DNA of 64,000 bases from Candidatus Spyradenecus sp. (GTDB lineage: Bacteria; Verrucomicrobiota; Kiritimatiellia; RFP12; DVOR01), in NCBI GenBank assembly GCA_045613865.1, contig JAZLBT010000017.1:19152-83151 (forward strand), read 5' to 3'. Of this stretch, positions 1 to 64,000 are shown in pieces. Each line of letters opens with the position of its first letter. The first letter of the stretch is position 1. A program made the translations under genes and the position numbers. Below the pieces are notes generated by a model. The model was given only the letters and a program-made list of their open reading frames with translations. It ran no database searches and was not told the origin of the DNA.

Positions 1-159
1 CTTATTCGTGGCGGTCGTGTAAAGGACCTTCCTGGTGTGCGTTATCACATTATCCGTGGTTGCCTCGACAGCCTCGGCGTGAATGGCCGTGGCCGTTCCC
101 GTTCCAAGTATGGCGTCAAGAAGGACGCAGCCGCTCAGCAGGGCGGTAAGAAGAAATAA
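1..159 (+). CDS. rpsL: 30S ribosomal protein S12, 3' partial (5' end lies upstream of the window)
   Basis: Frame-1 translation [52 protein letters not shown] matches the conserved S12 C-terminus. The tail is about 8 aa longer than typical S12. The rpsG ribosome-binding site follows immediately. Confidence 0.9.
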
Positions 160-172
160 GGGAGTATAGACA

Positions 173-643
173 ATGGCAAGACGTCGTAGAGCTATCAAGC
201 GTGCCCACATGACCGACCCCCGCTTCAACAGCGAGCTCGTCGCAAAAGTGATCCGCACCCTTATGAAGTCCGGCAAGAAGACCATCGCTGAACGCATCGT
301 TTACGGTGCAATCGAAGAACTCGCCAAGGAAACTGGCAAGGATCCTCTCGAAGTGATGGACGCTGCTATCAATAACATGAAGCCGAAAGTGGAAGTTAAG
401 TCCCGCCGTATCGGTGGTGCTACCTATCCCGTTCCGGTGCCGATCTCCGAAGGTCGTCAGTTGGCCCTCGCTCTCCGCTGGATGGCACAGTATGCCTCTG
501 GTCGCCGTGGTGTTGGTATGCCCCGTGCTGTTGCGCTCGAAATCATCGATGCTTACAACAACACCGGTAACGTGCTCAAGAAGCGCGACGATACCCACAA
601 GATGGCACAGGCCAACAAGGCATTCGCACACTACGCATTCTAA
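173..643 (+). CDS. rpsG: 30S ribosomal protein S7
   Basis: 156 aa, MARRRRAIKR...PRFNSELVAKVI..., canonical S7. AAGGGAG ribosome-binding site 8 nt upstream. Directly downstream of rpsL. Confidence 0.97.
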   Translation: MARRRRAIKRAHMTDPRFNSELVAKVIRTLMKSGKKTIAERIVYGAIEELAKETGKDPLEVMDAAINNMKPKVEVKSRRIGGATYPVPVPISEGRQLALALRWMAQYASGRRGVGMPRAVALEIIDAYNNTGNVLKKRDDTHKMAQANKAFAHYAF

Positions 644-670
644 TTTGGTTGCGTAAATGCGAAACGAAAA

Positions 671-700
671 AGCCACGCCCACGCGTGGCTTTTTTATTTT
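671..700 (+). terminator. Rho-independent terminator after rpsG
   Basis: Perfect 8-bp stem AGCCACGC / GCGTGGCT with a 4-nt loop, followed by TTTTTTATTTT. No fusA/tuf follows. Confidence 0.8.
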
Positions 701-783
701 GTCGAACGTTGTTGGGCCTTTTAGGATGTTGTTGTCGAACGTTGTTGGGCCTTTTAGGATGTTGTTGTAGAGGGTGGTAGAGG
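700..783. repeat. Tandem direct duplication (2 x 32 bp) followed by 2 x 10 bp (GTAGAGGGNG)
   Basis: TGTCGAACGTTGTTGGGCCTTTTAGGATGTTG occurs twice back-to-back, then GTAGAGGGTG GTAGAGGGAG. Intergenic, upstream of the helicase gene. Confidence 0.8.
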
Positions 784-909
784 GAGTGGCTTGATTTGAA
801 ATGTTTGAGGGGATGTTTTCGCGTGGGTTGCGTTTAAGAGTGAATGTGTTTGACGTGCTCTACGGCAGAGATTGCGGTGTGTATAATTTTTTGATATAAT
901 ATATGTATT

Positions 910-2838
910 ATGATTGAGTGGGAAAAACGATTAAATCCAGAGCAGTTAGCAGCAGTGACTGCACCGGAGGGTCCGGTGTTGGTTTTGGCTGCTGCAGGTA
1001 CAGGCAAGACGCGGACGTTAACGCATCGTGTGGCATGGTTGACTGAGCAAGGGGAGGATCCGTCTCGGATTCTTCTATTGACGTTTACAAATCGTGCTGC
1101 GAGGGAGATGTTGGAGCGTGCTGAGGCATTGGTGGGTTCGCGTGCTGGTACGTTGTGGTCGGGAACGTTTCACCATGTGTGTCATCGTATCTTGCGACGT
1201 CATGCGCGTGAGGTGGGATTTACAACGTTATTCACGATTCTTGATCGAGATGATTCGTTGAGTCTGTTGAAGAAGGTGATGAAGTCGTTTGAGTTAGCAA
1301 AGGATTTCCCGAAGAAGGAGGTCGTGCAATCGCTCATTAGTCAGCAGGCGCAGGATTTGGAGCTGTCGATGGCGGATGTGCTCGATGGCTCGGATATTCC
1401 AATTGAGTTTCATGAGACGTTAACAAAGATTGCCGCGCAGTATGAGGTGCTTAAGCAGGATCAGAATGCGTTTGACTTTGACGATTTGTTGGTTTATACA
1501 TTGCGTTTGTTAAAGGAGAATCCGCAGGTTCTCGCGCATTACGCTGAACGTTTTCGTCATGTGTTGGTCGATGAGTTTCAGGATACAAATCGCATTCAAG
1601 CGCAGTTGGTGGATTTGCTTGCCTCGCATCATCGCAATGTGATGGCAGTGGGGGATGATTTTCAATGTATTTATTCGTGGCGCGGGGCAGATTTCCGTAA
1701 TATTATGGATTTCCCCGAACGTTGGCCAGGTTGTCAGATTATTAAGTTGGAGCGGAATTATCGCTCTGTGCCGCCGGTATTGACATTGGCTAATGCCTCG
1801 ATTGCAGGGAACAAGGATCAGTTCCAAAAGACGTTGTTGCCGACACGTGAGGGGGGGCGATTGCCGTTGATTGCGTATTTGCATGATGCACAAGAGCAAG
1901 CGCAGTTGGTGTTGCGTCAGATTCAACGGGCGTTTAATGCGGGATATCGTCCACAGGATATTGCCGTTTTATATCGGTCGCATTTCCATGTGATGGAGTT
2001 GGAAATGGCATTGCGGCGTCAGCAGGTGAATTATGAGTTGACGTCGGGGCAGGGAATTTTTGAGAGTGTGCATGCAAAAGATGTGGTGGCCTATTTGAAG
2101 ATGGCATCAGGGCATGCAGATGCGTTAGCCTTTACGCGAATGATGGGACTCTTGCCAAGTGTTGGAGAGAAGACGGCAGAACGTCTTTGGAGTAAGATGG
2201 GGGGTGCATTTGATGCCTCACGCGAACAAGATCGTTTGAAGTTGACGTCGTTGATGCCTGCGAAGGCGAAGGCTGATTGGCAGATTGTTGATGGATTGCT
2301 CGCGCAGTATTGGGAAGAGGATTTGACGCATCACGGAAATCGCGCGGTCATGCAGTTCTTGGACGGATGGTATGAGAAGTATTTGATGCGAAGCTTCGAT
2401 AATGCGGAGGATCGCGCGAATGATATTTCCGCAATTGCAGCAATGATTGATCGTGGTCGTGATGTTGCGGAGTTTCTCGCCGAGGTGGCGTTGATGACGA
2501 ATTTAGAGGCCGAAGAGGTTTCTCAACGTGCGGATATGCCTCCTGGGGTTCGGTTGTCTACGATTCATCAGGCGAAGGGCTTGGAGTGGCCAGTTGTTAT
2601 TTTGCTGTGGTGTAATGAGGATATGTTCCCTTCGGCAAAGGCCTTGCAAGAAGGAAATGAAGCGGAGGAACGGCGACTTTTCTATGTGGCATTGACACGT
2701 GCAAAAGATGAATTGCTCTTGTGTGTCCCTTCATCTCGTCGATTGCCAGGAAATGGGAATACGCTCTATTTGCGACCTTCGCGCTTTGTGAAGGCTTTGC
2801 CAGCAGAAGGATACACGAAACGTTATGGGGTGTATTGA
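910..2838 (+). CDS. ATP-dependent DNA helicase, UvrD/Rep/PcrA family
   Basis: 642 aa. Walker A AAGTGKTRT, DEFQD motif, UvrD-type C-terminal block (VRLSTIHQAKGLEW). Extended -10 TGTGTATAAT about 20 nt upstream and an AT-rich leader with no clear ribosome-binding site. Confidence 0.85.
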   Translation: MIEWEKRLNPEQLAAVTAPEGPVLVLAAAGTGKTRTLTHRVAWLTEQGEDPSRILLLTFTNRAAREMLERAEALVGSRAGTLWSGTFHHVCHRILRRHAREVGFTTLFTILDRDDSLSLLKKVMKSFELAKDFPKKEVVQSLISQQAQDLELSMADVLDGSDIPIEFHETLTKIAAQYEVLKQDQNAFDFDDLLVYTLRLLKENPQVLAHYAERFRHVLVDEFQDTNRIQAQLVDLLASHHRNVMAVGDDFQCIYSWRGADFRNIMDFPERWPGCQIIKLERNYRSVPPVLTLANASIAGNKDQFQKTLLPTREGGRLPLIAYLHDAQEQAQLVLRQIQRAFNAGYRPQDIAVLYRSHFHVMELEMALRRQQVNYELTSGQGIFESVHAKDVVAYLKMASGHADALAFTRMMGLLPSVGEKTAERLWSKMGGAFDASREQDRLKLTSLMPAKAKADWQIVDGLLAQYWEEDLTHHGNRAVMQFLDGWYEKYLMRSFDNAEDRANDISAIAAMIDRGRDVAEFLAEVALMTNLEAEEVSQRADMPPGVRLSTIHQAKGLEWPVVILLWCNEDMFPSAKALQEGNEAEERRLFYVALTRAKDELLLCVPSSRRLPGNGNTLYLRPSRFVKALPAEGYTKRYGVY

Positions 2839-2839
2839 G

Positions 2840-3472
2840 ATGGTAAAGGTTGTATTTCTTTGTTGTTTGCTTTTGTTGATGCGTGTGACGGGATTGGCTA
2901 CGTCGATGACGTTGGTTGCCATGCAAACAGATGTTTCATTGTCGCTTTCGATTGAACAAGAGGTGGAGGAGAGTATTGCTCGCGGTCAGCGTTGGCTAAA
3001 AGGACAAGGCGTAACGTCAATTGCGGGGATAGATGATGACGTTTATAAGACTTTAATCTTTTCGTCTCAGTCGATGGTAGAAGTATCTCCTGCGGCATGG
3101 GCAAGTTTTACATCTGCCGTTGAAAAGGTTGATGCACGTGCAAAGTCACGATACGATGCAATCACTAAGGCTTTGAATGAAGGTACGTTGGAAACATTGT
3201 CATGTATGCCATCTGAACTTTATGCCTATGTGCAATGTGATTTATTTCCGAAGTGTGTGCACGCAAAGTTCCCGAAGGAAGCGCCAATTCAGTGGCGTAC
3301 ACAACTTGCCTTGTATCTCGTGACATCCCAACAAATGGATGCAAAAGGGGGCTTTTGGCAAGCAGGCTCGCGAGAGGAGTCATTTTGGGCAGTATTGCTT
3401 TTACGATTATTGATTTATCGCCAGCCTGCATTGTTGCCGGTGGTTGAAGGTGTTAATGGGTTGGAGGAATGA
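2840..3472 (+). CDS. Hypothetical secreted protein
   Basis: N-terminal signal-like segment MVKVVFLCCLLLLMRVTGLATS. No recognisable domain. First gene of a tightly packed five-gene block. Confidence 0.5.
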   Translation: MVKVVFLCCLLLLMRVTGLATSMTLVAMQTDVSLSLSIEQEVEESIARGQRWLKGQGVTSIAGIDDDVYKTLIFSSQSMVEVSPAAWASFTSAVEKVDARAKSRYDAITKALNEGTLETLSCMPSELYAYVQCDLFPKCVHAKFPKEAPIQWRTQLALYLVTSQQMDAKGGFWQAGSREESFWAVLLLRLLIYRQPALLPVVEGVNGLEE

Positions 3473-3473
3473 G

Positions 3474-4535
3474 ATGCGTTTACGCTCATTAGATCTTTTA
3501 CGAGGAAGTGTGATGTTGTTATTGACGGTGGTACAGCCGTTGATTATGGCATTTGCTGCGTGGATTCCGCTTGGTGATTGGACGGTGGCGTTGTCACATG
3601 TTGAGTGGGAAGGACTTCGTCTGTGGGATTTGGTGATGCCGTGTTTCATTTTCATGTGCGGAGCATCCGTGCCGTATGCGTTGCCGAAGTATTTGGAAGC
3701 GGGACGCCCAACGCAAACGTTTTGGAGGCATCTCTTAAAGCGTGTGGCCATTTTGTGGGTGTGGGGGCTTATTATTCAAGGGAATGCGCTTTACCTTGAT
3801 TGGGAATATCTTTATTTTTACACGAATACCTTGCAAGCAATTGCCGCAGGTTATGTGATTACGGTGTTGGTCTATTTAGCACCGCGTATGTGGATTCGCT
3901 TTGTTGCACCTTTTGCATGTATGGCGCTTTATGGAAGTTTGCTTGCGTGGTGGGGTGATTATTCAATGACGGGTAATTTGGCCTATCACGTAGAAACGAT
4001 GGTTTTCCCTGGTGGACATGGCGATCCGAAGTATACATGGGTGCTTACAACATTGATGTTTGGTGCGATGACACTCTTAGGGGCAAACGTAGGCGAGATT
4101 CTTAAGGGGGCGGGTGCGTGGTTGCGTAAGGCAATCTTTCTTGGGCTTGGAGCGGTTGCATTATTGCTCGGCGGCTGGATCCTTGCTGCGTGGGTTCCGG
4201 TAATTAAGCCGATTTATACCGTGAGCTTTACATTGATGGCGATGGGATGGTCGCTGCTCGCTTTGACATTGCTTTATGCTGTCGTTGATGGTTTACAGAT
4301 CTGTCTTGGCTTTGGATGGGTGATAATGTTTGGTCAGTATGCGCTCGTGGCTTATGTTGCGGGATGTTGTTTGATGCCGACATTTCAAACCTTTGGTAGT
4401 GGATTGACGTGCTCGGTGGCTCATCATTTCGGTCAACAAGCGGGAACGTTTGCAATGCAGCTTGTTGCAATCCTTCTACTTATAGGTTTTGTTTTTTGCT
4501 GGAAGACATTGAAAGAACGTGGAGGTCGCTCATGA
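3474..4535 (+). CDS. Membrane acyltransferase of the DUF1624 / heparan-alpha-glucosaminide N-acetyltransferase (HGSNAT)-like family
   Basis: GGAGGAATGAGATG ribosome-binding site and start. N-terminal RLRSLDLLRG motif typical of DUF1624, and about 10 predicted transmembrane segments. Its start abuts the upstream stop. Confidence 0.6.
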   Translation: MRLRSLDLLRGSVMLLLTVVQPLIMAFAAWIPLGDWTVALSHVEWEGLRLWDLVMPCFIFMCGASVPYALPKYLEAGRPTQTFWRHLLKRVAILWVWGLIIQGNALYLDWEYLYFYTNTLQAIAAGYVITVLVYLAPRMWIRFVAPFACMALYGSLLAWWGDYSMTGNLAYHVETMVFPGGHGDPKYTWVLTTLMFGAMTLLGANVGEILKGAGAWLRKAIFLGLGAVALLLGGWILAAWVPVIKPIYTVSFTLMAMGWSLLALTLLYAVVDGLQICLGFGWVIMFGQYALVAYVAGCCLMPTFQTFGSGLTCSVAHHFGQQAGTFAMQLVAILLLIGFVFCWKTLKERGGRS

Positions 4536-5704
4536 CACGTTTAAAGTGGTTGATTTTGGGTGGCATTTTTCTAGTCCTTCTTGGATTGGCTATTGGGGCA
4601 TGGTTGTGGTTTCGATCAACGCCAGAATTAATAATGCCGAAAGCCCCTGCACAACAAGTGCCGGCGCCGATAGTGTCGCAGTTTTTTGATGCGTCGCTTT
4701 CGGTGAAAGAGCGAGAGACAATGTTGCTCGCGATGCTTGAGGAGATGAATAATCCATTGCGTGCAGAACGTTGGATGGCGCGCGGTGATGCTTTGGCACG
4801 AAAAGTGCCTCAAGCAGCATTGGAGTGGTGGCTTGTGACATCTGCAAATACGTTTTGGCCAGCGGCAGATTTTGCTGTTGGCTGTGCGGCGCTTGAAGGT
4901 TATGGAATGCCGTATAATCGTGTTTTGGGAGAGGGAATGCTTTCGCGTGCAGTAACGTTTGGTTATGCACCTGCTTATTTGCGGCGAGAGTTATTACGTC
5001 GGGCAGCTGATTTGCCTCAGCTTTTTACTCCGAAGTCGGGAGAGGATTTCTTCTATCAAGGGCTTTATTTTGCTGCTGGCTATTATCGCGAGGTGTCGAT
5101 TGAGCAAGCAAAGGAAGCATGGACGCGCGCAATGGAATTGGAGCATGTAGAGGGGACGCTCTTCTTGGCATTCCAGTATTGTCGCGAGGGAGATATTGAA
5201 CAAGCAAAGGTATTGCTTGAGAAGATTGTAAAGGTTTCTGCTCCTGCAAAGTTGTGGCTTGCACGTTTATTGTTGGAGAATGAACAGGATGAAATGGCGC
5301 GGAAGCGTGCATTTGACTTACTGTGTTCGGTGTGCGAGGATGCGGAGTGTGGGGCAGACGCCGCTCTTTTACTTGGATGGTTGACGTTGAAATACGAGAT
5401 TGAGGGGGCGGAGACGCCTGCGGTCTATTTTAAAGCTTCGACAAAAGATGGTCACCCAATTGGGTATTTTATGAATGGCGTGTGTTGTTTTTATGGATTG
5501 GGTGGAGCTGTAAAGTCGACCTCCCTCGAGACGATTGCGAGTTTGCGATTAGCGGCGAATTTAAGAGTTGTAAATGCGCTATTTATGCTCGCTCATATTT
5601 ATGCCGAGGGTGAGGGTGTTGAACGTGATGATTGGACATCATTTAGCTATCAGCAACAGGTGAAAAAGATATTGGATGGTTTGCAACCGGAGGAGGGACA
5701 ATGA
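4532..5704 (+). CDS. Membrane-anchored Sel1/TPR-like repeat protein
   Basis: GGAGG ribosome-binding site and ATG overlapping the upstream stop. N-terminal transmembrane segment (WLILGGIFLVLLGLAIGAWLWF) followed by degenerate Sel1-like repeats (EQAKEAW..., GDIEQAKVLLEKI). Confidence 0.5.
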   Translation: MTRLKWLILGGIFLVLLGLAIGAWLWFRSTPELIMPKAPAQQVPAPIVSQFFDASLSVKERETMLLAMLEEMNNPLRAERWMARGDALARKVPQAALEWWLVTSANTFWPAADFAVGCAALEGYGMPYNRVLGEGMLSRAVTFGYAPAYLRRELLRRAADLPQLFTPKSGEDFFYQGLYFAAGYYREVSIEQAKEAWTRAMELEHVEGTLFLAFQYCREGDIEQAKVLLEKIVKVSAPAKLWLARLLLENEQDEMARKRAFDLLCSVCEDAECGADAALLLGWLTLKYEIEGAETPAVYFKASTKDGHPIGYFMNGVCCFYGLGGAVKSTSLETIASLRLAANLRVVNALFMLAHIYAEGEGVERDDWTSFSYQQQVKKILDGLQPEEGQ

Positions 5705-6498
5705 AACATTGTTTGACAGGTGCATTATGGGGAGATATTTGTGGTGCACCCTATGAGTGGCATGCAGAAAGGGATGTGAATCGCGTTTCATTAGCACATC
5801 CTAAACGACGTTTTACGGATGATTCGGTTTTGACGCTTGCAATTGCAAAGGCAATATTGGAGAAGCGTCCTTATCGGGATACAATTTTTGAACTTGCTAA
5901 TCAATATCCGCATGCGGGTTATGGGCGTTCGTTTGCGTCTCTTTGGATTGAAGAGAAACGGCCAGAACCATATAACAGTTATGGTAACGGGGCGGCAATG
6001 CGCGTTTCACCGATTGCATGGGCATTTAATACAATGGATGATGTGATGCGTGAGGCGGCAGCAAGTGCGGCGTGTTCACATAATCATCCAGAAGGTATTC
6101 GTGTCGCACAAGCAACAGCGGTAGGAATTTTTCTTGCACGTAAAGGTCAGGACAAGGAAGAGATTGTTGACGCGATTGAAGAGGTTTTTGAAATACCTAT
6201 CTTGCGTTCGCTTGAAGCTGCGCGCGAAGATGAAGCTGCGCGTGGATTTGATTGTACGTATCGGTCTGTTCCAAATGCGTTTACGACGTTTTTATGTACG
6301 GAGAGTTTTGAGGCATGTTTGCGTGAGACAATCGCACTTGGTGGGGATGCCGATACGCAGGCTTCAATTGCGGGCGCACTTGCTGAAGCCTATTATGGTC
6401 CTGATGAAACAATTGCGGCACAGTTACCAACGTTCCTTACTCCAGAATTGATGAAGGTGTATCGAGCCTTTGCTGAGAAGTATGGTTTAAGTGTTTAG
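5701..6498 (+). CDS. ADP-ribosylglycohydrolase (ARH/DraG) family protein
   Basis: 265 aa. DDSVLTLA, GNGAAMRVSPIA and GGDADTQASIAGALAEAYYG motifs of the ARH fold. Four-nt overlap with the upstream gene. Confidence 0.8.
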   Translation: MKHCLTGALWGDICGAPYEWHAERDVNRVSLAHPKRRFTDDSVLTLAIAKAILEKRPYRDTIFELANQYPHAGYGRSFASLWIEEKRPEPYNSYGNGAAMRVSPIAWAFNTMDDVMREAAASAACSHNHPEGIRVAQATAVGIFLARKGQDKEEIVDAIEEVFEIPILRSLEAAREDEAARGFDCTYRSVPNAFTTFLCTESFEACLRETIALGGDADTQASIAGALAEAYYGPDETIAAQLPTFLTPELMKVYRAFAEKYGLSV

Positions 6499-6520
6499 TT
6501 TGTAGAAAGAGGATTTTTAA

Positions 6521-8074
6521 ATGAATCGAAGGGCGTTTTTGAAGATGATGGGTTTGGGTGCACTGATGGTTGCGCGTCCAAACGTTTTGCGTGCATGTGA
6601 GGCTGTGAATGTACCACGACGAGTACCACGTAATATTGTTTTAATCCTCGCAGATGATGTGGGGTATGGTGATATGAGTTGTTATGGCACAACGCCGAAT
6701 TTGACTCCTTTTATTGATGAATACGTGAAACGAGGTGTGCAGTTTATGGATGCACACGCGACGGCTGCAACGTGTACGCCTTCACGTTTCTCGTTGTTTA
6801 CAGGGGAGTATGCGTGGCGCCATCCTGGATTAATGGTTGCGCAAGGCGATGCCGCATTATTGATTCGTAAAGATGTGGTGACATTACCGAAATTGATGCA
6901 AGCATCAGGGCGTGTGACTGGCGCAGTAGGAAAATGGCATCTTGGACTCGGTACAGGCCCTGGAAAGACGGATTGGAATGGTGAGATTGCACCAAATGCC
7001 AAGGATGTTGGCTTTGATTATTCCTTCTTGATGGCTGCGACAGCAGATCGTACGCCATGTGTTTATGTTGAGAATGATCGTGTGGTGGGAGCAGATCCCT
7101 CAGATCCGATTGAGGTAAGTTATCGACACAATTTTGAGGGCGAGATGGATGGTGTACGTGATCGCGCCTCGCTCAAGATGGATTGGGATTATGGCCATAA
7201 TCAAGCGGTTGTTAATGGCATCGGTCGCATTGGTTATATGAAGGGTGGAAAGGCCGCACGTTGGATTGATGAGGATATGGCAGACGTTTTTGTTGAAAAG
7301 GCGAATGCTTTTATGGAGAAAAACAAAGATAAGCCCTTTTTCCTCTACTTAGGTACGAATGATATTCATGTGCCACGTGTTCCTCACCCACGATTTGTTG
7401 GATTAACACCATTTGGCCCTCGTGGGGATGCGACACGGCAGTTTGATGATACCGTGCGTCGTGTTGTTGAGAAGTTGCAGGCGCTTGGAATAGAGGAGGA
7501 AACGCTAGTTATTATTTCCTCTGATAATGGTCCAATGGTTAATGATGGTTATAAGGATCAAGCGGTTGAGAAGCTCGGAGATCATCGTCCTTCAGCACAT
7601 TGGCGTGGTCATAAGTATACGCCATATGAAGGCGGTCATCGTGTGCCGTTTATTGCAGTTTGGCCAGCTGTATTAGACGGTGGTCATCGTAGCCATGCGA
7701 TGCTTTCGTTGGTGGATATGGGGGCGACTTTAGCATCGCTTGTTGGAGTTCCGTTGCCGAAGGGCGCATTGCCAGATTCGTTTGATCAAAGCGCACTTTT
7801 CCTCTCGCCAACCGCGAGCTCTACACGTACTTCAATTCTCGCACAGAATTATCAACTTAATTTGCGTGACCAACATTGGAAGTATATTGTGCCACGTGCA
7901 GAAGGAGATTATCCTAAAGGTGGAAAGGATCCTTTAAAGGGAGAACTTTATAACCTTGATGCAGATCCGAGTGAAACGTTGAATGTTGTGAATCGTTTTC
8001 CAGAGCAGGCAAAGAAGATGTATCAAGCCGTCTTGAAGGCTGTTCAACAAGGGTATACGCGTCCTAATTTTTAA
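6521..8074 (+). CDS. Arylsulfatase (Cys-type sulfatase) with Tat-like signal
   Basis: 517 aa. MNRRAFLKMMGLGALMVA signal resembling a twin-arginine signal. ILADDVGYGD and C-T-P-S-R formylglycine motif. GTNDIHVP block. Confidence 0.9.
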   Translation: MNRRAFLKMMGLGALMVARPNVLRACEAVNVPRRVPRNIVLILADDVGYGDMSCYGTTPNLTPFIDEYVKRGVQFMDAHATAATCTPSRFSLFTGEYAWRHPGLMVAQGDAALLIRKDVVTLPKLMQASGRVTGAVGKWHLGLGTGPGKTDWNGEIAPNAKDVGFDYSFLMAATADRTPCVYVENDRVVGADPSDPIEVSYRHNFEGEMDGVRDRASLKMDWDYGHNQAVVNGIGRIGYMKGGKAARWIDEDMADVFVEKANAFMEKNKDKPFFLYLGTNDIHVPRVPHPRFVGLTPFGPRGDATRQFDDTVRRVVEKLQALGIEEETLVIISSDNGPMVNDGYKDQAVEKLGDHRPSAHWRGHKYTPYEGGHRVPFIAVWPAVLDGGHRSHAMLSLVDMGATLASLVGVPLPKGALPDSFDQSALFLSPTASSTRTSILAQNYQLNLRDQHWKYIVPRAEGDYPKGGKDPLKGELYNLDADPSETLNVVNRFPEQAKKMYQAVLKAVQQGYTRPNF

Positions 8075-8086
8075 GAGAAGTCGATT

Positions 8087-10609
8087 ATGGCAAAAGAAAC
8101 AGATGGTTTAACCCCAATGATGCGACAATATTGTCGCACAAAAGAAGAACTTGATCAAGACACCATTCTTTTCTTCCGCATGGGAGATTTTTATGAGATG
8201 TTCTTTGAAGATGCACATCGCGCCGCACCGATTCTTGGTGTTGCAATTACGAAGCGTGCAGGTGTGCCGATGTGTGGTGTGCCATATCATGCTATTGATG
8301 GCTATCTCGCGAAGGTCATTCGTGCAGGTTTAAAGGCTGCTGTGTGTGAACAGGTAGAGGATCCAAAGGCCGCTAAGGGGATTGTAAGACGTGAGATTAC
8401 ACGTATTGTTACCCCAGGTACCGTCACGGAAGAGGCGATTCTTGATGCGCAGTGCTCCAATTATCTTATTGCTGTATTTGCGGGAAAGAAGGATACATAC
8501 GGCATTGCCGCGCTTGAACTTTCAACAGGTGAGCTTGCGGTTGAAGCTGCAACATCTCCCGCGGCGCTTGTTGAGGCAGTGCGTCGCATTGCTCCAAGCG
8601 AAACTGTCATTGCAGAAGAACAACATGAGACACTTGCATCGTTACTTGTTCGTGATATTGCAGGTCCTTTAACAAAGATTGATGATTGGCGATTTATGAC
8701 CGATCAGGCAACAGATACACTTTGTTATCATTTCCATGTTCATTCGCTTGAAGGATATTGTGGCACAGATACTCGTCCGTTGTGGGTGAATGCAGCTGGC
8801 GCATTACTTCATTATGTGCGATATGAATTACGTCGACCGATTGATCACGTTCGAACATTGAATGTGCGTAATCACAGTCATTATTTGACGTTAGATGAGT
8901 GTACGTGTCGAAATCTCGATTTGCTTCCTACGCCAGGAGGTCGTGTAGAAGGCGAAACGCTGCTTGGCGTGCTCGATGGTACGTGTACGCCCATGGGTAA
9001 ACGTTTGCTTCGTGCATGGATCCGTTCGCCATTGCGAGAGGTGGAGGCTATACGTGCACGCCAAGCCGCAATTCAAACCTTTATAGATCAACGCCGTTTA
9101 CTTTCAGATTTGCGTTTAACACTTGCCAACACGTATGACTTTGAGCGTGTGATGACGCGATTAGCATCAGGTTCGGGAAATGGACGTGACTTGCGTCAAT
9201 TAACCGATTCCTTAATGCAAGTACCAGGGCTCAAACAGTGCTTAGTCAACGTTGATGCACCGCTTTTGCAACAACTCCAAGAACGATTGACAGACTTACC
9301 AGAACTCTCTGCAGAACTCCGTGCGGCTCTCGCGGACTCTCCGCCTCTTACATTGAAAGAAGGTGGTATTATTCGTGATGGTTATAATGCTGATCTTGAC
9401 GCGTATCGTGAAGCGGCGAGTCAAGGACATTCGTGGATTGCAACATACCAAGCAGAACAACAGGAATTAACAGGTATTCGTACGCTCCGTGTGCGCCGTA
9501 ATAATGTCTTTGGTTTTTATATTGAAGTGAGTAAAGGTCAGCTCGCCAATGTACCAGCATCATACGAACGCCGACAAACAGTAGTAAATGCCGAACGTTT
9601 TATAACGCCAGAGTTGAAGGTTTACGAAGAACGTATTTTTGGTGCGCAGGATAAAGCTAATAAGCTTGAGTATGAACTCTTTCAGCAATTGCGTGAAAAA
9701 GCGGTGGCGCAACTTTCTCTCTTGCAGCAACTCGCAACAACGGTTGCGCAAATTGACGTGTTGCAAGGGCTTGCAGATCGTGCGTTGGCACAAAGTTTTC
9801 GCTGCCCCACTGTCGACACGAGTACAGATCTCGTGATTCGAGGCGGACGTCATCCTATTGTTGAACTTCAACCAGGCGCAGAACGTTTTGTCCCGAATGA
9901 CACGCAGATGAACGGTGATGATCGACAGTTTATTTTGATTACTGGTCCGAATATGGCAGGTAAGTCAACATACATTCGTCAAGTTGCAGTTCTTGCCATT
10001 ATGGCTCATATTGGCAGTTTTGTTCCTGCGGATGAAATGATTGTCGGTGTGATCGATCGCGTCTTTACACGTGTTGGGGCGGGGGACGACCTTGCACGTG
10101 GACGTTCTACCTTTATGGTTGAAATGCAAGAAGCTGCGAACATTCTCAATAATGCAACATCGCGTTCGCTCATTGTGCTCGATGAAATTGGTCGAGGCAC
10201 TTCAACATTTGATGGTATTTCAATCGCTTGGAGTGTGGTAGAGTATCTGCATAATACGCCTGAACGTAAAGCGCGAACCCTCTTTGCAACACACTACCAT
10301 GAACTAACCGCACTCTCTGCGGCGTTAAAGGGTGTAAAGAATTATACGGTTCAAGTTCGAGAGCAAGGCGATACAATTGTTTTCTTAAGACGTATTGTCC
10401 CTGGCACAGCGGATAAGAGTTATGGTATTCACGTGGCTCGATTAGCAGGTATGCCAGAGGGTGTTGTTGGGCGAGCACAAACAATTCTTTCGAATCTCGA
10501 GGAAAATAAAGCGATTCAGGCAGAACTTCCACGTGCACGTAGACGAACAACACGTAGTGCGCCAGAGGATGATTTCCAAATGGATCTCTTTGAATCCTTA
10601 ATAGAATAG
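8087..10609 (+). CDS. mutS: DNA mismatch repair protein MutS
   Basis: 840 aa. TPMMRQY N-terminus, Walker A GPNMAGKST, and TFMVEMQE and DEIGRGTSTFDG motifs. Confidence 0.97.
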   Translation: MAKETDGLTPMMRQYCRTKEELDQDTILFFRMGDFYEMFFEDAHRAAPILGVAITKRAGVPMCGVPYHAIDGYLAKVIRAGLKAAVCEQVEDPKAAKGIVRREITRIVTPGTVTEEAILDAQCSNYLIAVFAGKKDTYGIAALELSTGELAVEAATSPAALVEAVRRIAPSETVIAEEQHETLASLLVRDIAGPLTKIDDWRFMTDQATDTLCYHFHVHSLEGYCGTDTRPLWVNAAGALLHYVRYELRRPIDHVRTLNVRNHSHYLTLDECTCRNLDLLPTPGGRVEGETLLGVLDGTCTPMGKRLLRAWIRSPLREVEAIRARQAAIQTFIDQRRLLSDLRLTLANTYDFERVMTRLASGSGNGRDLRQLTDSLMQVPGLKQCLVNVDAPLLQQLQERLTDLPELSAELRAALADSPPLTLKEGGIIRDGYNADLDAYREAASQGHSWIATYQAEQQELTGIRTLRVRRNNVFGFYIEVSKGQLANVPASYERRQTVVNAERFITPELKVYEERIFGAQDKANKLEYELFQQLREKAVAQLSLLQQLATTVAQIDVLQGLADRALAQSFRCPTVDTSTDLVIRGGRHPIVELQPGAERFVPNDTQMNGDDRQFILITGPNMAGKSTYIRQVAVLAIMAHIGSFVPADEMIVGVIDRVFTRVGAGDDLARGRSTFMVEMQEAANILNNATSRSLIVLDEIGRGTSTFDGISIAWSVVEYLHNTPERKARTLFATHYHELTALSAALKGVKNYTVQVREQGDTIVFLRRIVPGTADKSYGIHVARLAGMPEGVVGRAQTILSNLEENKAIQAELPRARRRTTRSAPEDDFQMDLFESLIE

Positions 10610-10631
10610 TTAGGACAATCAATTGGTAAAT

Positions 10632-10670
10632 AAATAAGGCTCTCGTTTTTTGAGAGCCTTATTTATTTTT
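10632..10670. terminator. Bidirectional rho-independent terminator between mutS (+) and trmJ (-)
   Basis: Perfect 11-bp inverted repeat ATAAGGCTCTC / GAGAGCCTTAT with loop GTTTTTT, flanked by A/T runs on both sides. Confidence 0.8.
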
Positions 10671-10679
10671 AAGTTATAC

Positions 10680-11435
10680 TTATTTGCTTGTTTGATCTAT
10701 AAGGGAACGAGCAGTTTCGCCTGCCCATGTTGCTTGACGTGCAACGCCCATCATGATACGTGCGTCTGGATCACTTTTAATTCCACGAGAGAAGACGCGT
10801 TGAAATCCTTGCATCATATGGTCGGCTTTTTGTTCATCCATAAAGCCGATGTCAATCATTGCCTTACGCCAACGCACCATAAATGCTTCCTTCGTTGCAT
10901 GGCTCGCAAGGATGGATCCTTCTTCCACGGGGCTAACATAGGTGCCAGTTGCGGTGTAGAGTTCATAAGCAACAATAAGAAGCGCTTGAGAGAGATTAAG
11001 ACTTTGATAACTTTCATCAACAGGAATGCGCACAAGATGTGTACATTGTGCGATTTCATCATTATGGAGTCCTTGATCCTCTCGACCGAAGACGATTGCA
11101 ACGGGCGCATGTGCTGCAATACGAAGAATTTCTGGCGCGAGCACACGCGGAGGTTGTACCGTCGCACGGTAGAGACCGCCACGTGCGGTTGTCCCAACAA
11201 CAGCTGCGCAATCGGCAATTGCTTCTTGGAAGGTGGCGACCTCTTTGCGAGCATCCATGATATCGGTTGCATGGACAGCCATACGTTTGCCGTCTGACCA
11301 ATCATCGAGAATACGTGGCGCTGCGAGTGTAAGGTGGCGAAGTCCCATGTTTGCCATTGCACGACAGATGCTGCCGACATTACCAGAGTAAAGGGTGCCA
11401 ACGAGAACAATGCGAATGTTATCTAATGGATTCAT
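10680..11435 (-). CDS. trmJ: tRNA (cytidine/uridine-2'-O)-methyltransferase, SpoU/TrmH class (TrmJ-like)
   Basis: 251 aa. N-terminus IRIVLVGTLYSGNVGSICRAMANMG matches the TrmJ SPOUT signature. Confidence 0.8.
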   Translation of the reverse strand: MNPLDNIRIVLVGTLYSGNVGSICRAMANMGLRHLTLAAPRILDDWSDGKRMAVHATDIMDARKEVATFQEAIADCAAVVGTTARGGLYRATVQPPRVLAPEILRIAAHAPVAIVFGREDQGLHNDEIAQCTHLVRIPVDESYQSLNLSQALLIVAYELYTATGTYVSPVEEGSILASHATKEAFMVRWRKAMIDIGFMDEQKADHMMQGFQRVFSRGIKSDPDARIMMGVARQATWAGETARSLIDQTSK

Positions 11436-11441
11436 AGTGTG

Positions 11442-12419
11442 TTAACGTTTGAAGAGGATTTCTGTAATGGCAATGATAGCTTCATCCCAATGAGCAAGAT
11501 CATCACAATGAATCGACTCAATCGGGGAGTGGTTACCACGCGTTGCAAGAAGAAGTGGAATGACGGGCATCATGCGTCCTAATACGGGAAAAGCGCGTGC
11601 ATCTGTGCCAGAGTAGTTATATACTTCTGTCTGCAAAGGAACCTCAAGCGCACAACATTGGTCGCGCTCCTCGGGAGAAAGAAGAACAGAATTGTCAGAC
11701 AGTGTAATCACGGGACCTTTGCCCATTTCAACATTTTGCTTCTCATTCTCATAAGTGATATCGAGAACGACTACGGCATCAGCTTTAACATCACGTGCAA
11801 GAACGTTCGCTCCAAAGCCATTCACCTCTTCCATTGCTGTTGCCGCGAGAATGACGTTGAAGTTCGGAAGTGCATGCTTGCATTGATTATACCACTCTGC
11901 GATTAATGCGCAACCGATGCGATTATCAAGGAAGGGGGAGTGGATGAGATTATCTTCTTCCTTCCAAGAAGTCTCCCAACAAAGGCGATCACCCTTTTGA
12001 ATGCGTGCGCAAGGCTCATCTAAACGGGCCTTAATAGGTTTTTGGTGGCGCCATTGAGAGGCCTCTTCGTCGTTATCGAAAATGAGCGTCGCATTAACAC
12101 GCGTTCCATCGCTACACTTGAGAACGAGCCGTTGACCATTTTCTGGATGTACGCCTCCTAATGCGAGAACTTCAATGTCAAGCGGAGAGGCGATTGAAGC
12201 AACAATAAACCCCGGGCTATCTGCGTGAGCAACGAGAAGAAGCGTATCCGCCTTACGTCGTTCTGCAGGTTCTGCAAGAATGGCATATTTACCGAGCCGT
12301 TGGATATCGAGCCCTTGGGCGCGCCAACACTCTTCAAGCATGTTGAAAACAGCACCTTCATCCCCTGGAGTGGAATGGAGTGCGCAAAACTTTTTGAGCG
12401 TAGGAATTAAATTAATCAT
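11442..12419 (-). CDS. M42-family metallopeptidase (FrvX/endoglucanase-like aminopeptidase)
   Basis: 325 aa with overall M42 architecture and conserved His/Asp/Glu-rich blocks. Four-nt overlap with the downstream gene. Confidence 0.55.
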   Translation of the reverse strand: MINLIPTLKKFCALHSTPGDEGAVFNMLEECWRAQGLDIQRLGKYAILAEPAERRKADTLLLVAHADSPGFIVASIASPLDIEVLALGGVHPENGQRLVLKCSDGTRVNATLIFDNDEEASQWRHQKPIKARLDEPCARIQKGDRLCWETSWKEEDNLIHSPFLDNRIGCALIAEWYNQCKHALPNFNVILAATAMEEVNGFGANVLARDVKADAVVVLDITYENEKQNVEMGKGPVITLSDNSVLLSPEERDQCCALEVPLQTEVYNYSGTDARAFPVLGRMMPVIPLLLATRGNHSPIESIHCDDLAHWDEAIIAITEILFKR

Positions 12420-12988
12420 GGTGCAACTTCTGTCGAAGGGGTTATAGTTTGTTCAATCGCAACGGGTTCTTCATGTTGTTGTTTGATGAAGAGCTTAGAA
12501 ATGAGAGAATCTTCACCAATTGCTCCCCAACGAATGAGTAAGCACACCGTGGTTACGCAAACAGCCGCGAGGAGAACGCCAAGCACGTTAGCAATATAAA
12601 AGGTCTTACGCTTAAAGGCAAAACAAAATGCACCGAGAGCCCCCGTTACCGCACCTGTTCCAGGGAGTGGAATGCCAATGAAAAGAGCAAGCCCCCATTG
12701 ACCATGCTTTTCCATAACGGGACGAAGGCGCTCTTGACGTTTTACAACGTGTGGCCAAATGCGTTCTTCAAAGAACTTAAATGTACGCATAATACGCAAG
12801 ATTGGAGCAAGCACTTCAAAGACGCCAATGCCAAGCAGAATGTTTGCCAAAGTACAAATTGCAACGACACTTGTCCAATGAAGCTGGTCGCTGAAGGCAA
12901 AGATACCCATTGGAATTGAAAAACGTAATTCCAATGCTGGAATACATGTGAAGACGAAAAGCCAGAAGATTGTGATAAACAAGTCCAT
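12416..12988 (-). CDS. Small integral membrane protein (COG2426-like)
   Basis: About 190 aa from the MDLFITIF start, which lies just after the CaCA stop. 4-5 transmembrane helices. No enzymatic motif. Confidence 0.5.
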   Translation of the reverse strand: MDLFITIFWLFVFTCIPALELRFSIPMGIFAFSDQLHWTSVVAICTLANILLGIGVFEVLAPILRIMRTFKFFEERIWPHVVKRQERLRPVMEKHGQWGLALFIGIPLPGTGAVTGALGAFCFAFKRKTFYIANVLGVLLAAVCVTTVCLLIRWGAIGEDSLISKLFIKQQHEEPVAIEQTITPSTEVAP

Positions 12989-13001
12989 AAATTCTTTCCT
13001 T

Positions 13002-14072
13002 TTAATTGGTGGCAAGAACAACCCAAACGGTGTAGATGAGCCATAAGATGAGGAAGAGAATACCGAGGGGTCGACCGAGTGTAATATGGGGAGAAGGCTT
13101 TTGTTTACGAATACGCGCCCAAACAATGAGTGCTGGCACCCACAAAAGGAGCGTGGAGATAATCATCGAGAAGAGATCTCGATAACGTAAACCATTGGGA
13201 AGATTTTCACCCGCAACAGGCTGAATCATTAATGCAAGCCCTGCGACAATACAAAGGTTGAAACAGTTTGAACCGATAACGTTACCGACGGCAATATCAT
13301 CCTGGCCCTTGCGTGTTGCAACAACCGATGCCATAAGCTCAGGCAGTGACGTTCCCAAAGCAATGATGGTCACGCCAACAATGAGCTGTGTCGCAGACTG
13401 CGAAATGCCCACTGCTTGTGCAACGGTTTCTGCAATCCACTTAGCAGAATAAACGAGCATCTGAGAAGAGAGAATTAAGAGGGTTAAACCACCAGCAATC
13501 GAAGCAAGCATTTTGCTAACAGACATCTGTTTTGAACAACACTCGCAGTCCTCTTCTTCACTGACTGTTGCAGTTTCACGTTGTTTCCATGCAATGCAGA
13601 TTTGGTAGGAGAGAAAGATGATAAAGATTATAAAGAGCGAGGCACCTTCAAGGCGAGAGAGCCCGTTATGAGCGCCAACACAAAATGCGCTTAAAAGGCC
13701 CATCACTCCAAGAAGAAACGGAATGTCACGTTTCAACACGATGCGATGCAACGCAATTGGTGCAATGAGCATACAAACGCCAAGAATGAGGAGAACATTG
13801 GTGATGTTACTGCCATAAGCATTACCGAGGGCAAGCACGGGGGCCCCTTGCGCTGCTGCAAGAACAGAAACAATCATTTCCGGTGCGCTCGTTCCGAAGC
13901 CAACAATCACAAAGCCAATAATCAATGGAGGAATGGCAAGACGACATGCAAGCGCAACCGCGCCCTCGACGAAAATCTCGGCACTCTTGGTCAACAAAAA
14001 CATGCCTATAATCAAACCCGCAATTGCGAGTGGCCATAACGACCATGCAGGTAAACAACTTGTAAGTAACAT
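13002..14072 (-). CDS. Sodium/calcium exchanger (CaCA family, YrbG-like)
   Basis: 356 aa. Two alpha-repeat signatures, GTSAPEM and GNVIGSN / GNAYGSNITN. Confidence 0.85.
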   Translation of the reverse strand: MLLTSCLPAWSLWPLAIAGLIIGMFLLTKSAEIFVEGAVALACRLAIPPLIIGFVIVGFGTSAPEMIVSVLAAAQGAPVLALGNAYGSNITNVLLILGVCMLIAPIALHRIVLKRDIPFLLGVMGLLSAFCVGAHNGLSRLEGASLFIIFIIFLSYQICIAWKQRETATVSEEEDCECCSKQMSVSKMLASIAGGLTLLILSSQMLVYSAKWIAETVAQAVGISQSATQLIVGVTIIALGTSLPELMASVVATRKGQDDIAVGNVIGSNCFNLCIVAGLALMIQPVAGENLPNGLRYRDLFSMIISTLLLWVPALIVWARIRKQKPSPHITLGRPLGILFLILWLIYTVWVVLATN

Positions 14073-14092
14073 CTTTGAACTCCTTTTTAAAA

Positions 14093-14959
14093 TTAAACTT
14101 CAGGACGTGTAAACCACCCCGAACGCCATTCACCGATGAGCTTATTTTCAACCTCAACAAGTCCACATGCTTCAAAGGCGGCCTTAACATCGGGATAGAG
14201 TGTATCAAGGATACCAGAGGCAATGAGTTGACCACCGGGAAGAACAGCACAGGCTACTTCCTTGGCATATTGAATCAAAACAGGACCAAGAATATTTGCC
14301 AAAATAATAGCGCCTTGATCAAGGTTGTCCGCTAAATTACGTGGTTCAAAGGGAATGTTAAGATTGTTGAGCGCGGCATTTTCTTTTGCAATGCGCACTG
14401 CATCTGGGTCATAGTCAAATCCACGAACATTGGTGAATCCAAGCTTGCACGCGGCGATGGCGAGAATACCACTTCCGCAACCCATGTCCAAAACAGGACG
14501 CTTTAAATCACCGGTCGCTAACTGATCGAGGAACTGCAAACATGCGCGTGTGGTCGGGTGCTTACCTGTTCCGAAGCTCATGCCTGGATCCAAAACAATG
14601 ACAGCCTCACCTTCAGAGGGTGTATAACTTTCCCATGAAGGACGAATGGTGATACGCTCGGAGATCTTTTCAACATGGAAGAAACGCTTCCATGCTTCTT
14701 GCCAATCTGCATTATTGAGTGTGTCACGCGTACAATTGACAGTCATCCCGGCAAGTTCAGCCGCTTGAACGAGCGCGACTTCAACCGCATCCGCCTGGGT
14801 TGCATCTTCCAAAAATACATCAAGGCGAACTTCGTGGGTCTCAATATCTTCCCAGAAGGTTGGCGTGAAAGCATCGCCATCTAAAAGCTCCAACAACAAA
14901 TCTGCCGCCTCAGAGGAGGGAAGACGTGTAGAAACAACGGTGAGCATTTGTTGAGACAT
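14093..14959 (-). CDS. prmA: Ribosomal protein L11 methyltransferase
   Basis: 288 aa. SAM-binding motif VLDMGCGSGILAIAA and PrmA-like layout. Confidence 0.85.
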   Translation of the reverse strand: MSQQMLTVVSTRLPSSEAADLLLELLDGDAFTPTFWEDIETHEVRLDVFLEDATQADAVEVALVQAAELAGMTVNCTRDTLNNADWQEAWKRFFHVEKISERITIRPSWESYTPSEGEAVIVLDPGMSFGTGKHPTTRACLQFLDQLATGDLKRPVLDMGCGSGILAIAACKLGFTNVRGFDYDPDAVRIAKENAALNNLNIPFEPRNLADNLDQGAIILANILGPVLIQYAKEVACAVLPGGQLIASGILDTLYPDVKAAFEACGLVEVENKLIGEWRSGWFTRPEV

Positions 14960-14984
14960 ATTTTAATCCTTTTCTGGAGAGGTT

Positions 14985-15935
14985 TTACGAGTGAATCCAT
15001 TGTAATGGGGTGAGCTGGAGAACGCGTTCAAATTCTTCTCGTGTACGTGTGAGTTTGAGACTATCCCAAAGACGATCGCCGTGTTGAAAGGTGGGCGCGA
15101 GATAACTCCATAATTCCTTGAGATGGCCAAGAAGTGCGTGGTCCCCATGCGAGGTGGCAGCATAGCCATCAAGAATGGTTTGATGCCAAGCCTTGAAACG
15201 TTCCATTTCACGCATATCCTTGCCTTCGCAAATCGACTCTGCAAGGAAGGGATTGGCAACAATTCCTCGCCCTAACATCCAACGTTCAATCTTCGGGAAA
15301 CGTGTTTGCAAACGTTGGAAATCTTCCAACGTACGAATGTCGCCATTATAAACAAGCGGGAGCGTTGTACGTTCAGCAACACGCTCAAAGGCGTCCAGGT
15401 CAACCGTTCCCTCGTACATTTGCTTGGCGGTACGCGGATGCACGCAAATTTCACGTAAGGGAAACGACTGAATCGTATCAAGACGATCAAGCAAAAGCGT
15501 CTTATCCTCAAGACCTAAACGAACCTTAATAGAGAAGTGACCTTCGCCGAGGACCTCGCAACCAACAGCAAGCATTTGCGCGAGGATGGATTCATCTTTA
15601 AGTAAACCAGATCCGCGCCCCTTCTTTGCAACAAAAGGCCATGGACATCCAGCATTGAGGTCGACATCTTTATAGCCGAGCGCCTGCATCGCTTGAAGCA
15701 TGACGCGAAGCTGTTCGGGCGACTTTCCAATGACCTGTGGAATCAGCGGCAAATGCGCAGGCTGTACTGTCGGATCAATACTTTTGAGTACTTCGGGTTT
15801 TACTTTAGGCCCCTGTGTTGTCGCAATAAAGGGTGCAACTGCGAGACTTAAACCAGAGAAGTGCTGGCAATAGGCTTGACGAAAGGTCAAACCTGTAACA
15901 CCTCGGAGCGGAGCAAGAAAGATTTGTGTTGCCAT
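14985..15935 (-). CDS. tRNA-dihydrouridine synthase (Dus family)
   Basis: 316 aa. LAPLRGVTG (LAPMAGVTD-like), NAGCPW, IKVRLG and HPRT motifs. Confidence 0.85.
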   Translation of the reverse strand: MATQIFLAPLRGVTGLTFRQAYCQHFSGLSLAVAPFIATTQGPKVKPEVLKSIDPTVQPAHLPLIPQVIGKSPEQLRVMLQAMQALGYKDVDLNAGCPWPFVAKKGRGSGLLKDESILAQMLAVGCEVLGEGHFSIKVRLGLEDKTLLLDRLDTIQSFPLREICVHPRTAKQMYEGTVDLDAFERVAERTTLPLVYNGDIRTLEDFQRLQTRFPKIERWMLGRGIVANPFLAESICEGKDMREMERFKAWHQTILDGYAATSHGDHALLGHLKELWSYLAPTFQHGDRLWDSLKLTRTREEFERVLQLTPLQWIHS

Positions 15936-18205
15936 TAGAGCCCCGCAAAAGGATTATTTGAGAACGTTGAGGTATTACTACGCGAACGATTCGAACTATA
16001 ACCACGAGAGGAATCAGCGCCACGACCTCCGCGCTGTGAGCCACGCGCTTCAGGACGTGCATTTTGACGTGCAGAGAGGGAGATGCGTTTACGTGCAACA
16101 TCAACATCAAGCACGGTCACCTTGAGACGATCGCCAGCTTTCACAACTTCTGATGGATCACGAACAAAGCGATCTGCAATTTCCGAGACGTGCACAAGAC
16201 CATCTTGGTGAACACCAATATCAACAAACGCACCAAACGCTGTCACATTTGTAACGATACCTTCAAGCTTCATGCCTGGTTGAACATCTTCAATCGTGCA
16301 AACATCTTCACGGAAGGCCGGTGGCGTGAAGGTGTCACGCGGGTCACGACCGGGTTTCTTGAGTTCATCGAGAATATCATTGAGGGTGAGGCGACCAAGA
16401 TTTTCGCTTTCGTAAGTCGCAATTTTAATCTTATCAATGGCAGTTGTGTTACCAATAAGAGCATCCAACGAAAGCCCCGCATCTGCCGCCATCTGACGAA
16501 CGACATCATAACGTTCGGGATGCACAGCAGAACGGTCCAACGGATTGGAACTTTCACGAATACGTAAGAAGCCCGCACACTGTTCAAAGGTCTTTGCACC
16601 TAAACCAGGGACCTTGAGAAGATCGCCACGCGAACGAAATGCACCATGCGTGTTACGATGTTCAACAATACGCTTTGCAAGGGTTGGCCCAATTCCCGAA
16701 ACACGCGTTAACAACGGTGCAGAAGCTGTATTAACTTCAACACCAACGCGGTTCACACAAGAGATAACAACTTCATCAAGCTTGGTTGCAAGAAGCGTTT
16801 GATTGACATCATGCTGGTATTGCCCCACGCCAATCGCCTTGGGATCAATCTTAACAAGCTCTGCAAGCGGATCCTGCAAACGGCGCCCAATCGAAATCGC
16901 ACCACGCACGGTAAGATCAAGTTCGGGGAACTCATCACGTGCCACTTCGCTCGCAGAATAAACGGATGCACCGGCCTCATTCACAGAGATCACAAGAATG
17001 TCAGAGTGCTGCGTTTGTTTCAATGTGCGACGAACAAATGCTTCAGTCTCACGCCCTGCAGTGCCGTTACCGACCGCAATTGCCGTCGGCTTTAACGCGG
17101 TGATAAGCTTAAGCAATTCAACGCGCGCCTCAACTTCCTTCAACTGACCTTGTGCAAGATAAACCGTGATATTCTTTAAAAACTTACCAGTTGCGTCAAG
17201 CGCAACACACTTACAACCCGTACGAACGCCAGGGTCAATACCAATAACGGAACGCTCACCCAAAGGTGCTTGTAAGAGAAGATGGCGGAGATTTTCTGCA
17301 AAAACATCAACCGCTTCACGATCCGATTTCTGCTTAAGCTCAACTGCAACATCAAGCTCAATACTTGGCGCGAGAAGACGACGATAAGCCTCTTCAACTG
17401 CTGTTCGCAACTCCTTCGCCCACGTCGACCCTTCACGATAATTGAAAATCTCAAGGGCCTTGTTAATCGTTGGCTGCGAATCCACTGTGAGAGAAGAACG
17501 TAAAACACCTTCTGTTTCACCACGCTTGATGGCAAGAAAACGATGCGAGGGAATTGCAACAATCGCTTCCTCAAAATCGTAATATTGTTCAAACTTCGTC
17601 GGCGCCGAAGGTGGCGGATCGCTCACTTCAGATTTAACCATGCCATGTTGCGCAAGATACGCACGTGCAAATCCACGCACCTCTGAATCTTCCGCCACCT
17701 TTTCGGCAACAATATCACGTGCCCCACGAAGCGCGGTAAGACTGTCAGCGACCTCCTTCTCGGGATTAACATAACGCGCTGCTTCCGTCGAAACATCCTC
17801 ATTGCCCTGTGCCAACATCAATAACGCAAGAGGTTCAAGTCCACGCTCACGCGCAATCATTGCACGCGTACGGCGCTTGGGACGATAGGGGAGATAAAGA
17901 TCCTCCAACGCTGTTCGCGTCTTACACGCAAAGATCTGCTCCTTCAATTCATCCGTCAACTTACCCTGCTGAATGATAGAAGAAAGAATCGTCTCGCGAC
18001 GAGCCTCAAGTTCGCGGTGGAACGTTAAGCGCTCCTGAATATTACCAATCTGAACTTCATCAAGATTCCCATGCGCTTCTTTACGATAACGAGCAATGAA
18101 AGGCACCGTACACCCTTCACTAAGCAACTGCATAACAGCTGCAACCTGACGGGGTGAGAGGTGAAGTTCTTCGGCAATCGTGGAAACAAAACGTTCATCA
18201 TCCAT
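15935..18205 (-). CDS. tex: Transcription accessory protein Tex (YqgF/HhH/S1 domains)
   Basis: 756 aa. C-terminal S1 domain (GMKLEGIVTNVTAFGAFVDIG...). Typical Tex N-terminus (ELHLSPRQVAAVMQLLSEGCTVPFIARYRKE). Confidence 0.92.
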   Translation of the reverse strand: MDDERFVSTIAEELHLSPRQVAAVMQLLSEGCTVPFIARYRKEAHGNLDEVQIGNIQERLTFHRELEARRETILSSIIQQGKLTDELKEQIFACKTRTALEDLYLPYRPKRRTRAMIARERGLEPLALLMLAQGNEDVSTEAARYVNPEKEVADSLTALRGARDIVAEKVAEDSEVRGFARAYLAQHGMVKSEVSDPPPSAPTKFEQYYDFEEAIVAIPSHRFLAIKRGETEGVLRSSLTVDSQPTINKALEIFNYREGSTWAKELRTAVEEAYRRLLAPSIELDVAVELKQKSDREAVDVFAENLRHLLLQAPLGERSVIGIDPGVRTGCKCVALDATGKFLKNITVYLAQGQLKEVEARVELLKLITALKPTAIAVGNGTAGRETEAFVRRTLKQTQHSDILVISVNEAGASVYSASEVARDEFPELDLTVRGAISIGRRLQDPLAELVKIDPKAIGVGQYQHDVNQTLLATKLDEVVISCVNRVGVEVNTASAPLLTRVSGIGPTLAKRIVEHRNTHGAFRSRGDLLKVPGLGAKTFEQCAGFLRIRESSNPLDRSAVHPERYDVVRQMAADAGLSLDALIGNTTAIDKIKIATYESENLGRLTLNDILDELKKPGRDPRDTFTPPAFREDVCTIEDVQPGMKLEGIVTNVTAFGAFVDIGVHQDGLVHVSEIADRFVRDPSEVVKAGDRLKVTVLDVDVARKRISLSARQNARPEARGSQRGGRGADSSRGYSSNRSRSNTSTFSNNPFAGL

Positions 18206-18302
18206 GGAGGAGAAACCTTTATCTGCGTATTCTACAAACCTGAGGCGTTTCTATGAAACGAAAGAGAGGAGCCTGCAATATGAACAGGCTCCTCATAGCG
18301 CA

Positions 18303-19220
18303 TTAACCAATCTTGATATCAGCCTTTTCGCGCAAATCAGCAACATAATTCGAAACCGCTTGTCCACGCGTCGAGTGGAAGAGAAGATTCTGCACCTGAT
18401 CGTGGATTTCTTCCAACGTGGGGGTGTAACCCTGCTTCTCATCTGTCTTAATGATGATGTGATAACCAAACTGCGTTTCAAGAATTTCCGAAACAACATT
18501 CTTCTCGCAAGAGAAAGCAACATCTTCAAAGGGCTTAACCATCATCCCCTTGCCGAACCAACCCAACGAACCACCGTTGGACTTACCACTCGGGCAATCA
18601 GAATGCGCTGTAGCTTCAGCATCAAACGTTGAAGCACCAGAAACAATGCGTTCGCGAATTTCAGCCAACTTTGCCTTCGCCGCTTCCTTACCTTCAGCCG
18701 TGTCATTATTAGGCTTAATGAGAATATGCTGAGCAAGCACCTGATCTTCCGTCTTATAATCATCCTTATGGAGATTGTAGAACTCAGTAATCTCCTCTTC
18801 CGTCGGAGCTGCAACAGAAGCGCAAATCTGGTCAATCAACTTATTAATCTGTGCGCCTTGACGAAGTTCTTCCTTGAAAGATTCAACCGTCATATTTTGA
18901 GCTTCAATCGCCTTGATAAGCTTATCCTTATCGCCACCGAACTGATTGATATAAGTTTCAAACTGAGCATCCAACTCCTCGCCAGAGATTGCAATCTGAA
19001 GACGCTTCGTTTCGTCAATCAATAACTTCGTGCCAATGGCCTGTTCTAAAGCGCGCTGCTGCAAAGTTTCAAGCTGCATGTGAAGTTGAGCTTCAGGCAT
19101 ACCCTGCTGCTGATAAAAATGAATCAAACGCTGCAATTCAAAATCAACCGCCTGCTGAGGAATAGGATCACCATTAACGGTCGCAATAATTTTTTCTTCT
19201 GCCATAACGATACCTTTCAT
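18303..19220 (-). CDS. Peptidyl-prolyl cis-trans isomerase, parvulin (PpiC) type, SurA/PrsA-like
   Basis: Start placed at MKGIVMAEEK within the longer ORF. The C-terminal parvulin domain contains HILIK and GGSLGWFGKGMMVKPFEDVAF. Confidence 0.8.
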   Translation of the reverse strand: MKGIVMAEEKIIATVNGDPIPQQAVDFELQRLIHFYQQQGMPEAQLHMQLETLQQRALEQAIGTKLLIDETKRLQIAISGEELDAQFETYINQFGGDKDKLIKAIEAQNMTVESFKEELRQGAQINKLIDQICASVAAPTEEEITEFYNLHKDDYKTEDQVLAQHILIKPNNDTAEGKEAAKAKLAEIRERIVSGASTFDAEATAHSDCPSGKSNGGSLGWFGKGMMVKPFEDVAFSCEKNVVSEILETQFGYHIIIKTDEKQGYTPTLEEIHDQVQNLLFHSTRGQAVSNYVADLREKADIKIG

Positions 19221-19369
19221 ATAACATATAATAAAATAAATGCGCGAAATTATACCATATAAATAATATAAAGACAAGCGCGAATTAAACACCCCAAAAG
19301 GAGTGGACATTGTAAGTCTCCATGAGGGGAATATACCCTTTGATGAAAGGGACAAATTGTACCCTTTTT

Positions 19370-19452
19370 CAAACCCTATTGATTTGCTCGTCAAACCCTA
19401 TTGATTTGACCTTCAAAACCTATTGATTTCAAACGCAAAACAATAGGGTTTG
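19370..19452. repeat. Array of 4 copies of a 17-nt motif with 22-bp period (3 x CAAACCCTATTGATTTG, then 1 inverted CAAAACAATAGGGTTTG)
   Basis: Read directly. Lies in the 625-bp divergent intergenic region between the PPIase (-) and S8 protease (+) genes. The same motif recurs at 56.7 kb in the opposite orientation. Confidence 0.85.
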
Positions 19453-19518
19453 AAAAACACCCCAAATTCCTCCCATTTCCCAAAGAATTTCGAAGGATTT
19501 GATTTCACTTTTTCAATC

Positions 19519-19594
19519 AATCGTACGATTTCCTAAAATTCTTTAAAATCATTTAGGCAAGCCAAAAAATGTGCCAAGCAAAATATCGTACGAT
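19519..19594. promoter_or_regulatory. Two copies of the palindrome AATCGTACGATT / ATCGTACGAT, candidate operator sites
   Basis: Perfect palindromes at about 19519-19530 and 19585-19594. A degenerate third copy (TAGTACGAAT) lies near 19643. Confidence 0.4.
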
Positions 19595-19966
19595 TTTATT
19601 CATCGGCCAAATAGTTTCCCAAAATATATTTTAAAGAACAAAATAGTACGAATTATACTGTTTTTAAGACATATTTTTACCAGCACAATGTTTTCAAAAT
19701 TAGTTATTCATTTGCAAGAGTTTGCGGTCGGCACAATAGCATACGGCAATATTGAAGGATTTGAGTATTTGATGCGTTGACATCATTTTGATGCCTATCA
19801 GTGTCCAAAAAAGTGGCGATTTGTTTTTTGGGGGATTATTGAGGATGAGGAGTGTTAAGTTGATATTTTGTCATAAAAACAAATTTACTGCGACACAGTC
19901 TTACCTTTTGGGGTGAAATCGGGAAATATAGTCGTGTTTTTATGTTAAAATCCTCTTGGATTTTGT

Positions 19967-19995
19967 TTGAAATGGGGTGGGGGATGTGTTATAGT
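19967..19995 (+). promoter_or_regulatory. Sigma70-type promoter for the S8 peptidase gene
   Basis: TTGAAA, 17-nt spacer, TATAGT. The GGAGGG ribosome-binding site and ATG follow about 25 nt downstream. Confidence 0.5.
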
Positions 19996-20020
19996 GTTTT
20001 AATCTTGTAGAAGGAGGGTC

Positions 20021-22387
20021 ATGTTCGGACGACGAGGGTTATTTTTCTGTGGTTTAGTGGTGGCAGCGATGGGTGTTGTCATCGGGTGGGGTGTTGTTTT
20101 TTCTTCGTCGCGTCGAGTAGTTTATTGTGCGCCAAAGGTGGTGGAGGGGAATGTATATGATCGTTTGGCGGAGTCGGACGAGGGGGTAAAGGTAGCATTG
20201 GCAGGGTGCCGACCGTTTGTGGAGGAGGTGTCAAAGGTGGCAGTGTTGTCGCGGAATCGTTTGGTGGCGCGGTGTGTGGTGGCAGCGCCAGAGGAGGCGG
20301 TTGAGGTCGCGGTTTTTTGTAAGGATTTAGAGGCTGTTGCGCAGGTGTTGTCGGGGTTGCCGATGTTGGTGGCTTCGGCGCAGGAGCCGTTGGTATTAAA
20401 GGGGCGTGTGGAATGTGGGATGTTGTTGCCGTTTTTGCAGCAGCCACCAAAGGGAGTGTTGGGGATTGAGGAGCAGGGAACGTTGCGTCTTTATAATGCG
20501 GTGGCCTCGGGGCCGCGTTTTGTTGGAACGGCATCACATGTGTTGCCGTCGATGCAGGGGTTGGGGAGTTTTGGATTGGATGGCTCAGGCGAGATTGTCG
20601 CGGTGATTGATACGGGGATTTGTTCGGGGGTATTTGAACAAGATTTTCATGTTGATTTGAAGGCGGGGCTTTATGGGATGGTGGCGGAGCCTTCGTCGAG
20701 TAGGGATGTGCCGGTGGATTTGGATGGGCATGGCACGCATGTTTGTGGGTCGATTATTTCGCGAGGATCGCAGTATGCGCAGACGCGTGGGGGTGCACAG
20801 GGCGCACGGTTGTATATGCAGGGGATTGGCGCGGGTTATGCTGGTGGGATAGATTTGCTCTCGGAGGTGAATGTTCATTTTGAGCGAAGTGCATTGATGG
20901 GGGCAAAGATTGTTTCAAATTCATGGGGGAATAATGTTCCAGGGAAGATGTATAGCTCTGGAGGCTATACAGTATATACTTCGCGATTGGATCAGTTTGT
21001 ATGGAATAATCCTGAGATGCTTGTGTTGTTTGCCACGGGAAATGATGGTAAGGATAATAATGGGGATGGTTTAGCGGATGCAAAGACGGTCATCAGTGCT
21101 GAGAATTATGCAAAGAATGTGTTAATTGTAGGGGCACAAGAGTCTTTTAGCACAACGTCAACGGCGACGTATGGAATGGGTTTTTCTTCGCATCAACAGA
21201 TTTATTCGGATTTGATGGCGTATCCGTATGATGGGGTACATGATGGGATGGCGGCGTTTTCTTCGCAAGGCCCACTTGTGGATGGACGTGTGTCACCGAT
21301 GATTGTTGCACCAGGGACGGAGATTGCCTCAACGTATTATGATTATGATACTTCGTATCTCGGAACGGCATTAAGCTCTGGAACATCGATGTCAACGCCT
21401 TTGGTGGCTGCGGCCGCGACGGTGTTGCGTCAGTATTTGCGAGAATATCATGCGCTTTCACGGCCAACGGCGGCATTGTTGCGTGCGGGGTTGGTGCTTT
21501 GTTCGGATTCGCTTTATCCAGGACAGTATGTGGGCGAGATACCGCAGGTGTCGCCAAACAGTGTTGAAGGGTGGGGTGCGCTTCACCTTGGGAAGCATTT
21601 GGCGGGGATTGATCGTGATGGAACGACGCAGATGCCAATGACTTTTGGGTTTAAGGATCGAATTGTGTTGGAGACGGCGGGCGCATCAACGTCGTTTACT
21701 TTCACAACGGATGAGGTTGGCGAAGTGCGAGTGGTGCTTTCGTGGATTGATTATCCGGATGTGGATGCTGCTTCTCAACCGCTCGTGAATGATTATAATC
21801 TCTCGGTTACGGATCCAACAGGGGTGGAGTATACGCTTGAGGATCATTTGAATCCAATTGAGCGTATTATTATAAAGGAAGGTGTTGTTGGCACGTATAC
21901 GGTGAAGGTAAGTGCGAGTAAGATTGGTCAGACGGGAACGGGAAATCTTGCTGCGCTTGCATGGTCGGCAAAGACGGCAGAGGCACCGATTGTGTTTCAG
22001 GCGCCTGTTGTTGCAACGAATACGGCGACGCTTGAGGTCCGGTTGCCGGAGGGGGCCGTGGCATATAAGGATTATCCTGTTTGGCCAGCGCCAGGGCAAC
22101 ATCTTTTTGGGGTTGGGAAGAAGATTGCCCCGATGGCAGGCCCGAAGCTTGGTTATTCGGCGTACACGAAGCATATTGTGACGCCTTTAGCGGGGTGGAT
22201 TTTATTTGATGCAAAAGGGCGACCGGTGCGGCAGCACTTTTCACAACGAGAGATGGTCACGCTTGCCTCTGGTGGTACGTTGGAAGGCGCGATTCTTCCT
22301 CCTGAAAAACCGCTTCTTCTTGAGCAAGGGTGGTACACGTTGCAGTGGTATACAACCTTTCCTGGGTATGGATTACAATTGGAATAA
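20021..22387 (+). CDS. Secreted subtilisin-like serine peptidase (S8 family) with long N-terminal region
   Basis: 788 aa. Asp/His/Ser triad motifs VIDTGI, HGTHVCGS, GTSMSTP. N-terminal signal/transmembrane segment, then about 150 aa that are rich in Val, Ala and Gly before the catalytic domain. Confidence 0.85.
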   Translation: MFGRRGLFFCGLVVAAMGVVIGWGVVFSSSRRVVYCAPKVVEGNVYDRLAESDEGVKVALAGCRPFVEEVSKVAVLSRNRLVARCVVAAPEEAVEVAVFCKDLEAVAQVLSGLPMLVASAQEPLVLKGRVECGMLLPFLQQPPKGVLGIEEQGTLRLYNAVASGPRFVGTASHVLPSMQGLGSFGLDGSGEIVAVIDTGICSGVFEQDFHVDLKAGLYGMVAEPSSSRDVPVDLDGHGTHVCGSIISRGSQYAQTRGGAQGARLYMQGIGAGYAGGIDLLSEVNVHFERSALMGAKIVSNSWGNNVPGKMYSSGGYTVYTSRLDQFVWNNPEMLVLFATGNDGKDNNGDGLADAKTVISAENYAKNVLIVGAQESFSTTSTATYGMGFSSHQQIYSDLMAYPYDGVHDGMAAFSSQGPLVDGRVSPMIVAPGTEIASTYYDYDTSYLGTALSSGTSMSTPLVAAAATVLRQYLREYHALSRPTAALLRAGLVLCSDSLYPGQYVGEIPQVSPNSVEGWGALHLGKHLAGIDRDGTTQMPMTFGFKDRIVLETAGASTSFTFTTDEVGEVRVVLSWIDYPDVDAASQPLVNDYNLSVTDPTGVEYTLEDHLNPIERIIIKEGVVGTYTVKVSASKIGQTGTGNLAALAWSAKTAEAPIVFQAPVVATNTATLEVRLPEGAVAYKDYPVWPAPGQHLFGVGKKIAPMAGPKLGYSAYTKHIVTPLAGWILFDAKGRPVRQHFSQREMVTLASGGTLEGAILPPEKPLLLEQGWYTLQWYTTFPGYGLQLE

Positions 22388-22494
22388 ATGCGCGTGAGGC
22401 AAATTTCACCATTGAAAAAGCGTCTTTAAAACATCTTTAAAGTCTTCAAAAAGAGTGTTTTATGCAGTTTTTTTCAAAAAAGGTTAATTTTTAC

Positions 22495-22523
22495 TTGCAT
22501 ATTTTTTTTGGCTTTGGCATAAT
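22495..22523 (+). promoter_or_regulatory. Sigma70-type promoter of the rpsP-trmD-rplS operon
   Basis: TTGCAT, 17-nt spacer, CATAAT. About 90 nt upstream of the rpsP start. Confidence 0.55.
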
Positions 22524-22611
22524 ATTGGTCTCTTTCACTTGAGTAGTGTAAGATTTTGGAATATTACGACCTGCGCTGGTAGCTGATGCGTGGGTTATGG
22601 AGACTGATAAA

Positions 22612-22863
22612 ATGGTCAAGATTAGATTGCGTAAAACCGGCTGCAACCGTGTGGCCACGTTTCGTGTGGTCGCTTGCGATGCTCGCAGCCCGCGCGATGG
22701 TAAGTTCCTTGAAATTCTCGGCTGGTACGATCCCCGCAAGGTCGAGCTCAAGGATAAGTGCGGACTCAATCTCGAGCGCATCGCCTATTGGAAGGGCCAA
22801 GGCGCCCAGGTTTCTGATACCGTTGCTTCTCTCGTGAAGCAGGTTCAGAAGGCACAGGCCTAA
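22612..22863 (+). CDS. rpsP: 30S ribosomal protein S16
   Basis: MVKIRLRKTGCNRVATFRVVACDARSPRDGKFLEILGWYDP. GGAGA ribosome-binding site. Confidence 0.95.
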   Translation: MVKIRLRKTGCNRVATFRVVACDARSPRDGKFLEILGWYDPRKVELKDKCGLNLERIAYWKGQGAQVSDTVASLVKQVQKAQA

Positions 22864-22877
22864 GGTAGAGGTGTACG

Positions 22878-23558
22878 GTGCCCCTGCGCATCGACGTGCT
22901 CACGATCTTCCCTGGCATGCTGCAAGGCTTTGTCAGCGAAAGTATCTTACGCCGAGCGATTGCCATGGGCGCTGTAGACATTCACGCGGTTGATTTGCGC
23001 GATTTTGCGCATGACGCCCGTGGGACACTTGATGATAAACCTTACGGTGGTGGCGCCGGCATGTTGATGAAGCCGGAACCTCTCTTCGAAGCAATCGAGA
23101 GTTTACGTCAGCCGAATACAAAGGTTATCGTTATGTCCCCTCAAGGACAGCCCTTTCGCCAAGAAACGGCGAAACGTTTGGCAGGAGAAGAGCATCTCCT
23201 TTTCGTTTGTGGCCACTATGAAGGCATTGACGAACGTGTTCTTGAGTCACATGCAGATGAGTTGCTGAGTATTGGCGATTACGTCCTTACGAATGGCGCA
23301 CTTCCTGCAGCTGTCATTATTGATAGCGTCACCCGACTCCTTCCTGGAGTGCTTGGTGGAGGCGCAGAAGCAACCGCAAAGGAATCCTTCTCAAACGGAC
23401 TCCTTGAACAGGCCCAATACACACGCCCACCCGTTTATCGCGGAAAAGGCGTACCCGAGGTCCTCCTCAATGGCGACCATGCTCGAATGGAACAGTGGCG
23501 CCAAAACCAGATGATTGATCGAACAGCTCGTCATCGCCCCGATTTGATACAGCATTAA
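22878..23558 (+). CDS. trmD: tRNA (guanine37-N1)-methyltransferase
   Basis: 226 aa. LRIDVLTIFP N-terminus and SPOUT knot motifs. Follows rpsP directly; no rimM lies between them. Confidence 0.93.
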   Translation: MPLRIDVLTIFPGMLQGFVSESILRRAIAMGAVDIHAVDLRDFAHDARGTLDDKPYGGGAGMLMKPEPLFEAIESLRQPNTKVIVMSPQGQPFRQETAKRLAGEEHLLFVCGHYEGIDERVLESHADELLSIGDYVLTNGALPAAVIIDSVTRLLPGVLGGGAEATAKESFSNGLLEQAQYTRPPVYRGKGVPEVLLNGDHARMEQWRQNQMIDRTARHRPDLIQH

Positions 23559-23570
23559 GGAAATACTACA

Positions 23571-23924
23571 ATGATCGCGAAAGCTCTTGAAAAAGTTAAC
23601 GCCATGACGGCAGAGCAAAACCCCAAGAAGCGCCCCGACCTCAAGGTTGGTGACATCGTGCGCGTCTCTGTCAAGATTAAAGAAGGCGACAAGGAACGCG
23701 TCCAGGTTTTCGCTGGCGATGTTATCGCCCGCGATGGCAAGGGCATCACTGAAACCTTCACCGTTCGCCGCATTTCGTTCGGTATCGGTGTTGAGAAGGT
23801 TTTCCCCTTCGCTTCCCCCGCTATCCAGAGCATTGAAGTGACTGGCCACGCTAAGGTTCGTCGCGCTAAGCTCTACTATCTCCGTAGCCGTACCGGTAAG
23901 GCTGCTCGCCTCCGCGCACTCTAA
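23571..23924 (+). CDS. rplS: 50S ribosomal protein L19
   Basis: 117 aa. [32 protein letters not shown] is canonical L19. Confidence 0.96.
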
Positions 23925-23972
23925 TTGTGCGCGCTTTAACGAGCGCTTCATCAGCTACAGACAAATGCCAAT

Positions 23973-24009
23973 CCAAGGGACAACACGTCCTTTGGTTTGG
24001 CTTTTTTTG
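23973..24009 (+). terminator. Rho-independent terminator after rplS
   Basis: CCAAGGGAC / GTCCTTTGG stem with one wobble pair and loop AACAC, followed by TTTGGCTTTTTTTG. Confidence 0.6.
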
Positions 24010-24210
24010 TTGTTCTTATGCAAAGATGGCAAAGGGATTGTGGTGTGATGAAAGGACTGATAACGCTCGTTTTATTTGTATGTAGTAGAGAAAAGAGTGT
24101 GTTTGTTATGTTTTTCAGTGTGTTTTAAGGTGTGCTAGTGGGGGAGAAATGATGTTCCCATTGATTTATCATTGCGGGTAGAGGTTGGTGTTATTGCTTG
24201 TTAGGTGTGG

Positions 24211-24256
24211 GATAGAAAAGAATAGGCATACCGCTGGGGTATGCCTATCTGTTTTC
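24211..24256 (-). terminator. Terminator hairpin downstream of clpB
   Basis: Perfect 9-bp inverted repeat AGGCATACC / GGTATGCCT with loop GCTGG, flanked by T-rich runs on both strands. Confidence 0.6.
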
Positions 24257-24270
24257 TCGTGCGGTGAGCC

Positions 24271-26805
24271 CTAGATATGGATGGTGCTACCGGGTGGATA
24301 TTTGCCTGCAATGATATCGCGGGCAATAGGGGTCTCAAGACGACGTTGGATGACGCGTTTGAGAGGGCGTGCACCAAAGTCGGGATCGTAGCCTTCTTCA
24401 AGAAGTGCATCACGTGTCTCGGGCGCAACCGTTAGGGTGAGATCTTGTTCTGCAAGGCGCTGCTCAAGGTCGTTAAGCTGCAAGTTGATGATGGCTTGCA
24501 AACTCTCCTTGGAGAGGGGCTTGAAGATGAGTGTCTCATCAATACGGTTGAGAAATTCCGGCGGGAAGTGTTGCTTCAAGAGTTGGTCAACGAGGGTGTT
24601 GACATTGTCCTTGGAGTTAGATTCTTCCTTTTCTGCAGCACTAATGAGCGCGGAGCCGAGGTTGGAGGTCATGATGATGATGGCGTTCTTGAAGCTGACA
24701 GTAGTGCCTTTGTTGTCGGTGAGACGACCATCGTCAAAGACTTGCAAGAAGAGTTTGAAGACGTCAGGATGGGCCTTTTCGATTTCATCTAATAGGATGA
24801 CCGAATAAGGCTTGCGGCGGACGGCTTCAGTGAGTTGACCACCTTCTTCATAGCCAACATATCCAGGAGGCGCGCCGACAAGGCGGCTGACGCTGTGTTT
24901 TTCCATGTATTCAGACATGTCGATACGCGTGATGGCATCGCGACTATCAAAGAGCTCTTCTGCAAGGACGCGTGCAAGCTCCGTTTTACCAACGCCAGTC
25001 GGCCCGAGGAAGAGGAATGCGCCAATAGGTTTCTGGCGGTTTTTGATTCCTGCGCGAGCACGTAATACGGCATCAGCAACGGTGTCAACGGCATCGTCTT
25101 GACCAATGACATGGGCTTTGATTTTTGCTGCCATTTCGAGGAGCTTTTCACGTTCGCCTTCGAGAAGTTTGGAGAGGGGGATGCCAGACCAACGACTGAC
25201 GGCTTCTGCGATTTCCTCTGGACCAACAACTTCGCGGACCATTGCTTCAGAGACATTTTTTGAAGAGGCTGCGAGTTGCGCTTCCAATTCAGGGATGGTC
25301 TTATATTGCAATTCACCAGCTTTGTTGTAATCGTAGGCACGTTGGGCTTGTTCCAAAGCGCGACGCGCTTGGTCAAGTTTTTCACGCAAGTTCTTTGAGG
25401 ATTCGTGAGCTTTCTTTTCTTCTTGCCAACGTGCAGTCAAGCTATCTGCTTGAGCCTTTTCGTCAGCGAGTTCTTTGCGTAATTCCTCAAGGCGTTTTTT
25501 CGAGGCGGGATCCTTTTCCTTTGCGAGTGCGGCCTCTTCAATCTCAAGACGCATGACTTTGCGTGCGAGTTCGTCGAGTTCTGCAGGCATGGAGTCCATT
25601 TCTGTTCGAATCGCGGCACAAGCTTCATCAAGTAGGTCGATGGCTTTGTCGGGTAAGAAGCGGTCTTGGACATAGCGATCGGAAAGGACAGCAGCATTAA
25701 CGAGTGCCGTATCAAGGATTGAGACGTTGTGGTGGGCTTCAAATTTTTCTTTGAGGCCACGCAGAATGCTAATAGAGTCTTCTACCGTTGGTGCGGCAAC
25801 GAGAACGGGTTGGAAGCGACGTTCAAGGGCTTTATCCTTTTCCATGTAGAGGCGGTGTTCATTGAGAGTGGTTGCGCCAATACAGTGCAATTCACCGCGT
25901 GCGAGCATGGGTTTTAACATGTTGCCGGCATCGCTTGAACCTTCAGTTTTACCCGCACTTACAATGGTGTGGATTTCATCGATGAAGAGAAGGATGCGAC
26001 CTTCAGAGGCTTTAATTTCTTTGAGGACGGCTTTAAGGCGTTCTTCAAAGTCTCCACGATATTTTGCCCCTGCCATCAATGCAGTCATATCGAGTGCAAA
26101 AATTGTGCGATCTTTCAATCCATCGGGTACGTCACCTCGAACGATACGTTGTGCAAGCCCTTCGACAATGGCGGTTTTACCAACGCCAGGCTCGCCAATG
26201 AGAACAGGGTTGTTTTTGGTTTTTCGTGAGAGGATACGAATAACATCACGGATTTCACTGTCGCGTCCAATGACGGGGTCAAGCTTTCCCTCGCGGGCAA
26301 GTGCGACAAGATCTTGTCCATATTTTTGTAATGCTTCGTAGCTTTCCTCTGGGTTTTCACTTGTAATGCGTTGGTTGCCACGCACGTCTTTGAGCGCTTT
26401 GAGAAGCGTGTTCTCGGAGAGTCCCAGCTCCTTGAGATAGGGGATGATGGAGAGAAATGCCAAGAGTACGTGCTCTACAGAGACATACGCATCACCCATT
26501 TTCTTCGCGCGGTCAAAGGCTTCAACGAGCGCTTTTGAGAGGCGTTCAGAGACATAGACTTTGTTTGCTTCCATTGCGCCAGAGACGCGTGGGAGACGTT
26601 GCATTGCTTCTTCTGTGCGCGCACGAACAAGCTCAACGGAGATTTGGCATTTTTGTAGGAGACTACCTACGAGTCCATGCGGTTGACTTAAGAGCGCCCA
26701 GAGGAGATGCTCGGGTTCAACGGTTTGTTGTTGACGACGAATCCCCTCTTGTTGAGCGAGCGTTAATGCCTCGCGCAATTTTTCAGTCATTTGATTCATA
26801 TCCAT
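24271..26805 (-). CDS. clpB: Chaperone ClpB (AAA+ disaggregase)
   Basis: 844 aa. Two AAA modules ([17 protein letters not shown]) with a coiled-coil middle domain. Strong AAGGAGG ribosome-binding site upstream. Confidence 0.97.
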
Positions 26806-26971
26806 ATTTTGTCCTCCTTTTATTTTTTGTAGACACCCTTATAATGCAAACCCTGTGCCAAAAATTAGAGGGCGTTTTAAAATGAGTGTTAAAGGAGGGT
26901 TTATGTCATGCTGACATGGTATTTTTGCCAAGATGGCACACTTTGGAGTGTCGTGTCGCCAGATAAAGGGG

Positions 26972-28345
26972 CTATTTATTGAAGTAGGTCTTGAGGAGTG
27001 TTTTAGCGATAGGAAGCGCAGAGGCTGCACCATAGCCACCATTTTCAACGATAACAGTAATGACGATCGTTGGATTCTTCTTTGGTGCGAAGCAAGTAAA
27101 CCATGCATGGTCTGCTGCGCTTCCATTTTCTGCGGTGCCGGTTTTGCCACAGATGGTGAGTCCTGGAATTTGAATATTGCGTGAGGTGCCTTTTTGCACA
27201 GAAAGGTACATGAGTTCTGTTACATTTTCTGCGGTTGATTTTTTCCAAATACGTTTGGCGGGAGGCGAGAGCGTTTTTTCGAGGTGTGGCGGAACGAAGA
27301 GGCCACCATTTGCGATGGTCGCTGTTAAAGTGGCGATGTGGATGGGAGTGAGGAGTAAGTCGCCCTGTCCAAAGCCGGGGTAGGCAAGCGCGGCCGGTTT
27401 GTTTGCAAGCGAGGGGAGAACGCCTTTCACGGTGCCATAGGAACGATTTTGATGGTATGCTAGGGTGTGTCCGAGATGGAGGTGTTGGCGTTGGAATGCG
27501 GTCCAAAAGGCATCCCATTGACATTCTACTGCCGCTTTTGCAAACCAGATGTTAGAACTTTCTGCAAAGGCGGTTGTGAGTGGAAGAGTTGTGTTTGCTG
27601 CGTGTGTATGGGTGTCGCGAATAGGTTTTGTGTTTTTTGCTGGGCTCCACCCTTGTGCGGGACATGTGCGAGAGGAGGCTTTGTTATTTTCAATTGCGAG
27701 TGCCGCTGTGAAGATTTTAAAGACAGAGCCTGGAGGGTAGAGACCTTGTGTTGCACGATTAAAGAGAGGGCGCTGTGCATTTTTTAGTGCGTGTTTCACA
27801 CCCTTTGGTGAGACGGAAGGAGAGGAGACGAGTGCAAGGATTTCACCCGTGCGTGGATCAAGCGCAACAACAGCTCCACGCCTTCCTTGGAGCGCCTCAT
27901 AAGCGATGTTTTGGAGTTCGCTATCGAGAGTGAGGGTGATATTTTCTGGCGGGGTACGCGTGAAGATGTCTTCTATTTTAGAGGGAAGAACATTTCCAAC
28001 AAGACGTGGGGTGAAGATGTTTTGTAAGCCCGTCATGTTGGTGTGGTTACTATACCCGAGGACATGGAAGGTTGCTGGGGTTGCGGGAAGAAGGGGTTTG
28101 CCATTGCGATCTAAAAGTTGTCCCATGGGACCAAAGGCGCGTCGGTCATAGAACATTCGAAAACGATTGAAGTCCGCATTTGCGCCACCGTGGAGTTGCC
28201 AGAAGGTTTGGTGAATTAAGAGCCCGAGGAAGAGAATCCCGAAGAATAAGCCAAGCCACGATTTCCCCTGTTTGCGCTGAAGGAGGAAGTAGGCAACGCA
28301 AAGAGCAAGTAAGGAGAGAAAGAGGATATGGACGAACATTGCCAT
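26972..28345 (-). CDS. Penicillin-binding protein, transpeptidase domain (short FtsI/PBP2-like)
   Basis: N-terminal transmembrane segment. SxxK (GSVFK), SSN (ESSNIWF) and KTGT motifs. Start refined to MAMFV so that it does not overlap the xerD stop. Confidence 0.85.
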   Translation of the reverse strand: MAMFVHILFLSLLALCVAYFLLQRKQGKSWLGLFFGILFLGLLIHQTFWQLHGGANADFNRFRMFYDRRAFGPMGQLLDRNGKPLLPATPATFHVLGYSNHTNMTGLQNIFTPRLVGNVLPSKIEDIFTRTPPENITLTLDSELQNIAYEALQGRRGAVVALDPRTGEILALVSSPSVSPKGVKHALKNAQRPLFNRATQGLYPPGSVFKIFTAALAIENNKASSRTCPAQGWSPAKNTKPIRDTHTHAANTTLPLTTAFAESSNIWFAKAAVECQWDAFWTAFQRQHLHLGHTLAYHQNRSYGTVKGVLPSLANKPAALAYPGFGQGDLLLTPIHIATLTATIANGGLFVPPHLEKTLSPPAKRIWKKSTAENVTELMYLSVQKGTSRNIQIPGLTICGKTGTAENGSAADHAWFTCFAPKKNPTIVITVIVENGGYGAASALPIAKTLLKTYFNK

Positions 28346-28347
28346 GC

Positions 28348-29271
28348 TTATCGCCTCGGGAAGCAACGTTTAAATTCGTTGCGAAGATGTTGATCGGAGA
28401 GGTGGGTATAGATTTCCGTCACGCCAACATTCGCGTGCCCAAGAAGTTCGCTAATGTCAATGAGCGGAGCTCCATGGTTGAGGAGGTGTGTTGCAAAGGC
28501 ATGGCGAAGGGTATGTGGTGTTGCATGGGAACCCTCGGGAAGGAAGGCTCTCACGCGTTGACGCAGGAGGGTCGAAAGATGACCGCGATTGAGTTTCTTG
28601 CCACGAACGGAAAGAAAGACGGGCGCATCAAGCGAGAGAAGGTCTGCTGCGCACTCCCCACGTTTGAACTTCTCGGCAAAGGTGTGACGCCATTCAAGAT
28701 AGCGTTGAAGGGCTTTTGCTGCGGGTGGGCCGAAGGGTACAATGCGTTCTTTATTTCCTTTCCCTTGAATGCGGAGCGTGTTGGATTGTTTTTGGATATC
28801 GTGTAGACGAAGATTGATTAACTCTCCGCAACGTAATCCGCATCCATAGAGGACTTCTAGAATTGCACGATCTCGAAGGTCGAGAGGCGTGTCCCCATCA
28901 ACGGCCTCAATGCAAGCAATGAGTTGCTTTTCCTCTAATGTAAAGGGGAGTCGTCGCGGTTGACGCGTGCGAACAAAGGCATCTGTCGGATTGAACGGAA
29001 TGAGCTGCTCATCGAGTAACCATGTGAAGAGCCCACGAATGGACGCCATGTTTCGCGTGAGGGAGGCTTCGGCAAATCCACGCTCATGTAGAAGGTGAAT
29101 ATAGCGGATGAGATGGTCGCGCGTCACACTTTGCCACGTGATAATCTTTTCCTTTTTGAGATACGCGATGAGTTGCAAAAGGTCGTTTTCATATGCATCA
29201 CGGGTTGCTTCTGCAATCCCGCGTGCATATTGAAGATTATCGAGGTAGTGGTGAAGGGTCGCGTTCATCAA
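28348..29271 (-). CDS. xerD: Site-specific tyrosine recombinase XerD/XerC-like
   Basis: 307 aa. Arg-His-Arg-Tyr catalytic residues (HTLRHAFATHLL, LLGHANVGVTEIYTHL) and an Xer-type N-terminal domain. Confidence 0.85.
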   Translation of the reverse strand: MMNATLHHYLDNLQYARGIAEATRDAYENDLLQLIAYLKKEKIITWQSVTRDHLIRYIHLLHERGFAEASLTRNMASIRGLFTWLLDEQLIPFNPTDAFVRTRQPRRLPFTLEEKQLIACIEAVDGDTPLDLRDRAILEVLYGCGLRCGELINLRLHDIQKQSNTLRIQGKGNKERIVPFGPPAAKALQRYLEWRHTFAEKFKRGECAADLLSLDAPVFLSVRGKKLNRGHLSTLLRQRVRAFLPEGSHATPHTLRHAFATHLLNHGAPLIDISELLGHANVGVTEIYTHLSDQHLRNEFKRCFPRR

Positions 29272-29278
29272 TCGCTAC

Positions 29279-30283
29279 TTAATGAAAGAACTCGTTGTAA
29301 CGCGATGCCCAATAGGAGATAATTAAATCTGCGCCAGAGCGTGCGATTGCAGAGATACTTTCGTGGACGAGATCGGGGAGTTTGCCCCATCCTTGTTGTG
29401 CGGTTGCAATGAGCATTGAATATTCACCACTGACGTTGTAAGCTGCAACGGGGAGGGTGGTGTTGTCGCGAACGGTGCGAATCATGTCAAGATAGAAGAG
29501 TGCCGGCTTTACCATTAAGATATCTGCGCCTTCGTGTTCGTCAACAATTGATTCGAGGAGTGCATTGCGCGGGTTGCCATAGGAGGCTTGGTAGCCTTTA
29601 CGGTCTTTGGGCGCATTAGGAATAACAATGGTTGGCGCGCTATTCTCCGCATCACGGAAGGGCTCATAGCATGCCGAGGCAAACTTTGTTGAGTATGCCA
29701 TAATCATCGTATCGTCAAAGTTATTGGCCGCAAGGGCGGTACGCATGGTTTCGATTTGACCATCCATCATTGCCGAAGGTGCAACAATATCTGCCCCTGC
29801 ATTTGCATGGGAGAGCGCGACACGCGAAAGACACTCACAACCAGCATCATTATCAATCTTGCCATCCATACGCAACGGTGCACAATGACCATGATTAGTA
29901 TAGGCGCACAAACATACATCCGTGATGACAACAAGCTGAGGGAAGTTTCGTTTAATTGCGCGAATAGCGATTTGAACGGGCGCATAGTCATTCCATGCGC
30001 CAGAGCCATCATTATCTTTTTCGTACTGACTTTGCCCAAAGAGCATAACGGAGCCAATCCCCTGAGGAATGATAACCTTTTCGATTTCACGCAAGAGCAT
30101 ATCCGGCGAGAAACGATATTGTCCAGGCATGGAGGGGATCTCTTGTTTGATGCCCTTGCCTTGAACAACAAAGGTCGGCCAACACCATTTAGAGGGGCGC
30201 GGAATATCAAGGTCAAACATCGCACGTAAGCTTGGTGTACGACGCGAACGGCTTAAACGAAGATAAGGAAATGAATTCGCCAT
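29279..30283 (-). CDS. hemB: Porphobilinogen synthase (delta-aminolevulinic acid dehydratase)
   Basis: 334 aa. Active-site lysine blocks SAMMDGQIETMR and MVKPALFYLDMIR. Confidence 0.9.
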   Translation of the reverse strand: MANSFPYLRLSRSRRTPSLRAMFDLDIPRPSKWCWPTFVVQGKGIKQEIPSMPGQYRFSPDMLLREIEKVIIPQGIGSVMLFGQSQYEKDNDGSGAWNDYAPVQIAIRAIKRNFPQLVVITDVCLCAYTNHGHCAPLRMDGKIDNDAGCECLSRVALSHANAGADIVAPSAMMDGQIETMRTALAANNFDDTMIMAYSTKFASACYEPFRDAENSAPTIVIPNAPKDRKGYQASYGNPRNALLESIVDEHEGADILMVKPALFYLDMIRTVRDNTTLPVAAYNVSGEYSMLIATAQQGWGKLPDLVHESISAIARSGADLIISYWASRYNEFFH

Positions 30284-30284
30284 A

Positions 30285-30509
30285 TTATTTTTCTAATTGG
30301 AGGGGGTTAAGGAGATCGGCAACTGTTGCAAAATTTGCACACGTTGTATTGGGGAGTGTAATATTAAAGTGGAAACGGAGAAATGCCAAATAAGCAAGAA
30401 GAGCCATGGAATCCCATGTTGCATTTGCGAGCAGCATATCGGGTGTAATTGTCTCGTGGGGGACATTGATGATATCTGCAATTTCGTGAAGGGCATCTTC
30501 TTGCGTCAT
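30285..30509 (-). CDS. Acyl carrier protein-like (ACP 1)
   Basis: 74 aa. Phosphopantetheine-attachment-like site WDSMALLAYLAFLRF in a four-helix ACP-sized protein. Its stop abuts the hemB start. Confidence 0.65.
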   Translation of the reverse strand: MTQEDALHEIADIINVPHETITPDMLLANATWDSMALLAYLAFLRFHFNITLPNTTCANFATVADLLNPLQLEK

Positions 30510-30524
30510 AGGGTGTTTCTTTCG

Positions 30525-31496
30525 TTATTCAATTGTAAACGTCGGGAGGACGTTATCAAAATCAAGTTGTAAATGCGCTGCGAGTGTTGTTAGACCAACT
30601 CCAAAGGCTGCGAGCACGACCGTTTTTGCGCCAACATAACCTTCCGCAGCAAGATCGCACATTAAGAGTGGTAAACTTGCGACCGAAGTGTTGCCACGCT
30701 GTTTCATACGGCAAGGAACAACTGCAGGGTCAAGGCGACACATCCGTGCAATTTGCTGCAAGATAAAGGCATTGGCTTGGTGAAGCAAATAAAGGTCAGG
30801 TTGTGCAAGCGAGGCATCGGCTAAAAGCGTTTGGATTTGCTGAGGCACCGCAGAAATGGAGAAGTTGAAAACCTCCGTTCCTTGCATTTGGAAATAGCCG
30901 TCATGTGGGATTGAAATCGCTTGAGAAGGAATACTTGCACTTTCAAAAACCCACGGTGTTGCGGTTGGGTCGCGACCGACAATGGCTGCGAAACCTGCAT
31001 CGCCAAAGAGCATTGCTGCTGTGGCATCATCAGGATCAACGCAACGCGAGAGGGTGTCACCACCCATTATCAGAACATTTCGTACCGCAGGGTTCTGAAG
31101 GAAATGTGCAGCGGTTAAAAGACCCGAGAGAAACCCTGCGCATCCTTGATTAATATCGAGAGCAAAAAGGTGCTGACCTAAGGCGAGAGCCTCTTGCAAA
31201 CGACATGCAGTAGGTGGCGCAACGCAATCGGGTGTTTGGGTGATGAAAAGAAGAACATCAATTTCATCCCTTGCAATAGCGGTTTTCTCAAAGAGCGTTT
31301 GCGCGGCAGCAAGTGCGAGATCAGAGGTTTTTTGTTCAGGACGAGCAATATGAATTTCGTGAACACCAACAACCTGTTTAAAGCGTTCAACTTTTGCTTC
31401 ACCGAAGCGCTCTACAAATGAATCAACGGCACATGTTTGTTTGGGTAATGCCGTTGCAATTCCTCGGAGTTTGCAGGATTGAAAAACTTCACGCAT
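30525..31496 (-). CDS. 3-oxoacyl-ACP synthase III (FabH-like KAS III)
   Basis: Cys (NQGCAGF), His (HQANAFI) and Asn (GNTSVASLP) triad. ATG at 31496 overlaps the upstream ACP stop as ATGcgTGA. The ORF track begins 5 codons earlier at a TTG. Confidence 0.85.
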   Translation of the reverse strand: MREVFQSCKLRGIATALPKQTCAVDSFVERFGEAKVERFKQVVGVHEIHIARPEQKTSDLALAAAQTLFEKTAIARDEIDVLLFITQTPDCVAPPTACRLQEALALGQHLFALDINQGCAGFLSGLLTAAHFLQNPAVRNVLIMGGDTLSRCVDPDDATAAMLFGDAGFAAIVGRDPTATPWVFESASIPSQAISIPHDGYFQMQGTEVFNFSISAVPQQIQTLLADASLAQPDLYLLHQANAFILQQIARMCRLDPAVVPCRMKQRGNTSVASLPLLMCDLAAEGYVGAKTVVLAAFGVGLTTLAAHLQLDFDNVLPTFTIE

Positions 31497-31722
31497 GTTG
31501 ACGCTCCTCAATCACAGCGATTAATGCGGGAATTGTGGTGATGGCAAAGAGTTCGGTCGCGCGAAAGCGAATCTGAAAACGTTTTTCAATTTCCATCATC
31601 AATGAGAGATGTGCAACCGAATCCCATCCCGGAAGCTCGGCAATGGTTGCACATTCGAATCCTGCCGGCATTGGTTGCCGAAGGACGTCACAAAAACAGA
31701 GAGCGAGCTGTTGCGAAATCAT
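31489..31722 (-). CDS. Acyl carrier protein (ACP 2)
   Basis: About 77 aa from MISQQ. GWDSVAHLSLMMEIEKRF phosphopantetheine site. Start overlaps the FkbH-like stop (ATGA). Confidence 0.7.
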   Translation of the reverse strand: MISQQLALCFCDVLRQPMPAGFECATIAELPGWDSVAHLSLMMEIEKRFQIRFRATELFAITTIPALIAVIEERQHA

Positions 31723-33191
31723 GGCAAAGGAACTCCATTCTCTTGGTAGAGATTTGCACAAAGCGTGTTACGCTCTGTCGGCTGGTAACGACCGCAAAGT
31801 TCAGGTATCATTGATTTGAGATGGGAGAGAATACGCTGTTCAATTCCGCGACCAAAGGCACGACAGCTCATCACCCAAGAGACAATTTCATTTTGCTCAA
31901 GAATGACCACACTAATGAGCCCCATATCGCCATATCTATCCTTGAGTCGATAGACCCAACCCTTCCGATTTAGAAGTTCCTCAGCCGTGTGACGCGTATT
32001 ACACATGTTGAAGCGATTGCAACGTTGAGAGAGCTGGGCGGCACGTTCGACATTTTGAGCCGACAATGGTTCGGGCGTGAGTTGCTGTTCAAGACTTGCA
32101 AGATAGTCTTCTTGCGAAAGCGTCTCTGCTAGAGCGAGACGTTGTTGGTTGGATTTAATCGACTGTGCGCGAAGCGCATCATCTTCGGTAATCGCAAGCG
32201 TTTCAAAGCCCGTTAATGACGAAAGCACATCCATCCAACAAGTGCTATCCTCGGGCAGTTCAGGCACAAGCACATCAGGACATTGTGCACGAACTTCATT
32301 GCGGTTTTCAATGCGATCATCGATGAACACAAGACTGCTTGTATGAACACCTAGCTGTTCTGCAATTCGCTTCAGCATTTCAGATTTAGGCACATCCCAT
32401 GCGACTTGAACAGCCGCAAAATCCTCGAGCGAAAAATCAAGATCATCGCGTGCGAAGGCTTCTTGTACAGTTGCGATTTCATTTCGCGATGCAATGGCAA
32501 GTAGAATTCCGCGTTGTGCAAGCGTCTTTAGCCATGCACGATATGCGCATCGAGAGGAATCTTCGGGATGAATCCCCTGAGCGCCGACATCACTCACAAT
32601 TCCTGACCAAAAGGTGTCATCAAGGTCTGTCACAAGCACCTTACGAACTTCACCACGCATAACGCGAAGTGTTGCGAGGATACGCTCTGCAAGAAGTTCT
32701 GTAGCGGTTGGGGTTAACGCAACTGCGGCCATGTGCCATAAGCGTGCATCAAAACATTGGCGATGCCCAAGGTCCGACACGAGACGTTCAAGATCGATGA
32801 GATGAAGATTATGTTGCGTTTGTGCGCGTTCGAGCAAGTCATGATTCCATTGTGCAAGACGTGCGCGTAAACTTGATGGTGCGAGGAGTGCATAGTTTCC
32901 GAAGGCGCCTTCATCAAGGATGGGTAAATTGCAAATGAGCCAATGATAGGGAAGTGCTAGCAAAGGCTCAATCGAAGGGAGCTGATGCGTTCGCGCTTGT
33001 TCCGAACAAAGCCAATAGCAAACCGCCTCTGGTTGAAAGGTCGCAAGTTCATCTTGAACGGCAAGAGGTGACGTGAAGCCCCATACCTTCAATTCAATTG
33101 CAAACCCTTGCGCTTGTGCGAGGGAGAGCAATGCGCGTTCTAAGAATTGCGGTGCACTATCAGTAAAGAGCGCGAGACGAAAAGGCTTCAT
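31719..33191 (-). CDS. FkbH-like protein (HAD-superfamily subfamily IIIC phosphatase-like domain)
   Basis: 490 aa. HAD motif I VLVTDLDDTFWSGIV (DxDxT) embedded in an FkbH-type two-domain architecture. ATGA overlap with the upstream GT gene. Confidence 0.7.
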   Translation of the reverse strand: MKPFRLALFTDSAPQFLERALLSLAQAQGFAIELKVWGFTSPLAVQDELATFQPEAVCYWLCSEQARTHQLPSIEPLLALPYHWLICNLPILDEGAFGNYALLAPSSLRARLAQWNHDLLERAQTQHNLHLIDLERLVSDLGHRQCFDARLWHMAAVALTPTATELLAERILATLRVMRGEVRKVLVTDLDDTFWSGIVSDVGAQGIHPEDSSRCAYRAWLKTLAQRGILLAIASRNEIATVQEAFARDDLDFSLEDFAAVQVAWDVPKSEMLKRIAEQLGVHTSSLVFIDDRIENRNEVRAQCPDVLVPELPEDSTCWMDVLSSLTGFETLAITEDDALRAQSIKSNQQRLALAETLSQEDYLASLEQQLTPEPLSAQNVERAAQLSQRCNRFNMCNTRHTAEELLNRKGWVYRLKDRYGDMGLISVVILEQNEIVSWVMSCRAFGRGIEQRILSHLKSMIPELCGRYQPTERNTLCANLYQENGVPLP

Positions 33192-34339
33192 GCGTCATTC
33201 TCTCCAATCGCGAGTGCATAGCATCGACGCACTTCTTCAATTTGTGCGTTGAGGTTGTGTTCCTTTGTGATGGTCTCATACGCAGCTTGCGCATGGCTAT
33301 AACAAAGGTTGGTATCCACAATGTGTTGAAGAATCGCCTCTGCAATGGTTTGCGCGTCTGAGGCAACCATCATTGCGTTGTCGTGGTTAAGCAACGTTTG
33401 ATAAGCGGGGCAACGGATTGCAAGAACTGCACGTCGAGCAGCCATTACATCAATGAGTTTCGCAGGTGCAATAGGTCCAGAGATTGCCGGCATAAAAACT
33501 AAATGCGTACTATCAAGGATATCTAACAAGGCATTTGAATTTGAGAGTGCCGGTCGCACCGCAACGCGACTCATAAGTTCGCCAAGACGTTCTTTCAAAC
33601 GTATACGGAAACGTTCGGTTTCTCGCGGAGTAGAACCGATGATTTCAACGTGAAGTGGCGCATGCGCTAAAAGCGTGGGAAGTGTTTCGCAAAAGGTGTT
33701 AAGATCACCCAAATCAGTTGTCATTCCGATTGCAACAAGGCGGAAGGGACTTCGTGGTGTTCGAGAGGTGAGGCTTTGCAACGAGAGCATTTTGATTGCT
33801 GGCGATGGTAACACTTGAAGAACCGCAATGCGGCCATTCACCTCAATTTGACGCAAACGCGAAAGCGGGTAGGGGATGTCCGAGAAGATCATGTTGACCG
33901 ACCGACGGAAACACCGAGCACGCTTAGAAAGCCATCGCATAAGATCGCGTCCAGAGTACGTGGTGTGCCATTCAAAAATGAAAGGCTTACGAGAGAGCCA
34001 CGTCAAAATGCCACAACAACGAATCGCACGATCCGAACAGTGAATCGCGTCATAATGTTCGCGAAACGACAATCGCAAGGCCGCTAAGAAGATAACAATC
34101 GATGCCCAAATACGCCGGATTCCACGCCCATACAATGGCAATGATCGCACGCAAGGAACGCGTGCCGCAAGAAAACGATTACGGACAAGTCCCTCTGGCC
34201 ACGGATCGCCACCAGGCAAAGAAAGCACATCCACCTCATGCCCTGCACCTTTTAAGAGATACAACATCTGTACGGCGCGGCGCGCATGTTCGCTGCCGGC
34301 ACGATGGGGTTGAGCATAGAGATAGAGAATCTTAGCCAT
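33188..34339 (-). CDS. Glycosyltransferase, GT4-like (GT-B fold)
   Basis: 383 aa. N-terminal KILYLY...GAGHEVDV GT4-type Rossmann and a C-terminal GT1/4 domain. Confidence 0.6.
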   Translation of the reverse strand: MAKILYLYAQPHRAGSEHARRAVQMLYLLKGAGHEVDVLSLPGGDPWPEGLVRNRFLAARVPCVRSLPLYGRGIRRIWASIVIFLAALRLSFREHYDAIHCSDRAIRCCGILTWLSRKPFIFEWHTTYSGRDLMRWLSKRARCFRRSVNMIFSDIPYPLSRLRQIEVNGRIAVLQVLPSPAIKMLSLQSLTSRTPRSPFRLVAIGMTTDLGDLNTFCETLPTLLAHAPLHVEIIGSTPRETERFRIRLKERLGELMSRVAVRPALSNSNALLDILDSTHLVFMPAISGPIAPAKLIDVMAARRAVLAIRCPAYQTLLNHDNAMMVASDAQTIAEAILQHIVDTNLCYSHAQAAYETITKEHNLNAQIEEVRRCYALAIGENDA

Positions 34340-34350
34340 ACTGAAAATGC

Positions 34351-35250
34351 TTAAAGTAACTTAACCTGTGCGCCTTGACGATGCGGGTGCATCTTGCGAA
34401 TCGTCCATTCAACATTTAATCCCTTGGTAAACTGACGAATCTGTTTGCCAAAGGTGTCATCATCATCAATAACAACAGCAACAATCGTTGGGCCTGCGCC
34501 AGAAATATAGGTCGCAACAGCATCGGTTTGTTCAACACAAAAACGCATCACATCTTCACCTTGAGGAATCAGCTGCAAACGATATTCCTGGTGAATGCGA
34601 TCCTTACTTCCTGCGCGAATCAAACGCGCATCTGCACGTTCAAGACCTTCCAACAAAATCGGCACACGAGAAAGGTTGTAAACGCAATCCGTCAACGTAT
34701 ACGTCTTTGGCAATGCCGCACGCGCAGCTTCTGTTGGTACGCGCACATCTGGCATCATCGCGTAAAAACTGATGCGATCGCTAATAGGATAACGATGCCA
34801 ATAGACAAGACCATCTTCGACAATTGCAGCTACAAAGCCTCCGAGAATTGCTGGCGCAACGTTATCAGGGTGACCTTCAATTAAGGTTGTCGTGCGTAAG
34901 ATTTGTTCTGTATCCATCGACAAATTGCCAATCACATTTGCCGCCATTACCCCAGCAACAATACATGTCGAACTTGATCCTAAGCCAGAACAAACCGGTA
35001 AATCCGTATCAAACGTGATTTTTAAATTTGGCGTTGCATGCCCATGTTGCGCTAATACCTTGGTTAGCGTTGTGTAAAGTAAGTTATTCTCAGGTTCAGC
35101 AAATTCTGGCAAACACCCCTCAATGACAAGACGTTGAGAACAATCGGTGTCGAATGTAAAGCGATTATACATATCAAACGCAATGCCCATCACGTCAAAT
35201 CCGGGGCCTACGTTTGCACTTGTGGCAGGAATAGAAATCTTAAATCGCAT
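34351..35250 (-). CDS. thrB: Homoserine kinase (GHMP kinase)
   Basis: 299 aa. PATSANVGPGFD, GSGLGSSS and EGHPDNVAPAILGG signatures of ThrB. Confidence 0.85.
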   Translation of the reverse strand: MRFKISIPATSANVGPGFDVMGIAFDMYNRFTFDTDCSQRLVIEGCLPEFAEPENNLLYTTLTKVLAQHGHATPNLKITFDTDLPVCSGLGSSSTCIVAGVMAANVIGNLSMDTEQILRTTTLIEGHPDNVAPAILGGFVAAIVEDGLVYWHRYPISDRISFYAMMPDVRVPTEAARAALPKTYTLTDCVYNLSRVPILLEGLERADARLIRAGSKDRIHQEYRLQLIPQGEDVMRFCVEQTDAVATYISGAGPTIVAVVIDDDDTFGKQIRQFTKGLNVEWTIRKMHPHRQGAQVKLL

Positions 35251-35347
35251 AAAACCTTCCCAATAGTACTAATAATAAATATATATAAAGTAGTATAACA
35301 TAACTCTACTTTCTATACAATGAATTATTAGCCAAAGCGCGGGAAAT

Positions 35348-35722
35348 TTATGCTTTTGAGAGGATATAACCAAGTGTTGTTAGGAGAAGGCCGAGGAGGC
35401 CGCTTAAAATGAGATAGAAAAGGGCAAAGCCAATCTTGCCACTTTTAAGCGTTTCAAAAATTTCAAGCTGAAAGGTGGAAAATGTTGTGAGTCCGCCAAG
35501 AAATCCCACGGTTAAGAAGACGCGAAGAAGGTGTGGCAGTGCGTTCGCCTTGAGAAGTGTTAGTCCATAGAGATAACCCATTGCAAAACACCCGATGAGA
35601 TTAACGCAGAGAGTCCCCCAAAGTGCAAGGCCAAATGCGTTCTTACACAATTGAGAAATGGCAAAGCGTAAAACCGCACCAAGACCACCGCCAATAAAAA
35701 TTGCCAACCCTGTGGAAATCAT
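35348..35722 (-). CDS. crcB: Fluoride ion channel CrcB/FluC
   Basis: 124 aa. GGLGAVLRF and GFLGGLTTFSTF motifs, four transmembrane segments. GAGGAACG ribosome-binding site. Confidence 0.9.
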   Translation of the reverse strand: MISTGLAIFIGGGLGAVLRFAISQLCKNAFGLALWGTLCVNLIGCFAMGYLYGLTLLKANALPHLLRVFLTVGFLGGLTTFSTFQLEIFETLKSGKIGFALFYLILSGLLGLLLTTLGYILSKA

Positions 35723-35767
35723 ACCACACGTTCCTCATTACAAGCTAATGATTGTAAAATACTCGCG

Positions 35768-35803
35768 TATAAAAACAAAAAATCCCCGTTGTTCACGGAG
35801 ACC
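35768..35803 (-). terminator. Terminator hairpin downstream of tRNA-Ala
   Basis: TCTCCGTG / ACGGGGA stem with loop AACA. Followed by a U-run on the minus-strand transcript and T-rich sequence on the plus strand. Confidence 0.55.
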
Positions 35804-35824
35804 TTTTTTACATTTCCTTTTTTA

Positions 35825-35900
35825 TGGTGGAGGTAAGGAGAGTCGAACTCCTGACCTTTTGAATGCCATTCAAACGCTCTACCAACTGAGCTATACCCCC
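35825..35900 (-). tRNA. tRNA-Ala (anticodon GGC)
   Basis: Reverse complement GGGGGTATAGCTCAGTTGGTAGAGCGTTTGAATGGCATTCAAAAGGTCAGGAGTTCGACTCTCCTTACCTCCACCA. Cloverleaf folds, G3:U70 identity pair, anticodon loop ATGGCAT, encoded CCA. Confidence 0.9.
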
Positions 35901-36071
35901 GTAAAGGAATGCGAATAAGATATCATACCGCAAAATAAAATGCAAGTACTTTTTTAACCCAACCAATAAAATTCTCATTTTGAGCATAAATTATCGTTTA
36001 ATAATCCATTGCTTCCCTCTGCTAAGCACCCCATTAAAAACACCTAAAATCAAACGTAGGTTAAATGAAAT

Positions 36072-36203
36072 TCATTTAGGTACGGTTTGATTGTCATTTA
36101 GGTGCTGTTTGAACGTCATTTAGGTGCTGTTTGATTCTCGTTTAGGTGCTGTTTGAACGTCATTTAGGTGCTGTTTGATTCTCGTTTAGATGCTGTTTGA
36201 TAA
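36072..36203. repeat. 6 contiguous tandem copies of a 22-bp unit TC(A/G)TTTAGGTGCTGTTTGA(ACG/TTC)
   Basis: Read directly. Variants alternate between GAACG and GATTC ends. No spacers, so it is not a CRISPR array. An inverted half-site (CACCTAAA) sits just upstream at about 36047. Confidence 0.9.
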
Positions 36204-36315
36204 TTAATGTGCGTAGGTTTGAAAGTCGGTGGGTATGAACATTAGAATTAAGTGTATAGCAGTGGCATTTGGGTGGAATGTTTTAGAGGTGGTGGGATTT
36301 TGTGTGTGAAATGCT

Positions 36316-36344
36316 TTGACTTTAATTTTATCTTATGGTAATAT
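36316..36344 (+). promoter_or_regulatory. Sigma70-type promoter upstream of the oxidoreductase and giant-protein genes
   Basis: TTGACT, 17-nt spacer, TAATAT. Confidence 0.5.
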
Positions 36345-36416
36345 AAGTGTGAAAATTGTGTATTCGGCTTGTCGTGATGTGTCATTACGAAGCGAATACT
36401 CGAGAGAGAAGTCAAA

Positions 36417-37610
36417 ATGGCGAAAGAACAGCAAAAACTCAAAGTCGCGATGGTCGGTGGAGGACTTGACTCCTTCATGGGTAAGATTCATCGTGCCGCA
36501 ATCGAATCAAGCGGTTGTCTTGAGCTCGTGTGCGGAGCCTTCGGGTCGACACGTCAGCGTTCCTTCGACGCGGGGCGTGCAATTGGTCTTGATTTGAAGC
36601 GTGTTTACGGGGTTTACCGTGATATGTTTCGACGCGAATCAAAGATGCCTGCCGATGAACGCATTGACTTGATTACAATTATTGCGCCAAATAACATGCA
36701 CTATCCTGTGACAATGGCTGCATTTGACGCGAATTTACCTGTTTTCTCCGAAAAGCCAATGAGTTGCAATATGGATGAGGCGCAGAATCTTAAGCGTCGC
36801 ACATTGATGAGTCAGGAGTTTTATACAACGGCTTATTTGCATCCATTTTATCCAGCATTGGTGGCCTTGCGTGATTTTGTTTTGAATGCAGGTATTGGCA
36901 CGGTTCGTCGTGTTAATACGTGTTATTATCATGGTTGGATGGGCCCTCGTTTGGAAACAGCGGGGAATCGTTCAGCGATGTGGCGTGTGGATCCGCGGCG
37001 GTGCGGGTCGGGGGGCGCGATTTATGATTTGGCAGGTCCGTGCATGTTGCTCGCAGAGTGGGCATCGGGGCTTGCGGTAACGGCATTGTCTGCAGGTGGC
37101 CGTCCGGCAGTGGCGGGACGTGTTTTGGATGACGATGTGACGGTTCATTTGCGTTTTGATAATGGTGCGATGGGCTTTATCGCTGCAAGTCAGATTGCAA
37201 TTGGCGAAGCGGATGGCATGCAACTTTCAATCTATGGCGATAAGGGTGCTGTTCATTGGAAGCAGTCGACGGGTAATAAGTGGACGGTTGTTGATGTTGA
37301 TGGGCATCGCACGGAGAAGACTGTTAAGGGGGCACCCGTTCCAACGTTGGGTGAAAATCGTTTCGCAGAGCCGTATGGCGATGACGCAGCTTTCATTGCT
37401 GCGCTTGCTGAGGCATATAAAGATTTTGCGAATGTGATTTATGCAAATCGCGAAGGTAAAGCCTATGAGATGAAGTGTGTGGGCGTGGATGAAGCATTGC
37501 GTGTCGCAACGTTTAACGAACTCGCCTCTCGCAGTGTGAACCAGTCGGTGGAAATGTCGCCAACGAAGTGGCTCGCTTTTGATGTGCCAAAGGTCGAACT
37601 TCTTATTTGA
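36417..37610 (+). CDS. Gfo/Idh/MocA-family NAD(P)-dependent oxidoreductase
   Basis: 397 aa. N-terminal Rossmann KVAMVGGGLDSFMGKIHRAAI and a C-terminal GFO_IDH_MocA_C-like domain. Confidence 0.75.
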   Translation: MAKEQQKLKVAMVGGGLDSFMGKIHRAAIESSGCLELVCGAFGSTRQRSFDAGRAIGLDLKRVYGVYRDMFRRESKMPADERIDLITIIAPNNMHYPVTMAAFDANLPVFSEKPMSCNMDEAQNLKRRTLMSQEFYTTAYLHPFYPALVALRDFVLNAGIGTVRRVNTCYYHGWMGPRLETAGNRSAMWRVDPRRCGSGGAIYDLAGPCMLLAEWASGLAVTALSAGGRPAVAGRVLDDDVTVHLRFDNGAMGFIAASQIAIGEADGMQLSIYGDKGAVHWKQSTGNKWTVVDVDGHRTEKTVKGAPVPTLGENRFAEPYGDDAAFIAALAEAYKDFANVIYANREGKAYEMKCVGVDEALRVATFNELASRSVNQSVEMSPTKWLAFDVPKVELLI

Positions 37611-37768
37611 GGAATGTTTCACTCGGACTTACGAGACGCGCTGCAGAAATGTGGCGCGTTTGTTGTTTTAAGGTGTTTACAAGAAAGAACAGGTGGGGGG
37701 TGTTTTAGATTTTCATAGAAAAATGTGGCTGAAAGTGATATTATATATGTATAAAGATGGGGAATCGC

Positions 37769-40700
37769 ATGAAATTATTATTTGCTCTTTTATCACTCTT
37801 TTTTGTGACGGCATTTGCGCGCGCAGAATTGACTTATTGTGTCTATGACATTGCAACAAAGACGGCAACCCAATTGGATGCCTCGAATGTTACGGTCATA
37901 GATGAGAATTATCGGAATGGGTCAAAGATTCTTTTTGTTCAAGATTCTGCAATTTCGACTGATTATTATATCGGGGTGTTTGAACTTACAAATGCTCAAG
38001 CATCCGCATTGGGGTGGACTGTTTTAAGTAGTATGACGTCATATGCGGGGACGGGGAGTGGTTTTTCTCCGCCTGCGGTGAGTGCCTATGATCAAGCACT
38101 TTCATTTCCAACAGTGGATCAGTGGCTCGCTTATGCAGGCACGCCACAGGAGATAGAGAAAGGTGTGTGTGAATACAATGTTCATTTTGGATGTTATAAT
38201 GTTCTTGGTCGACTGACAACATCAAGCACGTTGGAGGCTTGGATTGAACGCGAGGCATGGCCGTATGCTTCTAGCCATGGTACGTATGATATTTTTGGTA
38301 ATGTTGCGGAATATACGCAAGACGGCACCTTTCATGGGGGGGCATCTGCTTTTGATCCAAATAGTGCAATAACCTATAACGATCTTTGTAATTTAGCATC
38401 TACGAATTATGCATTGACCAATGATCACGAGGAAAAACACTATCTTGGTGTGCGTTTAGTATATACGCCACAAGTAGAGGGTGCTTATGATGTTTATTTG
38501 CGTGTGGAGGAGGGTGAGGTTAGAACAAATGGAACCCCTCAGGCCGAGGGCACTTATGCGGGCACGTATAAGTGTGATCGTAGATCCGCAGTTGCTTTCG
38601 TTTCAACGCTTCAACTCCCACAGTGGGCAGAGGCTTACACGGCAACATATGTTGAAGTAGAAGGTGGAGAAGAGAAAACGATTCAAGGTTCTTATACGCC
38701 AAATGAAGATGGGGAATTTGAATTCTCAGTTCCTGCGTGGATTCCGATTCAAGCCGTGATAACGTTGACACCAACGATTGCAACGTATCCCAAAGTGCAG
38801 TTTGAGAATATTGAGGTGGAGATTGTAAGCGGCGAAGCCTTTAATGCAACGTATTATCTTCCAGGAACAAAACTTTCGCTCACACCGAGTACGCTTGAAC
38901 ATCATACGTTTGTCAAATGGTCGGATGATAAGACCGCGACGCCTTATTCATTGACGTTGGAAAAGAATCAAACGTACATATTATCACCCGTTTATGATAA
39001 AGAACCTCATGTGACGATTACTAATGGTTCGGCAACTGTCACTGCCGGAGAAAGTACGGGTGATGGTTATTATCGCGTTGGAACAGAGATTGTGATTGTC
39101 CCAGAAGATCGCACGAGAACGGAATATCAAGCATTTTATCGTTGGGTTTATGGTAGTGCGTATGATACGACGGCAGAAAAACAGGTTGGGCCTTTAAAGG
39201 CAAATGATGTTTTGACTTATGAAGCCACTTATCAATATTATCCTAAAGTGATTGTGAATGATGGCGAGGTTGAGGTTCTTCAAGGGGAGGATCTTGGAGA
39301 AAACCATTATACTGCTAATGCAAGCCTTAAACTAAAAGCTAAGGATAAGACAAGTGAATGCAAGGTTTTTACGCGTTGGTCTGAAAATAGCACATCTACA
39401 AATACTGAGATTACAATAACCGCAGGCGCTTTAAAAGTTAAAGAACCCGCAACGGCAACTTATACTGCAAACTATGGAATGGCTCCTCAAGTACAAGTTG
39501 TGGGTGCGACGGTTAGTGTCGTTAGCGGTGAGGCATATGGGAATGGCTATTATAGCGTTGGTGCGCAATTGAAGTTGACGCCGACACCGGCTGTGCGTGA
39601 GGTCTTCCAATCGTGGACAGTGACAGGCGGTTCTCAACCGAGTGCACAAGGGGATGGAACGTACATTGTTGATGTTCCTGCCGTGGAGAAGGTTGCGACT
39701 TATACAGCGACGTTTGCTTCTGCGCCTCGCGTGATGGTCGAAAATGGCACAATAACCCTCGCCTCCGGCGCCGACCTTGGCAATGGTTATTACAGCGTGG
39801 GCTCGAAATTGACGTTAAAGGCGACTGCACCGAAATATGGAACATTTTATCAGTGGAAGAAGGACTCTACCATCGTGTCTACGAGTGAATCGTATACGAT
39901 TACGGTGCCTACTTCTGGTGAACAAAAGTTTGTCGCGACATTTCAGTCTTATCCGCGTGTATTTGTTAATGGCGCAAAGGTTGTTGTGACAAGTGGAACA
40001 AGTTATGGTGATGGTTATTATAGTGTAAATGCACAGTTGGAATTAACGCCAACTGTTCCCACGGGTTATAAGTTTACAAAGTGGTCGAATGATTCGACGA
40101 ATATTCCACTTACGATTAGAGCAAAGGGATATAATTCTAAAGAGAGCTATACCGCCAAATATGAAATTCAATCCGTGACAGCACAAACGGGGCATGCACT
40201 TGGCGGAATGGAGAATTTGCCTTTCGGCTGGTATGCCTCTGAAACGAAAACGTTGACTTTCGGCTCGAATACCTATACATATCCAGTCCTGAAGCGGGCT
40301 ACGACTGCGGTTGTAACGTTTGAAAATTTGACGACAACGAGTAATGTAGGCTATGATCAAACATCGTTTGATGATTCAACAAAGTTGACGTTTAAGTATG
40401 TTGACCCATTACAAATTGATAATAACTTGGATTTTGGAAATAAACCGTTTGCGGGAAACGGCACAATGAAATCAAAGGATGAGCTTCGAGCAATTCAACC
40501 TTATTATCTCGCGATGACAGAGGTGTCAAAACGTCAGGCGTATACGTGGGATAGTAAAAATGGAGGTTTAGAGGCGATTCCTTATGAAGTCTCGTCGTTA
40601 AGTGCTGCAGAAAGTGCAATCGCCGCAATGACGGGGAAATTTACGGCTTCAACAAAGACAACGGTGCGTCCAACGTTTGGTTTGCCCACATTGGGACAAC

Positions 40701-41863
40701 TCCAAGCTGCTGCAATTTTAGGATACACGAAGGCGAATCAAGAAAAGGGCGAAGCGCTTCAGACGGCGGTTTATTCTTACGCAGAACAAGGTGGGAATGA
40801 GTATCCAAATAAAACTATTGCTGCCGTAAATAGTGCGAATGTTGGTCAAACAAAAGCAGGTTTTTATGGCCTTATCGGGAATGCCGCAGAATGGATGGAT
40901 GGAGACTCGACAAACGTTTACGCAGGTGGTTTTTGGAGTAATAATGTTGGTGTTTACATAGTTCAAACAGCGACCAAAATGAAAGGTTGGGGGATGCGTC
41001 CCCTAATTACAACAGAAAATATCGAGTGCGTGAATGTGACGCTATCAATAGGTGGTAAATCCGAGACGTTTGCGTTTCAAAAGAATGCAACGATTAATCT
41101 TGGGACTCCAACAATGGCGAATAAGCGTTTCCTCGGGTGGCGCGTTGGTTCGAGTATAACAACGTCAAATGCAACAACGTTTAAGGTTACGGGTGCGACA
41201 ACCTATACCGCTGTATATGACGATTTAGTGCTTTCAACCATTACCTATATCGATTGCAATGGGGCGACATCATTACCGAAGGGTGCAACAACGGTTGTTT
41301 ATCCAACACCTGAAGGTGTAACAAAGACCTTTGCACGTTGGGAAGTGACGGGTGGCACGATGTCTGGCAATGTCTTTACCCCGACAGCTGCAACTGCGAC
41401 GGTCAAGGCCCTTTATACGACTACCGTTTCGACTGTAAGTTATGTGGATTGTACGGGACCGCAGTATGTTTCTATTGGCTCATCGGTACAAGTCTATTAC
41501 ACGCCTTCTACGGATCCAACAAAGACCTTTGATCGTTGGGTTGTAACGGGTGGCACGATGTCTGGTAATGTTTTCACGCCGACGGCTGAAAATGCGACGG
41601 TAAAGGCGACCTACAAGTCAAATGTAGTGGATGTTGTTTATGTGAATTGTTCGGGTCCCAAGACGATACGATTAGGTGGATCAGAACAAATTTATTATGT
41701 TGATCCTCCTGTTGGACAGGTATTTGATGGTTGGTCGGTTAGCGGGGATGCTACGATTGATAATAAGGGCGTTCTTACGGTGAAGGCAACGGCAACTGGG
41801 TCTCTCACAGTAACTGCGAATTATAAGAAAAATGCGCGGGGCTATATTCTTCGTTTAAAATAG
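37769..41863 (+). CDS. Large secreted multidomain protein: two degenerate FGE-sulfatase (SUMF1/DUF323)-like domains plus about 10 Listeria/Bacteroides-type B repeats (Flg_new-like)
   Basis: Signal peptide MKLLFALLSLFFVTAFA. Domain 1 contains YDIFGNVAEYTQDG...HYLGVRLVY. Domain 2 contains GFYGLIGNAAEWMDGD...GGFW...GWGMRPL. Repeats follow the pattern F(T/Q/A/D)(R/K/S/G)W with blocks ending ...TYTA.Y. Near-identical repeats at the C-terminus. Confidence 0.6.
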   Translation: MKLLFALLSLFFVTAFARAELTYCVYDIATKTATQLDASNVTVIDENYRNGSKILFVQDSAISTDYYIGVFELTNAQASALGWTVLSSMTSYAGTGSGFSPPAVSAYDQALSFPTVDQWLAYAGTPQEIEKGVCEYNVHFGCYNVLGRLTTSSTLEAWIEREAWPYASSHGTYDIFGNVAEYTQDGTFHGGASAFDPNSAITYNDLCNLASTNYALTNDHEEKHYLGVRLVYTPQVEGAYDVYLRVEEGEVRTNGTPQAEGTYAGTYKCDRRSAVAFVSTLQLPQWAEAYTATYVEVEGGEEKTIQGSYTPNEDGEFEFSVPAWIPIQAVITLTPTIATYPKVQFENIEVEIVSGEAFNATYYLPGTKLSLTPSTLEHHTFVKWSDDKTATPYSLTLEKNQTYILSPVYDKEPHVTITNGSATVTAGESTGDGYYRVGTEIVIVPEDRTRTEYQAFYRWVYGSAYDTTAEKQVGPLKANDVLTYEATYQYYPKVIVNDGEVEVLQGEDLGENHYTANASLKLKAKDKTSECKVFTRWSENSTSTNTEITITAGALKVKEPATATYTANYGMAPQVQVVGATVSVVSGEAYGNGYYSVGAQLKLTPTPAVREVFQSWTVTGGSQPSAQGDGTYIVDVPAVEKVATYTATFASAPRVMVENGTITLASGADLGNGYYSVGSKLTLKATAPKYGTFYQWKKDSTIVSTSESYTITVPTSGEQKFVATFQSYPRVFVNGAKVVVTSGTSYGDGYYSVNAQLELTPTVPTGYKFTKWSNDSTNIPLTIRAKGYNSKESYTAKYEIQSVTAQTGHALGGMENLPFGWYASETKTLTFGSNTYTYPVLKRATTAVVTFENLTTTSNVGYDQTSFDDSTKLTFKYVDPLQIDNNLDFGNKPFAGNGTMKSKDELRAIQPYYLAMTEVSKRQAYTWDSKNGGLEAIPYEVSSLSAAESAIAAMTGKFTASTKTTVRPTFGLPTLGQLQAAAILGYTKANQEKGEALQTAVYSYAEQGGNEYPNKTIAAVNSANVGQTKAGFYGLIGNAAEWMDGDSTNVYAGGFWSNNVGVYIVQTATKMKGWGMRPLITTENIECVNVTLSIGGKSETFAFQKNATINLGTPTMANKRFLGWRVGSSITTSNATTFKVTGATTYTAVYDDLVLSTITYIDCNGATSLPKGATTVVYPTPEGVTKTFARWEVTGGTMSGNVFTPTAATATVKALYTTTVSTVSYVDCTGPQYVSIGSSVQVYYTPSTDPTKTFDRWVVTGGTMSGNVFTPTAENATVKATYKSNVVDVVYVNCSGPKTIRLGGSEQIYYVDPPVGQVFDGWSVSGDATIDNKGVLTVKATATGSLTVTANYKKNARGYILRLK

Positions 41864-41879
41864 AGATTTAGGAAAAGAG

Positions 41880-43304
41880 ATGGATCAGTTAACCTATTTA
41901 ATTGCTTTTTTGATTTTGATTTCGTTAATTGCGGTTGTGCCGGCATTGGTGCGTCGTTGGCATGTGCCTGCGGTGGTTGCAATTATGGCGTGTGGTATTT
42001 TTATTGGTCCACATGGATGTCATGTTTTAACATCAATTGCGAATGTGATGGATTCGGGTGTGACGGGAGAAGAACTGCTTCGTGTCGTTGATGCGCTCGG
42101 CTTTCTTGGTCTTGTTTTTCTTATGGCATTGGCGGGTGTTGAAACCGATTTGCGGATGCTTGTTAATGAAAAACGTGCGGTGACATCGCTTTCGATTTTA
42201 ACCTTTGTCTTGCCTGCGGCAGCGGGGTATTTTGTGTATTGGCTCTTTGAACCTGCGAATCCAATTAGCGCATGGGTTTATGCTTCGTTGTTTGCTTCGC
42301 ACTCGATTGGTATTGTGTTTCCCGTGATTCGAGAAATGGGGTTGGTGCGTTCTCGGTTTGGAATCGCAGTGCTTTCGTCAACAGTGATAACGGATATTTT
42401 ATCTCTTATTTTGCTTGCGGTTTGCGTTCAGTTACAGGTCTTTACCTTCCCCGATAAAATGTCGATTACGACGGGAATTTCTGTGTTAAACCACTTTGAC
42501 CTCTCGTGGATGGGGACGACATGTTTTACGCTTGCGTTCATTGTTCTTATTATTGTTTTCATTGCATGTGTTTTATTGCTTGTTCCTTTTCTATGGCGTG
42601 CGGTGGAGGGCGTCTTGCCAAAGGGCGATGAGTCGAAGGTTACCTTCTTTGTGTTGGTTGTTTTGTTAATTGTTTTGACCGGTGAGTTAATAGGAGTAAA
42701 TCTAATTGTTGGTGCGTTCGTTGCAGGTATGGCGATTGCGCGTACACCTGGTTTTCGTAAGGCCGATGAGGATATTGTCGGTGAGGCGATAGAATTCACT
42801 CCTCAAGATGGCGATATTCACCGTAAGCTTGAAGCTGTGGGATTTGGGTTAATGGTGCCTTTCCTCTTTTTGAGCGTTGGCTTTAAGGCAGATATTGGTG
42901 TTCTTTTTGGGATGGGTGAAGGCGTGTCTGCAACACGTAACTTGCTTATCGCAGGCGCTACGGTCTTGGGGCTTGTCTTGAGTAAGGTTTCGAGCGGATG
43001 GCTTGCAATGCGTTTGTCAGGGTTTGGGAATCGTCAGGGGCTTTGTGCAGGATTAATGACGGTGCCACAACTCTCGGCAACAATTGCTGCGGCTGCTGTC
43101 GCGTTAGAGTTGGAACTTCTAAATGAGGTTTTCTTTAATGCTATTATTGTTCTCTCTTTGGCAACAACATTGCCTATACCAACGCTTGTTCGTATTCTTA
43201 TTGAGCGCAGCGGGGTCTCGTTTGACACCTCCGATCGAGGGCCTGCGGCAATTCGTGAGGCGAGAAGTATTACTGAACGAGAACATCTTGATATGACAGT
43301 GTAA
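41880..43304 (+). CDS. Cation:proton antiporter (CPA family, Na+/H+ exchanger-like)
   Basis: 474 aa with about 12 transmembrane segments and a hydrophilic C-terminal tail. Confidence 0.6.
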   Translation: MDQLTYLIAFLILISLIAVVPALVRRWHVPAVVAIMACGIFIGPHGCHVLTSIANVMDSGVTGEELLRVVDALGFLGLVFLMALAGVETDLRMLVNEKRAVTSLSILTFVLPAAAGYFVYWLFEPANPISAWVYASLFASHSIGIVFPVIREMGLVRSRFGIAVLSSTVITDILSLILLAVCVQLQVFTFPDKMSITTGISVLNHFDLSWMGTTCFTLAFIVLIIVFIACVLLLVPFLWRAVEGVLPKGDESKVTFFVLVVLLIVLTGELIGVNLIVGAFVAGMAIARTPGFRKADEDIVGEAIEFTPQDGDIHRKLEAVGFGLMVPFLFLSVGFKADIGVLFGMGEGVSATRNLLIAGATVLGLVLSKVSSGWLAMRLSGFGNRQGLCAGLMTVPQLSATIAAAAVALELELLNEVFFNAIIVLSLATTLPIPTLVRILIERSGVSFDTSDRGPAAIREARSITEREHLDMTV

Positions 43305-43316
43305 AGGAATAGGAAA

Positions 43317-44273
43317 ATGACATCACCTTTACTTTCAATTGACCATCTTTCTGTAACCTTTCGCACTCCGACAGGCGAAGTCACGCCTGTTCCAGATGTC
43401 TCGTTGCAAGTTTATCCTGGAGAACGCGTTGCCCTTGTTGGTGAATCGGGGTGTGGCAAATCTGTGACGGCATTGAGTATTACAGCATTGCCACCAACAG
43501 ATCGTGCACAATTAAAAGGATCGATAACCTTTGATCAAAGTCCTAATTTGATTGAGCATCCCGAGGCTTTGGCGGCAATTCGTCGTCAGGGAATTGCCTA
43601 TGTTTTTCAGGACCCAATGGCATCGTTAAATCCCGTGATTCGTATTCGTAAACAAATAGCAGAGGTTCTCCCTGTAATGTCGAAAGACGCACAGCGTGAT
43701 GAGATTCTGCAATTGCTTAATGATGTTGGGCTCCCCGATCCTGCGCGTGCAGCAGAGGCATTTCCATGTGAATTGTCGGGTGGTCAATGTCAACGTGTGA
43801 TGCTTGCGATGGCCCTCGCTGCGAAGCCTAAGCTTCTTATCGCAGATGAACCAACAACGGCGCTTGACGTTACAACACAACGTCGTATTCTTGGCTTGAT
43901 GGATCGCCTCGCTCAAGAACGTCATATGGCGCTCTTACTCATCACACATAATCTTGGTATTGTCGCAAGTTATATGCAACGTCTTTATGTGATGTATGCG
44001 GGGCGTATTGTTGAGCAAGGTAATGTGAAGGATGTTCTTCCCTCACCAATGCATCCTTATACAAAGGGACTTCTTGCGGCGGTGCCAAGCTTGCGACTTG
44101 AGAAGGATCGTTTGCAAGATATTCCCGGAACAGTTCCCCCCCCAGGGCGTTTCCCTGCTGGGTGTGCGTTTGCACCGCGCTGCGTTTTTGCTCAGCCGAC
44201 ATGCGCGACTCATTTGCCTGAACTCATAGAACAAGGGAATCGTGCGTTTCGCTGTCCCTATGTCGAGCGGTAA
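43317..44273 (+). CDS. ABC transporter ATP-binding protein, oligopeptide/dipeptide (OppD/DppD) type
   Basis: Walker A GESGCGKS, signature LSGGQCQRV, Walker B LLIADEPTTALD and an Opp-type C-terminal extension (PYTKGLLAAVP...CxFxxRC). No permease or substrate-binding-protein partner is adjacent. Confidence 0.8.
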   Translation: MTSPLLSIDHLSVTFRTPTGEVTPVPDVSLQVYPGERVALVGESGCGKSVTALSITALPPTDRAQLKGSITFDQSPNLIEHPEALAAIRRQGIAYVFQDPMASLNPVIRIRKQIAEVLPVMSKDAQRDEILQLLNDVGLPDPARAAEAFPCELSGGQCQRVMLAMALAAKPKLLIADEPTTALDVTTQRRILGLMDRLAQERHMALLLITHNLGIVASYMQRLYVMYAGRIVEQGNVKDVLPSPMHPYTKGLLAAVPSLRLEKDRLQDIPGTVPPPGRFPAGCAFAPRCVFAQPTCATHLPELIEQGNRAFRCPYVER

Positions 44274-44292
44274 TATTTACTGTAGTATGAAA

Positions 44293-45306
44293 TTACTTCT
44301 TTGGGCGAAGATGGAGTAAAACGTCTTCGCCTAATTGTTGGACGCCTACGGTCTCAAATTGATAGGCCTCGTGGAGGCGTTTCGGCGTGAGGACAAATCC
44401 TTTACATGCCTTTGGGTCGCCGAGTAATTTTGGCGCATAAAAGAGATAGATTTCATCCACACAACCTTGTTCAAGGAGCGCACCTGCAAGGTGTCCGCCG
44501 CCTTCACATAAAACATCGTTAATCCCATGTTGACAAAGTGATTGTAACAAAACATCAAGATGTTCTCCATCATAGGCTAAATCTTTGCTCGCTACAAGTG
44601 TCATTTCGTCAATATCGTTTGCATCAATTGGCGTTGAACGATCAACAAGGATACGCTTTTTAAGAGGTGCATTAGGAAGGTGCGGTTGCAATGATGGATG
44701 GTCTTCGCGAACAGTTCCGCTCCCAACCATTATGGCATCAACATGTGCGCGCATTTCCTGAACCCATTGGCGAGCCTTTGCTCCTGTAATCCAACGGGAA
44801 GAAGATGTTGCATCTGCGATTGCGCCATCGAGTGTCATGGCCAATTTTAAACGGATAAAAGCGCGACCTTGGGTGATGACTTTCACAAAAGGTGCGATGA
44901 GTGCTTGGCAACGTTTTTGTAAATCACCATCCGCAACAATAACTTCAATCCCTTGTGCGCGAAGAATGTCAACGCCACGCCCTGCATGTTTAGGATTGGG
45001 ATCGAGACAGCCTATGACAACGCGTTTAATTTTCTTTGCAATAATAAGGTCACAACATGGGGGAGTGCGCCCTGTTGTTGAACAAGGCTCTAGGGTGACA
45101 CAGAGCGTTGCCCCTGCAGGATCTTCAGTGCATGATTGTAATGCATGCACCTCTGCATGAGGCGTGCCTGCACGTTGATGCGCACCTTCGCCAAGGATGT
45201 CTCCATGACGTAAACAAACCGCACCGACAGGTGGGTTAGGGGAGGTCATACCCACATAGTTTTGTGCCAAAGAAAGTGCGCGCTCAAGCGCTTCAAACTC
45301 AGTCAT
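44293..45306 (-). CDS. ribD: Bifunctional riboflavin biosynthesis protein RibD (deaminase/reductase)
   Basis: Start placed at MTEFEAL. Deaminase zinc motifs HAEVHAL and LEPCSTTGRTPPC, plus a C-terminal reductase domain. Confidence 0.85.
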   Translation of the reverse strand: MTEFEALERALSLAQNYVGMTSPNPPVGAVCLRHGDILGEGAHQRAGTPHAEVHALQSCTEDPAGATLCVTLEPCSTTGRTPPCCDLIIAKKIKRVVIGCLDPNPKHAGRGVDILRAQGIEVIVADGDLQKRCQALIAPFVKVITQGRAFIRLKLAMTLDGAIADATSSSRWITGAKARQWVQEMRAHVDAIMVGSGTVREDHPSLQPHLPNAPLKKRILVDRSTPIDANDIDEMTLVASKDLAYDGEHLDVLLQSLCQHGINDVLCEGGGHLAGALLEQGCVDEIYLFYAPKLLGDPKACKGFVLTPKRLHEAYQFETVGVQQLGEDVLLHLRPKK

Positions 45307-45460
45307 ATTGTTCAATGATGGACTGTGGTACGCCAGGCATGAGATCGGAATTGGTCGGACGATTCCATGGGATATTGCCACGACGCGTTCTAATATCTTG
45401 ATTGACGCAACCAGTCGCACAAAGTGCGCACCCTAACAAAATAAAGAATATCGTTTTCAT
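45299..45460 (-). CDS. Small predicted lipoprotein (53 aa)
   Basis: MKTIFFILLGCALCATGC lipobox-type signal. Its stop overlaps the ribD start by about 8 nt. Confidence 0.4.
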   Translation of the reverse strand: MKTIFFILLGCALCATGCVNQDIRTRRGNIPWNRPTNSDLMPGVPQSIIEQYD

Positions 45461-45627
45461 GTTCGCTATTATATCATAAACCAATGGATAAGCTCACGTG
45501 TTTCTTTTTTATTTTATGGACGTGAGGATGGATGTTAATGAGACTAAAGATTGAATGGTTTAAGCGCGTGTATTTTTCCCTGTTTTATGCTATACTGTCT
45601 TTGTTTGATAACAAGGAATTAAAGCGA

Positions 45628-47085
45628 ATGAATTGGTTGAAGTATTTAAGCGCTTGTGTGTTTTTTACAATTGTTGCTACTGTGGCCCAAGGTACAGTAT
45701 CGCTTAAGCCTGACTATGCGAATATTACAGTGCCTCCAAACATTGCACCACTCAATTTTGATGTTTTAGGTGCGCCAAAGACCGCACGTGTAATTTTAGA
45801 AAATGGCGATCTCTCCTTAGAGTTTTCGCAAAATGTACGTATTAAACCTAAAGTCTGGCGTCGTTTGTTAGCAAAGGGTGGAGCGTATACGATTACAGTA
45901 AAGGATGGAGAAGATACACTCTTTCAAGCGACCAACACGATTGCCTCGGATGCTATTGCTCCGACACTTGCATATCGTTTGATTCCACCAAGTTATGAGA
46001 ATTATCAAAATGTGGGTATTTATTGGCGTGATTTGACAACCTTTGAGGAAAAGCCACTTTACACGAATTTACAAAGTTCAACCAAACAGTGTGTAAATTG
46101 CCACCACTTTAACCAAGGCGATCCCGACTCCTTGCTTTTTCACTTGCGTGCCTCTAATGCGGGGACGGTGATTTTTAAGGATAAGAATGATCCAGGAATT
46201 AAACGGAATTTTAAGGTCGGCCCCTTCTTTGCTTCTGGTGTTTACCCTGCGTGGCATCCATCGGGTAAGCAAATTGCTTTTTCAATTAACGACACGCTTC
46301 AGTGTTTCTATTATCGTAATGCCGATAAAATTGAGGTCCTTGATGCGCGTAGTGATATGATGCTTTATGACATTGAAAGTAATACTGCACTGCCAATTGA
46401 AACAGAACCTGGGATTTTTGACTGTTTCCCTGCGTGGTCGCCCAAGGGAGATCAACTTTATTCTGTAGCCGCGACACCAGGTTTTGAGTCCATTCCAGAG
46501 GATAAACAAGCGCGTTCTGAGCAAGCAATTCTGGGGTATACAAATCTTTGTTATGATCTTATTGTGCGTGATTATGATGCGCAAGCGAAGACCTTCACCA
46601 CACCTAAAATGGTGATTAATGCCTCAAAGGAAAAACGCTCGATAACGTTTCCGCGTGTTTCGCCAGATGGACGTTGGCTTGTCTTTACATTAGGACCACA
46701 AGGGGTTTTTCATATTTGGCATCATTCGGCAGACTTGTGGATGCTTGATTTGGAACAGCGTTCATTTCGTCCGCTTAATGAAATTAACTCCTCCGATACG
46801 GAGAGCTATCATTCCTTCACACCAGATGGGAAGTGGATGGTCTTCTCTTCTCGTCGAGACGATGGGACGTATACGCGACCATATTTCACATATTTTGATG
46901 CAATGAAAGGGAACTTTACAAAGCCTTTTATTCTTCCACAGGAAGACCCCGCACACCATGAACGGCGTATGTTGTCCTATAATATCCCAGAATTTGCAAC
47001 AGGACCTATCACGCGTACACCAAAGGATATTCGTCGCGTTGCCGAACAACCTGCAATTGATGCCATTGCGCCCTCGCAAAAGTGA
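45628..47085 (+). CDS. Secreted PD40/TolB-like beta-propeller protein with a single CxxCH heme-binding motif
   Basis: Signal peptide MNWLKYLSACVFFTIVATVAQG. CVNCH motif. Repeated WHPSGK, WSPKGD, VSPDGRW and FTPDGKW blades. Confidence 0.55.
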   Translation: MNWLKYLSACVFFTIVATVAQGTVSLKPDYANITVPPNIAPLNFDVLGAPKTARVILENGDLSLEFSQNVRIKPKVWRRLLAKGGAYTITVKDGEDTLFQATNTIASDAIAPTLAYRLIPPSYENYQNVGIYWRDLTTFEEKPLYTNLQSSTKQCVNCHHFNQGDPDSLLFHLRASNAGTVIFKDKNDPGIKRNFKVGPFFASGVYPAWHPSGKQIAFSINDTLQCFYYRNADKIEVLDARSDMMLYDIESNTALPIETEPGIFDCFPAWSPKGDQLYSVAATPGFESIPEDKQARSEQAILGYTNLCYDLIVRDYDAQAKTFTTPKMVINASKEKRSITFPRVSPDGRWLVFTLGPQGVFHIWHHSADLWMLDLEQRSFRPLNEINSSDTESYHSFTPDGKWMVFSSRRDDGTYTRPYFTYFDAMKGNFTKPFILPQEDPAHHERRMLSYNIPEFATGPITRTPKDIRRVAEQPAIDAIAPSQK

Positions 47086-47252
47086 TAAATTGAGGCCATA
47101 TTTCTCCTTATTTCAAACGCTTTGGTTTTTCGTTAAAACCTGAAGATTTGAAATGGTGTTGCTATGAATATGTCATTAATGAGAACGCAATAAATTTTTC
47201 TTCTTTTCAGAATAGACATTTTAGAAAAAAATAAAGGGGCATTATTTTTTTC

Positions 47253-47282
47253 TTGCACAGAGGGATATTGTAGTGGTAAAAT
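47253..47282 (+). promoter_or_regulatory. Sigma70-type promoter of gdhA
   Basis: TTGCAC, 18-nt spacer, TAAAAT. About 40 nt upstream of an AAGGAAA ribosome-binding site. Confidence 0.5.
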
Positions 47283-47322
47283 TAGTGACCGGTTTAAATT
47301 CAAATGAACGAAAGGAAATAAT

Positions 47323-48660
47323 ATGAATCCTTATGTCCAACGCATCCTCGATGAAACCATTGCTAAGAATGGTCACGAAAAAGAATTCATCCAGGCAGTA
47401 ACCGAAGTTTTCGAATCGCTTGAAGCTGTTATTGAAGCAGAACCCAAGTACGAAAAGCATGCTATTCTCGAACGTATTGTTGAACCCGAACGTGTGATTC
47501 AGTTCCGTGTGCCGTGGATTGACGATCAGGGCAACTATCAGGTGAACCGCGGCTTCCGTGTGCAGTTCAACTCTGCAATCGGTCCTTACAAAGGCGGTCT
47601 CCGCTTCCATCCTTCTGTAACGTTGGGTACCTTGAAGTTCTTGGGCTTTGAACAGACCTTCAAGAACTCGCTCACAACGCTTCCTATGGGCGGTGGCAAG
47701 GGTGGCTCTGACTTCAATCCGAAGGGCAAGTCTGACAACGAAGTTATGCGTTTTTGCCAGAGCTTCATGACAGAACTTTGCAAGCATATCGGCGCAGACA
47801 CTGACGTCCCTGCTGGTGATATCGGTGTTGGTGGTCGTGAAGTGGGCTACCTTTTCGGTCAGTACAAGCGCATTCGCAATGAATTCGTTGGTGTGTTGAC
47901 GGGTAAGGCTCGTGAATTCGGCGGTTCTCGTATCCGTCCAGAAGCAACTGGTTATGGTACGGTTTACTTCGCACAGTACATGCTCGAAAAGCTCGGCCAC
48001 GAAATTAAGGGCAAGACGGTTGCTCTCTCTGGTTTCGGCAATGTAGCTTGGGGGGCAGCACAGAAGCTCGTTCAGCTTGGTGCTAAGGTCGTTGCAATCT
48101 CTGGTCCTGACGGCTACATTTATGACGAAAAGGGCATGACGCAGGAAGGCGTTGACTACATGTTGGAACTTCGCGCTTCTAACAATGACGTTGTTGAGCC
48201 TTATGCTGCAAAGTTCGGTGCAACATTTGTTAAGGGTCGTAAGCCTTGGGAAGTGAAGTGCGATATCGCATTCCCCTGCGCTATTCAGAACGAACTTAAC
48301 GAAGAAGATGCAAAGACACTCGTTGCAAATGGCTGCATGATGGTTGTTGAAACCTCGAACATGGGCTGCACGGCTGAAGCTGCAAAGTATCTCAATAGCA
48401 CCATTACCTTCGCTCCTGGTAAGGCCGCAAATGCTGGTGGCGTTGCTGTCTCTGGTCTTGAAATGAGCCAGAACTCGATGCGCCTCTCTTGGACCAACGA
48501 AGAAGTGGATGAAAAGCTCAAGGCAATCATGAAGGAAATCCATGACAACGCCTATGACACCGCTGAAAAGTATGGCCGTAAGGGCGACTACATCTTCGGT
48601 GCAAACGTTGCTGGCTTCATTAAGGTTGCTGAAGCAATGATTGCTCAAGGCCACTGCTAA
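47323..48660 (+). CDS. gdhA: NADP-specific glutamate dehydrogenase
   Basis: 445 aa. GDH signatures LPMGGGKGGSDF, GVGGREVGY and GFGNVAWG. Strongly biased codon usage. Confidence 0.95.
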   Translation: MNPYVQRILDETIAKNGHEKEFIQAVTEVFESLEAVIEAEPKYEKHAILERIVEPERVIQFRVPWIDDQGNYQVNRGFRVQFNSAIGPYKGGLRFHPSVTLGTLKFLGFEQTFKNSLTTLPMGGGKGGSDFNPKGKSDNEVMRFCQSFMTELCKHIGADTDVPAGDIGVGGREVGYLFGQYKRIRNEFVGVLTGKAREFGGSRIRPEATGYGTVYFAQYMLEKLGHEIKGKTVALSGFGNVAWGAAQKLVQLGAKVVAISGPDGYIYDEKGMTQEGVDYMLELRASNNDVVEPYAAKFGATFVKGRKPWEVKCDIAFPCAIQNELNEEDAKTLVANGCMMVVETSNMGCTAEAAKYLNSTITFAPGKAANAGGVAVSGLEMSQNSMRLSWTNEEVDEKLKAIMKEIHDNAYDTAEKYGRKGDYIFGANVAGFIKVAEAMIAQGHC

Positions 48661-48684
48661 TTGTTCTTGCAGTTGAACAAAAAA

Positions 48685-48718
48685 GCCCTCGGGAAACCGG
48701 GGGCTTTTATTTTATTTA
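48685..48718. terminator. Bidirectional rho-independent terminator between gdhA (+) and rsmB (-)
   Basis: GCCCTCGG / CCGGGGGC stem with GAAA-type loop. Followed by TTTTATTTTATTT and preceded by an A-run. Confidence 0.75.
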
Positions 48719-48731
48719 TCGAAGTGTAAAC

Positions 48732-49931
48732 TTAACATCGCCTGAGTTGAGCAACATAACTACCGTCGTGCAATGCCGTGGGTAAAAGAAGATGTTGCTG
48801 TGTACAAATGAAGTCTGGATGACGTGTGAGGAATGCCTCAATTTGATAGTGGTCTTCTTCTGGCTCAATCGAACAAGTAGAGTAGACAAGAATACCATCG
48901 GGCGTGAGCTGCTGTGCGGCTGCATCAAGAAGCGATTGTTGCGTTTTGAGGAGTTCCTTGAGTTTGCGTGCGCTCCACGTCCAACGTGCATCTGGACGAC
49001 GTCCAAGTACACCGGTATTACTGCAGGGGACATCGAGCAAGATGCGTTGGAAAGGCTGTCCTTGCAAGGTGGTGGCATCGCCTTGTTGAAGCGTTACAAA
49101 GGGAAGCGAATGACAACGTTGTAAGGTGTCTTTGAGACGTGCAAACCGTATGGGAGAGAGTTCATTCGCAACGAGTTCGCCTTGGTATTCAAGTCGTGCT
49201 GCAATTTGTGCGGTCTTCCCACCTGGTGCGGCGCATGCATCTAGAACGCGAAGTCCAGGTGTGAGCTCTAATGCGTCAATGGCATGGCGTGTGGCGAGAT
49301 CTTGAACAATAAGATGTCCTTCCGCAAACCCAGGAATTTCATCGACACGTTTCCCATGTGGAAGTAACATTGCTTCCGATGCATCGGGGTGGCGTTCGTA
49401 GTCATTTGGAATTGTATAGGGAGGGAGCGCTTGTAATGTTACACGAGGAGGGACCTCGATCGCTTCAGCGAGTGCACGTGTTTGTTCAAGGCCATAGTGT
49501 TCAATCCAACGCTTCCAAAGGGCATTGGGAATATTGCGTTGAAGGTGTTCGGGTTGTTGTGCTAGACGTGTGAGTAGACTTTGCTTTTCACGTTGAATGC
49601 GACGAAGAATAGCATTGACAAAACTGCCTGCACTTTTAGAGATACGTTTCGACGCTTCAACGGTTTCAGAAATGGAGGCGTGCTCTGCCATTGAGGGCAT
49701 ATAGAGAAGTTGCGCTGCGCCGACCATTAGCGCAACAAGAAGCTCTCCAGAGGGAAGACGTTGAACACACTGCTTAAGTATCCACTCGAGAGAGGCGCGA
49801 TGACGTAAGACCGCACCAACAATTTCGAGTGCACCGCCATAAACAGGTGAACCTGCGAGGGCTTGTGCGGGGAAGGTCCCTTGGGTTTGCCAAAGGCTTA
49901 GCGCAAAGATGGCTTCGCGACGTGTCTTCAT
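48732..49931 (-). CDS. rsmB: 16S rRNA (cytosine-C5)-methyltransferase, RsmB/Sun family
   Basis: 399 aa. SAM motif VLDACAAPGGKT. Catalytic Cys-containing blocks DVPCSNTG and YSTCS. Confidence 0.85.
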   Translation of the reverse strand: MKTRREAIFALSLWQTQGTFPAQALAGSPVYGGALEIVGAVLRHRASLEWILKQCVQRLPSGELLVALMVGAAQLLYMPSMAEHASISETVEASKRISKSAGSFVNAILRRIQREKQSLLTRLAQQPEHLQRNIPNALWKRWIEHYGLEQTRALAEAIEVPPRVTLQALPPYTIPNDYERHPDASEAMLLPHGKRVDEIPGFAEGHLIVQDLATRHAIDALELTPGLRVLDACAAPGGKTAQIAARLEYQGELVANELSPIRFARLKDTLQRCHSLPFVTLQQGDATTLQGQPFQRILLDVPCSNTGVLGRRPDARWTWSARKLKELLKTQQSLLDAAAQQLTPDGILVYSTCSIEPEEDHYQIEAFLTRHPDFICTQQHLLLPTALHDGSYVAQLRRC

Positions 49932-51112
49932 AAAAGAGCTTCCTTAAAGGCTGTAGCAGAACGTTGAATAACCTCAAGCGGCACCGCACAACAGAGGCGA
50001 ATGTATCCTGGCATTCCAAACCCTCTTCCTGGAACAGCAATGATGCCGTGTTGTAAAAGTTTTTGGCAGAATGCAACATCATCACCGCCAGGTGCTTCAG
50101 GGAAGAAGTAGAAGGCGCCTTTAGGTGTTGCAAACGTCATTCCTGCCTCTTGGAGAACCTTGGCCATTGCTTTGCGACGCTCATCATAAATTGAGAGGTC
50201 TACACGTTCATCGACAAGCGCTTCGGCAAGACGTTGCCCTAAGATTGGTGCGTTCACATAACCGAGCGTTCGATTGGTCATTGTGAGCGCCGCGAGGAGT
50301 GTTTCAACACCTTTGAGCGTAGGGTTAACCGCAATGTAACCGACGCGTTCTCCTGCGAGGGAGAGGGATTTTGAGAAAGAACCAAGCACAACTGCTGTTG
50401 GCGACATTGCAAGAATCGACGGAATTTCAACATTGTCAAATGCAAACACGCGATAGGGTTCGTCAGATAAAATGTAAATGGGCCGTTCACGTGTCGCATT
50501 TAATGCATTGACGGCATCTGCAAGACGAAGTAGCGCATCCTTTGAGTAAACTGCGCCAGTTGGGTTGTTGGGAGAATTAAGAAGAATGACACGCGTCTTA
50601 TCGGTGACTTCTTTAAGTAGTTTCTCTGGCGCCAAGGCAAAGTCAGGACCCCGCATCGGGACGGGCTTTAAGATGCCTCCGAAGTGACCACAGTAAAATC
50701 CATATTCCACAAAGTAGGGCGCGGGAACAAGGACCTCGTCTCCTGCTTCAAGAACGGCTCGAAAGAAGGTCACGAGTGCACCCGCCGCACCAACGGTTGC
50801 GATAACATGTTGAGCAGAAAGTGGAACACCTTGCTCTTCAGAGAGGTGTTTTGCAAGCGCCTCACGGAATGAAGGAAGCCCTGCATTTGGCATATACCCC
50901 AATCCACATGGACGAACAACATCATCAGCGAGAGAATGAAGCACATCGCGTGTCTTCGTAGGTGCAGGGACATCTGGATTGCCTAAGGAGAAATCAAAGA
51001 CATTTTCTGCTCCACGTTGTTGGCGGAGTTCTGCACCGGCTTCAAACATACGGCGAATCCATGATGCATTAGCCATAGCGGTTGCAATATCTGTTGCGAT
51101 AAGTTGTGACAT
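49928..51112 (-). CDS. Pyridoxal-phosphate-dependent aminotransferase, class I (AlaA/AspC-like)
   Basis: 394 aa. SFSKSLSLAGERVGY lysine motif and an NPTG block. Confidence 0.8.
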   Translation of the reverse strand: MSQLIATDIATAMANASWIRRMFEAGAELRQQRGAENVFDFSLGNPDVPAPTKTRDVLHSLADDVVRPCGLGYMPNAGLPSFREALAKHLSEEQGVPLSAQHVIATVGAAGALVTFFRAVLEAGDEVLVPAPYFVEYGFYCGHFGGILKPVPMRGPDFALAPEKLLKEVTDKTRVILLNSPNNPTGAVYSKDALLRLADAVNALNATRERPIYILSDEPYRVFAFDNVEIPSILAMSPTAVVLGSFSKSLSLAGERVGYIAVNPTLKGVETLLAALTMTNRTLGYVNAPILGQRLAEALVDERVDLSIYDERRKAMAKVLQEAGMTFATPKGAFYFFPEAPGGDDVAFCQKLLQHGIIAVPGRGFGMPGYIRLCCAVPLEVIQRSATAFKEALL

Positions 51113-51123
51113 GGAAAGATCCT

Positions 51124-52791
51124 TTAAAAGTGAACCGCGCAGAAGCCATCAAGTGTAAGACGTGCACTTGGGATAACGGCAAGGGGAAGGAAGGCAAGGG
51201 TGAGAAAAGGCGCTTTTAACGTTGTCCCCGTTTGACGTGCCGCTTGGAGAAGCGCAACATCATTGTTATAGACATCGATAAATGGTTGATCGCTCATTAA
51301 TCCGCCAATGGGCAAGGGGAGACAAGAGACAATCTTACCATCAATTGCAACAGCGAAGCCGCCTCCAATATCTCGGAGTTTATTCGCCGCAAGTGCCATA
51401 TCCGCTTTATTATGACCTACAACACATAGGTTGTGTGAGTCGTGCCCAACGGTCGATGCGAGCGCACCGCGTTTAAGTTGAAAACCATGAACAAGTGCTG
51501 TGCCGATGCGTGTCGGCATTTGATGGCGAGAGATTAATGCCGCAAAGGCTAATTCATTTTGTGGAATATCCTCGCGCGCAACATCGTTTGTGATGATTTC
51601 GCCATCAATGACATGAATAACGCGCGAATCGTTGTCTGAAAGCGTGAAATCTTCTTCTGTAAGTTCTCGACAATGCACGGTATTGCGGAAGGTTTCATCT
51701 GTGAATGGATTGTTGAGTAAAGACGTCTCAGCATGAATGTCGAGTAGAGATTTGCCGTTAACAACCACATTAGCAACCGCACACGTTTCAAAATTCGCGA
51801 GGCAAACAATATCTGCTTTGTAGCCTGGCGCAAGAAGGCCTCGATCATGCCAACCAAAGTGTTGTGCCGCAGAGAGTGAAGCCGCGCGATAGACATAGAG
51901 CGGATCACATCCCTTTGCGATGAGATGAGCAATGGCATGGTCAAGATGACCTTCCTCAAGAATATCAATGGGTGAACGATCATCTGTACAGAGACAAACA
52001 CGTCCCGCAAGATCGGACTTGAAGAGCGGTGCAAGCGCTTGAACATTACGTGCTGCGGTACCATTGCGAACAAAAACGGTCATCCCCTTGCGAATCTTTT
52101 CCATTGCTTCTGCAACATCAAACGATTCGTGGTCATTTTTAATTCCAACAGCAAGGAGTGCATCAAGTGTCGTTCCGGCAATACCTGGTGCATGACCATC
52201 AATGGGTCGATCTGAGAATGCGGAGAGTTTCGCAAGAGTGTCTGGGAAACTATTAAGAACGCCTGGGATGTTCATATATTCCGAAAGCGAAGCTGTTCCG
52301 CCGTAAGGTGCAAGCGCTGTAGCATCGAGAACAGCTCCTGCAGATTCGGTTGGGAGTGCTGGGACACACGAGGGAATGTGAACTTCTAAATGAAGATGAA
52401 GCTTCTTGGCAATCTCACGAAATGCTTCAATCGCAGGAATCCCCGCAACGTTTGCAAGTTCATGCGGATCACAAACAGCCGCGGTTGTACCATGCGGGAG
52501 GAGTGCTTTTTCCCATTGATTGGGAGTTAGCATCGAGGATTCGACATGACAATGAGCATCAATGAACCCTGACACAAGCGTTAATCCCTTGGCGTTGAGA
52601 ATTCGTTTGCCTTCAAATCCAAAACCAATCCCTGCAATACGATCATTGCAAATTGCAATATCCGCAAGCCGCAATTCACCAGTGATAAGATCAAAGATTC
52701 GTCCGCCTTGAATGAGAAGATCTGCGGGTTGCTGGCGGAGGGCAACGCGGATACAAGCTTGAAGTTCGTTAGGGGTTCGCATTGTTAGCAC
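51124..52791 (-). CDS. ade: Adenine deaminase
   Basis: 555 aa. GFIDAHCHVESSML metal-binding motif typical of Ade and an amidohydrolase fold. Confidence 0.85.
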   Translation of the reverse strand: MLTMRTPNELQACIRVALRQQPADLLIQGGRIFDLITGELRLADIAICNDRIAGIGFGFEGKRILNAKGLTLVSGFIDAHCHVESSMLTPNQWEKALLPHGTTAAVCDPHELANVAGIPAIEAFREIAKKLHLHLEVHIPSCVPALPTESAGAVLDATALAPYGGTASLSEYMNIPGVLNSFPDTLAKLSAFSDRPIDGHAPGIAGTTLDALLAVGIKNDHESFDVAEAMEKIRKGMTVFVRNGTAARNVQALAPLFKSDLAGRVCLCTDDRSPIDILEEGHLDHAIAHLIAKGCDPLYVYRAASLSAAQHFGWHDRGLLAPGYKADIVCLANFETCAVANVVVNGKSLLDIHAETSLLNNPFTDETFRNTVHCRELTEEDFTLSDNDSRVIHVIDGEIITNDVAREDIPQNELAFAALISRHQMPTRIGTALVHGFQLKRGALASTVGHDSHNLCVVGHNKADMALAANKLRDIGGGFAVAIDGKIVSCLPLPIGGLMSDQPFIDVYNNDVALLQAARQTGTTLKAPFLTLAFLPLAVIPSARLTLDGFCAVHF

Positions 52792-53570
52792 TCAATAAAG
52801 GGAAGGGGTTGCTTTTGTGTTGCAACGTAAAGATTAACATCACTTCGTTCAATCAATTGAAGTGTTCGCAACATCATCGTGTGTGCCACATCAGGAGAAT
52901 TACATTCCTCTGAAAGGTGCGCAAGAACAAGATGTTTTAACTGAGGGGGCTGTGCGGTAATAATTGCCTCGCATGCTTGCAAATTCGAAAGGTGCCCCGA
53001 CGAACCAGAGATGCGCATGATTAACGGGTAGGGGTAACTCGAATGTTGAAGCATCTGTGGATCATGATTTGATTCCAAAATCAACGCTTGGCAACACTTC
53101 ATCGCTGTTGTCACCGAGGGCGTCGCAACACCAAGGTCTGTGAAGTACCCGAGCGTGGTTTCTCCATCATCAATGAGATAACCCACCGGTTCTGCCGTAT
53201 CATGGCTAATGCGTACTGGCGTAATCGTCAAGTTGCCTAACGCAAAGGGAATATTGCTCTCAAAGAGTGTAAAGATTGGAATTTGACATTCCTCTTTTTG
53301 GCATTGCCGTTCAATAACAGTTGCGGTACCTTCATTTGCATAGACATCAATGGGGTATTTGGCGGCAAAACGTGAAAGCCCTTTGGTGTGATCGGTATGT
53401 TCATGGGTGATGAGCGCTGCGTGAATAGACTCGGGGGCAACATCATGGCCTTTGAGCAACGATTCAAGCGTGCGACAGCTGATACCAACATCAATGAGAA
53501 GTCGAATATCGCCCGCTTCAATGAGCGTAGCATTCCCTTTACTACCAGAAGAAAGAACAGAAAATTTCAT
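52785..53570 (-). CDS. MBL-fold metallo-hydrolase
   Basis: 261 aa. HEHTDH (HxHxDH) motif. Confidence 0.75.
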   Translation of the reverse strand: MKFSVLSSGSKGNATLIEAGDIRLLIDVGISCRTLESLLKGHDVAPESIHAALITHEHTDHTKGLSRFAAKYPIDVYANEGTATVIERQCQKEECQIPIFTLFESNIPFALGNLTITPVRISHDTAEPVGYLIDDGETTLGYFTDLGVATPSVTTAMKCCQALILESNHDPQMLQHSSYPYPLIMRISGSSGHLSNLQACEAIITAQPPQLKHLVLAHLSEECNSPDVAHTMMLRTLQLIERSDVNLYVATQKQPLPFIEC

Positions 53571-53575
53571 AGGTC

Positions 53576-55156
53576 TTATAAACGAAGATAAGCAAAAAGA
53601 TCGGTTGCGATTAAAGATTCTTGACCCTGTTTAAATGCCGCATGATCGCCCGCAGTCGCGTGTTGAATGACTGCGAGTTTTGCAGCATCCTCGGTTCCGA
53701 GACCACGCGCAAGAAGGCCGCCAATCAACCCTGCAAGAATATCACCTGTTCCAGCCGTCGCCATTCCAGGATTGCCTGACATACACATGCGAACATTTCC
53801 ATTTGGCGCAGCAACAAGCGTATTGTGACCTTTGAGAACAACAATTGCGTGGAAGTGTTGCGCTAATGCGCGTGCAATTCCTGGACGATCGGCTTGAACC
53901 TCTTGCGGTGTGATGCCAAGCATCCGTGCGGCCTCTCCCGGATGGGGCGTAAGAATCAAACGCAAAGAACTTCCATCAGGTTTCCAACCACGTTTGGCCA
54001 ATTGTGAAAGTGCGGTCAAGCCATCAGCATCAATCACTGTGCGAGGCGCAGCATTGTCACGAATAAGATAATGCAGTAATGCCAAGCGTGATGGCGTTAG
54101 TTTACCAGCCCCAGGACCAAACACAACGGCATCATAATCAGAAAGATCAAAGGCGGGTTCTGCAGAGACTTCATGTGTTGAAGAGGCGACAATGGGTTGC
54201 CATTCATCATCGGTGAAAATCGCTTCGGGCGTCCAATGAGCCGCTGCACAACGCGAACTCTCTGGCACGTCAAGCGTTACCAATCCACACCCCGCTCGAT
54301 AGGCCGCCAACCCTGCAAGAACGGGAGCATTGGGATAACGATTACATCCACCAATGATGAGCGTGTGACCATAAGAACGTTTGTGTGAATCCATTCGACG
54401 TTCTGGGCGAAGATAGTTTGCGACCTCCGCATGCGCAATCACCCCAACATCATCTGCGGGCATGCACTCTTGCGCTTCAACAAGATCCGCAGGAATGCCG
54501 ACATCTTCAGTAATAAGATTGCCCGTCCAGTTCTGCGCCATTGGATTTGCAAAACCAATTTTGGGTCGCGTGAAGGTAATTGTTATGTCTGCACGCACCG
54601 CTTCGCCTGGCACAGCGCCTGTATTCGCATCAAGACCACTAGGAACATCAATTGAGACAACAGGACATTCCTTTGATGTTCCATTGATCCAATGAATTGC
54701 AGCACCGACTGCTCCACATGGAACGCCCACTGCACCAATGCCGAGAAGTGCATCCACAATAATTGCACGACGCGGCGAAACCTTTGGATCTGCCCATGCC
54801 GAATCAAGCCAATCATTTTGCGAAGGAAAAACATCTGCGCTAACACCAATCGCGTGAAGATCCTTCCAAGCACGTGCGGCATCATTCTTGAAGCGCGATG
54901 GAATATTCGTTAAAAGTACCGAAACATCAAATCCATCCATCTTCAGACAACGTGCGGCAACAAGTCCATCGCCACCATTATTACCAGGCCCGCAAATAAC
55001 GACAATACGACGAATGTCCAACTGACTGGCAAGTCGCTCCACATAACGCGCAACCGTCGCGCCTGCACGGCACATCACCGTGTAAGAGGGAATATTACGT
55101 TGAAAAAACGCAATTTGCTCGGCTTCACGAATCCCTTCAACAGAAATCCACTTCAT
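53576..55156 (-). CDS. nnr: Bifunctional NAD(P)H-hydrate repair enzyme Nnr (epimerase/dehydratase)
   Basis: 526 aa. N-terminal YjeF_N motif ICGPGNNGGDGL. C-terminal carbohydrate-kinase motif GTGDILAG. Confidence 0.88.
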   Translation of the reverse strand: MKWISVEGIREAEQIAFFQRNIPSYTVMCRAGATVARYVERLASQLDIRRIVVICGPGNNGGDGLVAARCLKMDGFDVSVLLTNIPSRFKNDAARAWKDLHAIGVSADVFPSQNDWLDSAWADPKVSPRRAIIVDALLGIGAVGVPCGAVGAAIHWINGTSKECPVVSIDVPSGLDANTGAVPGEAVRADITITFTRPKIGFANPMAQNWTGNLITEDVGIPADLVEAQECMPADDVGVIAHAEVANYLRPERRMDSHKRSYGHTLIIGGCNRYPNAPVLAGLAAYRAGCGLVTLDVPESSRCAAAHWTPEAIFTDDEWQPIVASSTHEVSAEPAFDLSDYDAVVFGPGAGKLTPSRLALLHYLIRDNAAPRTVIDADGLTALSQLAKRGWKPDGSSLRLILTPHPGEAARMLGITPQEVQADRPGIARALAQHFHAIVVLKGHNTLVAAPNGNVRMCMSGNPGMATAGTGDILAGLIGGLLARGLGTEDAAKLAVIQHATAGDHAAFKQGQESLIATDLFAYLRL

Positions 55157-55157
55157 G

Positions 55158-56495
55158 TTATTGGCGTCCTTTCTTTCGCGATTGCATCCATTCTAAGCGT
55201 TTTGCAATCGTCTCCTCATAACCCGTCATCTTAGGTTTATAGTAACGCTTGGGAATAGTTAAATAACTCTGTTCAACGGCAGTATCCTGATAGTCATGCG
55301 GATACTTGTAAGCTGGCGCAGAGGCTTTCTCCTCGGCTTGAACATGAACATTCTTCAAATGCTCTGGCACTGGCTGTACACGTCCTGATCGAACATCCCC
55401 CATCGCCTCATTAATTGCAAGATAGGCGGCATTCGATTTCGGTGCGGAAGCAAGATAGGTCGTCGCCTGAGCGAGCGCAATTCGCGCTTCTGGCATGCCA
55501 ATAAATTCAACTGACTGCATCGCTGCAACCGCAATGGTCAACCCACGCGGATCCGCATTTCCAATATCCTCGCTTGCAGAAATGATTAAACGACGTGCAA
55601 TAAAACGAGGATCTTCGCCACCCTCAAGCATTTTTGCCAACCAATAAATCGCTGCATCGGGATCTGATCCGCGAATAGATTTAATAAATGCCGAGATTGT
55701 ATCGTAATGTTGATCCTCATCCTTGTCATAAGAAATAATGCGCCGTTGAATACACTCCGACATTGTGTTAGCATCAATGAGAATCTCTCCATCTACATTT
55801 GGCGGTGTTGAGCGAACAGCAATTTCAAGGGCTGTCAATGCACGGCGACCATCACCATCGCAAATCGTCGCAAGAAAATCCTTCGCATCGTCTGTCATGA
55901 TTGGGTGCGAAGCTCCAAGACCACGCACCTCATCTGTCAGAGCGCGATCAATGAGCGTACGAATGGCAGAAGCATCAAGCGCATGCAATTCAAAAACAAG
56001 CGAACGCGAAACAAGCGGCGTATTAATGAAAATCCCAGGGTGATGAGTTGTTGCACCAATTAAGGTTACCGTTCCATCTTCAACATATGGGAGAAGAACA
56101 TCTTGCTGCGATTTATTAAAACGATGAATCTCATCAACAAAGAGCACCGTTCCCATACGACCACGATAGGCCTTTGCCTGTTCGCAAATGGCACGTAACT
56201 GCGCGACATTACTCATCACGCCACTCGTACGTTCAAACCGTCGATGCGTTGTCTTTGCGATAACCTCAGCAAGCGTTGTCTTGCCAGTGCCAGGAGGTCC
56301 ATAAAAAATCAAATTTGTAAAACGATCGCTCTCAATCACACGACGCAAGAGACGACCAGGGGCGAGAATATGATCCTGCCCCACAATCTCCTCAAGAGAC
56401 TGCGGACGCATACGTGCAGGTAATGGCCCAATGGAGCGAGAATCCACAAGTGGCTCCATAAAAGGCTCTTCATCTCTTTCAAACAAATCTTCCAT
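55158..56495 (-). CDS. rarA: Replication-associated recombination protein A (AAA+ ATPase, MgsA/RarA)
   Basis: 445 aa. GPPGTGKTTLA Walker A, DEIHRFNK and a C-terminal MgsA domain. Confidence 0.9.
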   Translation of the reverse strand: MEDLFERDEEPFMEPLVDSRSIGPLPARMRPQSLEEIVGQDHILAPGRLLRRVIESDRFTNLIFYGPPGTGKTTLAEVIAKTTHRRFERTSGVMSNVAQLRAICEQAKAYRGRMGTVLFVDEIHRFNKSQQDVLLPYVEDGTVTLIGATTHHPGIFINTPLVSRSLVFELHALDASAIRTLIDRALTDEVRGLGASHPIMTDDAKDFLATICDGDGRRALTALEIAVRSTPPNVDGEILIDANTMSECIQRRIISYDKDEDQHYDTISAFIKSIRGSDPDAAIYWLAKMLEGGEDPRFIARRLIISASEDIGNADPRGLTIAVAAMQSVEFIGMPEARIALAQATTYLASAPKSNAAYLAINEAMGDVRSGRVQPVPEHLKNVHVQAEEKASAPAYKYPHDYQDTAVEQSYLTIPKRYYKPKMTGYEETIAKRLEWMQSRKKGRQ

Positions 56496-56667
56496 ACCCG
56501 ATAGTATACCACAAAATCACTCCATAATACATATTATATTATTCCAATGTGTATGATTAAACAGTGTATAGTAACGTTATGGGGGCAAAAAGAGGAAAAT
56601 GAATGATGTTTTACCTTCTGCATCATACAAAAAATGTCAGCAAATTTGTGAGGAAAAGGTCTCACAT

Positions 56668-56757
56668 TCAAATCAATAGGTTTTGATCGTCAAATCAATA
56701 GGGTTTTGATCGTCAAATCAATAGGGTTTGGACTTCAAAACAATAGGGTTTACTTTT
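56668..56757. repeat. Array of 4 tandem copies (22-23 bp period) of TCAAATCAATAGGGTTT, same family as the 19.4 kb array but in the opposite orientation
   Basis: Read directly. One copy lacks a G and the last is TCAAAACAATAGGGTTT. Solitary copies occur at about 56925 (CAATAGGGTTTGAAAAG) and about 57664 (TAATAGGGTGAAAAAC). Confidence 0.85.
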
Positions 56758-57256
56758 TCAACTGATTGCACCATGGGCGAGCGAGAACCTCATTTGCCTA
56801 ACATATTGCCGTGTCAATCATTCCGTACCATCTGTTTTCGTGTCGGAAATTGGCAGTAGAAAATTGCGTGGATTGTACTATTCCTGCCACTCTAAAATTA
56901 GTACAAAATATGACAAATTGATGCAATAGGGTTTGAAAAGACTATAAAATGGCAATAAAAGTGGTGGTATTTATGGTCACCTTTTTATAAAACCGATGGG
57001 TTGGCACAACGCGTGTTTTTCGAGATTTGTATTGTTTTTGAGGTGAGATTTGATGGAGTCATTTTTATGCTATGAGAGCGATTTGGGTGAATTGTTTTTG
57101 CGATCAAATGAATTCATTTTCTACTGCAAGGTTCTGTGTTTTTAATATTAAAGATAAGGTGTAACGAAAAGAGTGATGTTCATCACGAATAGTTGCATAA
57201 GTGGGAGAATGCGGCGTGGGTTTCTTGAATAAAAACTAGAAAAATAAAAAAAGTGC

Positions 57257-57285
57257 TTGCATGGTATAGTGGGATTTGTTATACT
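57257..57285 (+). promoter_or_regulatory. Sigma70-type promoter of tRNA-Ser
   Basis: TTGCAT, 17-nt spacer, TATACT. About 20 nt upstream of the tRNA 5' end. Confidence 0.6.
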
Positions 57286-57306
57286 ACACGCCGATTTTTG
57301 GTTTTA

Positions 57307-57397
57307 GGAGAGGTGGCCGAGTGGTCGAAGGCGCAAGACTGGAAATCTTGTGTACTCCTCGTGGGTACCGTGGGTTCAAATCCCACCCTCTCCGCCA
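57307..57397 (+). tRNA. tRNA-Ser (anticodon GGA)
   Basis: GGAGAGGTGGCCGAGTGGTCGAAGGCGCAAGACTGGAAATCTTG...GGGTTCAAATCCCACCCTCTCCGCCA. Long variable arm, class II tRNA, anticodon loop CTGGAAA, encoded CCA. Confidence 0.9.
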
Positions 57398-57410
57398 GTT
57401 CATGAAAGCA

Positions 57411-57437
57411 GATCGCGTTGAGACGCGGTCTTTTTTT
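57411..57437 (+). terminator. Rho-independent terminator after tRNA-Ser
   Basis: GATCGCGT / ACGCGGTC stem with one G:U pair and loop TGAG, followed by TTTTTTT. Confidence 0.7.
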
Positions 57438-57695
57438 GTCTCATCGTCTCAATAGAAATTTTAACGCAGGTCTATGTAAATTTCCGTGGGGGAGTTTCGT
57501 TTTCCCTTGTTTCATTGTCTTTGTCGGTCTTGTTAGTGTGTTGCATTGTTAGGATTAACTTTTTGATTTTAAAAGGGTTGTGGTATGGTTCAAAAAATGA
57601 CGAAAAGCGCCTCTCGGTGAAAATCGTGATGAAGACTAGCAATTCTTCCTCTTCTTTGGTAAATTAATAGGGTGAAAAACGGAGGAACTTTTGTT

Positions 57696-58523
57696 ATGGC
57701 AAATTGTAGTGTTGTTAAAGTAACCGATTCAGTTGCATTTGGTGATGGTCGCTTGACGGTAATGGCGGGTCCTTGTGTAATTGAGAGTCATAATGCATGC
57801 ATGGAATTGGCAGAGGCTTTGGTGGGGTTGACCTCGAAGCTTGGCATTCCTTACATTTTCAAGGCATCCTTCGATAAGGCAAACCGTACGAGCGTCTCGG
57901 CGTATCGTGGTCCTGGCTTGGAAAAGGGTCTTGAAACGTTGGCGGAGATTAAGTCGCGTTTCAATGTGCCTGTGATTACGGATATTCATGAGCCTTGGCA
58001 GTGCAAGCCGGTTGCAGAGGTTTGCGATGTGTTGCAGATTCCTGCATTCTTGTGCCGTCAAACGGATTTGGTGGTTGCCGCTGCAGAAACGGGCCGTGTG
58101 ATTAATATCAAGAAGGGGCAGTTCCTCGCTCCGGAAGATATGACGAACGTTGTGCGTAAGTGTGAGTCTGCTGGCAATAACAAGATTGTCTTGGTTGAAC
58201 GTGGTGCAAGTTTTGGTTATCATAACCTTGTTGCAGATATGCGTTCGTTACTCGTGATGCGTGAATTGGGTTATCCTGTTGTCTTTGATGCTACGCACAG
58301 TGTGCAGCGTCCTGGTGGCTTGGGTACCGGTTCGGGTGGCGATGGCCGCTGGGCACCTTCGTTGGCGCGTGCCGCGGTTGCAACGGGTGTTGATGGTCTC
58401 TTCATCGAAACGCACTTTAATCCTCCAGAAGCACTTTCTGATGCGGCAAATGCAATTGCCTTCAGTGCATTGGAAGATTTGTTCACGCGTTTGTTGAAGA
58501 TTCACGCAATCGTCCAGGAGTAA
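57696..58523 (+). CDS. kdsA: 3-deoxy-8-phosphooctulonate (KDO-8-P) synthase
   Basis: GGAGGA ribosome-binding site 9 nt upstream of the ATG. LTVMAGPCVIES and FKASFDKANRTS motifs. Confidence 0.92.
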   Translation: MANCSVVKVTDSVAFGDGRLTVMAGPCVIESHNACMELAEALVGLTSKLGIPYIFKASFDKANRTSVSAYRGPGLEKGLETLAEIKSRFNVPVITDIHEPWQCKPVAEVCDVLQIPAFLCRQTDLVVAAAETGRVINIKKGQFLAPEDMTNVVRKCESAGNNKIVLVERGASFGYHNLVADMRSLLVMRELGYPVVFDATHSVQRPGGLGTGSGGDGRWAPSLARAAVATGVDGLFIETHFNPPEALSDAANAIAFSALEDLFTRLLKIHAIVQE

Positions 58524-58530
58524 GACGTTG

Positions 58531-59112
58531 ATGCGTTTTCTTTTGTCGGTATTGAGTTGTTTAACCCTTGCGGGAGGCTTGATGGCCAAGGTCTATGAAG
58601 ACCCTCGGGCTGTTGAGCTTCTTGCATCGTCTGAAGCGCAGACGAGTGAGCAAGCGATTAAACGGTATAAGATGCCTGGAGAAGCAAAGCAATTTGCGCC
58701 TCTTTTACGCACGTTTGCGAAGCCTGTTGAAACGCTTGGCTCGCCGTCGTTAGATCTTCATACGCCTGTACAAATCTATCCAAATGGAACGATTAAGGTT
58801 GAGCTTGAGGCTAAAGAGTCGTGGATGACGGATGATATGCTTTATCTTCGTGGACGTCAAGTGACGATTACTTCGTACAAGACGGATGGCTCGCTTGAAG
58901 CGGTGGTTAAGGCCGATGAAATTGCGGTTGACCGCAGGTCGATGCGCGCAGTGATTCGCGGAAATTTAAGCTTTACCCTTGGAAATGAAAAGTTGACGGG
59001 GAATGGTGCAATTGTTGATTTGAATGCTCAGTATATTCGTATTTTGAGTAAGGCAAAGATTCGTTCCTCACGAATGCAGGATTCAGGTTTCTCGTTGAAA
59101 GATGTTTTATAA
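58531..59112 (+). CDS. lptC: LptC-like protein (LPS export, inner-membrane anchored)
   Basis: About 193 aa. N-terminal transmembrane anchor and OstA-like beta-jellyroll region. Sits between kdsA and lptA, as in the canonical operon. Confidence 0.55.
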   Translation: MRFLLSVLSCLTLAGGLMAKVYEDPRAVELLASSEAQTSEQAIKRYKMPGEAKQFAPLLRTFAKPVETLGSPSLDLHTPVQIYPNGTIKVELEAKESWMTDDMLYLRGRQVTITSYKTDGSLEAVVKADEIAVDRRSMRAVIRGNLSFTLGNEKLTGNGAIVDLNAQYIRILSKAKIRSSRMQDSGFSLKDVL

Positions 59113-59121
59113 GAAAGGCCG

Positions 59122-59733
59122 ATGATGAAAGTTTTATTTACATGTTTGATGGTGCTCTCGCTTGTGGCAAATCTCTCTGCTGCAGAAGATGATGGCATGG
59201 CAGCTGCTCGTGAAGCGTTGATGAATCCGAATGCAAAGCCCGCAACGGTGGTCGAAACGCCAATGCGTGATACGGAAATCACAGCAAAGCATATGGAGTA
59301 TAACTCCAAAGAAGGCGTGGCAATTTTAACGGAAGACGTGGTCATTGATGATGTTCGTTTCCATTTGACATGCGATAAGCTTTTCCTTTTTATGAATAAG
59401 GATAAGGCTGAAGAGGCGCCCAAAGAAGAAGCCGCCAAGAAGGAAGATGATATGCAGCAGTCGTTTTCCCGCATTGTGTGTTTGGGCAATGTAAATGTGA
59501 AGAGCGAAAATCGCACCGCAACATGCGAAAAGGCTGTATATACAAAGGCCGATGCTTGCTTGATTCTCGTTGGCAAGGTTGTGATGACCGACGTTGATGC
59601 AGAGGGCAAGAAGAATCACATCATGGGTGATAAGGTGACGATTTGGACTGAAGATGGTCGCGTGGAAATTTATCCGAAACCGAAATTACAGTTGTCGCCT
59701 GGCGCATCGAAAGAAATTAAGGGACTCATGTAA
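59122..59733 (+). CDS. lptA: LptA-like periplasmic LPS transport protein (OstA_N domain)
   Basis: 203 aa with signal peptide. Located immediately upstream of lptB with a TAATG overlap. Confidence 0.6.
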   Translation: MMKVLFTCLMVLSLVANLSAAEDDGMAAAREALMNPNAKPATVVETPMRDTEITAKHMEYNSKEGVAILTEDVVIDDVRFHLTCDKLFLFMNKDKAEEAPKEEAAKKEDDMQQSFSRIVCLGNVNVKSENRTATCEKAVYTKADACLILVGKVVMTDVDAEGKKNHIMGDKVTIWTEDGRVEIYPKPKLQLSPGASKEIKGLM

Positions 59734-60482
59734 TGGACGACGAGACAACACAACCGATCGTAACGGGCGTCCAAGCCACAGGTTTGAAGAAAATCTATGG
59801 CGATCGTACGGTCGTGAATAATATCTCTATCAAAGCAAACTGCGGTGAATGTGTCGGTCTTTTAGGACCGAATGGCGCCGGTAAAACCACAACGTTCTAT
59901 ATGGTTGTTGGTTTGGTTCGTCCAGATGGTGGACAGGTGTGCTTTAATGGCCAAGATGTGACGCACATGCCAGTTTACAAGCGTGCACGTATTGGCTTGG
60001 GCTATCTCGCACAAGAAGCGAGCATCTTCCGCCGTTTGAGTGTGCAGGATAATATTCTTGCGATTTTGGAAACCATGCATCCGACACGTGCGGAAAAGGC
60101 TGCACGCTTGGAAGAGTTGCTCACCTCGTTGGGCCTTGCAAAGGTGGCAAAGCAACCTGCTTATACGCTCTCGGGTGGTGAACGCCGCAAGCTTGAAATT
60201 GCACGCGCATTGGTGCGTCGTCCGTCGATTTTGATGCTTGACGAACCCTTTGCAGGTGTTGACCCTCTCGCCGTAGATGATATCCAAAACATTGTTCGCG
60301 GTTTGAAGGCGCAGGGGCTTGGGGTGATTATCACCGACCACAACGTGCGTGAAACGTTGGATATCGTGGACCGCGCATATATCGTTTTTGAAGGTTCCGT
60401 ACTTTGCGAAGGAACCAGCATGGAGTTGATTAACAACCCCGATGCACGTCGATCTTATCTTGGTGAAAACTTCCGAATGTAG
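59733..60482 (+). CDS. lptB: LPS export ABC transporter ATP-binding protein
   Basis: 249 aa. Walker A GPNGAGKTT, signature LSGGERRKLEIA, Walker B ILMLDEPFAGVD. Confidence 0.9.
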   Translation: MDDETTQPIVTGVQATGLKKIYGDRTVVNNISIKANCGECVGLLGPNGAGKTTTFYMVVGLVRPDGGQVCFNGQDVTHMPVYKRARIGLGYLAQEASIFRRLSVQDNILAILETMHPTRAEKAARLEELLTSLGLAKVAKQPAYTLSGGERRKLEIARALVRRPSILMLDEPFAGVDPLAVDDIQNIVRGLKAQGLGVIITDHNVRETLDIVDRAYIVFEGSVLCEGTSMELINNPDARRSYLGENFRM

Positions 60483-60535
60483 GAAAGTCGTAGCCAACAA
60501 CATACAACCAACCACACACGAAAGGTAGGTACAAC

Positions 60536-60865
60536 ATGACAGTAGAAGTGAATGCACGTCATAAAAACATTTCTGAAGGTTTCCGTGAATATGCTAAGCA
60601 ACGCGGAGAAAAGCTCGGTGAAGCATTTCCGATGGTTGAATCCGTCCGCATTGTGATGGATTTCCAGAACAAGCTCTGCGCAGCTGAAGTGATTGCTCAG
60701 CGTAAGGATGAAACATTCGTTGGCAATGCTCACACGGATACCTCTATGCGTGCAGCTGTTGATATGGCTGCAGCAAAGGTTGAAACTCAGATTCGCAAAA
60801 AGCGCGCAAAGGCTTATGTTGAAACGGCCCGTAAGGCCGCTCAAGCTGCCGAAGCTGCAAAGTAA
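60536..60865 (+). CDS. hpf: Ribosome hibernation promoting factor (HPF/RaiA, short form)
   Basis: 109 aa. MTVEVNARHKNISEGFREYAKQ... sigma54-modulation-protein fold. Confidence 0.9.
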   Translation: MTVEVNARHKNISEGFREYAKQRGEKLGEAFPMVESVRIVMDFQNKLCAAEVIAQRKDETFVGNAHTDTSMRAAVDMAAAKVETQIRKKRAKAYVETARKAAQAAEAAK

Positions 60866-60925
60866 AACCTTGTCGCTACGCCTCCTGTTGTGGGGGCGTA
60901 GCATCTGCCCCCGAGGCACGATCGT

Positions 60926-61915
60926 ATGAAGCAACTTAAGCCCTTAACCCTCAGTCAAATTCGCGTTTCGCCGTTAACGGTGGAGCGTTTCTTTGAAGCG
61001 GCACATGAAGTGCTCGCGCTTGAGGTGCTTGCAGGACGCACAGGAATGTTACGTACGATTGAGGAACCCGTTCTCCACCGTCCAGGACTTGCATTGACAG
61101 GATTTTTTGAGCATTTTGCTTGGCGTCGTTTGCAGGTGTTAGGACATGCTGAGATGTCTTATTTGCGTACATTAGGCGCAGAAGAACGTCTCTCGCGTTG
61201 GCTTGCAATGCTACAGTGGAATATTCCTGGAATAATTCTTTGTGGTAGTGAGTCGAGTGCGATTGGAGGAGATCTTCTTGCTCAAGCGGATCGTCTTGGA
61301 GTGCCAGTCTTATTAACGGCACGTGAGACGCGTTCAGTCTTTTCGCAAGGGCCTTTGATTTTACATGAGTTGTCAGCACCTCGAGCGAGTGTTCATGGTA
61401 CGCTCGTGGATGTCGGTGGCATCGGTGTATTGTTGGAAGGGCCTCCTGGAATCGGCAAGAGTGAAACGGCGTTGGGTTTATTGCGTCGCGGAAATGCATT
61501 GATTGCTGACGATATTACATTGCTCGCAATCAATTCACATGGTAGTTTAACTGGTACCGCACCTGTTCATATGCGTGGATTTATGGAAATTCGTGGCTTG
61601 GGCTTGTTGCATGTACCAACACTTTATGGTATTGCCGCGGTGAAACCAGAAAGTCGACTTGACTTGATTGTTTCATTACGGCGTTGTACAAATGAGGATG
61701 ACATTGACCGCGTAGGCTCAGATGTTCGAACCTCAGAGATTCTTGGCGTTCACGTCCAACATCTCATTATTCCCGTTGCTGCAGGTCGTGACTTCGTAAA
61801 TGTTGTTGAAACGGCGGCGGCAACCTTTAAGATGCGTAATTCGGGTGTTGATGCAGCAGCGGTGCTCGATGCTCAGTTACTTGCGCATTACCAATCTGTG
61901 GAGAAAAAATTATGA
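60926..61915 (+). CDS. hprK: HPr kinase/phosphorylase
   Basis: 329 aa. P-loop GPPGIGKSETAL and ADD, MEIRGLG motifs. Confidence 0.92.
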   Translation: MKQLKPLTLSQIRVSPLTVERFFEAAHEVLALEVLAGRTGMLRTIEEPVLHRPGLALTGFFEHFAWRRLQVLGHAEMSYLRTLGAEERLSRWLAMLQWNIPGIILCGSESSAIGGDLLAQADRLGVPVLLTARETRSVFSQGPLILHELSAPRASVHGTLVDVGGIGVLLEGPPGIGKSETALGLLRRGNALIADDITLLAINSHGSLTGTAPVHMRGFMEIRGLGLLHVPTLYGIAAVKPESRLDLIVSLRRCTNEDDIDRVGSDVRTSEILGVHVQHLIIPVAAGRDFVNVVETAAATFKMRNSGVDAAAVLDAQLLAHYQSVEKKL

Positions 61916-62190
61916 GCGAAGCTTCTGTTACCGTAACATTGACAAATAAGTACGGCATGCACGTCCGTCCCGCAGGTCTCTTTGCAAAGACCGCTTCTCG
62001 TTATCGTGCAGATGTGACAGTGGAAAAAGACGGCGTTGTTGTTCCCGGCAAGAGCATTATGGCATTGATGACGCTTGAAGCTGTTCATGGTACTACGCTC
62101 ACCATTCACGCAACGGGTGAAGAAGCCCAGATGGCGGTGGATGAGCTCAAGGCTCTCGTTGATCGCAAGTTTGATTTGCCTGACGAATAA
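61912..62190 (+). CDS. ptsH: Phosphocarrier protein HPr
   Basis: 92 aa. GMHVRPAG (His15 region). Ser46-region KSIMALMTL. ATGA overlap with hprK. Confidence 0.9.
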   Translation: MSEASVTVTLTNKYGMHVRPAGLFAKTASRYRADVTVEKDGVVVPGKSIMALMTLEAVHGTTLTIHATGEEAQMAVDELKALVDRKFDLPDE

Positions 62191-62206
62191 GACGTAATTG
62201 GTGCCC

Positions 62207-63988
62207 ATGAGCGAAACGAACACCACACGAACAGCAACATCTTACCGAGGACTTGCTGCCTCGGGTGGTGTTGTTTTTGCCCCGGTGGTGCGTTTTGAAG
62301 CGCAGAAGGATCGAGAAGCGCCTCATTATGAAGTGCCTGAGGCTTCGATCAATGCTGAAATCTCACGTTTTTATGCAGCAATTGATCTCTCTCGTCGTCA
62401 ACTCGTAGAGCTTGCAAAACTTACAGAAACCCATGCCTCGTCGAATGAAGCGGGGATTTTCGATTCTCACATGATGATGATCGAAGATACCTTCTTTATT
62501 GATACAGTTGTGAAGGCGATTCGTACGCGTCGAGAAAATGCGGAGTGGGGGGTTGCACAGGCTTTCGGTCAAATGGCAGAGACCATGCGTTACATGGGCG
62601 ATGACTATTTACGCGAACGTATTGCTGATATCGATGATGTGCGGAATCGTATTGTGGGCAACCTCCTCGGGGGTGAAGCTCAACGCACAATTCCTGCTAT
62701 TCAACGCCCCTCGGTTGTTGTGGCAGATAATATTTCACCCTCGGATGCAGTTGCATTGCCTCGACGTTTTATTCGTGGTTTAGTGACTGAGCAAGGGTCG
62801 TTAACAGCACATGTTACGATTCTTGCACGTGCACTTGGCGTACCAGCGATTGTTGGGGTAGGGCAGTCTTTAGACGCGATTCTTGCGGGGGATGAAGTTG
62901 CGCTTGATGGTTTCAATGGTGAATTTTGGCACTTGCCAACGGATGAAATCAAAGCGGAGATTCTTGCACGCACAGCGCCCCAGCGGAGTGCACAAGAGCA
63001 TCGCCTTTCTCTTGCAGATCGTCCCGCAATTACACCTGATGGTGTGCATGTTACATTGCTTGCAAATGCAGACCACTCGGTGGGCTTTGAGGGCATTGGC
63101 GAACATGGCGCAGAGGGTATTGGTCTCTATCGTACAGAATATCTTTGGATTGGGATGGGGCATGAGCCAACGGAAGAAGAACAGTTCCGTGCTTATGCAG
63201 AGGTGATTTCTGCTTGTCGAGGTAAACCTGTCACCTTGCGCGTGTTGGATATTGGTGGCGATAAGATGGTGGGGCGTAGCCACGCACGTGAAGCAAATCC
63301 TTTCTTAGGGAATCGTTCTGTTCGTTACCTTTTAAACAATCGTTCCACCTTTAGGGCGCAAGTTCGTGCGATCCTCCGTGCCGCGGTGATGGGGCGATGC
63401 GAATTGATGTATCCAATGGTGACCACACTTGAAGAGCTCCGTGAATGTAAAGCTTTTGTTCAAGCGTGTAAGCATGAGCTTGCAATGGAGGGGATCCCTT
63501 ACGCGGAAGATGTTCCAGAAGGGGTGATGATTGAGGTTCCCTCAGCGGCATTATTAGCAGAGGAATTCGCTAAGGAGTGCGATTTCTTCTCTGTGGGGAC
63601 CAACGATCTCGTGCAGTATACCTTTGCCGTTGATCGCGGAAATGAATCTGTCGCACATCTTTATCAACCATTGCATCCCGTCATTTTGCGTATGTTGTAT
63701 TTGGTGGTGAAGGCTGCGCGTAAACATGATATTCCTGTTTGTGTTTGCGGCGAAATGGCTTCTGATCCAATGGCTGCTGTGATTTTGATTGGTATGGGAA
63801 TTCGCCGATTGAGTATGTCTGCAAATTTAATTCCGCGTATTAAGGAATTGGTTTGCCGTGTTGCTTATTTTGACATGCAACGTCTCATTGATTCTTTGGT
63901 GCGTAACAAGATTTCTACGGCAATTGATGTTGCTGAAAATTGTCGTAAAATGATTGCGACCTATGCGCATGATGTGTTAAGTTCGTGA
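62207..63988 (+). CDS. ptsI: Phosphoenolpyruvate-protein phosphotransferase (PTS Enzyme I)
   Basis: About 593 aa. Phosphohistidine region LTAHVTILARALGVP and PEP-utilising domain GLYRTEYL, VGTNDLVQY. Confidence 0.9.
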   Translation: MSETNTTRTATSYRGLAASGGVVFAPVVRFEAQKDREAPHYEVPEASINAEISRFYAAIDLSRRQLVELAKLTETHASSNEAGIFDSHMMMIEDTFFIDTVVKAIRTRRENAEWGVAQAFGQMAETMRYMGDDYLRERIADIDDVRNRIVGNLLGGEAQRTIPAIQRPSVVVADNISPSDAVALPRRFIRGLVTEQGSLTAHVTILARALGVPAIVGVGQSLDAILAGDEVALDGFNGEFWHLPTDEIKAEILARTAPQRSAQEHRLSLADRPAITPDGVHVTLLANADHSVGFEGIGEHGAEGIGLYRTEYLWIGMGHEPTEEEQFRAYAEVISACRGKPVTLRVLDIGGDKMVGRSHAREANPFLGNRSVRYLLNNRSTFRAQVRAILRAAVMGRCELMYPMVTTLEELRECKAFVQACKHELAMEGIPYAEDVPEGVMIEVPSAALLAEEFAKECDFFSVGTNDLVQYTFAVDRGNESVAHLYQPLHPVILRMLYLVVKAARKHDIPVCVCGEMASDPMAAVILIGMGIRRLSMSANLIPRIKELVCRVAYFDMQRLIDSLVRNKISTAIDVAENCRKMIATYAHDVLSS

Positions 63989-64000
63989 TTGGAGTTGATA

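Follow-up and report, generated by a model that had tools for sequence, protein, structure and literature searches.

A probable exported, two-headed protein with divergent FGE-sulfatase-like modules and B repeats in Candidatus Spyradenecus

In the window analyzed here (a stretch of 64,000 nt from Candidatus Spyradenecus sp., GCA_045613865.1), a large gene codes for a 1364-aa protein. This is probably a two-headed envelope protein, exported by the Sec route and without catalytic activity, that serves in binding or as an antigen. As heads it would carry two divergent, paralogous modules with the FGE-sulfatase fold (an FGE subtype of the C-type-lectin fold), devoid of the copper-binding cysteine pair of formylglycine-generating enzymes. 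Behind each head would come a stalk of InlB-type B repeats, with six or seven units for head 1 and four for head 2. Export, anchoring, or assembly is the probable task of the conserved mature N-terminus and of the likewise conserved basic strand at the C-terminus. To judge from its sequence, the protein is a member of an unannotated, lineage-specific family built from known domains.

The gene, its signals, and its neighbors

The predicted features are the following (coordinates in the window, with strand and source).

36417-37610, upstream of the large gene: GFO/IDH/MocA gene (Pfam)
37634..37661, +: terminator-like hairpin with a 12-pair stem and a T run 3′ of it (from a consensus scan only)
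37716..37744, +: sigma-70-like promoter candidate, TAGAAA-17 nt-TATTAT, with an extended-10 TG (consensus scan)
37769..41863, +: coding sequence, 1364 aa plus stop codon (ORF listing, translation)
37769..37825, +: signal peptide, aa 1-19, MKLLFALLSLFFVTAFARA (direct reading; conserved in homologs)
37826..38488, +: module 1, aa 20-240, FGE-sulfatase-fold core (profile searches, AF2 model)
38489..38803, +: degenerate beta-rich linker, aa 241-345, ~1.3 decayed B repeats (self-BLAST)
38804..40180, +: repeat array A, aa 346-804, six InlB-type B repeats (Flg_new_2), period ~78 aa (Pfam, HMMs)
40181..41044, +: module 2, aa 805-1092 (Pfam PF03781, A2 profile, hhalign)
41045..41836, +: repeat array B, aa 1093-1356, four shorter B-type repeats, period ~66 aa (HMMs)
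41837..41860, +: C-terminal tail RGYILRLK (family-wide motif G-[YF]-x-[FLI]-[RK]-[LV]-[RK])
41880-43304, downstream and co-directional: Na_H_Exchanger gene (Pfam)
43317-44273, downstream and co-directional: ABC_tran + oligo_HPY gene (Pfam)

Counted from its first ATG, the open reading frame spans 37757..41863 (+) and holds 1368 codons for amino acids. The ATG at 37769 gives the 1364-aa product starting with MKLLFALL; the stretch GGGGAA is found 7-12 nt 5′ of it, and MK begins every homolog in the alignment. This product is identical to a database protein (P0001), an unannotated hypothetical protein. The terminator-like hairpin appears to close the upstream GFO/IDH/MocA gene, so that the large gene would begin its own transcription unit. 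The promoter candidate, 25 nt 5′ of the start codon, agrees with the consensus at 9 of 12 positions, which is weak evidence.

As initially annotated, the protein starts with a signal peptide: an n-region, a hydrophobic core, and an A-x-A signal-peptidase-I site can be read directly, with cleavage between MKLLFALLSLFFVTAFARA and ELTY (the peptide ends in A-R-A, before E). The cysteine of a lipobox is absent from the query signal peptide, and the same position is occupied by residues other than Cys in the homologs. The protein is thus predicted to be Sec-exported, and it may be exposed at the cell surface. In a diderm, a signal-peptidase-I signal delivers a protein only as far as the periplasm. 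Several FGE-fold proteins (PorK/GldK, PvdO) work in that compartment, which counts against the surface reading.

The neighbors named by the initial annotation (an oxidoreductase, an antiporter, and an ABC ATPase) are confirmed by the domain scan and are housekeeping genes. The antiporter and the ABC ATPase are syntenic only in one closely related MAG and, therefore, are uninformative on function. The genes around the large gene vary from one clade of the family to another, and we found no conserved partner gene or neighborhood for the family.

Two FGE-like modules and two arrays of B repeats

Module 1, the best-conserved part of the family, opens with a conserved N-terminal beta-hairpin (ELTYCVYDI), followed by a putative, divergent FGE-sulfatase-fold core with the motifs KILFVQD, YYIGVFELTNAQA, SFPTVDQWLAYAG, HGTYDIFGNVAEY, HGG, and LGVRLVY. 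In module 2, a beta-rich N-terminal part (aa ~805-905) precedes an FGE-sulfatase-like core with the motifs PYYLAMTEVSKRQA, FGLPTLGQLQAAA, AGFYGLIGNAAEWMD, AGGFW, and WGMRPLI. The last motif listed for each is the G-x-R-(L/P) signature that closes both modules; G208/R210 and R288 are invariant across the family.

Both modules described initially as FGE/SUMF1-like are borne out with their GxR endings, but Pfam detects only the central one, and marginally. On the whole protein, PF03781 matches aa 952-1044 (profile positions 105-190) and, at 24.8 bits, just exceeds its gathering cut-off (23.3 bits); for the isolated module 2 segment, the score is 20.1 bits. The isolated segment of module 1 stays below the gathering score and gives no PF03781 match even at E ≤ 10. 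Despite this lack of a direct Pfam match, its homology to PF03781 FGE-sulfatase domains is shown indirectly, through related sequences. At E ≤ 1, PF03781 is matched by 15 of 18 homologous N-terminal modules (best E = 6.6e-5). Searched against 1.84 billion representative proteins, the N-module profile A1 gives 2098 matches at E ≤ 1e-3. Those beyond the core family, including matches at E = 1e-18 to 1e-25, are proteins with three to four PF03781 domains of canonical type (Pfam E as low as 1e-187), and each of these domains corresponds to one A1 stretch. At the level of profiles, modules 1 and 2 are shown to be mutually homologous, paralogous, and divergent: A1 aligns by hhalign with the central-module profile A2 over 175 columns (probability 97%, E = 1.1e-10).

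By sequence profile, the closest solved relative is TvpA, the variable protein 1 of Treponema denticola (PDB 2y3c), reached by A1 at E = 3.5e-3 and by A2 at E = 1.1e-4. Behind it come PorK, PvdO, CarF, SUMF2, and FGE, with PorK among the top A1 matches (E ~0.05-0.07, non-significant) and SUMF2 and FGE next for A2 (E ~0.02). The AF2 model of module 1 has a pLDDT of 74 and a pTM of 0.80; that of module 2 is of low confidence (pLDDT 60). In Foldseek searches of the PDB with these mediocre models, no significant match is obtained (best PorK, E = 0.13, then CarF, E = 0.73), and support for the fold rests, therefore, on one BFVD match of module 1, with a SUMF-like domain protein of Microcystis phage LMM01 (E = 1.7e-3, TM 0.45).

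A variable protein that binds ligands, TvpA has the FGE-type CLec fold (PMC6328139); we compared it together with other variable proteins of the FGE-subtype C-type-lectin fold, Mtd and TaqVP. The motifs LPTxAEW and GLYDxxGNVxEW are common to TvpA and the query. TvpA is exported and non-catalytic, with sequence variation carried by the fold (PMC6328139), and the same would hold for the query. However, TvpA is a single-domain lipoprotein diversified in a short variable region by a diversity-generating retroelement (DGR), whereas the 1364-aa chain of the query combines two modules with stalks of B repeats and has no lipobox, no DGR is detected in the window, and the relatives of the query vary by replacement of whole modules with divergent alleles.

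The repeats follow the modules. With iterated HMMs started from one repeat, ten units are recovered, six in array A (aa 346-804) and four in array B (aa 1098-1356), and the two arrays retrieve each other with domain E-values of 1e-8 to 1e-16. The alignment of the repeats displays the motifs F-x-x-W (with F and W invariant) and (T)Y(T)A-x-Y. Hence the ten or so B repeats of the initial annotation are clear, with the motifs it gave, but they belong to PF18998 (Flg_new_2) and not to PF09479 (Flg_new). PF18998 matches the whole protein over five stretches (E = 1.7e-12, 47.6 bits vs. a gathering score of 23.6) and array A alone at E = 1.3e-15 (57.5 bits). PF09479 is not matched at E ≤ 1 by the whole protein or at E ≤ 10 by its segments; it is present in the precomputed annotation of some homologs. 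Pfam alone misses array B when it is searched in isolation. In array B, repeats 2 and 3 are 57% identical, and a DNA repeat (D2) reaches 76% identity. The linker (aa 241-345) has no Pfam match; by self-BLAST, aa 304-389 align with aa 617-701 (E = 7e-13). A sequence search with a profile built from the ten repeats retrieves no solved structure. The tail RGYILRLK would form an amphipathic basic strand. Overall, Pfam, hhalign, iterated HMMs, and the A1 search agree with the composition first proposed, degenerate FGE modules plus B repeats.

The query repeats thus match a family named "Divergent InlB B-repeat domain", and, as in InlB and other B-repeat proteins, they occur in tandem arrays in an exported protein; such proteins of host-associated microbes are regarded as adhesin-like (PMC9723798). 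Unlike InlB, the query has neither LRR nor GW modules, and its organism, a gut bacterium of the Kiritimatiellae type, is a diderm of the PVC group and not a Firmicute. Another parallel in composition is P0073, with three FGE-sulfatase domains and five Flg_new_2 repeats in one secreted protein. The module 1 profile matches the FGE domains of P0073 at E = 1e-14 to 1e-17, and the tail is similar (...KRPGARLMIR). Nevertheless, multi-PF03781 proteins such as P0073 have canonical FGE domains (Pfam E = 2e-51 to 1e-187, vs. 24.8 bits or nothing in the query), differ in the number and order of their domains, and do not have the mature N-terminus LxYxxYDL of the family.

A fast-evolving family with exchangeable heads

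The family (P0002-P0035, P0039-P0070, and P0080) forms ~40 clusters at 50% identity and occurs in MAGs of gut Kiritimatiellae and Lentisphaeraceae; the relatives of the protein derive from anaerobic animal-gut MAGs. The layout is fixed: a signal peptide, LxYxxYDL as the mature N-terminus, then twice an FGE-like module with B repeats behind it, and last a tail with the C-terminus G-Y-R-F-R-L-R. All these elements are present in the query (mature N-terminus ELTYCVYDI, C-terminus RGYILRLK), which the A1 profile scores at E = 1.6e-64. The window protein has just one moderately close relative.

The large gene evolves much faster than the genes flanking it. Between the window and MAG GCA_030535915, the antiporter and the ABC ATPase are 85% and 83% identical, whereas the syntenic homolog of the large protein (P0002) is only 39% identical in module 1 and 28% in module 2, and is 428 aa shorter. 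In a related species (not in the window's own species), the heads are replaced between strains as divergent alleles. Among 16 relatives with a near-identical scaffold, module 1 occurs as three allele types (34%-40% identity between the main types, A and B, ~62%-72% between A and C) and module 2 also as three (25%-55% identity between types), with seven of the nine possible combinations observed. At three orthologous loci of one related species, the flanks are 97.6%-99.7% identical in DNA, and there is no detectable DNA similarity across the modules where the allele types differ.

Possible functions

A structural part of an envelope, secretion, or motility machine (PorK/GldK/GldJ-like, or an S-layer or fiber subunit assembling via its terminal strands) appears unlikely. 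PorK, GldK, and GldJ have an FGE-sulfatase fold and are exported and non-catalytic, as the query would be. They give weak profile matches, and PorK is the top Foldseek match in the PDB as well as among the top profile matches of module 1. The single copy of the family gene per locus, amid housekeeping genes in every clade examined, and an architecture with both termini strictly conserved over ~40 clusters would suit a structural envelope component too, and count against the binding or antigenic reading. However, the PorK matches are non-significant, and those proteins are Bacteroidota lipoproteins that belong to the machinery for type IX secretion and gliding and form rings with PorN, while the query has two modules plus B repeats, no lipoprotein cysteine, no T9SS genes among the 29 neighboring genes scanned, and no conserved partner genes. 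Components of machines are usually slow-evolving, whereas here identities of ~30%-40% stand against 83%-85% in the flanks, and the modules are swapped for unalignable alleles within a species.

SUMF2 (pFGE) is the non-catalytic paralog of human FGE, with the FGE fold but without the catalytic Cys pair. The modules could, similarly, bind sulfatases or sulfated glycans and so tie the protein to the use of sulfated polysaccharides; binding to glycans or sulfatases was put forward initially, and we consider such a role improbable. SUMF2 and FGE are among the profile matches of module 2 (E ~0.02), and the Cys pair of FGE is lost as in SUMF2. Still, SUMF2 is a single-domain eukaryotic ER protein, and the likeness is confined to the generic GNxWEW motif (21-28 residues). 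In favor of this role, the Kiritimatiellales in culture are rich in sulfatases and degrade sulfated polysaccharides (PMC6388578), but no sulfatase, anSME, CAZyme, or PUL gene occurs in the ~17 kb scanned on each side (29 neighboring genes) and none lies beside the family gene in other clades, leaving the proposal unsupported. Discrete, highly divergent head alleles in one species would be unexpected for a chaperone recognizing the conserved CxPxR motif of sulfatases.

An active enzyme of the FGE superfamily, either formylglycine-generating or an oxidative maturation enzyme of the EgtB/OvoA or PvdO type, is very improbable. The two conserved active-site cysteines of FGE, its Cu(I) site, sit in the stretch that runs from the GG motif to the GFR motif at the end. 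Here, variability in both modules peaks in the segment from GG to GxR (entropy 2.2-2.7 bits), and the invariant and near-invariant columns of the two family alignments contain no Cys. From the GNxAEW motif up to GxR, module 1 of the query carries a single, non-conserved Cys, and module 2 carries no Cys at all. Since both modules lack a conserved Cys (the initial annotation had seen no obvious catalytic pair), the protein is not a formylglycine-generating enzyme, and it is almost certainly non-enzymatic. The PF03781 match and the presence of FGE, EgtB, and PvdO among weak profile and fold matches speak for an enzyme, but Pfam finds no DinB-like domain, as in EgtB, and no sulfatase is found among the 29 neighboring genes. 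FGE is O2-dependent, and the anaerobic Kiritimatiellales, with 11-20 PF03781 genes, rely on a single anSME (PMC6388578); the anaerobic gut origin of the lineage is a further argument against catalysis.

Finally, a DGR target like TvpA can practically be dismissed (refuted within the window): although both modules have TvpA as their best solved relative and are most variable in the counterpart of its variable region, the 64-kb window holds no template-repeat-like copy of the 3′ part of either module, there is no reverse transcriptase among the 29 neighboring genes scanned, and the allelic differences of the relatives span whole modules (25%-40% identity) instead of being adenine-specific in a short variable region.

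A binding or antigenic envelope protein, the reading preferred here, was already suggested initially as binding rather than enzymatic, and it fits both the ligand-binding TvpA as closest solved relative and the allelic replacement of the modules. B-repeat/Flg_new proteins are regarded as adhesin-like and are enriched in host-associated microbes (PMC9723798). The two heads may bind an external ligand or be targeted by phages or host antibodies.

Gene, export signal and repeat arrays

The ORF listing of the window gives one long ORF on the plus strand (37757–41863). Its start is placed at the ATG at 37769, because translation from there (MKLLFALL..., 1364 amino acids) is identical to the database protein P0001, GGGGAA precedes this ATG at a suitable distance, and MK... 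starts are common to all homologs. Residues 1–19 (MKLLFALLSLFFVTAFARA, before ELTY), read directly from the sequence, are predicted to form a typical signal for signal peptidase I, with no lipobox. The stop codon is only 16 nt away from the Na+/H+ exchanger gene, and therefore this gene and the next one, for an ABC ATPase, are probably co-transcribed with the query gene. Two features precede the start:

37634–37661, terminator-like hairpin that closes the upstream GFO/IDH/MocA gene
37716–37744, weak promoter-like site (consensus scan)

An NCBIfam scan of the query protein returned no family, and phmmer with the whole protein against PDB no match. The combination of FGE-like and B-repeat domains is not described in any paper found in a literature search.

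Two FGE-like modules (module 1, residues 20–240; module 2, about residues 805–1092) alternate with two repeat arrays, A and B, for which a chunked self-BLAST gives periods of about 78 and about 66 amino acids. HMMs iterated from a single repeat delimit ten units, six at residues 346–804 and four at residues 1098–1356; the same ten are recovered when the HMM is started from a repeat of either array, which links arrays A and B to each other. The F and W of F-x-x-W are invariant across the ten aligned units, which end in (T)Y(T)A-x-Y, and about 1.3 decayed units occupy residues 241–345. The count of about ten B repeats in the initial annotation is thus correct. B-repeat domains are recovered by HMM search, with PF18998 (Flg_new_2, "Divergent InlB B-repeat domain") as the matching Pfam family in place of the PF09479 first named (E = 1.7e-12, five stretches, all within residues 238–804); array B alone is without Pfam detection. 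Against PDB, the ten-repeat profile gives nothing significant (glucanase best at E = 0.08, then antibody light chains), and InlB is not recovered. Proteins with B-repeat/Flg_new domains are considered adhesin-like, and host-associated microbes are enriched in them (PMC9723798).

FGE-sulfatase assignment and fold of the two modules

The FGE-sulfatase domains proposed from the sequence are recovered by HMM, marginally with PF03781 for the central module and through a family profile for the N-terminal one. PF03781 matches the central module only (residues 952–1044), at 24.8 bits against a cut-off of 23.3 with the whole protein and at 20.1 bits with the isolated central segment; in the N-terminal module, a Pfam match is absent. 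Family alignments were therefore built for module 1 (A1, 18 sequences) and module 2 (A2, 15 sequences). Invariant in A1 are the motifs YYIGVFE(L/V)T, (F/L)PTxxQWxAY, HGxxDxFGNVAEY, GG, and G(A/V)R(L/P)(I/V)Y, and A2 shows corresponding motifs. The two alignments match each other in hhalign (probability 97%, E = 1.1e-10, 175 columns), so that modules 1 and 2 are paralogs. Taken individually, 15 of the 18 module 1 sequences match PF03781 at E ≤ 1. The decisive search is that of A1 against 1.84 billion representative proteins (2098 matches at E ≤ 1e-3). The core family accounts for 37 matches, at E ≤ 1e-30; it is followed, at E = 1e-18 to 1e-25, by large proteins with 3–4 canonical PF03781 domains each (Pfam E down to 1e-187), and A1 coincides one-to-one with each of these domains. 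On such profile matches, both modules are assigned as FGE-sulfatase domains.

Among PDB sequences, TvpA (2y3c) comes first for A1 and A2 (E = 3.5e-3 and 1.1e-4, respectively), followed by CarF, PorK, PvdO, SUMF2, and FGE. The AF2 models of module 1 (pLDDT 74, pTM 0.80) and module 2 (pLDDT 60) have no Foldseek match in PDB at E < 0.1; the top, non-significant matches are FGE-fold proteins (PorK, EgtB, TaqVP, CarF). In BFVD, only one match is notable, to a protein of Microcystis phage LMM01 with a SUMF-like domain (E = 1.7e-3, probability 1.00, TM 0.45). Structure prediction, suggested earlier as a check of the fold, is thus weakly positive through this BFVD match and does not show an unrelated fold; it gives no significant match in PDB. 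PorK appears in both lists. In an alternative reading, which we consider rather unlikely, the protein would be a component of a structure or machine, resembling PorK or an S-layer protein.

Family, conserved termini and genomic surroundings

The homolog search returned only 38 proteins; the core family forms about 40 clusters at 50% identity. The whole architecture is common to the homologs P0002–P0035 (about 880–1160 amino acids), and the N-terminal 250 amino acids are the best-conserved part. The relatives are found in 18 species-level genomes, mostly labelled Kiritimatiellae, Kiritimatiellaeota, "Ca. Spyradenecus", or Lentisphaeraceae, with animal guts as the source of many. One contig with a family member (CAVDHG010000019.1) is labelled Agathobacter rectalis, a Firmicute; it is probably mis-binned, because the other carriers are all Kiritimatiellae or Lentisphaeraceae MAGs.

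In nearly all complete members, the signal peptide is immediately followed by (A/E)-L-x-Y-x-x-Y-D-L (37826–37852 in the query gene), and the C-terminal end is G-[YF]-x-[FLI]-[RK]-[LV]-[RK] (41837–41860), with PGYRFRLR in most members and RGYILRLK in the query. The C-terminal motif occurs in no other ORF among the 212 of the window and all those of 18 loci, and among 146 further FGE-domain proteins it is restricted to family members, with P0073 as a partial exception. It was rejected as a general sorting signal, being as far as sampled a feature of the family; the tail may signal anchoring or assembly. The charges of the N-terminal (LEY/LKY) and C-terminal (GYR/GYI) strands, compared by eye, do not covary consistently (K occurs together with R in P0043, P0068, and P0070, for example), and the idea was not retained.

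Protein P0073 (1258 amino acids) has the same domain families as the query, with five Flg_new_2 repeats and three FGE-sulfatase domains, all canonical; its tail (...KRPGARLMIR) resembles the family motif, but its N-terminus differs. It is possibly a member of a sister family in which the modules have degenerated less. Both domain families are already known, and so is their combination, as in P0073; the query is therefore counted as a new, divergent representative of an established type of multidomain exported protein.

Around the locus, the scan covered 29 genes of housekeeping or unrelated function, among them those for subtilase, TrmD, ClpB, PBP, XerC/D, ALAD, FabH, an FkbH-like protein, GT4, a GHMP kinase, CrcB, GFO, the Na/H exchanger, the ABC ATPase, RibD, a PD40 protein, GDH, RsmB, and an aminotransferase. 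The initial annotation had read the FGE-like and B-repeat architecture as that of a glycan- or sulfatase-binding surface protein and proposed a test on sulfated glycans. No sulfatase or glycan-utilisation gene is present among these 29, and binding of sulfatases or sulfated glycans is clearly improbable. Across 17 loci, no conserved neighbourhood or partner gene is found, and synteny exists at the clade level only, with housekeeping genes (IMPDH, alanine racemase, Mur ligase, ribosomal protein operon, aconitase). ABC ATPase genes near several loci were judged incidental rather than partners, since their positions and strands vary. Contexts of the family gene elsewhere are:

between MutL and an antiporter
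between alanine racemase and a Mur ligase
between a ribosomal-protein operon with a flavodoxin-like gene and aconitase

Other features observed in the window are:

699–768, perfect 33-nt tandem duplication (2.1 copies, 100% identity)
19369–19453, 36072–36200, and 56668–56753, three arrays of 22-nt tandem units
20021–22387, plus strand, subtilase (Peptidase_S8) gene, 788 amino acids, within a segment whose GC skew is unusually strong (0.38)
35348–35722, minus strand, crcB (fluoride channel) gene
35825–35900, minus strand, tRNA-Ala gene, in the upstream region of crcB
57307–57397, plus strand, tRNA-Ser gene

Upstream of crcB, there is no fluoride riboswitch at the Rfam gathering threshold. Every 22-nt unit is framed by TCAAA...TTTGA; TCAAATCAATAGGGTTTGA occurs 8 times (0.02 expected by chance), split over two arrays in opposite orientation, and TCATTTAGGTGCTGTTTGA 6 times (0.03 expected). 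Each array lies between divergently oriented genes; two are upstream of the tRNA genes, and one is in the AT-rich region (GC 0.41) before the subtilase gene. The arrays may represent clustered binding sites for proteins.

Cysteines, head exchange and meaning

In FGE, two copper-binding cysteines sit between GG and GxR. The columns of A1 and A2 contain no invariant or nearly invariant cysteine, in agreement with the earlier remark that no catalytic pair is obvious. The GG–GxR segment of the query contains a single, non-conserved cysteine in module 1 and lacks cysteine in module 2; in both modules, it is the stretch of highest variability (column entropy 2.2–2.7 bits). FGE requires O2, and anaerobic Kiritimatiellales carry 11–20 PF03781 genes, yet rely on a single anSME (PMC6388578). 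With no conserved cysteine, the O2 need of FGE, and relatives from gut MAGs, the protein is predicted to be non-enzymatic; an active enzyme of the FGE superfamily, for which neither module offers a conserved cysteine, is highly improbable. PF03781 matches in anaerobes are not to be read as formylglycine-generating enzymes.

The sole syntenic relative of the query is P0002, in MAG GCA_030535915. The antiporter and ABC ATPase (OppD/F-like, with no adjacent permease or binding protein) are 85% and 83% identical between the two loci (window 41880–44273, relative 12867–15255). P0002, with 936 amino acids, is 428 shorter than the query and only 39% identical to it in module 1 and 28% in module 2. 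In 16 family members, signal peptides, stalks, and C-termini are near-identical (80–95%) and the modules fall into discrete allele types. Types A and B of module 1 are 34–40% identical (mostly 82–100% within types), with type C intermediate (about 62–72% identical to A); module 2 has three types, 25–55% identical between and mostly 75–100% within. Seven of the nine possible combinations of module 1 and module 2 alleles are seen in these 16 proteins. Three of them occupy the same chromosomal position in one related species, on contigs (L020–L022) from different metagenome samples:

L020, 10001–13231, orthologous family gene
L021, 5671–8904, orthologous family gene
L022, 10001–13216, orthologous family gene

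The flanks have a DNA identity of 97.6–99.7%; at gene positions about 270–850 (module 1 core) and about 1700–2900 (module 2), no DNA similarity is detectable when the allele types differ. The scaffold is thus conserved, and the FGE-like modules are heads that can be exchanged on it, as shown in this related species and not in that of the window. Exposed proteins under diversifying or frequency-dependent selection typically show such a pattern.

TvpA is the variable protein of a diversity-generating retroelement (DGR) (PMC6328139), and a template repeat was therefore sought. By repeat search and sensitive blastn, a second copy of the 3′ part of either module is absent from the 64-kb window, and a reverse transcriptase is absent among the scanned neighbouring genes; that the gene is a DGR target was rejected and keeps virtually no probability. 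A phage origin was also rejected, the module 1 profile having no relative in IMG/VR. The FGE-type lectin fold may act as a variable binding scaffold without a DGR.

The reading we favour, as moderately probable, is that the protein is exported and non-catalytic and has two heads with a binding or antigenic role. The heads, of the FGE-type lectin fold, would be carried on B-repeat stalks, and the conserved termini would serve export, anchoring, or assembly; we infer that the protein is exposed at the surface and that its heads bind an external ligand or are a target of phages or host antibodies. A more far-reaching proposal, quite unlikely in our estimate, makes it a hitherto unrecognised, lineage-defining envelope protein of gut Kiritimatiellae/Lentisphaeraceae with DGR-independent head variation. 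The invariant LxYxxYDL strand at the mature N-terminus and the likewise invariant, basic GYRFRLR strand at the C-terminus would then constitute a new signal for sorting, anchoring, or head-to-tail assembly, and whole-module allelic cassettes would be swapped by recombination within species. Cassette exchange, if true, would change ligand specificity or evade phages or host IgA.

The window gains the annotation of an exported two-module FGE-fold/B-repeat protein, predicted to be non-enzymatic. The fixed two-head architecture, the conserved termini, and a polymorphism of head cassettes within a species that occurs with no DGR go beyond routine annotation. Kiritimatiellae are widespread in animal gut communities and almost uncultured, and we know of nothing on their contacts with host surfaces, phages, or other cells. 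Because its members are exported, keep a fixed architecture, evolve far faster than their neighbours, and carry divergent, interchangeable modules in at least one species, the family is a candidate interface of Kiritimatiellae with host surfaces, phages, or other cells.

Follow-up and report, generated by a model that had tools for sequence, protein, structure and literature searches.

Helically phased repeat arrays, candidate protein-binding platforms, in intergenic regions of a group of uncultured Kiritimatiellae

Several described systems place short recognition sites at intervals of two helical turns. The iterons of theta plasmids (RepA, pi and TrfA types, including those of RK2, R6K, pPS10 and Acinetobacter Rep_3 replicons) are units of 17-22 bp present in 3-7 direct copies, with a two-turn period of 22-23 bp, an AT-rich context and an additional inverted copy in the rep operators. 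In the phage lambda operators (OR1-3 and OL1-3) and in the enhancers of sigma-54 activators such as NorR and NtrC, three or four 17-bp sites, often palindromic, lie ca. 22-24 bp apart; two such sets may be separated by kilobases, and three bound dimers could form a hexamer. Iteron clusters located off the origin act by titration or handcuffing, as in P1 incA and Vibrio Chr2 (PMC6090056), and phased Fis sites are found upstream of tRNA and rRNA promoters in Escherichia coli, such as tyrT and rrn P1 (PMC8099737).

The array described here, A2, shares much of this anatomy and is located in a housekeeping stretch of a bacterial chromosome. The window, that is, the whole 64-kb stretch of DNA analysed, carries rpsG, pcrA/uvrD, mutS, a sulfatase gene, tex, genes for a SurA-like PPIase and a subtilase, trmD, rplS and clpB, as well as a PBP gene, xerC/D, hemB, fabH, crcB, gdh, rsmB, rarA, the kdsA-lptC-lptA-lptB-hpf-hprK cluster and ptsI, and its cumulative GC skew rises steadily throughout. 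The best matches of the RarA and PPIase proteins are in MAGs named Kiritimatiellae, a PVC lineage with few cultured representatives for which, to our knowledge, no transcription-factor sites have been characterised; we likewise know of no description of such arrays in this phylum, and literature searches for arrays in Kiritimatiellae or upstream of bacterial tRNA genes returned nothing relevant. Scans of the major ORFs of the 64 kb against Pfam and NCBIfam found no Rep/TrfA/RepA initiator, transposase or transcription-factor domain.

A2 (positions 56668-56757, + strand) consists of four head-to-tail TCAAATCAATAGGGTTT(GA) units with spacers of 3-6 nt. The units, at 56668-56684, 56690-56706, 56713-56729 and 56735-56751, follow each other at 22, 23 and 22 bp and carry, in this order, 1, 0, 0 and 1 mismatches to TCAAATCAATAGGGTTT, so that the four-copy array with a 22-23-bp period described in the earlier note is indeed present, with at most one mismatch per unit over 56668-56751. 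It is placed in a non-coding, AT-rich island of 811 bp (56496-57306; 35% GC vs 47% for the whole window) that extends, as had also been noted, from the start of rarA (55158-56495, - strand) to a tRNA-Ser gene (57307-57397, + strand) with its terminator at 57410-57431. No ORF longer than 45 aa is wholly contained in the island, and a small protein encoded there was rejected on this ground; an Rfam search of the island gave no match of note. Neither PLSDB nor phage records rendered a blastn match to the island, and no DnaA box (with up to one mismatch) is present in or near the islands, the window holding 7 one-mismatch DnaA sites vs 14 expected.

The motif of A2, hereafter motif A, is shared with a second array 37 kb away, A1 (19365-19457, - strand), and in the opposite orientation, as previously reported: three units lie on the - strand (19371-19387, 19393-19409 and 19415-19431) and an inverted fourth one on the + strand (19435-19451). 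Matches to motif A with up to three mismatches amount to eight in the window vs 0.32 expected, a number reached in none of 100 shuffles. The outer two units of A1 form a 23-nt inverted repeat that is 96% complementary. A1 and A2, with 3+1 and 4 units respectively, are thus inverted repeats of each other 37 kb apart; the 17-mer is kept in both while the spacers are unrelated, and a comparison of the two arrays found no conserved element body beyond the units. The sequence CTTTTTC abuts the outer ends of both arrays (with a 1-nt offset at the right), as a target-site duplication might, but GAAAAA is also found as a 3' extension of the motif in three copies. The two arrays are mirror images, with an AGGTTTT unit at the same end of each and the AAAACAATAGGG variant present in both, and this mirroring with variants in common points to a probable descent from a common array. 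A1 lies between the SurA-like PPIase gene and the subtilase gene.

A third array, B (36072-36201, + strand), which the earlier note did not include, is made of six 22-bp units, TCATTTAGGTGCTGTTTGA plus 3 nt, with a higher-order period of 44 bp. Its motif differs from motif A, to which it has 11 of 19 positions in common in the frame TCA..T...T...GTTTGA, and a position-weight matrix of either motif does not pick up the other. Array B is located between a tRNA-Ala gene and a GFO/IDH/MocA oxidoreductase gene, midway between their promoter-like elements. A self-lag scan of the window detected tandem periodicity at four places only, with lags of 22 at 19.4 kb, 22 at 36.1 kb, 23 at 56.7 kb and 33 at 0.7 kb. 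A perfect 33-bp duplication is found at 699-764.

Motif and spacer have diverged to very different extents in these arrays. An in-register alignment renders a conserved motif-A unit of 19 nt, TCAAATCAATAGGGTTTGA, followed by 3-4 variable bases. In the eight units of motif A, mismatches affect 7 of 136 motif positions vs 19 of 40 spacer positions (Fisher 2e-9), that is, 5% vs 48%, a roughly tenfold difference in favour of the motif; for motif B the figures are 5 of 114 vs 8 of 18 (Fisher 2e-5). Plain slippage or recent duplication would keep the spacers equally, and therefore does not account for spacers that diverge while the motif is kept. Such a pattern is what a recognition site would be expected to leave, with the motif under apparent site-like constraint.

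Beyond the arrays, one solitary copy of motif A stands out. It is TTGATGCAATAGGGTTTGA, at 56918-56936 (+ strand), ca. 170 bp downstream of A2 and in the same orientation, and it scores 14.3 bits in a position-weight scan; its 16-mer CAATAGGGTTTGAAAA is identical to 19441-19456 and is the reverse complement of 19366-19381, the copies at the ends of A1. The copy that had been reported near 56925 is therefore real. Another one, reported in front of kdsA (57659-57677), is not distinguishable from background: it scores 10.2 bits, and the scan of the window rendered 20 sites above 9 bits vs 9.2 in shuffles, nine of the 20 being the array copies and the solitary copy. The kdsA-front site lies within the kdsA leader, downstream of the tRNA-Ser terminator. 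The idea that further weak copies make up a regulon was likewise rejected, the same scan having found only background beyond the arrays and the 56918 copy.

The position of the arrays was compared with that of promoter-like elements, which were read from the sequence as predictions and are partly conserved in relatives. Closest to A2 is a putative extended -10-like element of rarA, TGGTATACT (56503-56511, - strand), 7 nt upstream of the predicted ATG and 157 bp from the edge of the array. The tRNA-Ser gene is preceded by a promoter-like site TTGCAT-17-TATACT with an A-rich upstream stretch (57257-57285, + strand), 506 bp downstream of A2, and the AAAAAGTGCTTGCA...TATACT pattern of this site also precedes a tRNA-Arg gene in the relative L079. 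Near A1, the SurA-like PPIase gene has a candidate site TTGTCT-17-TATAAT (19249-19277, - strand), 88 bp from the edge of the array, which is conserved in a relative with 83% identity. Array B is flanked by TTGCAT-17-TATCTT for tRNA-Ala (35917-35945, - strand; 127 bp from the array) and TTGACT-17-TAATAT for the oxidoreductase gene (36316-36344, + strand; 115 bp). The distance from array to closest promoter-like element is thus 88-157 bp for A1, A2 and B, with overlap in none of them, and the orientation of the arrays with respect to the flanking genes is inconsistent. As for a sigma-54 promoter (-24/-12), inspection by eye only found TGGCAC at 56997 followed by GTGTT where TTGCW would be expected, and no rpoN gene is found between lptB and hpf, where it usually lies.

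The period of the arrays was analysed in a non-redundant clade set of 208 kb, composed of the 64 kb of the source genome and ca. 145 kb of relatives, and in 762 kb of kdsA loci from metagenomes, an outgroup of up to 71% identity, mostly of other lineages, in which tRNA-Ser adjoins kdsA in no case. Exact self-matches of at least 11 nt in the clade numbered 15 at lag 22 and 4 at lag 23, with no more than 4 at any other lag; the same count in the outgroup rendered 1 and 0, respectively. By a sliding-window criterion, at least five arrays were found in the clade vs none in the outgroup (binomial p = 5e-4). For a comparison with tRNA genes, the 600 bp upstream of each tRNA locus were scored by their longest run of exact matches at a lag of 21-24. 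The longest runs at the six clade loci were 20, 11, 13, 17, 16 and 6 nt, whereas those at the ten outgroup loci did not exceed 7 nt, and other lags did not rise above background in either set; upstream repeats at lag 22-23 (runs of 11-20 nt) are thus present at five of the six clade tRNA loci vs none of the ten outgroup loci. One of these, a two-copy repeat in the relative L280, was first spotted by eye and then confirmed by this uniform metric. The lag spectrum and the tRNA metric indicate, therefore, that the arrays are a clade-specific feature, that their phasing is one of two helical turns and that they are often found upstream of tRNA genes. Not all of them are near such genes, exceptions being A1 and locus 1 of the relative L076, for example. 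Long intergenic regions upstream of tRNA genes, together with synteny breakpoints, are what the arrays are most strongly associated with.

Relatives with 73-86% amino acid identity carry arrays of 22-23-bp period with other motifs, several of them palindromic. In L076, GAGATACGGCGTATCTC is repeated three times with a 22-bp period at two loci, each abutting a homologous alternating purine-pyrimidine tract. In L079, GAAACATAGCTATGTTTC is repeated three times with a 23-bp period ca. 340 bp upstream of a tRNA-Arg/Met promoter-like site, and a ca. 22-bp CCCGGGCGGGG series and a similar purine-pyrimidine tract lie beside it. The units of both are full palindromes of 17-18 bp, a signature of dimer binding to duplex DNA. 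In the relative L284, a 22-bp array with a third unit similar to the L076 motif is accompanied by an 11-bp array, and L280 carries GTTTCGGCGATGTTGG twice, at lag 23, upstream of tRNA-Arg, in addition to 9/18-bp CTAGA arrays whose length differs between samples. Motif A itself turned up as an array in none of the collections searched: a search of 185,579 species-representative genomes with the exact 17-mer rendered no array and 75 single matches, vs ca. 70 expected by chance according to our own estimate, and a two-copy motif-A pattern had no match in JGI metagenomes or in IMG/VR. The motifs of array B, L076 and L079 rendered single matches or none in IMG/VR, and no arrays. So far, the family has been found only in one group of uncultured Kiritimatiellae.

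A comparison of orthologous regions, as the earlier note had proposed, showed islands to be absent or rearranged in several relatives and arrays of other motifs to be present at comparable places. Since the rarA loci of four relatives at 82-86% and three at 80-81% identity have short spacers (67-390 bp) and different neighbours, the A2 island is located at a synteny breakpoint. Upstream of the PPIase gene, two contigs of a species with 77% identity begin inside a 22-bp array of TCAAAT-N9-ATTTGA units, and a third contig, encoding an identical PPIase, has coaBC upstream and no island. According to the earlier note, strains lacking the arrays with unchanged neighbours would speak for a neutral repeat; this last strain does lack the island, but its upstream neighbour gene differs too. 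No array was found upstream of the PPIase gene in ten samples of a species with 74% identity, and in one with 83% identity four independent assemblies break ca. 140 bp upstream, at a palindrome. The arrays therefore break short-read assemblies, as indicated by four independent contigs ending at one such site, and their coincidence with synteny breakpoints implies that they may drive rearrangements.

Taken together, A2 is most likely one member of a lineage-specific class of helically phased putative binding-site arrays. We assign a probability of roughly 45% to the possibility that the arrays are bound by a protein and serve as platforms, either for upstream activation or architecture or for titration, a reading to which the constrained motif with free spacers, the fixed period, the palindromes, the three to six copies and the near-promoter location all lend a good fit. 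Each unit of 17-19 bp would be recognised by a sequence-specific DNA-binding protein; motifs A and B would suit a monomer with two heads or a dimer, and the palindromic motifs of the relatives a symmetric dimer. Given a spacing of 22-23 bp, about two helical turns, successive protomers would come to lie on one face of the DNA, and three to six of them may bind cooperatively, forming a short nucleoprotein stretch of ca. 90-130 bp. This stretch would be placed ca. 90-160 bp upstream of the closest predicted sigma-70-type promoter, often upstream of a tRNA promoter, and its role there might be that of an activating or architectural element, comparable to phased Fis sites, or that of a titration site comparable to extra iteron clusters. 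The arrays might grow by tandem duplication, be copied between loci and be quickly replaced between related species; the same module is in fact found at two loci both for motif A, 37 kb apart, and for the L076 module.

Some observations stand against such protein-binding arrays. The 64-kb window encodes no candidate binding protein, some arrays of the clade have periods of 9 or 18 bp, orientation with respect to flanking genes is inconsistent, and the clade sequence surveyed amounts to only ca. 208 kb. Moreover, the fact that motifs differ both within the genome (A vs B) and between species requires either several cognate proteins or fast co-evolution, and the lack of islands or arrays at orthologous positions in several relatives implies that any function is dispensable or redundant. 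What the sequences show directly are the arrays, their phasing, a motif kept better than its spacers, a location close to but outside promoter-like elements and a confinement to this clade; binding by a protein, the identity of that protein and any consequence for transcription are inferred. It can also be speculated that the clade uses a hitherto undescribed system of chromosomal iteron-like arrays, each with its own highly specific motif of 17-19 bp and strictly phased at two turns, upstream of tRNA promoters and other strong ones. Members of a diversified DNA-binding protein family would use them as enhancers or architectural scaffolds, or else the arrays would be decoys that titrate initiators or repressors of mobile elements, a scenario that we regard as unlikely.

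The arrays could, on the other hand, be selfish or neutral interspersed minisatellites with no host function, similar to MIRU, BIME or BOX elements, their units arising by slippage or unequal recombination in dispensable DNA and being copied by recombination or by some unknown mobilising enzyme. This is possible, if on balance somewhat unlikely. The motif is species-specific, its two-copy pattern being missing from JGI metagenomes and IMG/VR and no array turning up in the species-representative genomes. At orthologous sites the islands are lacking or rearranged, and their locations match synteny breakpoints. The copy number of 9/18-bp arrays differs between samples of one species, the 33-bp duplication at 699-764 and the 44-bp period of array B are signs of ongoing tandem duplication, and the 23-nt terminal inverted repeats of A1 are reminiscent of a miniature inverted-repeat element. 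Neutral decay, however, would strike motif and spacer alike, which is at odds with the roughly tenfold better conservation of the motif, and slippage predicts no period fixed at two turns across unrelated motifs; there is, besides, neither a conserved element body between A1 and A2 beyond the units nor a RAYT or other transposase nearby. Even a selfish element, if its own protein recognised it, would amount to a protein-binding array, and to this extent the reading overlaps with the preferred one. Intrinsic DNA curvature as the sole cause seems improbable, since a planar bend would favour 21 over 22-23 bp and the GC-rich palindromic arrays have no A-tracts. A further derivation, quite unlikely in our opinion, is from the iterons of mobile elements, the arrays being remnants of integrated replicons or copies of plasmid or phage iterons or operators that could titrate a replication initiator or a repressor whose gene lies elsewhere, much as a datA-like titration locus, crtS or an incompatibility decoy would. 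The anatomy fits (17-19-bp units, 22-23-bp period, 3-6 copies, AT-rich DNA and the extra inverted copy of A1), numerous specificities with rapid turnover are what an arms race might be expected to produce, and titration of initiators by extra iteron clusters is known (PMC6090056). But the 64 kb have no rep gene, DnaA boxes are missing from the islands and fewer than expected in the window (7 vs 14), blastn against plasmids and phages found nothing, IMG/VR holds no arrays of motifs A, B, L076 or L079, and the arrays are set in a housekeeping chromosome, with a cumulative GC skew that rises steadily over the window.

The earlier note had proposed either a regulon-wide operator, to be checked for a location upstream of envelope or secreted-protein genes, or a small non-autonomous repeat family. 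A dispersed repeat family with a motif under apparent site-like constraint stands, while an envelope-gene regulon is not supported. In favour of one regulator's operator at the SurA-like PPIase, subtilase, kdsA and lpt genes, A1 lies between the PPIase and subtilase genes, A2 is 0.9 kb upstream of kdsA-lptC-lptA-lptB, and the species with 77% identity has a 22-bp array with similar arms (TCAAAT...ATTTGA) upstream of its PPIase gene. We consider it nonetheless very unlikely: the kdsA copy is at chance level, a tRNA-Ser gene and its terminator intervene between A2 and kdsA, the gene closest to A2 is rarA, and the neighbours of the arrays (rarA, tRNA-Ser and the SurA-like PPIase gene) are housekeeping genes. 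In addition, no array overlaps a promoter-like element or keeps a consistent orientation towards flanking genes, neither the 74% species (10 samples) nor one strain of the 77% species has an array upstream of the PPIase gene, and relatives have other motifs at comparable places. Least probable of all, and indeed hardly credible, is a transcribed element, an sRNA with repeated protein-binding or hairpin motifs that would act as a sponge of the CsrB/RsmZ type. A terminator-like hairpin with a T-run (56963-56981, + strand) does follow A2 and the solitary copy, and the unit ends TCAAA and TTTGA could pair as 5-bp stems, but no Rfam model was matched at gathering score (the lowest E-value, 0.45, was that of an unrelated snoRNA model), the folding z-scores are -1.56 for the + strand and +0.86 for the - strand, no promoter match was found upstream on the + strand, the arms show no covariation, and the loop-free full palindromes of the relatives point to recognition of duplex DNA.

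If a protein binds these arrays, they would offer a first entry point into regulation upstream of promoters, or into the architecture of the chromosome, in Kiritimatiellae, whereas if they are neutral minisatellites the finding is an ordinary one. With their strict two-turn phasing across unrelated motifs and their link to tRNA genes, they would resemble the Fis-dependent upstream elements of enterobacteria, except that the sites are sequence-specific and quickly replaced.

With regard to known repeat systems, spacers of 3-6 nt set the arrays apart from CRISPR, in which repeats of 23-50 nt alternate with unique spacers of similar length. The ends of Tn7 (TnsB sites) and Mu (L1-3 and R1-3) also have 22-bp sites, three vs four contiguous ones and an inverted orientation, and A1 and A2 mirror each other in a similar way, with the same variant unit innermost. 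The 37 kb between them, however, are core genome, comprising trmD, rplS, clpB, the PBP gene, XerC/D, hemB, fabH, gdh, rsmB and rarA, with neither a transposase nor any rve, TnsA or TnsC domain encoded there, and A1 and A2 were therefore rejected as the boundaries of a Tn7/Mu-like element. MIRU, REP/BIME and BOX elements are, like these arrays, intergenic, dispersed, species-specific and variable in copy number, and some are bound by host proteins. The arrays differ from them in being strictly direct, with no alternating hairpins, and in their fixed period and free spacers around a constrained motif; MIRU units, moreover, measure 40-100 bp vs 22 bp here. REP/BIME elements are RAYT-associated imperfect palindromes of 20-40 nt that alternate in orientation and typically lie at gene 3' ends; membership of this group is also at variance with direct units placed between divergent genes and upstream of promoters and with a window devoid of Y1 transposase.

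Closer parallels are found among systems of phased sites. Lambda operators overlap promoters and flank the repressor gene, whereas none of the arrays overlaps a promoter-like element, and sigma-54 enhancers need a -24/-12 promoter, of which none was recognised here by inspection by eye only. Plasmid iterons are the closest anatomical match, since they too have three or more direct units of 17-22 bp at two-turn spacing (four at 22-23 bp in A2) in AT-rich DNA, and A1 even has the extra inverted copy. The arrays cannot be ascribed to plasmid iterons proper because they have no rep gene, DnaA box or replicon context, be it plasmid or chromid; their neighbours are housekeeping genes, a single genome contains several unrelated motifs, and there is no sequence similarity to known plasmids. 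The closest functional analogue is the Fis upstream activating sequence, with iteron titration clusters in second place. As with Fis, sites in helical register are found upstream of tRNA promoters (five of six clade loci vs none of ten in the outgroup), but Fis sites share a loose, degenerate consensus throughout the genome, whereas each array has its own specific motif of 17-19 bp, and arrays also occur away from tRNA genes and at distances of up to 500 bp from a promoter. In type, the arrays are phased binding sites of the iteron/UAS kind rather than a new principle.

The two motif-A arrays of the window, A1 (19371-19451) and A2 (56668-56751), are inverted repeats with 37 kb between them, in which the order of the units is mirrored and the outer edges are adjoined alike by CTTTTTC. 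Recombination between A1 and A2, if it happened, would result in inversion of a segment of core genes.

A strain-level rearrangement at an island boundary is found among the related Kiritimatiellae upstream of the gene encoding the SurA-like PPIase, which in the window lies near A1. Locus L291 and loci L292-L294 encode an identical PPIase protein, but their sequences diverge upstream of -97 (ca. 97 bp before the start), a point beyond which coaBC is present in one contig and an AT-rich island in three, an array being visible in two of the latter (L293 and L294). L287-L290 and L293 and L294 are independent short-read assemblies from two related species, and their 5' ends all stop within a few bases of one another, the PPIase gene following at a distance of 140 bp or 400 bp. 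Because these ends fall at a palindrome or within a 22-bp array, it is probable that the arrays break de Bruijn assemblies. As for the gene itself (window 18303-19310), the public record (P0121) assigns it 335 aa versus 297-302 aa in the homologues, and the conserved promoter-like site falls within the extension; the true start is probably 19205.

In the case of rarA (window 56495-56511), a Shine-Dalgarno sequence is absent, and an extended -10-like sequence, TGGTATACT, stops 7 nt ahead of the ATG, so that the mRNA may be leaderless. Within the island between rarA and tRNA-Ser, a terminator-like hairpin followed by a T-run is located on the plus strand at 56963-56990, and no gene was recognised upstream of it.

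A third 22-bp array, B, is composed of six copies of TCATTTAGGTGCTGTTTGA plus 3 nt at 36072-36201, with weaker flanks extending over 36050-36223. Its motif differs from that of the other two arrays and forms a 44-bp higher-order repeat with 94% identity, and the array lies midway between the divergent promoter-like sites of tRNA-Ala and of a GFO/IDH/MocA oxidoreductase gene. At 57035-57077, some 200 bp ahead of the promoter-like site of tRNA-Ser, the window also has two weak sites resembling motif B, which score 9.7 and 9.8 bits and lie 24 bp apart; singly they are at background level, and as a pair they are suggestive only. Another repeat, a perfect tandem duplication of a 33-bp unit, TTGTCGAACGTTGTTGGGCCTTTTAGGATGTTG (699-764), lies after the rpsG terminator and upstream of pcrA/uvrD, its period corresponding to three helical turns; the identity of both copies suggests that it is recent.

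Repeats of several types were found in the relatives. Contig L076 carries at two loci (1826-1990 and 13296-13419) a composite module made of three 22-bp palindromic units and an adjoining GC-rich tract of alternating purine-pyrimidine, Z-DNA-like sequence, homologous between both loci; array and tract follow each other in a different order at each locus, and one copy is followed, ca. 120 bp further downstream, by a promoter-like site of tRNA-Val. In L079 (16150-16630), a 0.86-kb island upstream of tRNA-Arg/Met is dense in repeats, comprising 9-bp CCTTAAGG-type units, a ~22-bp CCCGGGCGGGG series, the array of 23-bp palindromes and also a tract of alternating purine-pyrimidine sequence; the promoter-like site of these tRNA genes, AAAAAGTGCTTGCAC-17-TATACT, is very similar to the one preceding tRNA-Ser in the window. 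CTAGA-rich 9/18-bp arrays downstream of rarA (L280-L283, ~11665-11768; L280, 20595-20731) are VNTR-like, measuring 104 bp versus 66 bp between samples of one species. Immediately upstream of an SNF2-helicase gene, L284 bears an 11-bp array (21275-21320) of four TCAACAGGTTT units, similar to the motif A core (TCAATAGGGTTT).

Regarding other genes of the window, three successive ORFs (215, 363 and 431 aa) after pcrA/uvrD (2825-5704) rendered no Pfam family, the middle one having a weak NagX-like match far under the cut-off. At 59733-60925, lptB is directly followed by hpf and hprK, with neither rpoN nor ptsN in the 53-bp gap, an arrangement that departs from the common lptB-rpoN-hpf order.
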